From assembly GCA_021157845.1 (NCBI GenBank), contig JAGGVU010000003.1, positions 1-32,000 of the forward strand: a stretch of 32,000 nt of DNA, written 5' to 3'. Positions within the stretch are counted from its first letter, which is position 1. Each line of letters begins with the position of its first letter. The position numbers were made by a program, and so were the translations under genes. The notes beneath the pieces are model-generated. The model searched no databases and was not told the origin of the DNA. It saw only the letters and a program-made list of their open reading frames with translations. This document shows, in pieces, positions 1 to 32,000 of this stretch. This DNA is from Candidatus Aenigmatarchaeota archaeon. GTDB taxonomy: Archaea > Aenigmatarchaeota > Aenigmatarchaeia > GW2011-AR5 > JAGGXF01.

Positions 1-2
1 AT

Positions 3-146
3 ATTTAAAATCAGCGAAGCTGATTTTAACATATCAAAATCGAATTTATAAATATCGTAAATTTAATTCGATTTAAATATATTTAAATCAACAAAGTTGA
101 TTTTGATATCTAATTGACTTTACGTCAATTAAATCGTCAATTAAAT
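3..146. repeat. Cluster of four perfect AT-rich hairpins plus a 12-nt tandem duplication
   Basis: Stems read directly: 5-15/19-29 (ttaaaatcagc / gctgattttaa, loop gaa); 37-46/65-74 (aaatcgaatt / aattcgattt); 85-92/96-103 (aaatcaac / gttgattt); 111-118/124-131 (taattgac / gtcaatta). cgtcaattaaat occurs twice in tandem (123-134, 135-146). Three stems begin AAATC and end GATTT. The cluster lies just 3' of the minus-strand gene ending at 169. Confidence 0.9.
36..110. mobile_element. Possible miniature insertion: 75-nt two-hairpin segment bounded by ATATC direct repeats
   Basis: The inverted copy at 21591-21645 joins hairpin 1 directly to hairpin 4 through a single ATATC. Here ATATC occurs at 31-35 and again at 106-110, with 70 nt (hairpins 2 and 3) between them. 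The segment starts aaaatc and ends gatttt just before the second ATATC. No coding capacity. Confidence 0.35.
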
Positions 147-168
147 ATATAAATTGCTTTGAAAATAT

Positions 169-696
169 TCATTTTAAATGTTTCTCGTATTTCTTCAGCC
201 ATATCACATTTTCTCGGTGCGGTCTGCCTTTTTTAATAAGGCGAATAATTTTTTCAGCGCTTTTTTCCGGGCTTAGATTAGTTGTGTCAAGTTCTATTAG
301 TTTTTTTATGTTTTTATTCTCCAGCGCCTCGGTCAGTATTACATCTATTAATTCTGCCTCAACATTTTCTTTGACTTTTCTCACAGGCCATCTCTTTTTT
401 TTTAACCGCCTCCCCAGCACCGATGGATCGCAGCGAAGCACAATACAAAAATCAGCCATCAAGAAGTGTGACAGATGGCCTTCTACTATTAAGTCACCTT
501 TCTGCAAAATTTTTCTTGCAGCTTTTTTTAGTTTTTTCACATCAACAAGTTTTGAGCCATTTTCTTTTCCTGACCATAACTTGTGCTCATCAATAAAATC
601 ATTTAATTTTATTAATTCATAACCCATTTTTTTTGCTAGAATTCTGGCAACAGCGGTTTTTCCACTTCCAGGAGTCCCGCTTATTGTTATAATCAT
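169..696 (-). CDS. Fap7/AK6-type putative adenylate kinase (nucleoside-triphosphatase)
   Basis: 175-aa ORF with N-terminal P-loop GTPGSGKT. Short kinase layout with LRCDPSVLGRRLKKK and ENVEAELIDVIL segments typical of archaeal Fap7-type kinases. Its start overlaps the upstream gene's stop by 4 nt (693-696). Confidence 0.8.
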   Translation of the reverse strand: MIITISGTPGSGKTAVARILAKKMGYELIKLNDFIDEHKLWSGKENGSKLVDVKKLKKAARKILQKGDLIVEGHLSHFLMADFCIVLRCDPSVLGRRLKKKRWPVRKVKENVEAELIDVILTEALENKNIKKLIELDTTNLSPEKSAEKIIRLIKKGRPHRENVIWLKKYEKHLK

Positions 697-2504
697 CTAT
701 AAACACCAGCTGCTAACAACCTTGTTAAAACATTTTTAAAAAAATCTTGAATAATTTTAGTAAATGTTTTTACTTTTTTCTTTGATTTATCAATATCTTT
801 TTTCCATATTCCCTTTCTTTCAACAGCTAAGAATTTTTTTGAGCAGCTGCTGATAGTTTTGGATTCAGCCATGGCTCTTAATTTATATTCTCCAGGATAA
901 GCTATGAAAAATGTAGTGTTAAAGGATTTTTCTTCATCTGGCAGCAATGTGAGAGATTTTCTAATAGTGTGGTTTCCAAGCGTAATTGTCAAGTCAATAG
1001 GTATTTTTTTGTCAAGCAGGTTTCTTATTGTTATTTCAGCTGTGAGATTTTGTCCAGCAGTGATATTTTTTGTGATATTGACAGCTATATCTGTTTCTTT
1101 CATTTGTAATGCAGTTATTTTCTTTTTTCCATATCCATTTTCAGAGAAAAAATAAAATTCATATGTTCCCGGCTCTTTTAGTTTTAGTTGCCACCAATTA
1201 CCTTTCTTATAGCTTGTCAAGTTTGAAGAAAAGAAGAATCCGACTGTATCTGACTTTATTTTGAAATTCTCATTCACAAGCACCTGATCAGGGCCATCAA
1301 TAAAAATCTCGTTGCTTTGTTTCACGCCGGAAATAGTTATGTTTTTTCTTGCTTTTGTTCCGCTTTGGTCAAGTACGGAAACAGGGCAAATGTAATTTTT
1401 TCCATGTGGAACAAAAAGCCAGTATAATTCTTGTTTTGGGCATAGCCAGACAGTTCTGGTTTTTCCAAATACATCAAGCATATCATTTCCATCTTCATCG
1501 ACGCAAGAGTTAAATATTATCTCTGCCATAGAGCAGTTCTCATCTTCCACGTCTGCGTGTAAAACGCTATATTTTTCTGACTTTGTATTATTTGCATATA
1601 TTCTTATTTTTCTTCCTCTCCTTCTTTTGATTTCTATCAGGTTATACGTAATGGGGTCCTTTTTCCATTCAGCCTTTCCAAACCCGCGCCAAGTTATATA
1701 TTGTGTGAAATTGCTGTCAGGCAGCTCAGCAAATTTTATATGTGTCGCGTCCAAATACCCTAACTCAAGCCATGTCGGGTCAATGGAAATCCACCTGTTA
1801 TCTATAAATGCCTCTACCCATGCATGGCTTTCTATTGTCGCGTATGAATTCAAAGAAGAGGGCGAATATGCATATCCTACAATAAATTTTGCTGGTATGT
1901 CCTGACTTCTAAGCATAGCCACCAGCAGGTTTGATAGTTCGCCGCAAACACCTCTCTTATTTTTCATTGTCCATTCAGATGACTCTGTTTTTTTATTTTC
2001 AATAGCCCTGTCATATTTTATATTTTTATTTATCCATTTTGTCAGTCTTACAGCTTTTTCCAGTTTTGTTTCTTGGCCATATGCAATTTCTTTTATTGCA
2101 TCAGTTTGCTTTGTCAATGCTGTTTCAATAAGTGAATTTTCAGGCGTCCAGTATTTATTCTCAGAAGATGATTTTTCAAATTCTTTGGCTTTATTTTTTA
2201 TTCTAAATACAACTCTATATCTTTCTTCTTTTCTAGGATTAACCCACTTTATTTTTATCATTTTATTTCCATAGCTGTCATTTATGAATTCCCAATTATC
2301 CGGTTCAACACTGATGTTAATTAGATTCTCCTGCGGTATGTACAAGTTTAGCTCTATGCTTCTTATTCCACTGTCAGAAAATATTGTCCCGGATTTTGTG
2401 ATCTCCAAATCAAAAAAGCTTATGTCTTTGCTTTGGGAACGCACCGAAGATGAAAAAATAATTAGAAAAACTAAAAACAAAATTAATAAATTTTTTCTCT
2501 TCAT
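693..2504 (-). CDS. Secreted or membrane-anchored transglutaminase-like protein
   Basis: 603 aa. Hydrophobic N-terminus (LLILFLVFLIIFSSS). Transglutaminase-core Cys-His-Asp layout: RGVCGELSNLLVAMLRSQDIPAKFIVGY ... SHAWVEAF ... SIDPTW. Long beta-rich C-terminal region. Confidence 0.8.
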   Translation of the reverse strand: MKRKNLLILFLVFLIIFSSSVRSQSKDISFFDLEITKSGTIFSDSGIRSIELNLYIPQENLINISVEPDNWEFINDSYGNKMIKIKWVNPRKEERYRVVFRIKNKAKEFEKSSSENKYWTPENSLIETALTKQTDAIKEIAYGQETKLEKAVRLTKWINKNIKYDRAIENKKTESSEWTMKNKRGVCGELSNLLVAMLRSQDIPAKFIVGYAYSPSSLNSYATIESHAWVEAFIDNRWISIDPTWLELGYLDATHIKFAELPDSNFTQYITWRGFGKAEWKKDPITYNLIEIKRRRGRKIRIYANNTKSEKYSVLHADVEDENCSMAEIIFNSCVDEDGNDMLDVFGKTRTVWLCPKQELYWLFVPHGKNYICPVSVLDQSGTKARKNITISGVKQSNEIFIDGPDQVLVNENFKIKSDTVGFFFSSNLTSYKKGNWWQLKLKEPGTYEFYFFSENGYGKKKITALQMKETDIAVNITKNITAGQNLTAEITIRNLLDKKIPIDLTITLGNHTIRKSLTLLPDEEKSFNTTFFIAYPGEYKLRAMAESKTISSCSKKFLAVERKGIWKKDIDKSKKKVKTFTKIIQDFFKNVLTRLLAAGVYR

Positions 2505-2585
2505 AAGATATAATTTTGAAATCTAATATAAATAAGTTTTAGTTATCCTATTTGCTTTTTAAATCTTTCTGAGAAAAGTGATATC

Positions 2586-3533
2586 ATGTTTGAGAAAATA
2601 TGGATAGAGAAGTACAGGCCGAAAAAACTTAATGAAATGGTTGGCCAGGAAGAGATACGCGAAAGACTGTCTGGTTTTATTAACAGCAAGTCTCTTCCAC
2701 ACTGCCTTTTTGCTGGCCCTGCTGGAACAGGAAAAACAACAGCTGCTCTTTGCATGGCGAATGAGCTGTTTGGCCAAAAATGGAAAGCCAATTTTCTCGA
2801 ACTGAATGCCTCTGATGAGCGTGGCATAGACACAATAAGAACAAAGGTAAAGGATTTTGCACGGACGATGCCAATAAATGCTGATTTTAAAATTATTTAC
2901 TTGGATGAGGCAGATGCTCTGACAAGAGATGCTCAACAGGCATTGAGAAGGACAATGGAATCTTATTCATCAGTCTGTAGGTTTATACTGGCCTGCAATT
3001 ATTCATCAAAAATAATATTACCCATCCAGTCAAGATGCGCTATATTCAGATTTTCGCGTCTGGACAAAGAGAACATAAAATCCTATTTAGAAAAGGTGGC
3101 AAAGGCTGAAAAAATAAAGTTGGAGAACGGTGCTCTTGAAGTAATAATAGATATTAGCGAAGGCGATATAAGAAAATGCCTTAATATGCTTCAGACAGCA
3201 GCTGTTTCAACACAGAGTAAAATAACAAAAGATTATATTCTTCAGATTTCACATAGGGCCGAGTCAAAAGATGTTAGGGATTTATTGAATTATGCGCTTG
3301 GTGGCGAGATAAAAAAAGTCCGGAAAAAGTTGTATAAATTACTTTTTGACTATGGCATAAGTGGCGAAGATTTAATAAAACAAATACACAAGGAGATATA
3401 TAATTTGGATATAGACGATGAAAAAAAGGTGAAATTATTGATAAAGACAGGCGAATATGAGTTCAGGCTCACAGAGGGGAGCAATGAAGTGATACAACTG
3501 GAGGCCTTGCTTGCGCAGTTTTCGGTGATTTGA
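2586..3533 (+). CDS. rfcS: Replication factor C small subunit
   Basis: 315 aa. WIEKYRPKKLNEMVGQ N-terminus, Walker A GPAGTGKTT, Walker B YLDEADALT, SRC motif (IQSRCAIFRF). Confidence 0.95.
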   Translation: MFEKIWIEKYRPKKLNEMVGQEEIRERLSGFINSKSLPHCLFAGPAGTGKTTAALCMANELFGQKWKANFLELNASDERGIDTIRTKVKDFARTMPINADFKIIYLDEADALTRDAQQALRRTMESYSSVCRFILACNYSSKIILPIQSRCAIFRFSRLDKENIKSYLEKVAKAEKIKLENGALEVIIDISEGDIRKCLNMLQTAAVSTQSKITKDYILQISHRAESKDVRDLLNYALGGEIKKVRKKLYKLLFDYGISGEDLIKQIHKEIYNLDIDDEKKVKLLIKTGEYEFRLTEGSNEVIQLEALLAQFSVI

Positions 3534-3635
3534 TGATTTATGAAACCTTTAGGGAATTTGGTGAAAAATTAGGAAATTATTTTAAAGCAAGAAAGGAAAA
3601 TAGAAAGAGAAGATACACTCCATATGGATAGTAAA

Positions 3636-3808
3636 GCCGGGGTAGCTCAGATGAACTTTTCAAAAAAAGTTCAATCAAAATGCGAAGTTCAGAGAAATGG
3701 TAGAGCGCTACGCTCATAAGAATTTATGAGCTATGAACTGCCTTGTGCAGTAATGACAAAACGCTCTAGGAAACGTAGAGGTCGCGAGTTCGAAACTCGC
3801 CTCCGGCA
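3636..3808 (+). tRNA. tRNA-Met or Ile2 (anticodon CAT) with two introns
   Basis: Exons 3636-3651, 3698-3719 and 3774-3808 join into a 73-nt cloverleaf. Acceptor GCCGGGG/CTCCGGC (one G-U), D stem GCTC/GAGC, anticodon stem CTACG/CGTAG, loop CTCATAA (CAT at 3715-3717), T arm GCGAG-TTCGAAA-CTCGC, discriminator A. Introns are about 3652-3697 (D-loop, 46 nt) and about 3720-3773 (at or next to 37/38, 54 nt); boundaries are ambiguous by 1 nt. G1:C72 and the anticodon stem argue against an initiator tRNA. Confidence 0.85.
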
Positions 3809-3848
3809 TTTATTCTTTTAGGCTGTTATTTTGACATAAATATGATTA

Positions 3849-4208
3849 TTGTGGCTAAAAACAAGCTTTAATATTTTTCTTTTATATATATACTCTTCCG
3901 AGGTGATAAAAACGGCTAAATATGAAATCCACTTAAAGAATAATTTAACAGAAGCGTTAAAGAGCCTATCCAATAAAGAGCGAGGACTGCTTAAATTTTT
4001 TATTAAGCACGATCTACCAATTCAGGATTTCGGAAGTAAAGGAGACGTGAAGAAAAACATTAATCAATATTGGACTGAATTTATGATAAAGTATGAAATA
4101 GTTCCATCCGTAGAGTTAACAGTAGAAGACGATAAAATCGGATATTATAAGGATGGGAGTTTCAATGCCCTTGCTTATATAACGGAAGTAAATAATGAGG
4201 AAAAATAA
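3849..4208 (+). CDS. Hypothetical protein (C-terminus paralogous to 4311..4670)
   Basis: 119-aa ORF with a TTG at 3849; the true start is uncertain (an in-frame GTG lies within GAGGTGA about 50 nt downstream). No recognisable family. C-terminal VEDDKIGYY...ALAYITEV resembles IEGDKIGFS...ELAYVKVL of the next gene. Confidence 0.5.
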   Translation: MWLKTSFNIFLLYIYSSEVIKTAKYEIHLKNNLTEALKSLSNKERGLLKFFIKHDLPIQDFGSKGDVKKNINQYWTEFMIKYEIVPSVELTVEDDKIGYYKDGSFNALAYITEVNNEEK

Positions 4209-4310
4209 ACTAACAAAATATTTTATTACTGCTAAATAACATATATTTAAAAAGATTAACATAGCTATAATCAGTATAGAATGTTGCTGTAAGAGTGTGG
4301 GGTGTGTGAA

Positions 4311-4670
4311 ATGGTAAGATTAAAGGTTGAACCAAATATGGATTTTTTTGAGAACTATTTGGGGTCTTCTAAATCAAGTGTTCCAGAATACCAAAAATTT
4401 TATGCCCGTGTGCTTGGGTTTTTAAGAACTAAGATAGAGCCAAATGTATATACATCAATAACAGATTTGGAAGACGATCTTGGAAAGTTCAAATCGTTTG
4501 TTCTGGACAAAACCATAGCAGGTGAAAATGTAACAATACCTGAGAAGTGCATGGAAAAGCTAGTAATAGAAGGCGATAAGATAGGATTTTCTCCGATGCG
4601 CACAGATTCTGGCTATGAATATAGGTCGGGAAAACTTATAGAACTTGCCTACGTAAAAGTTTTGGAGTGA
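4311..4670 (+). CDS. Hypothetical protein (paralog of 3849..4208)
   Basis: The ORF opens at GTG 4302. ATG 4311 is preceded by a GGGGTG Shine-Dalgarno-like element. No recognisable family; shares a C-terminal motif with the upstream gene. Confidence 0.55.
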   Translation: MVRLKVEPNMDFFENYLGSSKSSVPEYQKFYARVLGFLRTKIEPNVYTSITDLEDDLGKFKSFVLDKTIAGENVTIPEKCMEKLVIEGDKIGFSPMRTDSGYEYRSGKLIELAYVKVLE

Positions 4671-4704
4671 CTAGATAAGCAAAGACAAAACTGAATATGA
4701 GAAG

Positions 4705-4950
4705 ATGCTGAAACAGGCGCAGGAAGAAATAATCGATTTAATGAATAAAGGAACAGAGCATGACTCAGCTATTCATCTCTTGTATGGAGAAGGTGGCATA
4801 GTAATTTTTCCTCCGGACTTTGGGCAGGAACTTAAATCAATTGAAAAGAAATATGGACGGAATGTTTTCAAAGGCGCCTTAAGGGGTATGGATAAAATGG
4901 GTATAAAAATAAGGTATTGCGCTGTTTTTGATTTTCTGGATTTTTTTTGA
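4705..4950 (+). CDS. Hypothetical small protein
   Basis: 81-aa ORF, co-directional with its neighbours, no recognisable motif. Confidence 0.4.
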   Translation: MLKQAQEEIIDLMNKGTEHDSAIHLLYGEGGIVIFPPDFGQELKSIEKKYGRNVFKGALRGMDKMGIKIRYCAVFDFLDFF

Positions 4951-5017
4951 TTCTGAATAATTTTGTGACTGGCAAAAATATTAAATACCCGCTGAGATAA
5001 TAATTACCAGTGGGCTT

Positions 5018-5386
5018 ATGAATTTGAGAAATGTCATTATAATTGTTATTGTCCTGTTTGCGGCGCTATTTTTGGCTTCGTGGGCAATTGCTCCGAGCAG
5101 CGGATGCTATTCAATAGGTAGCTGCAAAGAATGCTGGAGATGGTATAGTGTGCCAAGGGCATGTGAAGGAAACGAAAGCTGTTACACAGACCCTTCTATA
5201 GAGCAGCATAATGCATTAGTGGATGTAATATCATGCGCATGCGATGAAGCTAAATCAAAAAATTATGCAGACGCAGTATTAAATAGTGAGATAGAAAAGC
5301 TTTACTCTAGTGTGATGTCAGGGTATTCAGGAACAGTTAATGAGATATGTGAAGGTCGGGTTCCTCTTTCCAAGTGGAAATATTAA
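5018..5386 (+). CDS. Cysteine-rich secreted or membrane-anchored hypothetical protein
   Basis: 122 aa. N-terminal hydrophobic helix (VIIIVIVLFAALFLASWAI) followed by 8 Cys residues in the predicted extracytoplasmic part. Confidence 0.55.
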   Translation: MNLRNVIIIVIVLFAALFLASWAIAPSSGCYSIGSCKECWRWYSVPRACEGNESCYTDPSIEQHNALVDVISCACDEAKSKNYADAVLNSEIEKLYSSVMSGYSGTVNEICEGRVPLSKWKY

Positions 5387-5403
5387 ATTAGGGGTGGTAC
5401 GTT

Positions 5404-5688
5404 GTGAACTATGTCAAAAAGCAAATTGATAAATTGAAAACAAAATTTGAATCTGTCAGTGAAGCGTATAATAAGTTAGAGAGGAAATTTGCTTCTAAAT
5501 TATTTGATATGATTTTTGGCAATGTGATAAAGAGCGTAAAGATAGAAGTGACGACTACTCTTCTAACAATGCAGGCTTATAAACAAGCAGGAAAAATAAC
5601 CGAAAAAAAAGCTGTGGAAATCTACACTACTATGAGAAATTATGTAGAGAAAGTTTACGAACTAGAAGAAACAGTTGAGAAAAAATAG
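5404..5688 (+). CDS. Hypothetical coiled-coil protein
   Basis: 94-aa ORF with a GTG start, preceded by aggggtgg. Charged heptad-like sequence. No family recognised. Confidence 0.45.
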   Translation: MNYVKKQIDKLKTKFESVSEAYNKLERKFASKLFDMIFGNVIKSVKIEVTTTLLTMQAYKQAGKITEKKAVEIYTTMRNYVEKVYELEETVEKK

Positions 5689-5792
5689 GCACTAATGAAA
5701 ATAACTAGATGTTCTCACTTGGCATTATGATTTCTAACAAGAATGAGACAACCTGAATAAAAGGTTTAAAAATTTAATCACTCTATAATAGT

Positions 5793-6725
5793 ATGTCCTT
5801 TGAATTAGAATCGCTGCTAAAAGAATCAAACTCTATAATAGATTTAGAACAGAAACTTGAAGAAAACGGCCACAGCTTTAAAAATTTAAAGGACTACCTA
5901 AATTTCTTAAACAAAGAGTGGAGGAAAATCTCATGGAACAATATTGATGAAATATTAAAGTCTCCAGTAGCTGATAAAGATTTTCCGTCACTAAGGGTTG
6001 ACGACAAAGAAGTTTCTTACTATATTCACGGCTTAGTTCATGGGTGGGATATAGTATCAGCGCCTGGATTTCATATGAGGAAAAAAACAAAAAAGCAAGT
6101 TATTGAAAAACTAAAGGAATTTCACAACCCTCGAGGAGGCGAAGATTATTTTTGCGAAGAAAGATTTGCCAGTCATTTCGATTTGCAAATATCTCATGAG
6201 CTAAAGGATATAACTAAGACTGCAAAGAAATTAAACAAAAATCCGGAAAAGATATTCTTATCAATTTCATCAAGCTTAGCAGGAATTGTAGCACTGCCCC
6301 TTCTTTTCAGTACCGCATATTTAATATCTAAAGCTATCAAAAAGCCAAACAGTGAAGCCGAATCTATTATTTTTATTAATCAGAAGGCGCTGACAGATAT
6401 AAGATATCAGGCAAAATCTGCTGAGTTGCAACTTGTGGTAGAATTGCCACAGCCATTTAATCTGGAGATAAAATATCTAAATCAAAAAGACTCTTGGTTT
6501 GATAAATTTATAAACTATGCTATGTTTGAACCAGATGCAGCAACAACACCGGAAAGATCATTATGGGCCGCGAAAGAGTTAAAATGGCGAGCAAGAATAA
6601 ATGCTTTAGACACGGTTCATTATATATGTGGTCTTGGCCATATTACAGAAGTAGCTTATTTTTTAAAACATCCGGATTATTCCTTTGAGGCATTGGAGCA
6701 ATACCGAATTTCGAGACATAGCTAA
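5793..6725 (+). CDS. Hypothetical protein with a central hydrophobic segment
   Basis: 310-aa ORF. Hydrophobic stretch IFLSISSSLAGIVALPLLFSTAYLI. No catalytic motif that I can name. Confidence 0.6.
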   Translation: MSFELESLLKESNSIIDLEQKLEENGHSFKNLKDYLNFLNKEWRKISWNNIDEILKSPVADKDFPSLRVDDKEVSYYIHGLVHGWDIVSAPGFHMRKKTKKQVIEKLKEFHNPRGGEDYFCEERFASHFDLQISHELKDITKTAKKLNKNPEKIFLSISSSLAGIVALPLLFSTAYLISKAIKKPNSEAESIIFINQKALTDIRYQAKSAELQLVVELPQPFNLEIKYLNQKDSWFDKFINYAMFEPDAATTPERSLWAAKELKWRARINALDTVHYICGLGHITEVAYFLKHPDYSFEALEQYRISRHS

Positions 6726-6766
6726 AGTTTTTATATGTTTTCTCGTCTAAATTTGTTATTATTAAT

Positions 6767-6961
6767 GCCTCGGTAGCTCAACTGGCAGAGCATCTGTTGA
6801 ACCTTTTTAGAAAAAAGCTTCAATGGAAAAAGAAAAGGTCCAGATGAAACTTGTAACTGACGAACTTTTAAAAGGTTCGATAAAAACTGATCTATTGATC
6901 GGCTTTGCCGAAATGAAAGCATGAGATCAGAAGGTTGGGGGTTCAACTCCCTCCCGAGGCT
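6767..6961 (+). tRNA. tRNA-Thr (anticodon TGT) with two introns
   Basis: Exons 6767-6796, 6849-6856 and 6927-6961 give a 73-nt cloverleaf. Acceptor GCCTCGG/CCGAGGC, D arm GCTC-AACTGGCA-GAGC, anticodon stem TCTGA/TCAGA, loop CTTGTAA, variable AGGTT, T arm GGGGG-TTCAACT-CCCTC, discriminator T (U73 is reported for archaeal tRNA-Thr). Introns are about 6797-6848 (inside the anticodon stem, about 30/31) and about 6857-6926 (at or next to 37/38). TATA-like tttttatat lies about 35 nt upstream and a T-run follows the 3' end. Confidence 0.8.
6799..6831 (+). repeat. Intron sequence module shared with tRNA-Gly intron 2
   Basis: gaacctttttagaaaaaagcttcAatgGaaaaa here versus gaacctttttagaaaaaagcttcGatgTaaaaa at 23966-23998: 31 of 33 nt identical. 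Confidence 0.9.
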
Positions 6962-7026
6962 TTTTCTTCTTCGGTTTTGTAACTGAAAAATACTTAAATT
7001 TAAAAAGGTTTGGACAACTAAATTCT

Positions 7027-7626
7027 ATGGTGATAAACATAGGAAAGAAAAGTGAAGATAAAAGAATAATTGAAGACTTAGAAACTAAAATATTAACTTC
7101 TTCAGGCATACCAAATTTAAAAAATGAACTAACTATAGTGAGAGATGGGAAAAAAATAGTTTATGTGGGTAAAGCAGAAAACTTACAGTTTCATATACAC
7201 ATAGGGTTCACAGGTTTATCTATTCTAGGACAAGCTAAGCTAGAAAAATATAATGTAAATGAAAAAAATTTATTAGGATTAAAGAAGAAAAAGAAAGTGT
7301 GGTCTTTTAAAACTCCCACATACTTAACTTTTATCTCTTTGCAGACTTTGGGTCAACATAGAGGAAACTTAGTTCGTAAAGAATTAACGGTGAACAGCAG
7401 TCAATATGATCAAATGATGATAGAAACGCGTTATTATGAAGAAGGTGGAGAACTGAAAACTTTGCAAATTGGTGGATACAAACAAGAGTTAGCACAAGTA
7501 GCTCTTAATGAAAAAGGGATAATATTAGACCCAAACCTTTTAGATAGTGTTTTTGAACCAATTGATAGAAAACTAATGGAAACCTATAAGAAAGTCTATG
7601 AGAAAATCTATGGGATGAAAATTTAA
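7027..7626 (+). CDS. Hypothetical protein
   Basis: 199-aa ORF directly downstream of tRNA-Thr. No recognisable family. Confidence 0.5.
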   Translation: MVINIGKKSEDKRIIEDLETKILTSSGIPNLKNELTIVRDGKKIVYVGKAENLQFHIHIGFTGLSILGQAKLEKYNVNEKNLLGLKKKKKVWSFKTPTYLTFISLQTLGQHRGNLVRKELTVNSSQYDQMMIETRYYEEGGELKTLQIGGYKQELAQVALNEKGIILDPNLLDSVFEPIDRKLMETYKKVYEKIYGMKI

Positions 7627-7904
7627 GAACGTTCGTATGAATTAATAATCTTATCGTATTTTCCTGATATGAATCTTTCTTTTGCCAAATCTTTTCCATA
7701 CGATGAAAGTATCTTCTCGAGAAAAGACGAATAATATTCTTTTTCTTCATATAATTCTTTTAGGACAGTGTCTTTTCCTACTTTTATCGACCGGTTGATC
7801 AATTGTTTTTTCTCAGTAAGGTAAATAAATGTATTAGTAACTGCAATTGGAACTGTAATTGGTAGGGCCAAGAGTCCAACAATTTCTAACATATATATCA
7901 CCAT
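7623..7904 (-). CDS. Hypothetical small membrane-anchored protein
   Basis: 93-aa ORF with an N-terminal hydrophobic helix (LEIVGLLALPITVPIAV). Convergent with 7027..7626; the two stop codons overlap. Confidence 0.45.
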   Translation of the reverse strand: MVIYMLEIVGLLALPITVPIAVTNTFIYLTEKKQLINRSIKVGKDTVLKELYEEKEYYSSFLEKILSSYGKDLAKERFISGKYDKIINSYERS

Positions 7905-7933
7905 TATTTAATTAATACAAAACTAATTTAAAT

Positions 7934-8515
7934 TTAATTTTTCCCAGTGAGTTTCTTTGCATAGCTCATCCTCTGGATAACCGTGAAATGCGACAGCAGT
8001 GCACAGACTATTACGGAGTAATGCAGGCCTGGTCGAAAGTAGTAGTAAATCAGTGAGCCAGCCACAAGCAGCAGCAGTTTTTCCTGCCTTTCTGCCAGGC
8101 CAACTGCTTTAGTCCACATGCCTGTCACAGATTCGGCCCGTGCGCGTACGTAAGATGACATTAGCATACCAACCATACATATCAAAATCCAGAATGATGT
8201 TGAAAACCCTCCCATTAATATTCCCAAAAGAATCAGAAATTCGTTGTACCTGTCCATAACAGGGTCTAAAATTTTACCAAATTTTGTTGGTTTCGTTTCA
8301 CGCGCAACAGCACCGTCCAGCATATCGACAAATCCAGCTAATAAGATGGATAACGCGCCGTAAAATGGATTTCGCAAAAAGCCATACGTGTACAGCGATA
8401 GTAGGCCGAACAAAAGCGTTAGAACAGAAATCTGGTTAGCTGTAAAAATTTTTGACAAAGTTCGGCCAAATGGCTTCATGAATTTTTGTTCATATTTTCT
8501 GTATTTTCCTAACAT
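7934..8515 (-). CDS. CDP-alcohol phosphatidyltransferase family protein (archaeal polar-lipid head-group synthase)
   Basis: 193 aa, multi-TM. Family signature DMLDGAVARETKPTKFGKILDPVMD (D-x2-DG-x2-AR-x7-G-x3-D-x3-D). Confidence 0.85.
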   Translation of the reverse strand: MLGKYRKYEQKFMKPFGRTLSKIFTANQISVLTLLFGLLSLYTYGFLRNPFYGALSILLAGFVDMLDGAVARETKPTKFGKILDPVMDRYNEFLILLGILMGGFSTSFWILICMVGMLMSSYVRARAESVTGMWTKAVGLAERQEKLLLLVAGSLIYYYFRPGLHYSVIVCALLSHFTVIQRMSYAKKLTGKN

Positions 8516-8569
8516 ATTAATATTTACTTAAATGGTAATGTTTTTATTGTTTGACATTTTATATTTAGC

Positions 8570-9223
8570 ATGCTTAACAGATTTGATATGCATATGCATA
8601 CAAACTTTTCAGACGGTTTGAACACAGTAAAGGAAATGATAGCCAAATCTATGAGGATCGGATTAAAAGGCATAATGATATCAGATCATGATACTGTCCA
8701 GTCTTTTATATTTGCCAAAAAAATTTTGCAAAAACTAAAAGAAAAATACAACAGGCCTGACTTCATTCTTATACCAGGTGTTGAAATTACGACAGCTGAA
8801 GGAGATATTTTGGCAATAAATGTCAAAAAAACATTTTCTGGTTCTGTAGAAGAAGTTATTGATAAAATACATGATGCTGGCGGTCTCGCATCTGCTGCGC
8901 ACCCGTTTGGAGGATATTGGCCAAGAGCTTTTGCAGACCACTTCGACGATTTAAAGAACAAGTTTGACGCAATAGAAGTTCTTAATGGTGGCGTTTCTGC
9001 TGAGGGAAACATGTTGGCTTTAAAGCTTGCTAAAAAATATAACCTTCCTCATACAGCAGGTTCAGATGCGCATTTTGTTGATAATGTTGGAACAGCATAC
9101 ACACTTGCAAATGCATCAACTATAGAAGAATTTGTGAAGGAGTTAAAGGCTGGAAAAACGCATGTTGGAACAACACTAAAGGATTTAATGCCAATCGCGA
9201 GGAAAGAAAATGAAGAAAGCTGA
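8570..9223 (+). CDS. PHP-domain metal-dependent phosphoesterase
   Basis: 217 aa. DMHMHTNFSDG at the N-terminus, ISDHD, AAHPFG and GSDAH motifs typical of the PHP fold. Its 3' end overlaps the next gene by 14 nt. Confidence 0.85.
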   Translation: MLNRFDMHMHTNFSDGLNTVKEMIAKSMRIGLKGIMISDHDTVQSFIFAKKILQKLKEKYNRPDFILIPGVEITTAEGDILAINVKKTFSGSVEEVIDKIHDAGGLASAAHPFGGYWPRAFADHFDDLKNKFDAIEVLNGGVSAEGNMLALKLAKKYNLPHTAGSDAHFVDNVGTAYTLANASTIEEFVKELKAGKTHVGTTLKDLMPIARKENEES

Positions 9224-9698
9224 TTTTTTAACTATGTTAAATGCTTTGTCCGGATTTCTGTCTATTTATCATATTCTGCTGACTAACTATAGTGCAGCAT
9301 GTATTTTCATGCTTTTGTCTGTTGTTCTTGATTATATGGACGGGTTTGTCGCAAAAAAAGGAAAGCCGACAGCATTTGGGAAAGAATTAGATTCTTTGTC
9401 AGATATTATATCATTTGGCGTGGCACCGGCTCTTTTTTGTATTGTTTTCTTAGTTGAGTCTGAATATCCTTTACTGTCACTCTTGCCCGGCCTTCTAATT
9501 TTGGCCGGCATATACAGGCTTGCACGGTATAACGTAACAGATCAGTCAAAGAAATTTATTGGCATGCCAATAACAATGAATGGCTTGATAGTTCCTTTTT
9601 TACATTTCACACATATGACAAACTATTTGATAATTTTTGTGTATATAATATTGAGTTCCTGCCTGATGGTAAGTCGGATTAGAATAAAAAGGCGATAA
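9210..9698 (+). CDS. CDP-alcohol phosphatidyltransferase family protein (PssA-like, short)
   Basis: 162 aa, multi-TM. Signature DYMDGFVAKKGKPTAFGKELDSLSD, with Lys where Arg is usual. Followed by FGVAPA, as in archaetidylserine/phosphatidylserine synthases. Confidence 0.8.
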   Translation: MKKADFLTMLNALSGFLSIYHILLTNYSAACIFMLLSVVLDYMDGFVAKKGKPTAFGKELDSLSDIISFGVAPALFCIVFLVESEYPLLSLLPGLLILAGIYRLARYNVTDQSKKFIGMPITMNGLIVPFLHFTHMTNYLIIFVYIILSSCLMVSRIRIKRR

Positions 9699-9699
9699 A

Positions 9700-10383
9700 A
9701 TGTTCTCAATTGTTATGCCTGCTTTTAACGAGGAAAAAAATATTAAGGTCTTATTAAAGGAGTTACTGCAATTTCGCAAAACATATAAGGAAAAATTTGA
9801 ACTTATTATAATAGATGACGGCTCAACAGATAGCACAGGAAAAATAATTGACTCATTTTCAAAAAAATACAATTTCATACGGTCAATCCACTTCAGAGCC
9901 AATAGAGGAAAAGGTTATGCGATTCCTATTGGTATAAAAAAAGCCAGATATAACAAAATAATCTTAATGGACGGGGACGGACAACATAGTGTTTCAGATA
10001 TACCAAAGCTGCTTGGCATGTTAAAGAAAAATGATTTTGTAATAGGTCAGAGAAATTTCAGGAAAATGCCTATACAGAGAAGGGATTCAAACAGATTATC
10101 TTCCTTGGCGCTTTATCTGACAAAAAATGTGCGGATAAAGGACGTTTTGTCAGGTTTCAGGGCACTTAGGAAAGATGCGTTTGAGGATGCTGATTACGAA
10201 ACAAAGGGGTATGAAATAGAAATAGAAATGATAGAGAAGGCGATTGATAAAAGACTTAGAATAGGTCGTGTTGATATAAAGACAATTTACTCAAGAGGCA
10301 GCAGAATGCCACTTATAAAAAGTATACAATTTATATTTTATTTAGCAAAAAAGGTTTTACATTCATTTTTGAGAAGGTGGTAA
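9700..10383 (+). CDS. Family 2 glycosyltransferase (dolichyl/polyprenyl-phosphate glycosyltransferase-like)
   Basis: 227 aa. IVMPAFNEEKNI, IIIDDGSTDST and LMDGDGQH motifs of GT2 Dpm1/GtrB-like enzymes. Confidence 0.85.
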   Translation: MFSIVMPAFNEEKNIKVLLKELLQFRKTYKEKFELIIIDDGSTDSTGKIIDSFSKKYNFIRSIHFRANRGKGYAIPIGIKKARYNKIILMDGDGQHSVSDIPKLLGMLKKNDFVIGQRNFRKMPIQRRDSNRLSSLALYLTKNVRIKDVLSGFRALRKDAFEDADYETKGYEIEIEMIEKAIDKRLRIGRVDIKTIYSRGSRMPLIKSIQFIFYLAKKVLHSFLRRW

Positions 10384-10384
10384 A

Positions 10385-10729
10385 GTGTTCAAGCAGGTCA
10401 TAGTTGTCAGAGATGATTTGAAACTGTCAAAAGGAAAGCTTGCAGTACAAGTTGCGCACGCCTCTCTATGTGCATACAGAAAAGCATCTAAGTTAATTAA
10501 AAAATTATGGGAGTTGGAAGGCGAGAAAAAGGTTGTTCTTCATGTTAAAAATTTAGAGCAATTAAAAAAAATAAAAGCAAAAGCAGATAAACTAAAACTA
10601 AAAACCTGTTTAATAGCAGATGCTGGAAGGACAGAACTGAAAGCAGGAACAATAACTGCTTTGGCAATAGGTCCTAATAGGGAAGGAAAAATAGACAAGG
10701 TTAGCGGTTCTTTGCCACTACTGTCTTAA
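10385..10729 (+). CDS. pth2: Peptidyl-tRNA hydrolase, archaeal Pth2 type
   Basis: 114 aa, GTG start. KQVIVVRDDLKLSKGKLAVQVAHAS ... ADAGRTEL ... TALAIGP is the typical Pth2 layout. Confidence 0.9.
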   Translation: MFKQVIVVRDDLKLSKGKLAVQVAHASLCAYRKASKLIKKLWELEGEKKVVLHVKNLEQLKKIKAKADKLKLKTCLIADAGRTELKAGTITALAIGPNREGKIDKVSGSLPLLS

Positions 10730-11400
10730 ATTATACCTTCTATTTCTTTCAGGCTGTTTATCTCATAGTCAGGCTTTGCATTCTGAATATGATTGGTTTT
10801 TATATGTTTTGTATGGTAGTGAGTCATTTCTTGACCAAACTTGCAATATATAGTTTTGAGACCAAGCTTTTTAGCTGATTTTATATCCTGAACAGGATTA
10901 TCACCTATTGAAAAGCAATTTTCAGGACGAACATTAAACTTTTCCAACCCCTTTCTAAAATGCTTGCCTTTTGCTTTTAGCGCTTTCACATCATCGCATG
11001 CTATTATAAAGTCAAAAAGATTTTTCATTTTTACATAATTAATACGGAGCAAGATAACTGGCCTGACAGCGTTTGTTGCTAAAATATTTTTACAACCTTT
11101 TTTTCTGACATATCTTAAAATTTCTTTTGCATGTGGAACTAAAATCATTTTTCCAAGATTTTCTCTTTGGCATTTTTTCCAGTCTATTCCCAGTTTTTTG
11201 CAATGCAGAACATAGTTGTGCCACTTCCACGTATTTTCCACTGTTTTCAAGTAGTCATGATAAATCTTTTTTGCTTCTCTCAAAGGAATTGCTCTTTTTT
11301 TAGCAATTTCTTTTTCCATTGCTTCACATACAGCTTTGTCTAATTTCGACTCGTCTGCCAGTGTTCCTGTCCAGTCCCAGAATACAAGCTTCGATTCCAT
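10726..11400 (-). CDS. HAD-superfamily hydrolase
   Basis: 224 aa. Motif I LVFWDWTGTL (Thr in place of the second Asp, dehalogenase-like), motif II ATNAV, motif IV SIGDNPVQDI. Confidence 0.75.
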   Translation of the reverse strand: MESKLVFWDWTGTLADESKLDKAVCEAMEKEIAKKRAIPLREAKKIYHDYLKTVENTWKWHNYVLHCKKLGIDWKKCQRENLGKMILVPHAKEILRYVRKKGCKNILATNAVRPVILLRINYVKMKNLFDFIIACDDVKALKAKGKHFRKGLEKFNVRPENCFSIGDNPVQDIKSAKKLGLKTIYCKFGQEMTHYHTKHIKTNHIQNAKPDYEINSLKEIEGII

Positions 11401-11434
11401 TTTAGTTAATACGCAGGAAATCTTTATAATTCTT

Positions 11435-12376
11435 TTAGAATAAATCTTTCAGATATATTTTATATTTTCCAAGTCTTCCTCCAAAATTGACAGATGAAAC
11501 GCCAAGAACACCTCGTATATCTGAAACAGTTTCTATAACTTCTTTCATCGCAGTTTTTACCACATCTATATTTATCCCGTTTATTATGGTTTCAGGTATA
11601 GACGTAATGCCTTCTGGCACTTCTGAATCAGGTATTTTATTTCTTAGTGTCGGACAATATCGCTGGTTGGTGGTAGGGCCTATTGCTTTATACTCCTCAC
11701 CAAGCTTTGTTCCTTTATATTTTTCAGCCATGTCCGAGCCAAGCTTTGAGGCACCGCCACATATCTCAAACGGCGCAATTGCTCCCTCAACCTTTCTGAC
11801 AGCTTTTGTAACCTTTCTTGTCAACTCACCCTCAGAAAGTTCGTTATTACAGAAATATAAAATATCTCCCCCAGCTATACCCTTTCCCAGGCCAAGGCCA
11901 TTCTCTATGTAGAAATCTCCTCTAGCCAAAGGAATTTTTATCATCTCTCTTCCGTATTTTTTTACCAGTTCTTGGTGCCCGTCACCACAAAAACCGACAT
12001 TTTTCATTATATCATATTTTTTCTCACAATCTCTATTATAATCAAAAATAGCAGTTCCGAGCCTGATAAGTGTTCCCTGTCTGATTCTTTCACCTATTGT
12101 CAGTTTTTTGGATTTATGTCTTCTGTATATTTGAACCCGTACCCCCTCTCTGCCATCAGGTGTTTCCTCTTTACATAGGCGTTTCTCTATCCCTCCTTCT
12201 GTTCCTCCTATAACTAAAGCAGACGGCCTCGTTGTTTCTTGTGCAGCATTTATTAGAATAAGCGGATCGTTTGCAGTTATGTCAAATCTCACAAATTCTG
12301 TTTCAAACAGTTCAGAATAAGCATCAGCGTTGACCTCTAGGTCTCCAACATGAAAACTATTTTTAAATAATGACAT
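11435..12376 (-). CDS. ftr: Formylmethanofuran--tetrahydromethanopterin N-formyltransferase (Ftr) family
   Basis: 313 aa. Many segments match my recollection of methanogen Ftr: ETPDGREGV, FCGDGHQ, IKIPLARGDFYIE, GIAGGD, VEGAIAPF, GGASKLGS, RYCPT, VPEGI, INGI and the C-terminal NFGGRLGKYKIYLKDLF. Confidence 0.85.
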   Translation of the reverse strand: MSLFKNSFHVGDLEVNADAYSELFETEFVRFDITANDPLILINAAQETTRPSALVIGGTEGGIEKRLCKEETPDGREGVRVQIYRRHKSKKLTIGERIRQGTLIRLGTAIFDYNRDCEKKYDIMKNVGFCGDGHQELVKKYGREMIKIPLARGDFYIENGLGLGKGIAGGDILYFCNNELSEGELTRKVTKAVRKVEGAIAPFEICGGASKLGSDMAEKYKGTKLGEEYKAIGPTTNQRYCPTLRNKIPDSEVPEGITSIPETIINGINIDVVKTAMKEVIETVSDIRGVLGVSSVNFGGRLGKYKIYLKDLF

Positions 12377-12464
12377 ATCTATAATTATGTTTTATCTTAA
12401 TAAAAAATTTTTTGTCAATTTTTGCCGCTTCTTTTAATAGCATGGATAGCAGAAATAGCCAGCC

Positions 12465-12728
12465 TTACCTGTAAATCTTGTCGTGATGATCATAATCTTC
12501 AAAAGAAATTACTTTATTAATATGATTAATTTTAAATATTAAAACAAAATGGCCTATATGCACTCTTTTTATTCCTTTCATACTGTGGTGAAGATCTTTG
12601 TATCTATGTTTTGGGTGACTAATGATCCAGTCAATCTTTTTACAGACATTTTGATAATGATTGGCATCCTTCTTTTTAAGCTTGACTAATTTTCTAGTTA
12701 TCTCTTCACTATACCTGTCAATATACAT
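12465..12728 (-). CDS. RelE/ParE-superfamily type II toxin
   Basis: 87 aa. Layout KLVKLKKKD...KKIDWIISHP...KDLHHSMKGIKRVHIGHFVLIFKINHINKVISFEDYDHHDKIY matches RelE/YoeB-like toxins. Sits 6 nt downstream of a small RHH-like gene. Confidence 0.75.
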   Translation of the reverse strand: MYIDRYSEEITRKLVKLKKKDANHYQNVCKKIDWIISHPKHRYKDLHHSMKGIKRVHIGHFVLIFKINHINKVISFEDYDHHDKIYR

Positions 12729-12734
12729 CTATTA

Positions 12735-12971
12735 TTACCTTGTCGCCTTAACAAATTCTTCTCTGGAAATATGTCTTCCTTTCATAATCTTTTGTAATTT
12801 CTTTCTGTAATCAGGTCTAAGCTCAGGTTCTAAAAAATTTTCTTCGTATTCTGTTACCACAAGATTTATTGCCTCAGATTTAGTTCTAAGACCGTGTTTA
12901 GCCTTCACAATGTTAAGGACACGATTTGTCTCTTCATCTATATTTATCATTGCCTGTACCATATATATCAC
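12735..12971 (-). CDS. Ribbon-helix-helix-like antitoxin
   Basis: 78 aa or fewer (alternative ATG starts at 12962 and 12950). INIDEETNRVLNIVKAKHGLRTKSEAINLVV has the strand-helix-helix pattern of CopG/RHH antitoxins. An AT-rich, TATA-laden upstream region follows (12972-13010). Confidence 0.65.
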   Translation of the reverse strand: MIYMVQAMINIDEETNRVLNIVKAKHGLRTKSEAINLVVTEYEENFLEPELRPDYRKKLQKIMKGRHISREEFVKATR

Positions 12972-13024
12972 ATATATATGTATATACTTGCTATATATAA
13001 AGTTATCGAGTTGCCTCTTTTAAT

Positions 13025-13915
13025 CTATATGTTACAGGAAATTATTCTCGCTATTTCGCCGACAACAGAAATCTTTGAGATTTCTGAAGGAATTGTATCA
13101 GTGGATAAGAACAAATCTGATTTTTCTCTCACCTTTTTCAGGCAATTTCCCAAAAGGAGTGGATGAACAACTATGGCGATTTTTCTTTTTGGCTTTTGCC
13201 CTAAAATATCAAGCGCGTTTACAAGTGTCCCGCCGCCAGCAGCCATGTCATCAATTATTACAACATCTCTTCCACTTGTTTCTATGTTCAGCTTATCAAT
13301 TGTTTTTATTTCACCTGTGTCGCGGTTCCGCTCTTTTTTAAGAGAATCATATTCAGCGCCAACAATATCAGCAATTTCTTTTGCCCATGTCCCGGCTTTT
13401 TCATCAGGTCCGATTATCGCAGGATTTTCCAAGTTCATATTCCTTAGATATGCACTAATAGCTTTAAAACCAGATACGTTATACATATCAATTCCATAGT
13501 TATCCACAACACCTTCTTCAGGGTGAAAGTGGCAACTAACAGTTATAATTTTCTCAGCGCCTGCGTCTTTTATCATATCTACGACCCATTTGGCTGATAA
13601 TGGTTCGCCTGGCCTGAAAATTTTGTCTTGCCGGGCATATGGGAGATATGGACAGATAAAATTAATTTTTTTTGCTCCGGCACTTTTCAGAATTTTGATT
13701 GCTAATATGCTTTCCATAAGGTATTTATTCATGTCCAGTGGTCTGTCTGGCCTGTTGACAAATAAAACTTCTTGGTATTTTATTTTATCAATATCAAGGA
13801 TTCTCGGCCTTAGTTCTCTATCTGGAAAAACCTTTTTTTCTATCTCTATTAGCTCGATATTCAAACGATTTTTTAACTCTTCTACGAATTCGTCTTTCGG
13901 GCCGACTAAAATCAT
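13025..13915 (-). CDS. prs: Ribose-phosphate pyrophosphokinase (PRPP synthetase)
   Basis: 296 aa. FPDRELRPRI, YLPYARQD and the PRPP-binding loop VVIIDDMAAGGGTL. Its start overlaps the upstream gene's stop (13912-13915). Confidence 0.9.
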   Translation of the reverse strand: MILVGPKDEFVEELKNRLNIELIEIEKKVFPDRELRPRILDIDKIKYQEVLFVNRPDRPLDMNKYLMESILAIKILKSAGAKKINFICPYLPYARQDKIFRPGEPLSAKWVVDMIKDAGAEKIITVSCHFHPEEGVVDNYGIDMYNVSGFKAISAYLRNMNLENPAIIGPDEKAGTWAKEIADIVGAEYDSLKKERNRDTGEIKTIDKLNIETSGRDVVIIDDMAAGGGTLVNALDILGQKPKRKIAIVVHPLLLGNCLKKVREKSDLFLSTDTIPSEISKISVVGEIARIISCNI

Positions 13916-15357
13916 CTTCTCGCCTCCTCAACAGAAATTACAAGATAGTCACATTTTTCATCATTATCCTCAAAAATTATTTTATAGGTTTTCAGAAATT
14001 TTATAAAATTATCTTTTATTTCAAAACATTCTTTATCATCTTTTGGGCATGGTGGCAAACAGCTGTCTACTATGACCGTGGTCGTATTAGTCAGGTTAAA
14101 TATTCTTTTTGCATCATCCAGTTGGTTTATATAAAGAAGATTCACGTCTTTTAGATAATTAACAGCAATTTTATTTAATTTTGATGATTTCCAACTGTTA
14201 ATAATCGCTATCTTATTATTCGTATAATATCCAGCAGCCATATTTGTTGTCATAATAGTTCCGTTGAACTTGGTTTCTCTTATAAAGTTATAGAAATTCC
14301 CCCTTTCTGGTGTTTTGTCTGCTTCATTAAGCATACCAACTGTTTGAACAAAAAACGCAACAAATAAAAATATCATAAAATAGTTAAAAACTGATTTCAG
14401 CTTAATTTTTTTACGTAACTTTTCAATACCATATGCAGAAAGCATTGCAAGGTAGGGCAGGAAAATTATTGAGTATCGGAGTTCTTTATGTACAAGAAGT
14501 GTAAAATAAGAGAAAAACAAGGCAAGTATTAAGAACAAGGTTAGTTTTATTTTGTGTTTGTAGTCTTTTGATTTAAAGAAATAAATTAATCCGGCTATAG
14601 AGAATATGAAAAAATAATTTGAAATAGGCAACCGGCGAAAATAGTAAAATAATCCGGAATCATAATACCACGCAGTAGTTTTCATTATATATCTTGCTTT
14701 TTCAAAAGGCAACAGCATATTTGAGTATGCAATATGATTATATAATAAATAGGGCGATAATACTAAGCCAAAGCCCAAGATCAGCACTAACAAATTTTTT
14801 CTTTTTTTTCTTAATAGTAAATATAAACAAAGGGACACAAAAACAATACCCTGCGGAAATTTTGTTAGAAAAGCCAACCCAGCTGTTATTCCAGCAAGGA
14901 ACATATTTCTTTTGCTATTTTTTCCTGTTATCAGGTAGATAGAAACCAAAGCCAGCATAGTTGAAGGTATGTCAGTCAAAAGTTTATCTGAAAAAAATAT
15001 GAATTGGTAGGTTATGCCAACTAAAATCATTGAAATTATTCCAATGTTTCTGTTGAATATCCTTGAAGCCAGCAAATAGCTTACCCATATAGTAGCCAAC
15101 GAAAACAAGATAGCAAATATTCGTCCAAAAAGAAGTTGATCAGCCCCAACTTTCCATAAGACGCCTAAGAACAGCGGATAAACAGGTGGTCTCAGAGATT
15201 CAAAAAACCCAATCTCTCCATGAGACATGCAATATTTTCCAATAGATATGTAAACAGATTCATCTGTCCATAAAGGCTTATACCTTTGGGAGAAGAAAAA
15301 AAAAGTATAAGCTACTAAAAAAACAAGAAGTATTAGCTTTGGGTTTATTTTACTCAT
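13912..15357 (-). CDS. GT-C fold membrane glycosyltransferase (GT39/ArnT/PMT_2-like)
   Basis: 481 aa. About 11 or more hydrophobic helices, WTDESVY (DE motif) in the first extracytoplasmic loop, soluble C-terminal domain of about 110 aa. Confidence 0.7.
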   Translation of the reverse strand: MSKINPKLILLVFLVAYTFFFFSQRYKPLWTDESVYISIGKYCMSHGEIGFFESLRPPVYPLFLGVLWKVGADQLLFGRIFAILFSLATIWVSYLLASRIFNRNIGIISMILVGITYQFIFFSDKLLTDIPSTMLALVSIYLITGKNSKRNMFLAGITAGLAFLTKFPQGIVFVSLCLYLLLRKKRKNLLVLILGFGLVLSPYLLYNHIAYSNMLLPFEKARYIMKTTAWYYDSGLFYYFRRLPISNYFFIFSIAGLIYFFKSKDYKHKIKLTLFLILALFFSYFTLLVHKELRYSIIFLPYLAMLSAYGIEKLRKKIKLKSVFNYFMIFLFVAFFVQTVGMLNEADKTPERGNFYNFIRETKFNGTIMTTNMAAGYYTNNKIAIINSWKSSKLNKIAVNYLKDVNLLYINQLDDAKRIFNLTNTTTVIVDSCLPPCPKDDKECFEIKDNFIKFLKTYKIIFEDNDEKCDYLVISVEEARR

Positions 15358-16064
15358 TCAAAGCCCTCGCAAAGTTCCCATTGCTTTTTATAAAGTGGGC
15401 AAATTTGCTTTAGAATTTCTTTTTTTGACATAAATTTCTCAAATTTTTTTTCTTCTATTATAAGAATGGGGTATGATGATACTGATGATATATTGTACAT
15501 GGTTTTTAATATGCGTACGTTAGGCTCGTCCAGATTCGCGTCTATGGGAAATACAAGCAGCTGGTCTCCAAAATTGCTTTTTAGATATGATAAAATAAAT
15601 CCCTGATCCTTGCACGATTCGCAGTCAGTTGTATAAAAATAAAGTATATTAACCAAATCTGTTTTGCATATTTTTTGACTCTTTTTAGCTAAAATCCAGT
15701 ATCTGAGATTAGCGATTGTGTATTGCCTTTTTAGATTTATATAGTCCTCGTCATTTATATTTCCGTTTGTTTCGTATGACTCTATTTTTTTCAGAATGGG
15801 GTCAAGTGTTCTCAAATTGTTTTCCAATATTCCAAGAATAACGGCACAACTCTCGTTCTCACCTAATTGTTCTAGGAAAATATATTGAAGCTGAAGGCTG
15901 TTAAACTCGGTTTCCTGCTCTTTTGCCAATTTTTCCATACGCTTATATCTATTGTTTTCTATATTTATGCCGGTGAGAATGCCGAGCATGAACACAGCCA
16001 CAGTTATAATAACTGCCAGCATATATCTTGCCTTTTTCATATTTCTTTTTTCTTTGTTAGCCAT
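15354..16064 (-). CDS. Membrane-anchored thioredoxin-fold protein (CxxC)
   Basis: I prefer the start at ATG 16062-16064 (MANKEKRN...), which shares one base with the upstream stop codon (TAATG). One TM (MLAVIITVAVFMLGILTGI), then YFYTTDCESCKDQ ... YPILII, a thioredoxin/DsbA-like pattern. Confidence 0.6.
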   Translation of the reverse strand: MANKEKRNMKKARYMLAVIITVAVFMLGILTGINIENNRYKRMEKLAKEQETEFNSLQLQYIFLEQLGENESCAVILGILENNLRTLDPILKKIESYETNGNINDEDYINLKRQYTIANLRYWILAKKSQKICKTDLVNILYFYTTDCESCKDQGFILSYLKSNFGDQLLVFPIDANLDEPNVRILKTMYNISSVSSYPILIIEEKKFEKFMSKKEILKQICPLYKKQWELCEGFE

Positions 16065-17314
16065 TACCACCGACCTTTTTTGTTCATCAGCAATTCTATT
16101 ATGCTTCCAAGCCACATGAAACTTATAATTATGTAATATATCAAAAAGAAAAATATTAAAGGAATCAGTTTGTGGACAGTCATTTTTTCTGAGGTCATTT
16201 TATATGCCCACATAAGCCAATATATGTTTATTACAAAAAATAACATTATTAAAATAAGTTTTGCGATATTCAGTGAAAATAAAGCAATTTCCAAGTTAGT
16301 TGGCAAGCGTATCAGGCCGCTATATGTCATTTGTTTAATGTCAAAATTTATTAAGAATAATTGATGAAAGAATCTGAAAATAGGTATCAGAATATTTTGT
16401 ACAAACATTGCAAGAACAAAAAAAGCAACAAATATACCCAACAGCAGCGAAGGGAGCTGAAAAGTTCCGAAATCGCCATATTTTGGGTTAAAAAGCATTC
16501 TTCTGTATTTATTAAGATTTAGAAGAGAGCCGCGGTACCACCTGCTCCTTTGTCTAAATAACTCTCGAAAATTTCTTGGTGCGATGCTAAGTGCTTCACC
16601 ATCAGTGCTTTGCACTATTTTTTTATTATGTGTTTGTAGCCTAAACGCTATTTCTTGATCTTCTACTATTGAATTTTCATCAAATCCTCCAAGCTGTTTT
16701 ATGGTTTTAGTTCTATAAATTGTGAATGGTCCAGGTGTCACATGTATACAGTCTATGCTGCTGAGAATCATTTTCAGAAATGCTGCGATAGTATACTCAA
16801 ATTGCTGCAGTTTCTGCAGCAGCGTCTTTGGTCGATATACTTTCATTATTGGCGTTACAGCATGAACATTGTCTGAAAAATAAGCGACCATTTTTTTCAG
16901 AGTGTTTTTTTCTACAACCGAATCTGCATCAAGGCATGCGACAAATTCACCTTTTGCATGTTTTAGCCCGTTATTTAGCGCAGCCGCCTTTCCACGATTT
17001 TTCTGATTTATGAGTGTTATTCCTTTTTTGGTAAATTTTTTGACTATTTTTTCTGTTTTATCTGTTGAGCCGTCATTGATAACAATTATGTCAAGTTTAT
17101 TTTTGGGGTAATTTAAGTTAAGAACTGATTTTATTGTTTTTCCTATTGTATCTTGTTCGTTATACGCCGGTATTAAAATAGAAACTCTGGGTATTTTAGT
17201 GAGCTTTTTTTTATTCTTCTGGATACCATTTTCAAAAAAAACCAAACCTATGAAAATAGTTGTATAAAGCAATAAAAAATACACGATCCAGAAAAGTATT
17301 TCTGTTATAATCAT
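16064..17314 (-). CDS. Processive family 2 glycosyltransferase (PgaC/IcaA/NodC/chitin-synthase-like polysaccharide synthase)
   Basis: 416 aa. N-terminal TM, ILIPAYNEQDTI, VINDGSTDKT, CLDADS, VEDQEIAFRL and the Q-x-x-R-W motif (RQRSRWYRG), followed by several C-terminal TM helices. Confidence 0.85.
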   Translation of the reverse strand: MIITEILFWIVYFLLLYTTIFIGLVFFENGIQKNKKKLTKIPRVSILIPAYNEQDTIGKTIKSVLNLNYPKNKLDIIVINDGSTDKTEKIVKKFTKKGITLINQKNRGKAAALNNGLKHAKGEFVACLDADSVVEKNTLKKMVAYFSDNVHAVTPIMKVYRPKTLLQKLQQFEYTIAAFLKMILSSIDCIHVTPGPFTIYRTKTIKQLGGFDENSIVEDQEIAFRLQTHNKKIVQSTDGEALSIAPRNFRELFRQRSRWYRGSLLNLNKYRRMLFNPKYGDFGTFQLPSLLLGIFVAFFVLAMFVQNILIPIFRFFHQLFLINFDIKQMTYSGLIRLPTNLEIALFSLNIAKLILIMLFFVINIYWLMWAYKMTSEKMTVHKLIPLIFFFLIYYIIISFMWLGSIIELLMNKKGRW

Positions 17315-17384
17315 AAAATCACTAATCCTGTATTAATTATTTTATTCAGACAATTTTATAAACTAAATACATCTAAATAAGAAG

Positions 17385-18017
17385 TTATTTTATTATTTTT
17401 TTCATAAATGAAAATACTAATAGGGGCATCGGCAAAAACAAATTAAATTCATTGTAATGAATCGACTCTGGCTTAAATTTGCTATCAATATTTGTATAAA
17501 ATCTTCCCACCTCAACTGGTAAGTGGGCATCAGAGCCTGCTATCAATTTTTTTCTAAACAATCGTGCAATTTTTTTTGCAAATACATTAGAAAAGAAAAA
17601 CGATCTGCCATTTATCTCGATAAAGTCAACTTTTTTAAAAATCCGTTTCCTCTCATTAACTGGGCATTGGTTTATGAAACTGCCTCGCCTGAAGAAATCA
17701 AATGCATGTGGTATTGAGATTTTTCCACCATGCTCTTTAACAAAATCATAAACATCCCAAAAGTTTTTTTCATTTACATCCTCTCTTATATTATAGCAAA
17801 CTATATGTCCAAAATTTGTGCTATACTCAGCACCTGTTATTATTTTTATTCCTGATTTTCTGGCATATTTCGTAACTTCCAAAGCCGGCTTAACAGAATG
17901 GTGGTCTGTTACAGCAACTGCGTCTAATTTTTTTCTTTTTGCCAGTTTCACTATAAGCTGTGGTGTAAGTGTACTATGCCCACATCTATATGTATGAACA
18001 TGCATATCAACTTTCAT
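17385..18017 (-). CDS. PHP-domain metal-dependent phosphoesterase (second copy)
   Basis: 210 aa. VDMHVHTYRCGHS, VTDHH, IPHAF and GSDAH motifs. Confidence 0.8.
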   Translation of the reverse strand: MKVDMHVHTYRCGHSTLTPQLIVKLAKRKKLDAVAVTDHHSVKPALEVTKYARKSGIKIITGAEYSTNFGHIVCYNIREDVNEKNFWDVYDFVKEHGGKISIPHAFDFFRRGSFINQCPVNERKRIFKKVDFIEINGRSFFFSNVFAKKIARLFRKKLIAGSDAHLPVEVGRFYTNIDSKFKPESIHYNEFNLFLPMPLLVFSFMKKIIK

Positions 18018-18054
18018 ATAAAGAAACTGGACAGCAGATATTAAAAGATTTTAG

Positions 18055-18567
18055 TTATTCCCCATTTTTTATTTTATCAATACCAAGGATTGTTAGTGAC
18101 AATCGGTCAGCTGCCATCTCCAGACTTTTATTTGTTTTACCTTGAACAACTATTGTTGTATTTATAAGATAAACTGATGTGTTTGTGGCGCCGGTATTTG
18201 GCCCTCTTAACCAGATATTTGTTTCGTTGTCTGGAAGTATTGTCTCATTAAGAAACACGGTATTAAATTGTTTGGTCCATCCAAGATCAGCATAGTATTG
18301 CTGTGTTTTTCTGACTATGTTGAATGCAACCACCTGAAAAATTCCCTCATCACCCTTTCCAGGTTCAAAAGCTATGTTTATTTTATCAGATATTTTAACG
18401 AGCTGATAAATTTCTGTCGAGTTTTCAATAGGAACAAGCTGGCTTTGTTTTATGTCTTGAATAAATTGATATATAGTATTGCCTATAGTTATTTTATGTA
18501 AGCCTTTATCAGCACAGCCTGATACTATTATTAAGATTAATAAAATCAAAATTATTTTCTTTCGCAT
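18055..18567 (-). CDS. Secreted lipoprotein-like hypothetical protein
   Basis: 170 aa. Signal peptide ending in a lipobox-like IVSGC. Several N-x-S/T sequons. Confidence 0.55.
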   Translation of the reverse strand: MRKKIILILLILIIVSGCADKGLHKITIGNTIYQFIQDIKQSQLVPIENSTEIYQLVKISDKINIAFEPGKGDEGIFQVVAFNIVRKTQQYYADLGWTKQFNTVFLNETILPDNETNIWLRGPNTGATNTSVYLINTTIVVQGKTNKSLEMAADRLSLTILGIDKIKNGE

Positions 18568-18598
18568 GTAAGAATTTTATTAGAAAAATTTAAAAGTG

Positions 18599-19405
18599 TT
18601 ATAAAATTGTAAAAACAGTATAACCTATTAACATCAGTACGAAAACATGCTTAATCCCTGCTGTGAGTGAACCTTCAGCCATCTGCCCTATGGAGAGGCC
18701 TGCAAAAAATCCTTGGATAAGTATCAATCTGAGGAAAAGCTGATTAAACAGAGCAGTAAGCTCTTCTGCATTTGCTTCTGCACCTTCCTGAAACGCAGGG
18801 ACAAGAAACCTGCTTAACATGAGCATAACGCCCAGAAATACAAAGAATATTACGTAACCATTTAGCATTTGCGCATATATTCTTGATGACCGCTCTTTTT
18901 TTATTTTTTCAATTTCTTGCACAGATCTGGCTACAGAATCTAGAATATCCCCTATATTTCCACCACTCCTGTGTGTTTCTGTTATTGTTTTAACAGTTCG
19001 CTTGATCGTCAAGCTTTCTGTAACATCTGCAAAAATCTGTAATATCTTTTCAAATGGTATTCCCCAGTCTATTTTAGCTATTATCTCCTTTACATACTTG
19101 TTAAGTGGTCCATAATCATTCCGGCTAGTTGCTCTTATAGCTTGTGGAAGCGTCATGCCTGTTTTTAGGTTTGATGTTATATCTCTCAGAAATGTCGGAA
19201 AAATAAGTTCGATTTGTCTGCTTCTCTTGTATTTTATATATTTTATTCCGAGCGGAATGCCAGCAACTGTGAACGCTGTAATTATATTTACAAATACAAA
19301 GGAGGGGGATTCATGAAAATATCTATAGTTTATTGATAATATAATTATGCCTACAGCGATTAAGGCTATTGTCAGTTCTTTTTCCTTTAGTTTCATATTT
19401 CTCAC
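18599..19405 (-). CDS. Type IV pilus/archaellum platform protein, single T2SS-F domain (TadC/FlaJ C-half-like)
   Basis: 268 aa. Two N-terminal TM helices, a cytoplasmic helical domain (FLRDITSNLKTGMTLPQAIRA ... ETHRSGGNIGDILDSVA), and C-terminal TM helices. Confidence 0.75.
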   Translation of the reverse strand: MRNMKLKEKELTIALIAVGIIILSINYRYFHESPSFVFVNIITAFTVAGIPLGIKYIKYKRSRQIELIFPTFLRDITSNLKTGMTLPQAIRATSRNDYGPLNKYVKEIIAKIDWGIPFEKILQIFADVTESLTIKRTVKTITETHRSGGNIGDILDSVARSVQEIEKIKKERSSRIYAQMLNGYVIFFVFLGVMLMLSRFLVPAFQEGAEANAEELTALFNQLFLRLILIQGFFAGLSIGQMAEGSLTAGIKHVFVLMLIGYTVFTIL

Positions 19406-19414
19406 TTTTTTCTA

Positions 19415-20296
19415 TTACGAAGGAGGCTGCGTAAAGTGCAGGAATAAAATAAATACAATATTAAGCAGTGGCAAAAGCCCATATATACCTACTTTCATTG
19501 CGTCTGGTATGCTCATGCCTACAATTTTTCCGCCTATTAATGACATAACAGATAATATAGATACAAAAAATAATGGCGCAGCTATCAGTACAGCTGTATA
19601 AAAATCAGCGTAAGTTGATAACGTTGAAAGATAGCGCTCTCTTCTTAGTTTATAGTCAAACAGTGCCTCTTTTGCAATATTTTTTAGAAACTGCTCTAAA
19701 GACCCACCGGTTTTTATTATGGATATTATTTCAAGTAAAATTTGTTTAAATTCGGGGGAAGGGGTTGTGTCAGCAACCTGTCTTATAGCCTGTGTTATAT
19801 CCATACCAAAAACTTCTACGTTTCTTGCGATAGTTCCAGCCTCGATTGCTATTTCTCCGTACTCTTTTATGTCTTGAAGCAATTTAAACATCAAATATGG
19901 CGGAACCCCACCACCAACTATTGCTGCCATATGGTTCACAGCAAAAGGAAGGTTTGCTTCTATGCTTGCTTTCTTTCTGGTTATTTTCTGAAATGGATAT
20001 GAGTGAAAAATGGTTAATACCAAAAAAAATGATATGATCCCAACCAAAATGGCTCCAACTATAGCTGTTGAGATTGAAGTTTTGGCAATAAATGAAAGTA
20101 AAAAAAACATATAGTCAAAAATCAAAATTGCGGACAAAAATGAAAATAAGAACATCTTTCCGACATAAGTCTCATATACTATTTTTAAGTCAGACTGCTC
20201 TATCTCCTTTTTAATCGGATCTAAATAACCTGAAAAATGCTTCAGTCCAAATTTTGCAAAAAACCTGATTAGTGATTTATAAAATTTGTCTAACAT
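19415..20296 (-). CDS. Type IV pilus/archaellum platform protein, single T2SS-F domain (TadB/FlaJ N-half-like)
   Basis: 293 aa. TM helices flank a helical domain (LPFAVNHMAAIVGGGVPPYLMF ... IIKTGGSLEQFL). Ends with tandem stops TAA TAG, 9 nt before the next gene. Confidence 0.75.
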   Translation of the reverse strand: MLDKFYKSLIRFFAKFGLKHFSGYLDPIKKEIEQSDLKIVYETYVGKMFLFSFLSAILIFDYMFFLLSFIAKTSISTAIVGAILVGIISFFLVLTIFHSYPFQKITRKKASIEANLPFAVNHMAAIVGGGVPPYLMFKLLQDIKEYGEIAIEAGTIARNVEVFGMDITQAIRQVADTTPSPEFKQILLEIISIIKTGGSLEQFLKNIAKEALFDYKLRRERYLSTLSTYADFYTAVLIAAPLFFVSILSVMSLIGGKIVGMSIPDAMKVGIYGLLPLLNIVFILFLHFTQPPS

Positions 20297-20348
20297 TATC
20301 TCACACTATAAATAAGGTGCAATCAACATCAAGCTGATATAGTTTGTT

Positions 20349-21041
20349 TTAACCGACAGCTATCCCATTATGTGTTATTTTAAATGTATGAATTTTTGTC
20401 GAGTGGTTTACTCCCCTCATTTTTAGTATATAAATTTCTCTTGTTAAATTGTCTCCATCCCGTCTTCTGTTCATAACTATGACACCATCTGTTATAAATT
20501 CTTCGACACCGAATCTGCTTAATTTTTCATCATTCATCTCAGATATAAATAATGCCGTACATTCATTTCTTCTGACAATATTATCAAGTTGTATTATCAT
20601 ATCCCTTATCTCTGACTCCTCTCTTATATACATATCTAGCGAGGATATAGAATCTATAACCAACCTCCTTGCCTTTAATTTTTTTATATATCCTTCTATT
20701 ATTTCCATTATGTCTTCAATTCTATAAGGATCATATTCTATTAAGACCAGTAGTCCAGCATCTTCGTATTTTTTTAAATCCCAGCCAAGTGTGAGAGCGG
20801 TTTCTCTAATCTGGTCTGCACTTTCCTCAAATGTCAGAAATACTGTTGGTATTTTTTCTTTTTTAATCCCATTAATCGTGAATTGGAGTGCAAAGATAGT
20901 TTTTCCAATGCCGGTCGGCCCTGCCAAAAGTATTGTGTCCTTTTTTGGCAAACCACCGTCAACAATTTTGTCAAATCCTGGGATATATGTTTTTGTCCTC
21001 GGCAGAATCAATTTTTTTAATTTTTTTGAATCTTTTGCCAT
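20349..21041 (-). CDS. KaiC/RecA-superfamily single-domain ATPase (FlaH/ArlH-like)
   Basis: I prefer the start at ATG 21039-21041 (MAKDSKK...); the longer ORF begins with TTG at 21101. IPGFDKIVDGGLPKKDTILLAGPTGIGKT (Walker A), RRLVIDSIS (Walker B), YILKMRG. Confidence 0.8.
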   Translation of the reverse strand: MAKDSKKLKKLILPRTKTYIPGFDKIVDGGLPKKDTILLAGPTGIGKTIFALQFTINGIKKEKIPTVFLTFEESADQIRETALTLGWDLKKYEDAGLLVLIEYDPYRIEDIMEIIEGYIKKLKARRLVIDSISSLDMYIREESEIRDMIIQLDNIVRRNECTALFISEMNDEKLSRFGVEEFITDGVIVMNRRRDGDNLTREIYILKMRGVNHSTKIHTFKITHNGIAVG

Positions 21042-21256
21042 ATAGTTATATTCCAAACCGCTGAATAAAAAGTTTTTTATTCTGCTGGTTTTTGTGAGCA
21101 ACTGATAAACTTGGTATATTGTTTAGAAAGGTCATCGAATATAATAAGGCTTTATGAATAAACTTACTAATTCAACTAGTTAAAATAGTTGTCTAAGGTA
21201 TTTAATAAAATCTACTATTATCTAACTATGTAGAAGAATGCGGATATTGTAGCGGC

Positions 21257-21403
21257 CTATTTGAATTCTGCTCCGCAGAAACCGCAAAATGTTAATTTTC
21301 TACCATGTACAACCGTAGTAACAAGTCTACCGTCTCCGCATTTCTTACAATGCTTTATTTTAGTTGTTTTTCTTTTTTTTGTTCTTTTAGTAGTTTTTTT
21401 CAC
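21257..21403 (-). CDS. Small basic zinc-ribbon protein (48 aa), absent from the ORF track
   Basis: My translation of the minus strand: V/MKKTTKRTKKRKTTKIKHCKKCGDGRLVTTVVHGRKLTFCGFCGAEFK*. GTG start at 21401-21403, preceded by GAGGTG 6 nt upstream. CxxCG...CGxCG zinc ribbon after a Lys/Arg-rich tail, a layout reminiscent of ribosomal zinc-ribbon proteins such as S27ae (not verified). Confidence 0.55.
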   Translation of the reverse strand: MKKTTKRTKKRKTTKIKHCKKCGDGRLVTTVVHGRKLTFCGFCGAEFK

Positions 21404-21590
21404 TGACCACACCTCGTTCAGTTTGACGCCAATTTTAATGGCCTTTTATACCATGAAATGGGTAATTTTTACCTTTTTATATAGATTATGATTATTTATT
21501 AAGGTTTCGATACTATTATATGGTAATAACTATATAAAAAGATTTCTCTCCTTTTATCTATATTATTAGTTGTATATGATGATATATATT

Positions 21591-21645
21591 TTAATTGACG
21601 TAAAGTCAATTAGATATGTTAAAATCAGCTTCGCTGATTTTAAAT
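21591..21645. repeat. Inverted copy of hairpins 1 and 4 of the window-start cluster
   Basis: The reverse complement of 21613-21645 equals 3-35 (33 of 33 nt). The reverse complement of 21591-21612 equals 111-132 (22 of 22 nt). Lies in the divergent intergenic region between 21257..21403 (-) and 21744..22130 (+). Confidence 0.95.
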
Positions 21646-21743
21646 AAATTTAAACATTAAAGACAAAATAAATATATGGGTTTAAAACTAACTGCTGTTC
21701 GCTCGTACAAAAGACTTGGAATGTTTGAGGCTTAAGAAGGGTT

Positions 21744-22130
21744 ATGATTATGAAATTTCGTATCGGTGCGTGGACAATTAGAACTGGAAAGGACCTGAGG
21801 CAGCATGAGAAAGAGGAATACATAAAATACGGAGAACCTCCTGGAGGATCTTTTATAGAATTTGCGGACGGTTCGTATATTGGCCGTCGCTATAATAAAG
21901 TTCCAGAAGAATGGAAAGAAGAAAGAAGACAATATTTAGCAAGCTTTCCACCAGGAGTACATCCTACAAAAAAAGGTATTTTTTATACGGATCCTGGTCC
22001 ACATTTTGGCGATGCTAAAAAACCTTCTTTATCCAAACCTTCTATTAGTCGTTCACCTAGAACAAAGAAAAAACGTTCTAGGTCCAAAATGCACAAAGCT
22101 GACTTCAAATTATATAAGAAGTTCAGCTAG
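21744..22130 (+). CDS. Hypothetical protein with a basic Ser/Lys-rich C-terminal tail
   Basis: 128-aa ORF. No recognised family. C-terminus KKPSLSKPSISRSPRTKKKRSRSK. Confidence 0.45.
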   Translation: MIMKFRIGAWTIRTGKDLRQHEKEEYIKYGEPPGGSFIEFADGSYIGRRYNKVPEEWKEERRQYLASFPPGVHPTKKGIFYTDPGPHFGDAKKPSLSKPSISRSPRTKKKRSRSKMHKADFKLYKKFS

Positions 22131-22156
22131 CAGGAAGATATCGGTCTAGACATTTA

Positions 22157-23107
22157 TCAGATTAGTCCGAACATTCTCCCTATGAAAAAAATATAAAATA
22201 TTAGAAGCATCCAGCCCTCCCAGCTTGTGATTTTTTTATCTTGGGCTATGAGGAAATAAAGGAAGGTTGAAATTATCATCATCGGAAGCCCAAAAGAAAT
22301 AATAGTTGCTGGTATGATAATAGTTCCAACTAAAGCAGACGCCCCCATAACAACAAATGTATTGAATATATTTGAGCCCAATATATTTCCAATTGCTATT
22401 TCTCTTTTTCCCCTTTTTATTGCGGCGATACTAACTGTCAGCTCTGGCAGAGATGTTCCAAGACCCACAGCAGTAGCAGCTATTGCCTCCTTTCCTATGT
22501 TCAATATTTCTGACAGGTGAATAATTGACTGTACAGTGTATTTTGCACCGATATAGATGAAAATAATGCTTATGATAAAAATAATTATTGTTTTATATTC
22601 CAGTTTTCTTTTTACGATTCCATGCATTTCTTTTTTTATTTCTATATCCCTATACCTCTTTTGCGTTTTTATTGTGTAATCTATATACACAAAAAATGCA
22701 ACTAAGCAGAGCAACGCTTCTGTCAGGACGAATTGACCGTCTATGACACTGATTGTAAATAAAAGTGCAGATGCTATAAGAACAGGCATATCAACATGTA
22801 TAAATTCATATCCAATTTTGACCTGCTTTCCAATTATGGCTGTTACGCCTAAAACGAGAAGAATATTTGAGATATTTGAGCCTATTACATTACCAATTAC
22901 TATTTCTGATGAATTCGCGAGAACTGCGAATATAGACGATGTCAGCTCTGGGAGTGATGTGCCTATGCTTACAAGTGTCACGCCAACGAGAAACGGCGAA
23001 ATGTGAAGAAAAGCGCCCAATTTTTCAGCAGAATCTGTAAAATATTCTGAGAATTTGACTAAGACAGAGAGGCTTAGTATAAAAACGGCCAACCACGCTA
23101 CGAGCAT
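22157..23107 (-). CDS. Ca2+/cation antiporter (CaCA family, YrbG/MaX1-like sodium/calcium exchanger)
   Basis: 316 aa, about 10 TM helices. Two alpha-repeats: GTSLPELTSSIFAV...GNVIGSNISNILLVLG and GTSLPELTVSIAAI...GNILGSNIFNTFVVMG. Confidence 0.9.
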   Translation of the reverse strand: MLVAWLAVFILSLSVLVKFSEYFTDSAEKLGAFLHISPFLVGVTLVSIGTSLPELTSSIFAVLANSSEIVIGNVIGSNISNILLVLGVTAIIGKQVKIGYEFIHVDMPVLIASALLFTISVIDGQFVLTEALLCLVAFFVYIDYTIKTQKRYRDIEIKKEMHGIVKRKLEYKTIIIFIISIIFIYIGAKYTVQSIIHLSEILNIGKEAIAATAVGLGTSLPELTVSIAAIKRGKREIAIGNILGSNIFNTFVVMGASALVGTIIIPATIISFGLPMMIISTFLYFLIAQDKKITSWEGWMLLIFYIFFIGRMFGLI

Positions 23108-23433
23108 AACTTAATTAAACTGCATTGGTTTAAATTGTTTTTTACTTCAATCGCATAAGGCTTAATTAAAAAATATGACATCATTTTAATCAATAATAAT
23201 TTAATAATAACTTTATAAGCCCAAGATTTGGATAATTTTCAGAATCGGTCAAGATTCATCAAAAACTAGTTTAGCTTCATATCCATTTTTTTTATTTCAG
23301 CTTTTTCATAAATTATAAATTTTATACCCATCTCCGGATCTTTCATTATTGATGTTTTGTCATCAAGGATATTCATAAAATCACCAATAATATTTGTAGG
23401 GAATTTATTAAAAATCAGATAAAGAAAAGAATT

Positions 23434-23565
23434 TCAGTTAACAGCTATCTTTTCTTCGCAGCCACAAAGAGGGCATCTCACAGTATCGTAATACATCTCA
23501 AATCCGCAATTAGAGCATTTCCAAATTCGCGTGAATGTTTTGGCATATTTAGGTTTTCTTCCCAA
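23434..23565 (-). CDS. Possible small zinc-ribbon protein (about 43 aa), absent from the ORF track
   Basis: Minus-strand frame reads (TTG)GRKPKYAKTFTRIWKCSNCGFEMYYDTVRCPLCGCEEKIAVN*. Two CxxC pairs. The only in-frame start candidate is TTG at 23563-23565; the nearby ATG (23583-23585) is in another frame that lacks the Cys motif. Confidence 0.35.
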   Translation of the reverse strand: MGRKPKYAKTFTRIWKCSNCGFEMYYDTVRCPLCGCEEKIAVN

Positions 23566-23583
23566 GAAATCACCGTTAATGCC

Positions 23584-23609
23584 ATATATATATCGTAGGA
23601 TATATATAT
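23584..23609. promoter_or_regulatory. Perfect 11-bp (TA)n palindrome, candidate TATA/promoter or operator element
   Basis: atatatatatc (23584-23594), loop gtag, gatatatatat (23599-23609). Lies about 20-45 nt upstream of the putative zinc-ribbon ORF start. Confidence 0.4.
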
Positions 23610-23830
23610 AGTTTTCGGTATTTGTCGAACTTTAAAAAAAATAAGAATTTTTAACTATTCATGCGTATTTCAGACCTTTCTTCTAATTTTGCTTAGAACC
23701 AATTTTCAACAATGGTCAGTAAAGATCATTATTTTTATATCCAAAAATTTTATGGTACCTTTTCATATATAAATAGCAGTATTACATTTTTTCGTAACTA
23801 ACCTAGGAGATAAGTCAGGAAAAGAAAACA

Positions 23831-23840
23831 TTTAAATAAA
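23831..23840 (+). promoter_or_regulatory. Candidate TATA box for tRNA-Gly
   Basis: tttaaataaa is centred about 30 nt upstream of tRNA position 1 (23865) and is preceded by a purine-rich, BRE-like aaagaaaaca. Confidence 0.45.
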
Positions 23841-23864
23841 TCATTCTAAAATGAATATAGTCAA

Positions 23865-24116
23865 GCGCGGGTAGTCTAGTGAACCTTTCTTTCAAAAAGA
23901 AAGTTTCAATCTAAAGAAACTTGAGAAAGGTTTGGAAAATCTGGTTAGGACCTTAGCCTTCCACCGAACCTTTTTAGAAAAAAGCTTCGATGTAAAAACC
24001 TGAAAGGTTTGTAAGAAAGCTAATGACCCGGGTTCAAACGAGCCCTTTCTCTTTATAAAGAGAAAGCCCTCGATGGGAAAGAGAAACATTAGGCTCTGAA
24101 AATCCCGGCCCGCGCA
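23865..24116 (+). tRNA. tRNA-Gly (anticodon TCC) with three introns
   Basis: Exons 23865-23880, 23941-23963, 24018-24038 and 24103-24116 join to GCGCGGGTAGTCTAGTCTGGTTAGGACCTTAGCCTTCCAAGCTAATGACCCGGGTTCAAATCCCGGCCCGCGCA (74 nt). Acceptor GCGCGGG/CCCGCGC, anticodon stem TTAGC/GCTAA, anticodon TCC at 23960-23962, T arm CCGGG-TTCAAAT-CCCGG. Introns are about 23881-23940 (D-loop), 23964-24017 (37/38) and 24039-24102 (T-loop); boundaries are ambiguous by 1-4 nt. Confidence 0.9.
23966..23998 (+). repeat. Intron sequence module shared with tRNA-Thr intron 1
   Basis: 31 of 33 nt identical to 6799-6831. Confidence 0.9.
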
Positions 24117-24123
24117 TTTTTTT
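24117..24123 (+). terminator. Oligo-T terminator after tRNA-Gly
   Basis: A T7 run follows the discriminator base directly. Archaeal RNA polymerase terminates at oligo-T tracts. Confidence 0.5.
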
Positions 24124-24202
24124 GATTTTTAACCAAAACAAAAGCTTAAAATAGTGTAAAAACAATAAAATTATAATAATTAAGTTAGTGAAAGGAGGTG
24201 AA

Positions 24203-24283
24203 ATGGAGATGGTATGGTACTATTGGGCATTGATTATAATAATAATCTTAGTCATTCTCTATTTCGTAATGAAAAAGAAGTAA
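24203..24283 (+). CDS. Possible 26-aa single-TM micropeptide
   Basis: GGAGGTG Shine-Dalgarno element 5 nt upstream of the ATG. Product MEMVWYYWALIIIIILVILYFVMKKK*: a hydrophobic helix with a KKK anchor. Located about 100 nt upstream of the ABC operon. Confidence 0.35.
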   Translation: MEMVWYYWALIIIIILVILYFVMKKK

Positions 24284-24382
24284 GATTAATTTAACATTTT
24301 TTTAATTTTTTTATTTTTTATTTAATTTTCTTTCTATTCTGTAGTTTTTTAAGTTTTAAAAATTAAGTGGTAAAAGACTAAT

Positions 24383-25066
24383 ATGTCTAAAACTATTATT
24401 ACACTGAAAAATGTATCAAAAACCTATATGCTTGGTGAAATCCAGATACACGCACTTCAGAATATCAATTTTTCTATTTCTAAAAACGAGCTGATATCAA
24501 TAATGGGCCCATCTGGCTCTGGAAAAAGCACCTTGCTGGACATTATGGGACTTCTTACACGTCCAACCTCAGGTTCTGTTATAATTGAGGGAAAAAATAT
24601 TGAAACTATGAGCGATGATGAGATAGCAACAATAAGGCGAAAAAAGGTTGGCTTTGTTTTTCAGGTTTTTAATCTTATAGGAAGGATGACAGCTTTAGAA
24701 AATGTAATGCTTCCAATGTGGTTTAATGGTGTGCCAAAAGCAGAAAGGCGCGAGAGAGCAAAAACACTGCTTGAAGAAGTTGGTCTTGGCGAGAGGATAA
24801 AGCACAAGCCATCGCAATTATCAGGAGGCCAAAGACAGCGCGTCGCGATTGCCAGGGCATTGGCCAATAATCCAGACATAATTCTGGCAGATGAGCCAAC
24901 TGGAAACCTTGATTCAAGGTCAGGCAAAGAAATAATGGATTTGCTGAAAACGCTTCATAAAAAGGAGAATAAAACAATTATACTTGTGACACATGATGCA
25001 AAGATTGAAAAAATAGCAAAAACAAGATATAAGTTAATAGATGGCAAATTAAGCAGGAGGAGATAA
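24383..25066 (+). CDS. ABC transporter ATP-binding protein (MacB/LolD/SalX-like)
   Basis: 227 aa. Walker [11 protein letters not shown]-loop, signature [15 protein letters not shown], Walker [14 protein letters not shown]-loop VTHD. Confidence 0.95.
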
Positions 25067-25068
25067 AA

Positions 25069-25995
25069 ATGAATAAAAATTTGTATAAGATGGGAACTTT
25101 ATTTTTGGTATTAATGATGGCGTTGCCAGCATATGCTGTAACGCAAACCTACATTATAGATGATGTAGCTCTAAAGCTAAGTCAGACGAAATACGACCCA
25201 TATCCGATTGAGCCTGGCAAATACTTCACATTATGGCTAGAAATTGAGAACTACGGAACAAAGACAGCCAATAATGTTTCTATCAGGCTAGATCCGGAAT
25301 ATCCATTTTCCTTGGATCCAAATGAAGAGCAAATAAAAACATTTGCAAAAATACCCGGCCTCAATTCCGTGGTCGTTGAATATAAAGTAAGGGCTGATTC
25401 AAATGCTGTTGACGGTTACAATACATTAAAACTGAGTATAAAAACAGCTTCAAGTAGCTGGGCAACCAGAGAATTTGAATTATATATAAATAAAACACCA
25501 ACAGAAGCTGAATTGGAGCCTATACTTTCATCTGTTGAGCCATCTGCTTATCCGACTGGCGTTTCAATCATAGATATAGATATAGCTAATATTGCACCTG
25601 GTACAGCATATTATCTCCTTGTTGAAGCGTCAAGCCCTGTTGCTAAATTAGAGCCGGAAAAAACATTTATCGGGACTTTGGACGCAGATGACTTTGATAC
25701 AGTTGAGCTGACAGCAACTTTTGACAATGTAACACCAGGAAGATATCCGATAAACCTTGTGATGCGTTACAAAGACGATGAATATAATAAAATTACAGAA
25801 GAAAAGACAGTTTATATAAATCTCATATCAAAAGAAAAGGCACTTGAAAGCCTGAAAAAGAAAACTCCAACATACATGTATGTAATCTATGCGATTATCA
25901 TCATTTTGCTACTAAAGTTCTTTGTTATAAACTGGGTTAAGAAAACCTATGAATTTTTTTCCCAAAGAAAAACAAAAAAAGGTTATAAAAGATGA
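25069..25995 (+). CDS. Cell-surface beta-rich protein with signal peptide and C-terminal TM anchor (S-layer-domain/CARDB-like)
   Basis: 308 aa. N-terminal signal (LFLVLMMALPAYA), two repeated beta-rich modules, C-terminal TM (MYVIYAIIIILLLKFFVI) and a basic tail. Sits between the ABC ATPase and the FtsX permease, with a 4-nt overlap with the permease. Confidence 0.55.
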   Translation: MNKNLYKMGTLFLVLMMALPAYAVTQTYIIDDVALKLSQTKYDPYPIEPGKYFTLWLEIENYGTKTANNVSIRLDPEYPFSLDPNEEQIKTFAKIPGLNSVVVEYKVRADSNAVDGYNTLKLSIKTASSSWATREFELYINKTPTEAELEPILSSVEPSAYPTGVSIIDIDIANIAPGTAYYLLVEASSPVAKLEPEKTFIGTLDADDFDTVELTATFDNVTPGRYPINLVMRYKDDEYNKITEEKTVYINLISKEKALESLKKKTPTYMYVIYAIIIILLLKFFVINWVKKTYEFFSQRKTKKGYKR

Positions 25996-27212
25996 GTGAA
26001 CTGATAAATGTAGCCTTTAAAAATCTTAATCAGCAGAAGGCACGGACATTTCTGACATTACTGGGCATTATCATAGGGATAGCTGCCATAGTTGCTTTGG
26101 TTTCTGTGGGAGATGGGATGAAAGCATTTGTTAATGAACAGTTTGAGAAAATGGGAACAAATAAGATAATAATTATGCCAAGCGGCGGAGCTGGGCAAAT
26201 GTCGATGATAACAGGCATGATGTCTAGTGTAAAACTTAAGCAAGAAGATTTAAGGGCAGTCAGGGCTGTGAGAGGAGTTGATGAGGCAGCTGAACTGATA
26301 ATGAGGCTTGCAAAGGTTGAATTCAGGGGAGAGAGCCAGCTTACATTTGTTTCTGGATTTCCTGTTGACAAGACTGGTAAAATAATAGAGGATATGCAGT
26401 CATATGAAATAGCAGAAGGAAACGAGTTGAAAGAAGGGGACGATAATAAAGTAGTGATAGGCTATCTTGTTGCAAATGGTGGCCTTTTCTCAAGAGATGT
26501 TTCATTGAGAAATACGCTTACAATCAATGGCCACAAATTCAGGGTAGCAGGGATAATGAAAAAAATAGGCTCTAAAAGTGATGATGCATCAATATTAATG
26601 ACTCTTGATGCTGCGCGTAAGATTTTTAATGAGCCAGAAGATATTGATATGATATTTGCACAGACCAAACCAGGTTACAACCCCAGTGATGTTGCTGATG
26701 TTATAAAAAGACAACTAAGAAGGATAAAAAACGAGAAAGAGGGGGAGGAAAGTTTTCAATTGCGGACAACTGAACAGATAATGGAAAAAGCAAATAGTGT
26801 TCTGAGTGTTATAAATGCGATATTTATCGGTATTGCTGCTATTTCTCTGGTAGTTGGTGGTATTGGCATTATGAACACTATGCTCATGTCTGTGCTTGAG
26901 CGAACAAGGGAAATAGGCGTGATGAAGGCTATTGGTGCGACAAATAAAAGAATACTTTCCATATTTCTGGCAGAAGCCGCATTTATCGGAATGATTGGCG
27001 GTGCTGTCGGAATATTAATGGGTGGTTTGGTTTCTTACGGTGTTAGCCATGCTGTTGCTGTTTACACCGGTTTTCAGATGAAGACGGTTCTGTCTCCGCA
27101 GCTTTTAGTTGGTGCACTTTTGTTTTCAATGCTTGTTGGAGTTATCTCAGGTGTTTATCCGGCTATGCGCGCGGCCCGCATGGAACCGACGACTGCATTA
27201 AGGTATGAATAG
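25992..27212 (+). CDS. ABC transporter permease, FtsX/MacB family
   Basis: 406 aa. N-terminal TM, an extracytoplasmic MacB-like domain of about 230 aa, and a C-terminal FtsX module of three TM helices including VLERTREIGVMKAIGAT. Confidence 0.9.
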   Translation: MSELINVAFKNLNQQKARTFLTLLGIIIGIAAIVALVSVGDGMKAFVNEQFEKMGTNKIIIMPSGGAGQMSMITGMMSSVKLKQEDLRAVRAVRGVDEAAELIMRLAKVEFRGESQLTFVSGFPVDKTGKIIEDMQSYEIAEGNELKEGDDNKVVIGYLVANGGLFSRDVSLRNTLTINGHKFRVAGIMKKIGSKSDDASILMTLDAARKIFNEPEDIDMIFAQTKPGYNPSDVADVIKRQLRRIKNEKEGEESFQLRTTEQIMEKANSVLSVINAIFIGIAAISLVVGGIGIMNTMLMSVLERTREIGVMKAIGATNKRILSIFLAEAAFIGMIGGAVGILMGGLVSYGVSHAVAVYTGFQMKTVLSPQLLVGALLFSMLVGVISGVYPAMRAARMEPTTALRYE

Positions 27213-27404
27213 AATAATAATTTTAGAGTAAGTTTAATACTCATGTTAGTTATTGCAATATTAACTATTGATTATTAGATGGTTGAAGCTAGTTTTTATA
27301 GCTCAATCCAAGCATTTTAAAACGTTTAAAAGGCAACTAACTAATAATTTATCTATTGTCTGGGGTTAACTTAGGCAAAATAAACATAAAAGGAAGTTTG
27401 TAAA

Positions 27405-27602
27405 GTGAAAGGAAAAGTAAAGTGGTTTAATCCACGAAAAGGATTTGGCTTCATTGAAGGCGAAGATGGCACAGATTATTTTGTGCATCATAGCGCTCTG
27501 CCCGAAGAAACAATACTCAATGAAGGCGATAAGTTGTCCTTTGATCCTGTTGAGACTGAAAAAGGAAAACAGGCAAAGAATGTGAAGCTAGAAAAAGACT
27601 AA
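27405..27602 (+). CDS. csp: Cold-shock domain protein (CspA family)
   Basis: 65 aa, GTG start. GKVKWFNPRKGFGFI (RNP1) and DYFVHHSAL (RNP2). Confidence 0.9.
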   Translation: MKGKVKWFNPRKGFGFIEGEDGTDYFVHHSALPEETILNEGDKLSFDPVETEKGKQAKNVKLEKD

Positions 27603-27845
27603 ATAAACATCGCTTAGATGTAATTTAGTCTATAGTTTAGCCAATTAGTTTTTTTTATTTTTTTAATTCTTCTTCAACAAAAATCTCAATCGTCTTGGGA
27701 TAACCAGCCCTTTTTACAGTATTCATTGTGGATGTCGTGTAGTTTTCATCAACTTTCAGAGTAATATTTTTTCTGCCTTATGCCAATAAATATATAACAA
27801 ATTAAACATTTTAAATTATTTAGTAATATTTATATATTGATATTT

Positions 27846-28142
27846 ATGACTCAAGCCTCTAAAAAATTCCAACAATTAAAAAGAAAAATCCACGCATGGA
27901 AAGCTAGCGATAGGCTAAAAAGCAGTTTGTTTGATAACGTTAATAAACAAGCATATCCAAATTGTATCGGATTTTTCGACGACTGTCCTCCTCAAATAAA
28001 CGATCCGAATAACCCGCCTGACCAGTGCAAAACATGCCCGAAATACAGGGAAAGCAAGTATTTCAGACCTAAAAAGAGGGAGATACCAGAGTTTTTGAGG
28101 AAGAAAATAGAAAGAATTCATGAACGAAGGATGCATATATGA
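27846..28142 (+). CDS. Hypothetical protein with a 4-Cys motif and a basic C-terminus
   Basis: ATG at 27846 (the ORF opens at TTG 27837). PNCIGFFDDCPPQINDPNNPPDQCKTCPKY could bind metal. Confidence 0.45.
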   Translation: MTQASKKFQQLKRKIHAWKASDRLKSSLFDNVNKQAYPNCIGFFDDCPPQINDPNNPPDQCKTCPKYRESKYFRPKKREIPEFLRKKIERIHERRMHI

Positions 28143-28188
28143 ATTGCTTTATAAGTCAGAATAACTAAAAAATATTGAGGTGTTGTTT

Positions 28189-28701
28189 ATGGATGATAAT
28201 ATAAAAAGGAAAATTTTAGTCATTGATCTTAAAGAAATTAAAGAACATCTTAAAAATAATAATAAAAGAGGTATAAAGATCGTTGTTCCAAAGATTTTCT
28301 TTGGCGACTCGCTATTAGAAGGTATTTATTGGAAACATTCTGAAATGGGTAAACCAAATAAAGTCTGTAAATCTTCTGATTTTATTGATAAAAACTTACC
28401 TTGGTTTCCAGATGGTCCATTTGCCATATCTTTTGCAGACGAAAACGCCGAACAAGATACACATTCTCATGAAAAGCACTGGGAGATTTACTTTTCAGAA
28501 AAGGATTTTGGAGCTCATTACATAATCCAAACTAAAGAAGGCAATCATACAGTTCCGACCAAAGAAGGAGATATTAAACTTCCAAACGGCGGTGCAATTC
28601 TCTTTGGACCCGGAGTAATTCATAAAATGGAACTAAGTGGATTAACGATGGTTATTGAAGTACCTGCAGTATTCAATGATAAAAAGAAATTCGATCCTTA
28701 G
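28189..28701 (+). CDS. Cupin-like protein
   Basis: ATG 28189 is preceded by GAGGTG. DTHSHEKHWEIYFS and GGAILFGPGVIHKM resemble the two cupin motifs (HxH...E and G...P.G..H). Confidence 0.5.
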   Translation: MDDNIKRKILVIDLKEIKEHLKNNNKRGIKIVVPKIFFGDSLLEGIYWKHSEMGKPNKVCKSSDFIDKNLPWFPDGPFAISFADENAEQDTHSHEKHWEIYFSEKDFGAHYIIQTKEGNHTVPTKEGDIKLPNGGAILFGPGVIHKMELSGLTMVIEVPAVFNDKKKFDP

Positions 28702-28804
28702 GTTGAGTTGTCGTGAAAACATTAAAAATTAACTGAATTTTCAATTCTTTAATAAATTGGGGGCTTTCACTCATATTTTTAAATCTTATAGATAATTGTT
28801 TTTT

Positions 28805-29251
28805 ATGGAAATAAAAACTGCAACAATTGAAAATGCCAAAGAGGTATCCCGACTTCTGAATGAGGAATTTGGAAAGGATTATGAGCCAGAACACTTTACA
28901 GAAGAGTATGTAATTGATAAAATCAATGACGAGAAAAATGGCTTTTTGATTGCCATCGAAGACGGAAAAATAATCGGTGTGGTAAGGTATTCCATAATAG
29001 ATATTGATTTAGCAGAACTGAGAACACTTTCTGTTTCAGGCGAATTCAAAGACAAAGGCATTGGTGTAAAGCTTGTTGAAACTGCTTTGGAAGAGCTGAA
29101 ATCCAGAAATGTTCGTAAAGTTGTCGCAAGAACAAAGACAGAAAAAATACCAATGCACACGATGATAGAAGCTGGATTTTTACCAGAGGCATATCTGAAG
29201 GAACATTTCAGAAAAGGCGTGGATATAATTCAGTGGCGAAAGTTTTTATAA
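28805..29251 (+). CDS. GNAT-family N-acetyltransferase
   Basis: About 148 aa. LRTLSVSGEFKDKGIGVKLVETALEEL matches GNAT motif A (R/Q-x-x-G-x-G/A). Confidence 0.8.
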   Translation: MEIKTATIENAKEVSRLLNEEFGKDYEPEHFTEEYVIDKINDEKNGFLIAIEDGKIIGVVRYSIIDIDLAELRTLSVSGEFKDKGIGVKLVETALEELKSRNVRKVVARTKTEKIPMHTMIEAGFLPEAYLKEHFRKGVDIIQWRKFL

Positions 29252-29315
29252 AATTCGGGCGAGTCAGAAGGCAAAACCAGTGGTGGCTTGATTCGGGATA
29301 AAAGAAGGAGATGGG

Positions 29316-30314
29316 ATGAAGAAAAAATATGTGAAAAATTTGAAAAAAGCAAAAAATATAATTTTTATATTTGTAATCATCTTTCTCATATTCATATGGT
29401 ATTTTAATGGATATTTTTCTTCAGATCAATATTATGAAAATAAAACGCACTTAAATAAAAATGAGACGATAAAAGAAAATTTTTCTATAACAACTTCTTT
29501 ACCTATAAAAACAACCAGTACCACAACAGCTATAGTTAAAAAAGGAAGTAAAAAAATAGAAGCTTATTTTTGTGATGATAATGGAAATTGCTTGAAAAGG
29601 GGAAAAATTAGTTTGAATAAAAATTTTACAGACGATTTTGAAAATGAAAAATATATCTTAAGTTATGACATATTTTCTTTATTTAGTAAAGATTCTGGCA
29701 ATGATTTTTGTTTGACTGGGAATTTTAATATATGTTGGAATTTAACAGAAGAAGATTTTGATTATGAAAAAATAGAGTTTCAGATGGGATTTCCTTATTG
29801 GGATTACATAACACCAACAGAAGTTGAAAAATACTTAGAGAAAATAGGCTTCGAAAGCGGCACCAGGGACGAATTAGATAAAATAAAACATTATCTTGAA
29901 ACAAATATAAGATATAGGTTTGATTCTATAATGGGAACAGATTGGGATAAGCCAGCTAATACGCTAGATAAGGGATATGGGGACTGTGAAGATTGGGCAA
30001 CCACATTTGTTTCTTTAGCCAAAGCCTATAATAGAAGTATTAAATGTTACGTGGTATTATTTGAAAATCATGCAGGCTCTTTATGTAAAGTTGATAATAC
30101 AGTTATTATATATGATGATCAAATAGAAGTTCAAAGAACGATATTAGATACAAGAACTGTGAGTGAAAATAAGTCGGAACTAAGAAAACTAATATACTCT
30201 TATTTGGATTATTTTGATATTTCAAATAAGGATATTTATGCAGCCTTCAGTGAGAATTTTTGTAATTACTTTGATTCAAATGAAGATTTTTACAATTGGT
30301 TACTATATTTATAG
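29316..30314 (+). CDS. Membrane-anchored transglutaminase-like cysteine protease-fold protein
   Basis: 332 aa. N-terminal TM (IIFIFVIIFLIFIWYF). Putative Cys-His-Asp core: GYGDCEDWATTFVSLAKAYN ... NHAGSLCKV ... IIYDD. Confidence 0.6.
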   Translation: MKKKYVKNLKKAKNIIFIFVIIFLIFIWYFNGYFSSDQYYENKTHLNKNETIKENFSITTSLPIKTTSTTTAIVKKGSKKIEAYFCDDNGNCLKRGKISLNKNFTDDFENEKYILSYDIFSLFSKDSGNDFCLTGNFNICWNLTEEDFDYEKIEFQMGFPYWDYITPTEVEKYLEKIGFESGTRDELDKIKHYLETNIRYRFDSIMGTDWDKPANTLDKGYGDCEDWATTFVSLAKAYNRSIKCYVVLFENHAGSLCKVDNTVIIYDDQIEVQRTILDTRTVSENKSELRKLIYSYLDYFDISNKDIYAAFSENFCNYFDSNEDFYNWLLYL

Positions 30315-30443
30315 GTATTTATTGGTCTCCCAGCAAGAGATCTGCCGTGTTTAGGCAACAGAAGAACAGAACTAGTGTAGTATTGAAACAGTGACTGAAA
30401 CAGAAATTGCGAATAATTTTTCATATCATTTATATTGTCTCAA

Positions 30444-31261
30444 TCATTCCGACATTCGTGGAAATTTTACAATATATTGTCTGATTACTTCTTCAAAAAA
30501 GCTTAGACTGGAATTCCAGAGTTTTAAGACTTCGTCTTGATTCGTATATAAGTCGTCTAGTTTGGTTGGATGGTAGTATAAATCCTTTATTCTTTCCAGT
30601 GGTTCAATATCAACATCTGGAAAAAATTCACACATTTCTGTTAATGATGACAATTTATCTTTTCTTATTTTTCCATCAATTAAGGACAAAATTTCTTTTG
30701 ATCCGCGACTAACAGTATTAAGTGTTCCTAGAAATCCTTTCAGGAATTGTTCATAATCTTCTCGCTTATCGTACTCAGCAAATAATAATGCTTGTCTCGA
30801 TTTTCTTAGATTATGGCTTATTCTGCTTTCCTTTCCTGTTTTTTTATGTAAACAAACCATTTCATTTCTATAATCTTTTCCAAAAACAGTTTTTCCCTCG
30901 TCTTTAAAATATTCACAAAAGTCATCTGTAAATGAGTTAAATCTACCATCCAGCATTGTTGTTCTATCAAGCGGTGTAACTTGAAATATCTCTCGCATTG
31001 AATCATTTTTTCCTTGTAATGCTTTATACACAACAGTTGAAACTTCATGTAATAATTTTTTGTCAATTACAACATCGTCAGAAAAAATCAGGACAGAATC
31101 AAGATCACTTCTTCCAGCATGATAATACCCTCTTACATACGAGCCGTAAATCATCAGGCTTAAATTGTTGTCCCCAATTTTATTAACCCTTTAACTATTT
31201 TATTCATGAAATCCTGATAATTTTCTTTTGTTGGTCTTGGTTTATTGTATCCTAATACCAT
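30444..31261 (-). pseudogene. Nucleotidyltransferase (Pol-beta/MNT-KNTase-like) with an apparent N-terminal frameshift
   Basis: The main ORF 30444..31154 starts MIYGSYVRGYYHAGRSDLDSVLIF (GS-x-x-RG...D-x-D NTase motif) and has a helical C-terminal domain of about 150 aa. A 33-aa ORF (31160..31261, MVLGYNKPRPTKENYQDFMNKIVKGLIKLGTTI*) lies upstream in another frame. One extra A in the A4 run (plus-strand T4 at 31178-31181) would fuse them as ...KGLIKIGDNNLSLMIYGSYVRG. Confidence 0.55.
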
Positions 31262-31487
31262 ATTAATCAACAAAACTTGAAATTGCATAAATAGTAGCAT
31301 AATAATCTTTTAAAAGGTTTGATATTTTACGACTTATAAGTTATATATAATGAATATGCTAAACATTTCTTGATATTTCGGTAAATCCCGAAGCATCTCA
31401 AAGCATTTAAATCTTGCTAATATATTTCTAGTTATAACTAAAATCAAAGTTTTAATTGAAAATTATATCAAAAACTGAGGGATAACT

Positions 31488-31784
31488 ATGAATAATCCTC
31501 TTGTATCTAAATCAAAAATAAAAAAATATGTAGAAAATGGGTTATCATTTTTGCGGGATATTTTTACTGGTCACAAAGAAAAAAGCCTATATGAATTTGA
31601 AATTAAAAACGAAAGAGAAGTAAAGGATGCTTTAATTCTACTTGAAGACAGTATGTGGTGGATAAAGAATAAGGATCCGTATTTATATTGGGATGTAAAG
31701 TTGGAAATTATAGATCGTAAAGTAAGAGTTCGTGAAGATGGTGCTCTCTTATCTGATAAAATATATAGGGTAAAGTATCATTGA
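31488..31784 (+). CDS. Hypothetical protein
   Basis: 98-aa ORF preceded by GAGGGA 7 nt upstream. No recognised family. Confidence 0.45.
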   Translation: MNNPLVSKSKIKKYVENGLSFLRDIFTGHKEKSLYEFEIKNEREVKDALILLEDSMWWIKNKDPYLYWDVKLEIIDRKVRVREDGALLSDKIYRVKYH

Positions 31785-31907
31785 GAATGGTCGATGGTTG
31801 AAATATTTCTTGAGCGGGCAAACAACGAGATTTTAGCGGCCGGATCGCTAAAAAGATTATCCTTCTATTGTTCTTAGCTATTTATCGACCCAAAAGTATT
31901 TAAATCA

Positions 31908-31956
31908 CGATTGACATATTATTTAATAATATGTTCGTTACGACTGACATATTATT
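31908..31956. promoter_or_regulatory. Direct and inverted repeat set (candidate operator)
   Basis: acgaTtgacatattatt (31908-31924) and acgaCtgacatattatt (31940-31956) are direct repeats. acatattatt (31914-31923) is also followed after 1 nt by its reverse complement aataatatgt (31925-31934). Confidence 0.5.
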
Positions 31957-32000
31957 CTTAAATTGGTCATGTGATATGCTGCTAAAATACAAAATATGGT

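Follow-up and report, generated by a model that had tools for sequence, protein, structure and literature searches.

The stretch of DNA analysed here, which we call the window, is 32,000 nt long, archaeal and AT-rich (34% G+C). Its genes include those for the RFC small subunit, formylmethanofuran-H4MPT formyltransferase (Ftr), PTH2 and glycosyltransferases, and the presence of RFC small subunit, Ftr and PTH2 indicates that the host is archaeal. The Ftr gene (11435-12376, minus strand) lies in a genome whose closest relative in tRNA and intron sequence is a DPANN (Aenigmatarchaeota) MAG. On the plus strand at 6767-6961, sequence reading and comparison identify a tRNA-Thr(UGU) gene of three exons and two introns, flanked by a promoter-like element and a T-rich tract, both of which were read from the sequence:

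6730..6737, plus strand: TATA-box-like element TTTATATG, 30-37 nt upstream of tRNA nt 1, a putative archaeal promoter
6767..6796, plus strand: exon 1, tRNA nt 1-30, comprising the acceptor 5' strand, the D arm, nt 26 and anticodon-stem nt 27-30 (TCTG)
6797..6848, plus strand: intron 1, 52 nt, at the non-canonical position 30/31 inside the anticodon stem, with a strict hBHBh' motif
6849..6855, plus strand: micro-exon, 7 nt (ACTTGTA), nt 31-37, comprising the last stem base, C32, U33, the anticodon UGU and A37
6856..6925, plus strand: intron 2, 70 nt, at the canonical position 37/38, with a relaxed BHB
6926..6961, plus strand: exon 3, nt 38-73, comprising A38, the anticodon-stem 3' strand TCAGA, the variable loop, the T arm, the acceptor 3' strand and U73
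6962..6978, plus strand: T-rich tract TTTTCTTCTTCGGTTTT

Exon 1 (6767-6796) reads GCCTCGG-TA-GCTC-AACTGGCA-GAGC-A-TCTG, ACTTGTAA occupies 6849-6856, and 6927-6961 reads TCAGA-AGGTT-GGGGG-TTCAACT-CCCTC-CCGAGGC-T, ending in the discriminator U73 with no encoded CCA. The acceptor stem consists of 7 perfect bp and the T arm is present. Spliced in silico, the exons yield a 73-nt product that forms a perfect cloverleaf and is called as tRNA-Thr(UGU) by ARAGORN (score 120.9), with the anticodon loop CUUGUAA and a 5-nt variable loop (class I). Archaeal tRNA-Thr is recognized by an NGU anticodon, U73, G1-C72, C2-G71 and a class-I variable loop, and all of these features are present here, with UGU as the anticodon; since G1-C72, C2-G71, U73 and the UGU anticodon are mutually consistent, we count them in favour of a tRNA-Thr(UGU) identity. 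A sequence-only reading of the same DNA had proposed just such a gene, with two introns, at 6767-6961; its two halves lie where that reading placed them, with TCAGA at 6927 and U73 at the end, and the call on the spliced product agrees with its argument from the CTTGTAA loop and from a U73 that fits Thr. All three exons follow one another in order on the same strand, in a stretch of 195 nt, which is not the arrangement of a split or permuted tRNA gene, and the separate BHB introns at 30/31 and 37/38 make this a multiple-intron tRNA gene.

An A/T box similar to TTTATATG is found upstream of a tRNA-Gly gene in the same window and upstream of the homologous gene at locus L007, and TTTATATG is the putative promoter of tRNA-Thr; TTTTCTTCTTCGGTTTT is likely an archaeal transcription stop. 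Just downstream of the tRNA, TTGTAACTGAAAAATACTTAAA (6977-6998) repeats the junction of micro-exon and intron 2 (6851-6872) with 77% identity, including the exact 10-mer TTGTAACTGA, and TAAAAAGGTT (7001-7010) is complementary to the 5' arm of intron 1. These repeats at 6977-6998 and 7001-7010 may be a scar of duplication or recombination, or they may be due to chance.

Homologues were sought with the exon-1 sequence in one scan each of genome and metagenome collections, which gave three relevant loci: L007, in the Candidatus Aenigmatarchaeota MAG AUK066, the nearest homologue; L016, a contig of 96 kb from a metagenome and of the L007 type; and L018, which is nearly identical to the window (about 96% identity over 4 kb). 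DNA identical to the window is also found on several metagenome contigs. Exon 1 shows 100% identity in all three loci and the micro-exon ACTTGTA is unchanged across the window, L018, L007 and L016; nt 38-58 of the 3' exon are likewise identical to the window in L007 and L016. Comparison with related tRNA-Thr genes, one of the checks suggested by the sequence-only reading, also upholds its claim that one intron sits inside the anticodon stem, as both L007 and L016 carry introns at the window's 30/31 and 37/38 positions. Their introns are shorter (34-37 and 39 nt) and have different interiors, and intron 2 of the window is homologous at both ends to the 39-nt intron. We further observe a third intron in these two loci, at 59/60 and with a perfect hBHBh' motif (L007 2655-2981, 327 nt; L016 4610-4843, 234 nt); the interior of the L007 intron contains a 54-nt unit (GAATCGCAGGAGG...AAACCGACGA) repeated about 3 times in tandem.

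The sole neighbouring ORF shared between the lineages, at 5018-5386 of the window, encodes a protein that is about 36% identical, and a syntenic-locus search with this protein matched only the protein itself. Exons that stay identical next to a protein this divergent indicate that the lineages are far apart and that the exons are under selection. On this comparison of two independent lineages, L007 reads as a deeply diverged homologue whose exon identity reflects selection, and both Thr introns, being shared by the two, appear to be old. A further locus from another uncultured archaeon, L008 (minus strand, about 7210-7306), holds a tRNA-Thr(CGU) whose first 25 nt are the same and which has an insertion of ~13 nt at about nt 26-28, just before the anticodon stem, that looks like a mini BHB intron.

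With respect to the exact junctions, the window alone leaves intron 2 ambiguous, with the A at 6856 or that at 6926 interchangeable and the spliced product unchanged. The T that follows G30 in the window excludes position 31/32 for intron 1; in L007 and L016 a T follows ACTTGTA, so that A38 must come from the 3' exon, which excludes 38/39 for intron 2. Taken together, the two lineages fix the junctions at 30/31 and 37/38. The same gene and product with intron 2 at 38/39, that is, with an 8-nt micro-exon at 6849-6856 and an intron at 6857-6926, would give an identical spliced sequence on account of the interchangeable A6856 and A6926, but that placement (junction 6856/6927) has a central helix TTGT/ATGA with two G-U pairs and a C-C opposition in the flanking h pair, and with the T of L007 and L016 we regard it as improbable. 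The exon lengths of 30, 8 and 35 nt put forward in the sequence-only reading are thus right for exon 1, but homology makes the micro-exon 7 nt and exon 3 36 nt (6926-6961); its intron lengths of 52 and 70 nt are retained, with intron 2 shifted by one base, to 6856-6925 from 6857-6926.

The gene is hidden from default ARAGORN and from Rfam at the gathering threshold, neither of which reports a tRNA at the locus, because 129-130 nt of intervening DNA separate the tRNA-Thr halves. An Rfam E-value scan of 6700-7030 gave nothing above noise and matched neither a tRNA nor a C/D box family. Intron-aware prediction, again a check that had been proposed beforehand, does find a tRNA at exactly 6767-6961 when ARAGORN is run with introns allowed, though it is offered as Leu(GAG) or, with the intron constrained to 37/38, as Phe(GAA). 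These two are the only models returned by this off-the-shelf program (ARAGORN -i), and they would replace the two introns by a single long one of about 124 nt, leaving a 4-bp anticodon stem. Both products are 71 nt long and U73 fits neither; the Phe(GAA) model has C37 where a purine is needed, the Leu(GAG) model has a class-I variable loop and is missing the long variable arm, neither junction pair forms a BHB, and the loop sequences are not conserved in L007 and L016, where AAAGCC follows exon 1. A single-intron tRNA-Leu or tRNA-Phe is therefore barely credible at this locus.

We enumerated all anticodon arms that exons 1 and 3 can form, either directly or with a single internal piece between them (that is, two introns or fewer), requiring a 5-bp stem, Y32, U33 and R37. 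Of 45 possible arms, 0 arise from a single intron. The Thr(UGU) model (junctions 6796/6849 and 6855/6926) has the best overall score and is the sole model among the 45 with a strict BHB at the first intron, so that the better alternative splice model that the sequence-only reading had named as a way to overturn its proposal did not turn up. Other micro-exons, with the anticodons UCA (GCTTCAA), GAC (ACTGACG) and UUU (ACTTTTA), have no BHB and are not conserved.

Other types of element were considered within the introns and set aside. A box C/D sRNA, as in euryarchaeal pre-tRNA-Trp, has box C (RUGAUGA) followed 5' to 3' by box D (CUGA) with guide spacers of about 12 nt; in intron 2, CUGA comes first, right behind the micro-exon, and UGAWAG is close to the 3' end, so that the order is reversed and the spacing is wrong. 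Reading CUGA...UGAWAG as a K-turn was also rejected, as in L007 those bases form an ordinary imperfect 11-bp hairpin. Group I and II self-splicing introns are built around a ribozyme core that has conserved domains and spans several hundred nt, and the present introns are just 52 and 70 nt long, with no Rfam match. Two ORFs covering the gene, 6731..6946 and 6927..7109, exist as the sequence-only reading had stated, both on the minus strand. A 33-aa ORF on the plus strand (6823..6924), which lies wholly within the introns and micro-exon and is called as a gene in the JGI annotation of an identical contig (L001 4031-4132), is almost certainly spurious.

In archaeal introns of the bulge-helix-bulge (BHB) type, which are spliced by EndA, both junctions fall in 3-nt bulges on either side of a 4-bp helix, in the full hBHBh' form or in a relaxed HBh' or hBH form. 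The splice motifs of the two introns, BHB1 and BHB2, are built on the following strands:

6791..6794, plus strand: exon strand of the BHB1 central helix, CATC, tRNA nt 25-28, partner 6843-6846
6843..6846, plus strand: intron strand of the BHB1 central helix, GATG, after which comes the bulge AA^A with the 3' splice site
6850..6853, plus strand: exon strand of the BHB2 central helix, CTTG, nt 32-35, partner CATG at 6920-6923

BHB1 is a strict, textbook hBHBh' motif. Its central helix has 4 Watson-Crick pairs that are unchanged in 4/4 sequences, its 3-nt bulges (TG^T and AA^A) would be cut after the second base, its outer helix h has 3 bp (6788-6790 with 6850-6852) and its h' hairpin pairs 6798-6808 with 6832-6842 around one mismatch (2+8 bp). 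GATGAR is kept ahead of the micro-exon in L007 and L016. Between the window and these two loci, the h' helix of intron 1 shows 3 compensatory pair (double) changes, and 90% of cells are paired in the intron-1 helix register vs at most 54% in slid controls. BHB2 is relaxed, with a U33-U mismatch in CTTG/CATG (3/4 pairs), the anticodon stem serving as h and an h' of 2 bp; in 4/4 sequences 3/4 central pairs form and the U33 mismatch is present. Its pairing is register-specific (78% of cells paired vs at most 48% when the partner is slid), and a search for compensatory change in BHB2 across the window, L018, L007 and L016 found none. As expected of archaeal BHB introns, removal of both introns at the bulges, with one strict and one relaxed motif, restores a canonical 73-nt cloverleaf.

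When the 129-nt intervening DNA was dinucleotide-shuffled 20,000 times, a strict BHB ahead of a rule-valid 7-nt micro-exon arose 63 times (63/20,000), and in 4/20,000 it was joined by a second BHB no worse than the observed one, indicating that chance alone does not account for the tRNA-Thr motif.

All three tRNA genes in the 32-kb window are multi-intron, with 7 introns in total. The two besides tRNA-Thr are also hidden:

3636-3808, plus strand: tRNA-Met(CAU), 2 introns, spliced product of 72-73 nt with a perfect cloverleaf (ARAGORN 120.5)
23865-24116, plus strand: tRNA-Gly(UCC), 3 introns, spliced product of 74 nt with a perfect cloverleaf (ARAGORN 121.7)

The tRNA-Met gene, which default tools as well as ARAGORN -i missed, has a D-loop intron at about 15/16 (3651-3697) of HBh' type, with 3/4 pairs in the central helix, an h' of 8 bp and a junction ambiguous by 1-2 nt, and a second intron at the canonical 37/38 (3719-3772). 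The introns of tRNA-Gly lie at 15/16 (23880-23939), 37/38 (23964-24017) and 59/60 (24039-24102), the last with a perfect hBHBh'. Several of these introns are related. Nt 3-35 of Thr intron 1 are 94% identical over 33 nt to Gly intron 2 at 37/38 (23966-23998), and Thr intron 1 is significantly similar to the Met D-loop intron (z = 5.1, with 0/2000 shuffles as high). Over their full length, Gly introns 1 and 2 can be aligned with Thr intron 1 and with the Met D-loop intron, which supports the boundaries of Thr intron 1. Gly intron 3 shows weak similarity to the 59/60 intron of L007 (36/1000 shuffles as high).

The intron family (6797-6848, 3651-3697, 23880-23939 and 23964-24017), spread over three tRNA positions, has the pattern TGAACCTTTT(T)..AAAAAAGYTTCRAT..AAAGGTYYR, and its single 5' arm, TGAACCTTTT, is complementary to two alternative 3' arms. 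Related introns at different positions of different tRNAs look like the result of BHB-intron transposition, as described in Thermoproteales. A 23-nt intron module, GAACCTTTTTAGAAAAAAGCTTC, has an exact match in two IMG/VR contigs (L021 2591-2613 and L022 3038-3060) that are giant-virus-like, with ankyrin, RING finger and 2OG oxygenase genes; the match lies in an AT-rich intergenic hairpin and is probably due to chance, roughly 0.02 such matches being expected by our own estimate.

In the cell, the gene would probably be transcribed from the A/T-box promoter to the oligo-T stop, giving a pre-tRNA of about 200 nt. Along the established archaeal tRNA splicing pathway (PMC3239211, PMC4090602), the splicing endonuclease EndA would then cleave both 3-nt bulges of each BHB, and the exons would be sealed by an RtcB-type ligase; no EndA or RtcB gene was found in the 32-kb window. 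BHB1 needs nt 25-28, with nt 22-24 and 32-34 for its h, and BHB2 needs nt 27-31 and 32-35, and because of these overlapping nt the two motifs cannot coexist, so that splicing must be sequential. Closely spaced archaeal introns are known for which one must go before the next BHB can form (PMC8450103). BHB1 would also compete with the D stem and the anticodon stem. We infer that intron 1 (30/31) most likely leaves first, after which the anticodon stem would close and present the 37/38 intron; the micro-exon would stay covalently joined to one neighbour at each step. The expected product is a standard 73-nt tRNA with the anticodon loop CUUGUAA, to which CCA would be added post-transcriptionally.

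On the BHB folding that the sequence-only reading had suggested as a check, BHB1 is strict and BHB2 relaxed by motif; minimum-energy folding at 37, 60 and 75 C never returned the BHBs. For the window pre-tRNA, the most stable computed structure (-63 kcal/mol) contains the helices 6795-6807/6870-6882 and 6887-6893/6924-6930, by which the splice sites are masked; conformers that form the BHBs are less stable than this by about 9-25 kcal/mol. Both alternative helices are absent from L007 and L016, and we therefore treat the folding result as a caveat rather than as support for another model; the helices seem to derive from a local duplication of the intron's 3' arm. Separately, we note that the bases after the micro-exon (CUGA at 6857-6860 in the window; UCUGAU at 2594-2599 in L007, and also in L016) repeat the 5' strand of the anticodon stem, and that in both lineages they can pair with the 3' strand (A)UCAGA (6924-6931 in the window). 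A second copy of this stem repeat, CUGAUCU, lies at 6887-6893 in the window. The repeat could represent a competing fold or a trace of the intron's origin.

The minimum-energy fold without BHBs is one of three observations that would suit a decayed or disrupted pseudogene, a former tRNA-Thr broken by inserted DNA from which no tRNA is made; the others are that standard finders miss the locus and that intron 2 holds an apparent degenerate copy of the 3' arm of intron 1. Such decay is hard to reconcile with all 73 exon positions forming a flawless cloverleaf, with exons identical to those of a lineage whose neighbour protein is only ~36% identical while the intron interiors have diverged, or with splice motifs that are kept and show compensatory changes. 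The tRNA-Met and tRNA-Gly genes nearby also share the same architecture, and we consider a pseudogene very improbable. On this evidence, 6767-6961 is very probably a functional archaeal tRNA-Thr(UGU) gene interrupted by two BHB introns.

The finding leaves knowledge of how tRNA splicing works unchanged, and its interest is moderate, lying in the host lineage, in the age of the two introns and in the hint of a lineage-wide burst of related introns. It adds an Aenigmatarchaeota-like archaeon to the hosts of multi-intron tRNAs whose introns are related and apparently transposed. A practical consequence is that, without intron-aware, iterative searches, such genomes will appear to be missing tRNA-Thr(UGU), tRNA-Met and tRNA-Gly(UCC); the tRNA sets of DPANN and Asgard archaea have been noted as looking incomplete (PMC5829648). 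We hold more tentatively, at somewhat less than even chances, that the window derives from an Aenigmatarchaeota-related (DPANN) lineage where the spread of BHB introns was independent of that in Thermoproteales. If this were true genome-wide, its tRNA set would be among the most intron-dense known, and it would offer a second, independent system for studying BHB intron movement.

For nearly two decades, tRNA genes interrupted by as many as three BHB introns have been known from archaea, and current intron-aware software (tRNAscan-SE 2.0) was built for multi-intron tRNAs (PMC8450103). Multiple-intron genes occur in Thermoproteales and other TACK archaea, according to the work of Sugahara et al. 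(2007/2008) as reviewed in PMC4033280, and PMC8450103, and related introns at different positions in different tRNAs have been read there as intron transposition (PMC4033280, PMC4090602). The window shares with these archaea both close-set introns and related introns in different tRNAs. Its host, however, is no crenarchaeon, the nearest homologue being in a Candidatus Aenigmatarchaeota (DPANN) MAG; the introns exceed the usual length of the BHB type, at 52-70 nt in the window tRNA-Thr and 234-327 nt for those at 59/60 in L007 and L016, and the intron family of the window differs in having two alternative 3' arms for one 5' arm.

A further known case is ARMAN-2, whose tRNA-Pro(GGG) has introns at 53/54 and 59/60 that leave a 6-nt internal exon (PMC3239211). 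The sequence-only reading had called an 8-nt internal exon extreme, but this precedent is smaller still, and the exon described here is 7 nt. ARMAN-2 is a DPANN archaeon and, like the window tRNA-Thr, its gene has two BHB introns a few nt apart around a tiny internal exon, and its 59/60 site is that of the third intron in L007 and L016 and in the window tRNA-Gly. The tiny exon of ARMAN-2 lies in the T-loop, whereas the present micro-exon supplies the anticodon loop and last stem base (nt 31-37) and carries the anticodon; ARMAN introns are also short, at 13-25 nt, compared with 52 and 70 nt in the window tRNA-Thr.

A two-intron tRNA-Thr from another uncultured archaeon is found in Caldiarchaeum subterraneum, in which the isoacceptor (GGU) and the intron positions (24/25 and 45/46) differ from those in the window, and in which the locus shows population heterogeneity (PMC3293823). 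Intron gain in Caldiarchaeum has been linked to an integrated mobile element with a recombinase (PMC3293823); no mobile element or recombinase adjoins the window tRNA-Thr. The tri-split tRNA-Gly of Caldivirga maquilingensis (Fujishima 2009, as cited in PMC4033280) resembles the window tRNA-Thr in that three pieces are joined at BHB motifs, but the Caldivirga pieces are separate genes, whereas those of the window are colinear in 195 nt and would be spliced in cis from one transcript. The tRNA-Thr(UGU) gene belongs to an already known class, the multi-intron archaeal tRNAs, of which DPANN examples have been described.

Follow-up and report, generated by a model that had tools for sequence, protein, structure and literature searches.

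Why should introns that interrupt two different tRNA genes at two different positions begin with almost the same sequence? The question is raised by a 32,000-nt stretch of archaeal DNA (hereafter the window), in which a 33-nt segment of a tRNA-Thr intron recurs in a tRNA-Gly intron. The question of how archaeal tRNA genes acquire introns at unusual positions has stood since intron families were recognised in the Thermoproteales, where they are considered to have spread by 'intron transposition' (Fujishima et al. 2010, Mol Biol Evol 27:2233; PMC4090602, PMC3239211), and no agent or mechanism is known. The initial annotation of the window had suggested that introns were duplicated or transposed between tRNA genes in this case as well.

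The host is an Aenigmarchaeota-like DPANN archaeon. Its replication factor C small subunit is 98% identical to a protein encoded on a metagenome contig and 60-70% identical to Candidatus Aenigmarchaeota proteins. From record names (DOMB18; B89_Guay9 = Ga0164318), an origin in sediment of the Guaymas Basin is inferred. The G+C content of the genome is 30-37%. In relatives, the order of the replication factor C and tRNA-Met genes differs, with MazG lying between them, and the orthologous tRNA-Met is still found nearby.

Intron-bearing tRNA genes and the shared segment

No tRNA was found in the raw 32,000-nt window by ARAGORN or by Rfam (E up to 1). The tRNA genes were located by a hand-written scan for T-arm and acceptor pairing together with reading of the sequence, and the introns were removed by hand under the rule that cleavage falls after the second base of each 3-nt bulge. 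After removal of the seven introns defined in this way, ARAGORN called Met(cat) of 72 nt, Thr(tgt) of 73 nt and Gly(tcc) of 74 nt (Table 1). The predicted spliced tRNA-Met has the D-loop AGUGGUA, which is the same as the uninterrupted D-loop of its orthologues at three other loci (L017-L019); this match supports the splice-site rule. Each tRNA gene of the window is followed by a run of T5-T7; in the tRNA-Thr gene the run is T5, and a TATA-like box lies upstream.

Table 1. Positions of tRNA genes, introns, module copies and covariance-model (R1) matches in the window
Feature	Positions	Strand	Remarks
tRNA-Met(CAU) gene	3636-3808	+	Two introns; spliced form called by ARAGORN
Met intron 1	3651-3697	+	Position 15/16 (D-loop)
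R1 match in Met intron 1	3652-3681	+	19.9 bits, E 0.05; hairpin UGAACUUUU-C-AAAAAAAGUUCA and tail AUCAAAAU; not in training set
Met intron 2	3719-3772	+	Position 37/38
tRNA-Thr(UGU) gene	6767-6961	+	Two introns; exons 6767-6796, 6849-6855, 6926-6961
Thr intron 1 (52 nt)	6797-6848	+	Position 30/31, anticodon stem
Module copy A, Thr intron 1	6799-6831	+	Hairpin GAACCUUUUU-AG(A)-AAAAAGCUUC with C.C mismatch, tail AAUGGAAAAA; R1 47.3 bits
Splice adaptor, Thr intron 1	6833-6846	+	AAAAGGUCCA pairs with module 5' arm, GAUG with exon CAUC (sequence reading, folding)
Thr intron 2 (70 nt)	6856-6925	+	Position 37/38
R1 match in Thr intron 2	6862-6886	+	18.9 bits, E 0.08; hairpin GAACUUUUAAAAGGUUC and GAUAAAAA; not in training set
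R1 match at non-intron site	23242-23265		16.5 bits, E 0.25; weak
tRNA-Gly(UCC) gene	23865-24116	+	Three introns; exons 23865-23879, 23940-23963, 24018-24038, 24103-24116
Gly intron 1 (60 nt)	23880-23939	+	Position 15/16 (D-loop)
R1 match in Gly intron 1	23881-23915	+	15.6 bits, E 0.39; module-like 5' hairpin
Gly intron 2 (54 nt)	23964-24017	+	Canonical 37/38 position
Module copy B, Gly intron 2	23966-23998	+	Same hairpin as copy A, tail GAUGUAAAAA; R1 44.3 bits
Splice adaptor, Gly intron 2	24003-24015	+	AAAGGUUUG pairs with module 5' arm, UAAG with exon CUUC at 3/4 positions
Gly intron 3 (64 nt)	24039-24102	+	Position 59/60 (T-loop)

A repeat search of the window identified the two segments as a direct repeat of 33 nt, identical at 31 positions (94%), the two mismatches being A/G at position 24 of the module and G/T at its position 28. 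When a degenerate 33-mer was allowed up to 3 mismatches, only these two copies were found, and 100 dinucleotide-preserving shuffles of the window gave no match. Downstream of the copies lie GAAAAGGT (6832-6839) in Thr and GAAAGGT (24002-24008) in Gly. The features pointed out initially held, namely the near-identity with its coordinates and its two differences (repeat search, degenerate search and shuffles), the related gaaa(a)ggt continuation, which proved to be the true partner of the module 5' arm, and the assignment of the hosts to an anticodon-stem intron of tRNA-Thr and a 37/38 intron of tRNA-Gly, which ARAGORN confirmed on the hand-spliced sequences. The two segments are thus homologous, i.e. 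paralogous copies, and form parts of spliceable bulge-helix-bulge (BHB) introns. Spliceability rests on the folds and on the spliced products; cleavage by EndA and ligation by RtcB are inferred.

The module begins 1-2 nt past the 5' splice site. It consists of an A/U-rich hairpin of 10 bp, interrupted by a C.C mismatch, and of an A-rich tail behind it. In Thr intron 1, a BHB motif was read by hand, with a central helix of CATC (6791-6794) and GATG (6843-6846), the bulges TG/T and AA/A, and an inner helix between UGAACCUUUU (6798-6807) and AAAAGGUCCA (6833-6842). The minimum-energy structure from RNAfold uses the same long-range pairing (-12.6 kcal/mol, against -11.2 with the local hairpin forced). 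In Gly intron 2, exon CUUC (23958-23961) stands opposite UAAG (24012-24015) between the bulges CA/C and AA/A, and the inner helix is formed by CGAACCUUU (23965-23973) and AAAGGUUUG (24003-24011). Here the BHB conformer is itself the minimum-energy structure (-17.5 kcal/mol, against -14.8 with the local hairpin forced), showing the anticodon stem, a short central helix (3 predicted pairs, at 3/4 of the expected positions), 3-nt bulges and a 10-bp inner helix. The module is therefore predicted to have two roles, in that its 5' arm makes the inner BHB helix and, with its own 3' arm, a local hairpin weakened by the C.C mismatch.

The minimum-energy fold of Gly intron 3 contains a 4-bp central helix, UUCA/UGAA, between 3-nt bulges, and its layout is that of the module introns with a longer stem (GAGCC... 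/ ...GCCCUC GAUGGG ... GGCUC UGAA AA). For Gly intron 1, the fold of lowest energy has GAACCUUUCU paired with AGAAAGGUUU. The BHB motif is seen in the RNAfold minimum-energy structures of Gly introns 2 and 3, and the remaining BHBs were read by hand. The central helix is paired at 4/4 positions in Thr intron 1 and Gly intron 3, and at 3/4 positions (relaxed) in Gly introns 1 and 2, Met intron 1 and Thr intron 2. For Met intron 2, 3/4 central positions pair by hand, one of them as G.U; RNAfold instead pairs the anticodon loop with the 5' part of the intron. Thr intron 1 and Gly intron 2 are alike over their whole length except the last ~10 nt, which pair with the exon. This similarity is partly forced in the 3' parts, where the sequence is constrained both by its pairing with the module and by the A-rich bulge at its end.

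Several other readings of the segment were tried. A kink-turn (GA...GA flanking a stem) was rejected since the register is wrong and GAA pairs with UUC. An alternative 3' splice site made from the proximal arm and tail would pair at 3/4 positions in Thr intron 1 and at 0/4 in Met intron 1, and was dropped as a general rule. A box C/D guide RNA was not supported, as neither a C nor a D box is present in the 33-nt module and no Rfam C/D match was obtained on the introns.

The module family within and beyond the window

A covariance model (R1; 31 positions, 10 pairs) was trained on 14 copies, of which 12 lie at other loci, and the window was searched with filters off. Apart from the two training copies and their reverse-strand re-hits, which are left out of the ranking, the matches are those in Table 1. 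The intron matches are all on the sense strand, at the 5' ends of the respective introns, and the tail in Met intron 1 fits the general DPANN form AYCAAAA. Each score is weak by itself (E 0.05-0.4); nevertheless, the top ranks fall in introns, which make up 401 of the 32,000 bases, so that a chance distribution is very unlikely. The earlier suggestion that looser versions of the module open Met intron 1, Thr intron 2 and Gly intron 1 thus held by rank, the individual scores being weak. We place six of the seven introns of the window in the module family, with Met intron 2 outside it.

Over ~142 kb of fetched loci, many of which had been selected for carrying a copy, R1 gave 38 matches at E<0.05. 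No Rfam family matches the module. Among 26 distinct sequences on the model-fitted alignment, the closing pair occurs as GC, AU, CG and UA, pair 3 changes from AU to CG, and at stem position 4, 17 sequences have C.C and eight have A-U. The covariation score (0.107) exceeded those of all 500 shuffles and all slid controls. Every covariation measure but one beat each of the 500 shuffles, the exception being the number of pairs with both partners changed, a value attained by 65 of the shuffles; no measure was lower than in the slid controls.

A scan of metagenome contigs with the exact pattern GAACCTTTTTNNAAAAAAGCTTC yielded contigs that are 96-98% identical to the window, L033 covering the Thr locus and L029 the Gly locus, and others of the same sample series. 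Two of the latter (L024 and L032) come from the same series as the strains of the window, and it is not proven that they belong to the same genome. In these contigs, whose tRNAs were hand-spliced and checked with ARAGORN, the module was found in the 59/60 introns of tRNA-Glu(UUC) and tRNA-His(GUG). In tRNA-Arg(GCG) of L032, intron 2 at 37/38 carries a module identical to the Thr copy at 33/33 positions (34/34 when extended), and the 59/60 intron carries one with an expanded loop. The 59/60 introns of Glu, His and Arg are 90-93% identical over 40-47 nt. Removal of the introns from Glu, Arg, Trp, His and Val tRNAs of other loci gave canonical tRNAs. The family therefore spans at least five tRNA identities (six with a tRNA-Trp variant) and four positions, 15/16, 30/31, 37/38 and 59/60.

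The introns also differ between close relatives. At the Thr locus, the only two substitutions between the window and L033 lie inside Thr intron 2. At the Gly locus, Gly intron 3 differs from that of the 98%-identical L029 at ~20 of 64 positions and by a 4-nt indel, and the remaining ~230 nt of the ~296-nt locus contain two substitutions. In L029, the 5' arm and both candidate 3' partners have changed together and the CC.CC mismatch is kept; this is replacement by a different family member, not gradual drift. In tRNA-Met of L017-L019 (probably fewer than three genomes, as L017 and L019 share one gene order), only the 37/38 intron is present and the D-loop intron is absent; in L016, a D-loop intron of similar length occupies the same site with a different interior.

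Tandem copies were found in tRNA-Trp of L032, where the D-loop intron contains a 48-nt unit repeated 2.3 times and the anticodon-loop intron a 40-nt unit repeated 2.6 times, located 5' of a box C/D-like core; the copies are 100% identical in both cases. The tRNA-Trp genes of L016 and L017 have the box C/D-like core alone, without a D-loop intron or module arrays. The C/D-type motifs of this ancestral core in L016 and L032 are separate from the module. The Trp variant has GACCC/GCGUC in place of GAACC/GCUUC, a compensatory change from A-U to C-G with the C.C mismatch kept. Taken together, the module family crosses tRNA identities and positions and turns over on a strain-level time scale. The initial proposal of duplication or transposition between tRNA genes is supported by these identities and positions and by the turnover among relatives.

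For the scan across phyla, the same exact pattern of 21 bases was used, and identity over those bases is consequently built in. Over one genome per species it gave 12 loci, nine of them in DPANN or unclassified archaea (Woesearchaeota, 'Nanoarchaeota', Micrarchaeota, a B89_G9 bin and one uncultured archaeon). The tail lies outside the search pattern, and a related tail (ACCAAAAA, AGCAAAAA, ACUAAAAA or AAUGGAAAA) follows in all nine archaeal loci and in 13 of 14 metagenome loci. Three bacterial matches and one GC-rich metagenome match lack it and look like chance. The element shared across DPANN phyla is 23-31 nt long.

Archaeal copies occur in the D-loop intron of tRNA-Val (L001), the anticodon-loop intron of tRNA-Gly(CCC) (L011) and, as the variant GAAAC/GUUUC, an intron of a multi-intron tRNA (L008). 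Others make up the entire 31-41 nt spacer between co-directional genes (twice in L005, once in L030, twice in L023). Copies also lie in frame inside ORFs, in the same frame in L026 and L004, giving EEPF-KKASPK, and in another frame in L028. Three form discrete AT-rich islands in a contig of 47% G+C (L027), and L003 contains a tandem array, on which Tandem Repeats Finder gave nothing, the array being broken by a run of N. Rfam on the copy-rich stretch L012 1-700 gave noise only. An archaeal RNase P RNA is present in L008 (Rfam, 114 bits). Hand pairing of its P1 and P2 is possible; the position of P3 is then occupied by a stretch ~40 nt longer than the P3 of the model, and this stretch holds the reverse complement of the full 31-nt element. 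A scan of viral contigs gave one sequence, twice, in an intergenic-like context.

Among the non-intron copies with informative context, ~10 of 11-12 are sense with respect to local transcription and 1-2 are antisense. Inspection by eye of the 10-nt flanks of more than 20 copies revealed no target-site duplication or insertion motif. Two regulatory roles were considered: a promoter (TATA-like palindrome) was rejected because its spacing from the following start codon is inconsistent (0 to ~50 nt). A terminator would agree with the copies located after stop codons; it was not adopted, since the T5 run in question also occurs inside tRNA introns and an RNase P RNA, and the tRNA genes have T5-T7 runs of their own downstream.

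The proposal would have been refuted if the module had proved to be a generic AT motif without enrichment in introns. This is not the case in the window, where good R1 matches are confined to introns. However, one qualification is needed: the hairpin is not intron-specific, given the copies between genes, in ORFs and in RNase P RNA of other DPANN genomes, so that what is called 'intron transposition' may be part of what a more general repeat element does.

Possible origin of the introns and rival explanations

We consider it likely (probability roughly 0.7) that the module, or whole module-bearing introns, have been copied into new tRNA sites or have replaced resident introns, with the copying mechanism and the processing by EndA and RtcB remaining inferences. 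Archaeal BHB introns are cut by EndA and joined by RtcB, and the intron is released as a circle (see PMC12558985, PMC7714728). According to this reading, the module would be the 5' core of BHB introns in an Aenigmarchaeota-like DPANN archaeon. Its 5' arm (GAACCUUU) would pair with a downstream AAAGGU(U/C) segment to make the inner BHB helix, and the last 4 nt before the 3' bulge would pair with the end of the upstream exon; by virtue of these two pairings, the splicing endonuclease could excise the whole insert and leave a normal tRNA. Copied introns would then differ only in the 3' 'adaptor' pairing with the new exon. The inferred spreading unit is the hairpin module, and the short 3' adaptor matching both module and exon would make insertions spliceable. 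Because the family extends across DPANN phyla and is not limited to tRNA genes, new introns would most likely derive from a self-propagating palindromic repeat, tolerated in tRNA genes because it can be spliced out.

The cleavage by EndA, the ligation by RtcB and the route of copying (DNA recombination or insertion versus an RNA intermediate) are all inferred. Events at the DNA level are suggested by the copy on the reverse strand of RNase P RNA, by the ORF copies that keep the frame and by the tandem arrays. On the other hand, the sense bias and the location of the module at the very start of introns would be equally consistent with an RNA intermediate or with selection for an RNA function, and the sense orientation of most non-intron copies is no less compatible with a functional RNA motif than with a DNA element that inserts at random.

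A bolder reading may be put forward, which we regard as tentative and would not quite bet on. In it, a strand-specific palindrome of ~31 nt, present in at least three DPANN phyla, would be the physical carrier through which new BHB introns arise in tRNA genes. The element would have the form GAACCUUUUU-NN-AAAAAAGCUUC with a fixed C.C mismatch, followed by ACCAAAAA or, in the lineage of the window, AAUGGAAAAA. Upon landing in a tRNA gene, it would gain a short 3' adaptor complementary both to the 5' arm of the element and to the exon upstream, after which the endonuclease would remove it; the same element would colonise RNase P RNA, intergenic spacers and ORFs. If true, the element would be the first concrete agent known to give archaeal tRNA genes their introns.

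The main rival, which we consider unlikely, is that the module is not mobile and represents a conserved functional RNA signal under purifying selection, such as a protein-binding, processing or stability element. The introns would be alike since each needs the signal, and the general form, a 10-bp stem with ACCA immediately behind it, resembles a minimal RNase P or tRNA-minihelix substrate. This view is favored by the strong bias to sense orientation in mRNA contexts, the location of copies 0-3 nt past stop codons and just ahead of the next start codon, the covariation of the stem with retention of the C.C mismatch, and the near-identity over at least three DPANN phyla. However, a signal alone leaves unexplained the 33/33 identity, loop and tail included, between introns of different tRNAs, as well as the strain-level intron replacement, the 100%-identical tandem arrays and the in-frame ORF copies. 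In addition, the variants of the window lack CCA (tails AAUGG, GAUGU and AAUCA), one copy lies on the reverse strand in RNase P RNA, and the absence of an Rfam match also counts against it.

Much less plausible is concerted evolution, in which old, independently located introns have had their 5' parts homogenised by gene conversion without any new insertion. The in-place replacement of Gly intron 3 between strains with unchanged flanks would agree with this, as would the fact that similarity peaks in the module and falls in the exon-pairing adaptor. Nevertheless, relatives lack the D-loop introns of tRNA-Met and tRNA-Trp, and these sites have therefore been gained or lost, not only converted; furthermore, the module is also found outside tRNA genes. 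Finally, convergence, in which the requirement for an inner BHB helix would have imposed a low-complexity A/T hairpin on the introns, can be all but ruled out: the genome is AT-rich, every intron needs a helix beside the 5' bulge and other T-run/A-run hairpins exist in the window, but the shuffle control and the shared unpaired positions (loop, mismatch and tail) effectively refute it already, as do the 31/33 and 33/33 identities and the confinement of the tail to archaeal matches as against the bacterial chance ones.

Comparison with known intron families and palindromic repeats

A module copied among tRNA genes, the reading we prefer, has its nearest precedent in the Thermoproteales families. 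As there, similar introns lie in non-orthologous tRNAs at different positions and are absent from related genomes, recent gain is inferred by comparing relatives, and the mechanism is unknown. In contrast to the Thermoproteales, the host is an AT-rich DPANN archaeon, and the conserved unit is a discrete 5' hairpin of 31-33 nt, not the whole intron; moreover, the module is tandemly amplified within introns, common to several DPANN phyla and also found outside tRNA genes. The locus thus offers a second, independent lineage in which intron spread is apparently active, as indicated by an intron that has changed between strains of 96-98% identity, by tandem copies that still match at 100% and by whole introns that are missing from relatives. 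Since the copied unit is small, sharply bounded and also free-standing in DPANN genomes, the question of spread becomes testable.

In the Caldiarchaeum subterraneum population, tRNA intron content varies, and this was taken as recent gain through a mobile element (PMC3293823). Here too, the intron content of one tRNA gene differs within a natural population. However, the agent in C. subterraneum is a 1.8-kb recombinase-encoding element integrating at a tRNA gene, whereas the variable unit here is a hairpin of ~30-60 nt without coding capacity.

Bacterial REP elements and Rickettsia palindromic elements are short palindromic repeats, the latter found in frame in ORFs and in RNA genes. The module resembles them as a multi-copy, short, imperfect palindrome that occurs between genes, at gene ends, in frame in ORFs (L026, L004) and in RNase P RNA (L008). 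It differs from them in being archaeal, much shorter than the Rickettsia elements, strongly biased in orientation and linked to protein-dependent splicing. Against the criteria for a MITE or REP element, a dispersed multi-copy palindrome in coding and non-coding DNA is met, and a target-site duplication or insertion motif is not. To our knowledge, no enzyme that mobilises the module is known.

Disrupted tRNA genes have been reported in DPANN archaea, namely ARMAN-2 (PMC3239211), Pacearchaeota and Woesearchaeota (PMC5829648), in association with broad-specificity splicing endonucleases (PMC3239211, PMC5829648). As in the window, these include several introns per tRNA, sites such as 59/60, and both strict and relaxed BHB motifs. 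The passages of these papers that were searched deal with positions and enzymes, and contain no shared intron sequence family or repeat element; likewise, no description of the module or of DPANN intron families was found in the literature searched. All three tRNA genes of the window were missed by standard finders, and the tRNA sets of such genomes are probably under-called.

Predicted pairing within the tRNA precursors and the tRNA-Trp arrays

The 5' arm of the module (a hairpin with a C.C mismatch and an A-rich tail) in intron 1 of tRNA-Thr, GAACCUUUU, has an exact complement, AAAAGGUUC, in intron 2 of the same gene, and RNAfold pairs intron 1 with intron 2 when the full tRNA-Thr precursor is folded. 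It is possible that this predicted pairing couples or orders intron removal. As a separate observation, the module carries a T5 run inside both the tRNA-Thr and the tRNA-Gly gene. T5-T7 runs also lie directly 3' of each tRNA gene, where they are likely to serve as terminators; in contrast, the polymerase would have to pass the run within the intron.

Intron 2 of tRNA-Met does not belong to the module family. It is conserved in the orthologous genes of related contigs (L016, L017-L019). Its 5' part, UUAUGAGC, is a perfect 8-bp complement to the tRNA-Met anticodon loop (GCUCAUAA), and is followed by UGA-containing motifs. Introns of tRNA-Trp act as box C/D guides. By analogy with these known introns, intron 2 might be a box C/D-like guide for methylation of the anticodon loop. 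In L032, a contig from the sample series that also yielded the window's strains, tRNA-Trp(CCA) is interrupted by three introns. In two of these, module units are repeated in perfect tandem arrays (48 nt x2.3 and 40 nt x2.6, 100% identical), which lie 5' of a C/D-box-like core (CUGGAGC...UGAUGG...CUGA).

Copies of the element outside tRNA genes

The P3 region of the archaeal RNase P RNA on contig L008 exceeds the Rfam model by about 40 nt. Within it lies the 31-nt element in reverse complement, with UUUUUGGU included. Three further copies lie in frame inside ORFs. One of these ORFs encodes what we take to be a lipoamide acyltransferase-like protein (motif read by eye, without a domain search), with the element in a linker. 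The second copy shares the reading frame of the linker copy (EEPF.KKASPK) and makes up a C-terminal tail; the third is read in a different frame at the N-terminus of a pilin-like protein.

Coordinates of the RNA, element and strain-variable features
Feature	Contig	Positions	Strand
Module 5' arm, Thr intron 1	window	6799-6807	
Its complement, Thr intron 2	window	6875-6883	
T5 within tRNA-Thr	window	6804-6808	
T5 within tRNA-Gly	window	23971-23975	
Run 3' of tRNA-Thr	window	6962-6966	
Run 3' of tRNA-Gly	window	24117-24123	
Met intron 2	window	3719-3772	
tRNA-Trp(CCA)	L032	6801-7245	
Archaeal RNase P RNA	L008	191-545	minus
In-frame element copy in ORF	L026	377-407	
In-frame element copy in ORF	L004	5898-5928	
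In-frame element copy in ORF	L028	125-155	
Replaced segment	window	6988-7520	
Island	L033	4148-9166	
SNORD107 match	window	23198-23267	minus
Inverted repeats, first site	window	2-133	
Inverted repeats, second site	window	21583-21646	

Strain-variable sequence and inverted repeats

A segment of ~0.5 kb (junctions 6987/7521) is replaced by about 5 kb in the strain contig L033. The result is an island that varies between strains and adjoins the tRNA-Thr gene directly on its 3' side. It codes for an AAA ATPase and three further proteins without significant Pfam matches; no integrase was seen in the island. Elsewhere in the window, a weak box C/D-like Rfam match (SNORD107; 34 bits, E 0.006, under the gathering score) has UGAUGA and CUGA, and the region containing it (23143-23421) fails to align with strain contig L029.

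Two hairpin-bearing segments (37 nt at 97% identity and 28 nt at 100%) each occur a second time, inverted, 21.5 kb away. The repeat may mark where a mobile segment ends, or it may mediate rearrangement. The alignment of L029, 98% identical, ends at 21581, coinciding with the second repeat site, and strain contig L015 begins with 85 nt that run in the opposite orientation to the window.

What the first reader, a model, noticed from the sequence alone, without database searches (positions are those of the whole stretch)
23865..24116. tRNA-Gly(UCC) gene interrupted by three introns (D-loop, anticodon loop, T-loop)
Four exon pieces (16 + 23 + 21 + 14 nt) spread over 252 nt assemble into a textbook 74-nt tRNA-Gly with fully paired acceptor, anticodon and T stems. 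Only the middle insertion is at the canonical 37/38 site. The other two sit in the D-loop and in the T-loop (around position 59/60). Triple-intron tRNAs are rare and are known mainly from a few archaeal lineages such as Thermoproteales. Non-canonical sites imply a broad-specificity splicing endonuclease. Each insert begins with a stable AT-rich hairpin. The 65-aa ORF called here (23892..24089, minus) is an artefact.
Basis: partly seen in the sequence, partly recalled or inferred. Interest (0 to 1): 0.7.

Follow-up and report, generated by a model that had tools for sequence, protein, structure and literature searches.

The report
Three-intron glycine tRNA gene, archaeal
This is very probably a working glycine tRNA gene of an uncultivated DPANN archaeon (Aenigmatarchaeota) that is cut into four pieces by three small introns; it is a rare but already known kind of gene layout, and here the introns are copies of one family that also sits in two neighbouring tRNA genes.

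Summary
Window 23865-24116 (+) holds four colinear exons (15/16 + 24/23 + 21 + 14 nt). Joined, they give a 74-nt tRNA-Gly(UCC) with all 21 cloverleaf pairs. No tRNA is detected in the unspliced DNA.

The introns lie in the D-loop (15/16, equivalently 16/17), at 37/38 and at 59/60.
- The T-loop junction folds into a perfect bulge-helix-bulge motif (BHB).
- The anticodon-loop junction has one mismatch in the central helix.
- The D-loop junction is a relaxed HBh' form.

The source is a 'Candidatus Aenigmarchaeota' genome assembled from metagenomes (DPANN). Other strains keep all exons. A second Aenigmatarchaeota species has an orthologous D-loop intron with compensatory changes.

New here:
- The window holds two more hidden two-intron tRNA genes: Met/Ile2(CAU) at 3636-3808 and Thr(UGU) at 6767-6961.
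- Five of the seven introns belong to one sequence family.
- The T-loop intron differs by 33% between strains that are otherwise about 98.5% identical, yet its BHB is kept.

Verdict: a new member of a known kind, the multi-intron archaeal tRNAs previously reported from Thermoproteales, ARMAN and Nanoarchaeum. Splicing itself and the endonuclease type remain untested.

The parts
23831..23838 (+). TATA-box-like TTTAAATA preceded by a purine-rich stretch, 27-34 nt upstream of tRNA position 1. Putative archaeal promoter.
   Evidence: Read directly from the sequence. The spacing fits general knowledge of archaeal promoters. Identical in strain L004. Not tested functionally.
23865..23879 (+). Exon 1: acceptor 5' strand, U8 A9, D-stem 5' strand, A14 G15. 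It may equally end at 23880, because U16 can come from either side of the intron.
   Evidence: Identical in all strain copies.
23880..23939 (+). Intron 1 (60 nt; equivalently 23881-23940), in the D-loop at 15/16 (or 16/17). Relaxed HBh' motif. Central helix H is 23874-23877 with 23934-23937: 3 pairs plus a G.A mismatch. Bulges AG|U and AA|U. Inner helix 23881-23891 with 23923-23933. No outer helix.
   Evidence: An orthologous intron in L013/L015 shows the compensatory change AACC/GGTT to AGCC/GGCT. The register is chosen by analogy with the D-loop intron of tRNA-Met at 3651-3697. An alternative register (H TCTA/TGGA, intron 23881-23938) would give a 12-nt D-loop.
23940..23963 (+). Exon 2: rest of the D-loop (UCUGGUUA), D-stem 3' strand, C26, anticodon stem 5' strand, loop C32-A37 with anticodon UCC.
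   Evidence: The 21-mer 23943-23963 is identical in Aenigmatarchaeota L013/L015 and Nanoarchaeia L014.
23964..24017 (+). Intron 2 (54 nt), canonical 37/38. hBHBh' motif. Outer helix is the anticodon stem, 23953-57 with 24019-23. H is CTTC with TAAG: 3 pairs plus 1 mismatch. Bulges CA|C and AA|A. Inner helix 23965-73 with 24003-11.
   Evidence: In strain L004, TAAG becomes TGAG and pairing is kept through G.U. It is a paralogue of intron 1 (z 6.4).
24018..24038 (+). Exon 3: A38, anticodon stem 3' strand, variable loop, T-stem 5' strand, T-loop positions 54-59 (TTCAAA).
24039..24102 (+). Intron 3 (64 nt), in the T-loop at 59/60. Strict hBHBh' motif. Outer helix is the T stem, 24028-32 with 24104-08. 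H is TTCA 24033-36 with TGAA 24097-100. Bulges AA|C and AA|T. Inner helix GAGCC 24040-44 with GGCTC 24092-96. An internal hairpin lies at 24046-24067.
   Evidence: The minimum-free-energy (MFE) fold of the arm is exactly this motif. The second allele (L004 type, 61 nt) also folds to it, with inner helix CCAACC/GGTTGG. The two alleles differ at 21 of 64 positions against a 1.55% background (P about 6e-21).
24103..24116 (+). Exon 4: U60, T-stem 3' strand, acceptor 3' strand, discriminator A73. No encoded CCA.
24117..24123 (+). Run of seven T directly after A73. Putative archaeal oligo-T terminator.
   Evidence: Read directly. An 8-T run in L004. Function is inferred.
23892..24089 (-). 65-aa ORF overlapping the tRNA gene on the opposite strand. 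Spurious.
   Evidence: Its N-terminal part is cut by a stop codon in the L004 allele.
6797..6848 (+). Member of the same intron family in the neighbouring tRNA-Thr(UGU) gene, at anticodon-stem position 30/31. Strict hBHBh' (H CATC with GATG).
3651..3697 (+). Member of the same intron family in the neighbouring tRNA-Met/Ile2(CAU) gene, in the D-loop at 15/16. HBh' motif.
   Evidence: nhmmer E 7e-4; it was part of the training set.

Best explanation
This is a functional tRNA-Gly(UCC) gene of an Aenigmatarchaeota (DPANN) archaeon.

Proposed pathway:
1. It is transcribed as one precursor of about 252 nt, from an archaeal TATA-type promoter to an oligo-T terminator.
2. The precursor folds so that each intron-exon junction forms a bulge-helix-bulge motif. 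The T-arm motif is strict (59/60). The anticodon-arm motif is near-strict (37/38). The D-arm motif is a relaxed HBh' form (15/16) that borrows the 5' strand of the D stem.
3. The archaeal splicing endonuclease EndA cuts in the six bulges.
4. An RtcB-type ligase joins the four exons.
5. CCA is added, giving a 74-nt (+CCA) tRNA.

The three introns are paralogues of one 47-64-nt structured intron family. Members of the family also interrupt the neighbouring tRNA-Thr and tRNA-Met/Ile2 genes at other positions. This points to intron gain by copying between tRNA genes.

Shown here: the exon and cloverleaf anatomy, the BHB-compatible folds, conservation and covariation, and intron paralogy.
Inferred: transcription, cleavage, ligation, and the way the introns spread.
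For: 1. The spliced product is called tRNA-Gly(tcc) with a perfect cloverleaf. By reading, it has U8, A14, G18G19, A21, U33, A37, G53-C61, the TTCAAAT T-loop, C2-G71, G3-C70 and A73 (plus general tRNA knowledge).
2. The cloverleaf covaries across three DPANN tRNA-Gly sequences: 100% paired, 5 compensatory pairs.
3. The T arm with intron 3 has the strict hBHBh' as its MFE fold in both alleles. Intron 2 fits with 3 of 4 central-helix pairs, and intron 1 with 3 of 4 plus an 11-bp inner helix. All three motifs and the acceptor stem are compatible in one fold of -77.8 kcal/mol, against an unconstrained MFE of -85.1.
4. Selection pattern: exons are identical in all strains. Differences fall only in the introns, and they keep pairing.
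5. The L013/L015 species has the orthologous D-loop intron with a compensatory change, a different 37/38 intron and no T-loop intron.
6. A promoter-like TATA and a T7 run flank the gene.
7. The host is archaeal, Aenigmarchaeota. DPANN EndA enzymes with the L3 loop are associated with raised tRNA disruption, and undetected disrupted tRNAs were predicted for DPANN (PMC5829648).
8. All three tRNA genes in the window are built this way.
9. Intron paralogy: z 6.4 for intron 1 against intron 2, and 5.6 for intron 2 against L013 intron 1. The family profile hits only tRNA introns in about 150 kb of fetched, largely redundant sequence (window plus loci).
Against: - There are no RNA data, so splicing is not shown.
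- No EndA or RtcB gene was seen. The window has none among 30 ORFs scanned.
- The D-loop motif is relaxed: a G.A mismatch in the central helix and no outer helix. Its splice sites are ambiguous. The alternative 4-of-4 register would give an abnormal 12-nt D-loop.
- The unconstrained MFE of the whole precursor is not the tRNA-like fold.
- Intron 2 contains a T5 run (23971-23975), which could cause some premature termination by archaeal RNA polymerase (general knowledge).
- The rest of the genome could not be searched for an intron-less tRNA-Gly(UCC).
Confidence: 0.85

Rival explanations
1. It is a decayed tRNA pseudogene. A former tRNA-Gly gene was disrupted by three insertions of a small repeat (MITE-like) element and is no longer used. 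A different, intact gene supplies tRNA-Gly(UCC).
For: - The inserts belong to one repeat family.
- Standard tRNA finders do not see the gene.
- The whole genome could not be searched for another copy.
- The D-loop junction is only a relaxed motif.
Against: - Exons are 100% conserved between strains, while an intron diverged by 33%.
- Compensatory changes keep the acceptor and T stems across species.
- Every insert sits so that a BHB forms with the flanking exon, and the BHB survives turnover of the intron sequence.
- The two other tRNA genes in the window have the same build. DPANN genomes are small and, by general knowledge, usually carry one gene per isoacceptor.
- The exon-2 21-mer scan found no further copy in the collections searched, but that coverage is incomplete.
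Confidence: 0.05
2. The gene is functional but processed differently. Only the strict BHB introns (37/38 and 59/60) are removed by EndA. The D-loop insert is removed at other sites or by another route, or is partly retained. The mature D-loop would then differ from the 10-nt AGUCUGGUUA proposed here.
For: - The D-loop junction has two competing registers. H TCTA/TGGA gives 4 of 4 pairs and would leave a 12-nt D-loop. H GTCT/GGAA gives 3 of 4 and leaves a 10-nt loop.
- In L013 the 5' bulge is only 2 nt if the inner helix is fully paired.
- EndA enzymes without a specificity loop cut D-loop HBh' introns poorly (PMC5829648).
Against: - The tRNA-Met gene in the same window has a family member at the same D-loop site, where only the 15/16 register works. 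That register gives a standard 7-nt D-loop.
- The same register gives identical standard D-loops in the window and in L013.
- A retained 60-nt insert would destroy the D arm.
Confidence: 0.07
3. The introns carry a functional RNA of their own, for example a C/D-box guide RNA as in the Haloferax tRNA-Trp intron, or a k-turn protein-binding site. That function would explain why they are kept.
For: - Family members share a conserved internal box, YTTCRATG, and a downstream CTGA/GTGA.
- The three-arm architecture is conserved and covaries.
Against: - No Rfam family matches, even at E up to 10.
- The 'GA' of the would-be C box is not conserved (TTCAATC or TTCAATG in several members).
- The box is explained as the end of the proximal arm, which pairs with the 5' arm.
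- The CTGA overlaps the central-helix strand of the BHB.
Confidence: 0.03

Closest known systems
Multiple-intron tRNA genes of Thermoproteales (Crenarchaeota), with up to three introns per gene (Sugahara et al. 2008, as summarised in PMC4033280 and PMC4090602)
   Same: - Colinear exons.
- Up to three short introns per gene: one at 37/38 and the others at non-canonical sites, including 59/60.
- BHB or relaxed BHB at each junction.
- Missed by standard tRNA finders.
   Different: - The host is a DPANN archaeon (Aenigmatarchaeota) with 34% G+C, not a hyperthermophilic crenarchaeon.
- The introns are long for non-canonical ones (47-64 nt) and share a three-arm architecture.
- The endonuclease type is unknown: (alpha-beta)2 in Thermoproteales, but alpha4+L3, (alpha-beta)2 or epsilon2 in DPANN (PMC5829648).
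[quoted passage not shown] 2010, cited in PMC4090602 and PMC4033280)
   Same: Very similar intron sequences occur in different tRNA genes and at different positions. Here these are Gly 15/16, Gly 37/38, Gly 59/60, Thr 30/31 and Met 15/16.
   Different: - A different lineage and an unrelated intron sequence family.
- Two strongly different alleles of one intron exist in strains that are about 98.5% identical. I did not find this reported in the papers read.
ARMAN-2 (Micrarchaeota, DPANN) pre-tRNAs with non-canonical introns, e.g. tRNA-Cys(GCA) with an hBH intron at 59/60, cut by the epsilon2 EndA (PMC3239211; PMC5829648)
   Same: A DPANN host and an intron at 59/60. Multi-intron tRNAs are listed for ARMAN-1/2 (PMC4033280).
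   Different: The 59/60 junction here is a strict hBHBh', not a relaxed hBH. Whether the enzyme is of the epsilon2 type is unknown.
Methanopyrus kandleri pre-tRNA-Glu(UUC), with a D-loop HBh' intron plus a canonical intron (PMC5829648)
   Same: A relaxed HBh' intron in the D-loop combined with a canonical 37/38 intron in one gene.
   Different: There is a third intron here. The M. kandleri enzyme cuts the D-loop intron inefficiently, and nothing is known about efficiency in this lineage.
tRNA-Thr(GGU) locus heterogeneity in a Caldiarchaeum subterraneum population (PMC3293823)
   Same: Co-occurring genotypes in the environment differ in the intron content or sequence of one tRNA gene.
   Different: There the difference is intron gain and gene splitting linked to a 1.8-kb mobile element that encodes a recombinase. 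Here a 61/64-nt intron allele is exchanged within unchanged splice sites, and no recombinase is nearby.

Membership tests
Archaeal EndA-dependent (BHB) tRNA introns | Removing the inserts leaves a canonical cloverleaf tRNA. | tested here: met
   ARAGORN calls tRNA-Gly(tcc) at 74 nt, and 21 of 21 stem pairs form. Covariation supports the fold.
Archaeal EndA-dependent (BHB) tRNA introns | Each junction shows two 3-nt bulges on opposite strands, separated by a 4-bp helix (hBHBh'), or an accepted relaxed form (HBh', hBH, BHL). | tested here: met
   - Intron 3 is strict.
- Intron 2 has 3 of 4 central-helix pairs plus both flanking helices.
- Intron 1 is HBh' with 3 of 4 central-helix pairs and no outer helix.
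 The relaxed forms are accepted only by broad-specificity enzymes (PMC5829648).
Archaeal EndA-dependent (BHB) tRNA introns | The host is an archaeon that encodes EndA and an RtcB-type ligase. | not testable with these tools
   The host is archaeal (Aenigmarchaeota). No EndA or RtcB is found among 30 window ORFs.
Archaeal EndA-dependent (BHB) tRNA introns | The inserts are excised from the transcript. | not testable with these tools
   This needs RNA data.
Multiple-intron tRNA genes (Thermoproteales / ARMAN / Nanoarchaeum type) | Two or three introns in one colinear gene, with at least one at a non-canonical position. | tested here: met
   Introns at 15/16, 37/38 and 59/60. Three is the reported maximum (PMC4033280).
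Transposing tRNA-intron families (Fujishima 2010 type) | Significantly similar intron sequences occur in different tRNA genes or positions. | tested here: met
   Pairwise z-scores reach 6.4 between positions and 5.6 between species and positions. They share one architecture. The profile hits only tRNA introns. Actual movement is inferred, not shown.
Split or permuted tRNA genes | The pieces lie at separate loci or in permuted order. | tested here: not met
   All four exons are colinear within 252 nt.
Group I / group II introns in tRNA genes | A ribozyme core of hundreds of nucleotides that matches Rfam models. | tested here: not met
   The inserts are 54-64 nt. Rfam gives no match at the gathering threshold or at E up to 10.
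C/D-box sRNA-bearing tRNA introns (Haloferax tRNA-Trp type) | C (RUGAUGA) and D (CUGA) boxes that form a k-turn, with a guide sequence. | tested here: not met
   No RUGAUGA is present. The GA of the candidate box is not conserved across family members. No Rfam C/D match is credible.

The most novel reading that the evidence does not exclude
The 47-64-nt introns would be copies of one currently active, structured BHB-intron family in Aenigmatarchaeota. The family moves between tRNA genes and positions (15/16, 30/31, 37/38, 59/60).

It could also replace resident copies exactly at the splice sites. The two T-loop alleles fit this: they differ by 33% inside a background that is about 98.5% identical.

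The conserved layout is a 5' arm, a proximal complementary arm and a distal complementary arm, which gives two mutually exclusive helices. Under this reading the layout would be a determinant of mobility or a folding switch that controls when the BHB forms.

If so, natural sediment populations would offer a system for working out the still unknown mechanism of archaeal tRNA intron gain.
Probability: 0.3. Interest if true: 0.65.

Novelty: new member of a known kind. Interest (0 to 1): 0.45.

Why it matters
- **Annotation.** All three tRNA genes in this 32-kb window are invisible to ARAGORN and Rfam, or are mis-called. With ARAGORN's intron option the Thr gene is called tRNA-Leu(gag) and the L013 Gly gene tRNA-Pro(agg). 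'Missing' tRNAs in DPANN genomes assembled from metagenomes, and estimates of completeness or codon usage built on them, may therefore be artefacts of intron-rich genes. Kaneta et al. 2018 suspected this.
- **Evolution.** Triple-intron tRNAs and spreading intron families now extend from Thermoproteales to Aenigmatarchaeota.
- **Mechanism.** Two intron alleles exist within otherwise near-identical strains. This gives a concrete and testable case of recent intron turnover, whose mechanism is unknown in archaea.

Tried and rejected
- **Standard detection.** ARAGORN on the raw window and with -i/-ps options found nothing. Rfam at gathering and at E up to 10 gave no tRNA and only chance hits.
- **Whole-precursor fold.** The global MFE of the 252-nt precursor gives long-range pairings between intron repeats, not the tRNA-like fold. 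I replaced it with local folds and a constrained fold.
- **Collection scans.** The metagenome collection is incomplete, because contig L009, which is known to carry the gene, was not returned. Absence of a second gene copy is therefore weak evidence.
- **Synteny.** Using gene order to reach orthologues failed. L013/L015 share no neighbouring genes with the window.
- **Window-wide BHB enumeration.** It gave about 15,000 candidates per strand in this AT-rich DNA and was abandoned. A GC-rich acceptor-pair scan and a T-arm plus acceptor scan found only the three tRNA genes.
- **C/D-box or k-turn reading of the conserved intron box.** Rejected.
- **Alternative D-loop register** (H TCTA/TGGA, 4 of 4 pairs). 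Considered and ranked second, because it yields a 12-nt D-loop and does not work for the tRNA-Met paralogue.
- **EndA search.** None among 30 window ORFs. About 7 kb fetched beyond the right end of the window showed an Rpr2 (RNase P subunit) gene but no EndA.

Full report
**1. What is in the sequence**

Window 23865-24116 (+) reads as four stretches of tRNA sequence separated by three AT-rich inserts. ARAGORN finds no tRNA in the 32-kb window, and none in this region even with its intron option. Rfam finds nothing at the gathering threshold and only chance hits at E up to 10.

Joining 23865-23879, 23940-23963, 24018-24038 and 24103-24116 gives this 74-nt sequence:

GCGCGGGTAGTCTAGTCTGGTTAGGACCTTAGCCTTCCAAGCTAATGACCCGGGTTCAAATCCCGGCCCGCGCA

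ARAGORN calls it tRNA-Gly(tcc) with complete acceptor, D, anticodon and T stems.

By direct reading it carries U8, A14, G18G19, A21, U33, A37, G53-C61 and a TTCAAAT T-loop. It also has C2-G71, G3-C70 and A73, which I know as archaeal/eukaryal glycine identity elements.

A TTTAAATA box lies at 23831-23838, which is -34 to -27. Seven T follow A73. These are the expected places for an archaeal promoter and terminator, by inference.

**2. Source organism**

Four proteins encoded in the window are exact matches to NCBI entries named 'Candidatus Aenigmarchaeota archaeon' (MCD6215613, -628, -631, -643). The window has 33.7% G+C.

The same locus was assembled independently from several JGI, ENA, NCBI and Logan samples. 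It is therefore not an assembly artefact.

**3. Splice motifs**

I applied the standard BHB geometry:
- on the 5' side: exon helix H (4 nt), then a bulge NN|N, then the inner helix;
- on the 3' side: inner helix, then H' (4 nt), then a bulge NN|N, then the outer helix.

*Intron 3 (24039-24102, position 59/60)* is a strict hBHBh':
- T stem CCGGG with CCCGG;
- H TTCA with TGAA;
- bulges AA|C and AA|T;
- inner helix GAGCC with GGCTC.

This is also the unconstrained MFE fold of the arm.

*Intron 2 (23964-24017, position 37/38)* has:
- the anticodon stem as outer helix;
- H CTTC with TAAG (3 pairs and one mismatch);
- bulges CA|C and AA|A;
- a 9-10-bp inner helix.

*Intron 1 (D-loop)* is relaxed. 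In the register I prefer:
- H is G10-U13 with GGAA (G.A mismatch plus 3 pairs);
- the bulges are AG|U and AA|U;
- the inner helix has 11 pairs;
- there is no outer helix, which makes it HBh'.

This register gives the intron as 23880-23939 and a standard D-loop, AGUCUGGUUA.

A competing register has H TCTA with TGGA (4 of 4 pairs) and would leave a 12-nt D-loop. I rank it second for three reasons:
- The tRNA-Met gene in the same window carries a paralogous intron at the same site, and only the first register works there. It yields a normal AGUGGUA loop.
- The first register gives identical D-loops in the window and in species L013.
- By my knowledge of tRNA numbering, a 12-nt D-loop exceeds the standard range.

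All three motifs and the acceptor stem can coexist in one fold at -77.8 kcal/mol. The unconstrained MFE is -85.1 kcal/mol and uses pairings between the repeated intron arms.

**4. Comparative evidence**

*Strains.* Strain copies L004, L005, L006 and L009 have identical exons. Outside intron 3, the window and L004 differ at 1.55% of 3.7 kb. Introns 1 and 2 have one substitution each.

Intron 3 differs at 21 of 64 positions, including indels (P about 6e-21). Even so, the L004 allele keeps H, keeps both bulges, and replaces the inner helix GAGCC/GGCTC with CCAACC/GGTTGG. Its internal hairpin changes on both arms, and it again folds to a strict hBHBh'. The window-type allele also occurs in L007.

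*Other species.* The exon-2 21-mer scan found a second Aenigmatarchaeota species (L013/L015) and a Nanoarchaeia genome (L014).
- L013/L015 carries an orthologous D-loop intron (z 8.2) with the compensatory change AACC/GGTT to AGCC/GGCT. It also has an unrelated 31-nt intron at 37/38 and no T-loop intron.
- L014 has only a 37/38 intron.

Across the three spliced tRNA-Gly sequences every cloverleaf cell is paired and five pairs change on both sides. Only 1 of 500 shuffles does as well.

*The overlapping ORF.* The 65-aa minus-strand ORF is interrupted by a stop codon in the L004 allele.

**5. Beyond the finding: two more tRNA genes and an intron family**

A motif taken from the introns hit a copy at 6802-6838. 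Inspection and a T-arm plus acceptor scan then revealed two more hidden tRNA genes:
- tRNA-Met or Ile2(CAU) at 3636-3808, with introns at 15/16 and 37/38;
- tRNA-Thr(UGU) at 6767-6961, with a strict-BHB intron at 30/31 and another at 37/38.

Both spliced sequences are called by ARAGORN with perfect cloverleaves. In the other strain their exons are identical, and the only three differences lie in introns.

Five of the seven window introns belong to one family: Gly introns 1, 2 and 3, Thr intron 1 and Met intron 1. L013 intron 1 and L004 intron 3 belong to it too.
- Similarity scores reach z 8.5. Gly intron 3 is the most diverged member (z 2-3.7 against the others).
- A profile built from the family hits nothing outside tRNA introns in the window and all fetched loci.

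Members share a 5' arm ((Y)GAACCTTTTT), a proximal complementary arm ending in TTCR, and a distal complementary arm that forms the BHB inner helix. The first base of the 5' arm covaries with both other arms: C with G and G in Gly intron 2, and T with A and A in Thr intron 1.

**6. Comparison with what is known**

[quoted passage not shown] Multi-intron tRNAs are also listed for Nanoarchaeum, M. kandleri, Korarchaeum and ARMAN-1/2 (PMC4033280).
- Reported non-canonical positions include 59/60 and 30/31 (PMC4090602).
- A D-loop HBh' intron plus a canonical intron occurs in M. kandleri tRNA-Glu. ARMAN-2 tRNA-Cys has a 59/60 intron (PMC5829648).
- Similar introns in different tRNAs and positions were interpreted as intron transposition in Thermoproteales (PMC4090602, PMC4033280).
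- Kaneta et al. linked L3-loop EndA enzymes in DPANN with raised tRNA disruption and predicted unidentified disrupted tRNAs there.

The finding is therefore a new member of a known kind, in a lineage for which I found no specific report.

**7. What remains open**

- Splicing has not been observed.
- The EndA type is unknown.
- The splice sites of the D-loop intron are uncertain by 1-2 nt.
- The rest of the genome could not be searched for another tRNA-Gly(UCC) gene.
- Intron mobility is inferred from paralogy and from the allele replacement. It has not been shown.

Noticed in passing
window 3636-3808 (+): Hidden tRNA-Met or tRNA-Ile2 (anticodon CAT; G1-C72, so not an initiator) with two introns. 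One is at 3651-3697 in the D-loop at 15/16 (HBh', same family as the Gly introns). The other is at 3719-3772 at 37/38. Missed by ARAGORN and Rfam. The spliced 72-nt product is called tRNA-Met(cat).
   Followed up: yes
window 6767-6961 (+): Hidden tRNA-Thr(TGT) with two introns. One is at 6797-6848 in the anticodon stem at 30/31 (strict hBHBh', nearly identical in sequence to Gly intron 2). The other is at 6856-6925 at 37/38. With its intron option, ARAGORN mis-calls the strain copies (L020-L024) as tRNA-Leu(gag) with a 124-nt intron.
   Followed up: yes
window 24039-24102 versus L004 3659-3719: Two alleles of the T-loop intron (64 and 61 nt, 33% different) lie inside DNA that is otherwise about 98.5% identical. 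The differences start at intron nucleotide 2 and stop just before the H'/bulge nucleotides. This looks like replacement of the intron rather than drift.
   Followed up: partly
window 23108-23433 versus L004: The stretch between the Na/Ca-exchanger gene and the small zinc-ribbon ORF does not align between the two strains. L004 has a 97-aa gene there. This is a strain-specific replacement a few hundred bases upstream of the tRNA gene.
   Followed up: no
window 23434-23565 (-): A 43-aa ORF with two CxxC pairs (MGRKPKYAKTFTRIWKCSNCGFEMYYDTVRCPLCGCEEKIAVN), conserved in L004. Probably a small zinc-ribbon protein.
   Followed up: no
window 24188-24283 (+): A short hydrophobic ORF of 26-31 aa (…MVWYYWALIIIIILVILYFVMKKK), preceded by GGAGGTG, directly downstream of the tRNA gene and 100% conserved in L004. 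Possibly a small membrane protein.
   Followed up: no
window 11435-12376 (-): A formylmethanofuran-tetrahydromethanopterin formyltransferase (Ftr) gene, with both Pfam FTR domains, in a DPANN (Aenigmatarchaeota) genome. This seemed unexpected for a lineage with reduced metabolism.
   Followed up: no
window 23971-23975 and 6804-6808: T5 runs lie inside Gly intron 2 and Thr intron 1. Archaeal RNA polymerase can terminate at oligo-T, so these introns might attenuate their own precursor.
   Followed up: no
L027 1020-1361 (about 6 kb beyond the right end of the window): An Rpr2 (RNase P protein component) gene lies next to the ribosomal protein genes S19e and L31e. No EndA gene was seen in that extension.
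   Followed up: no
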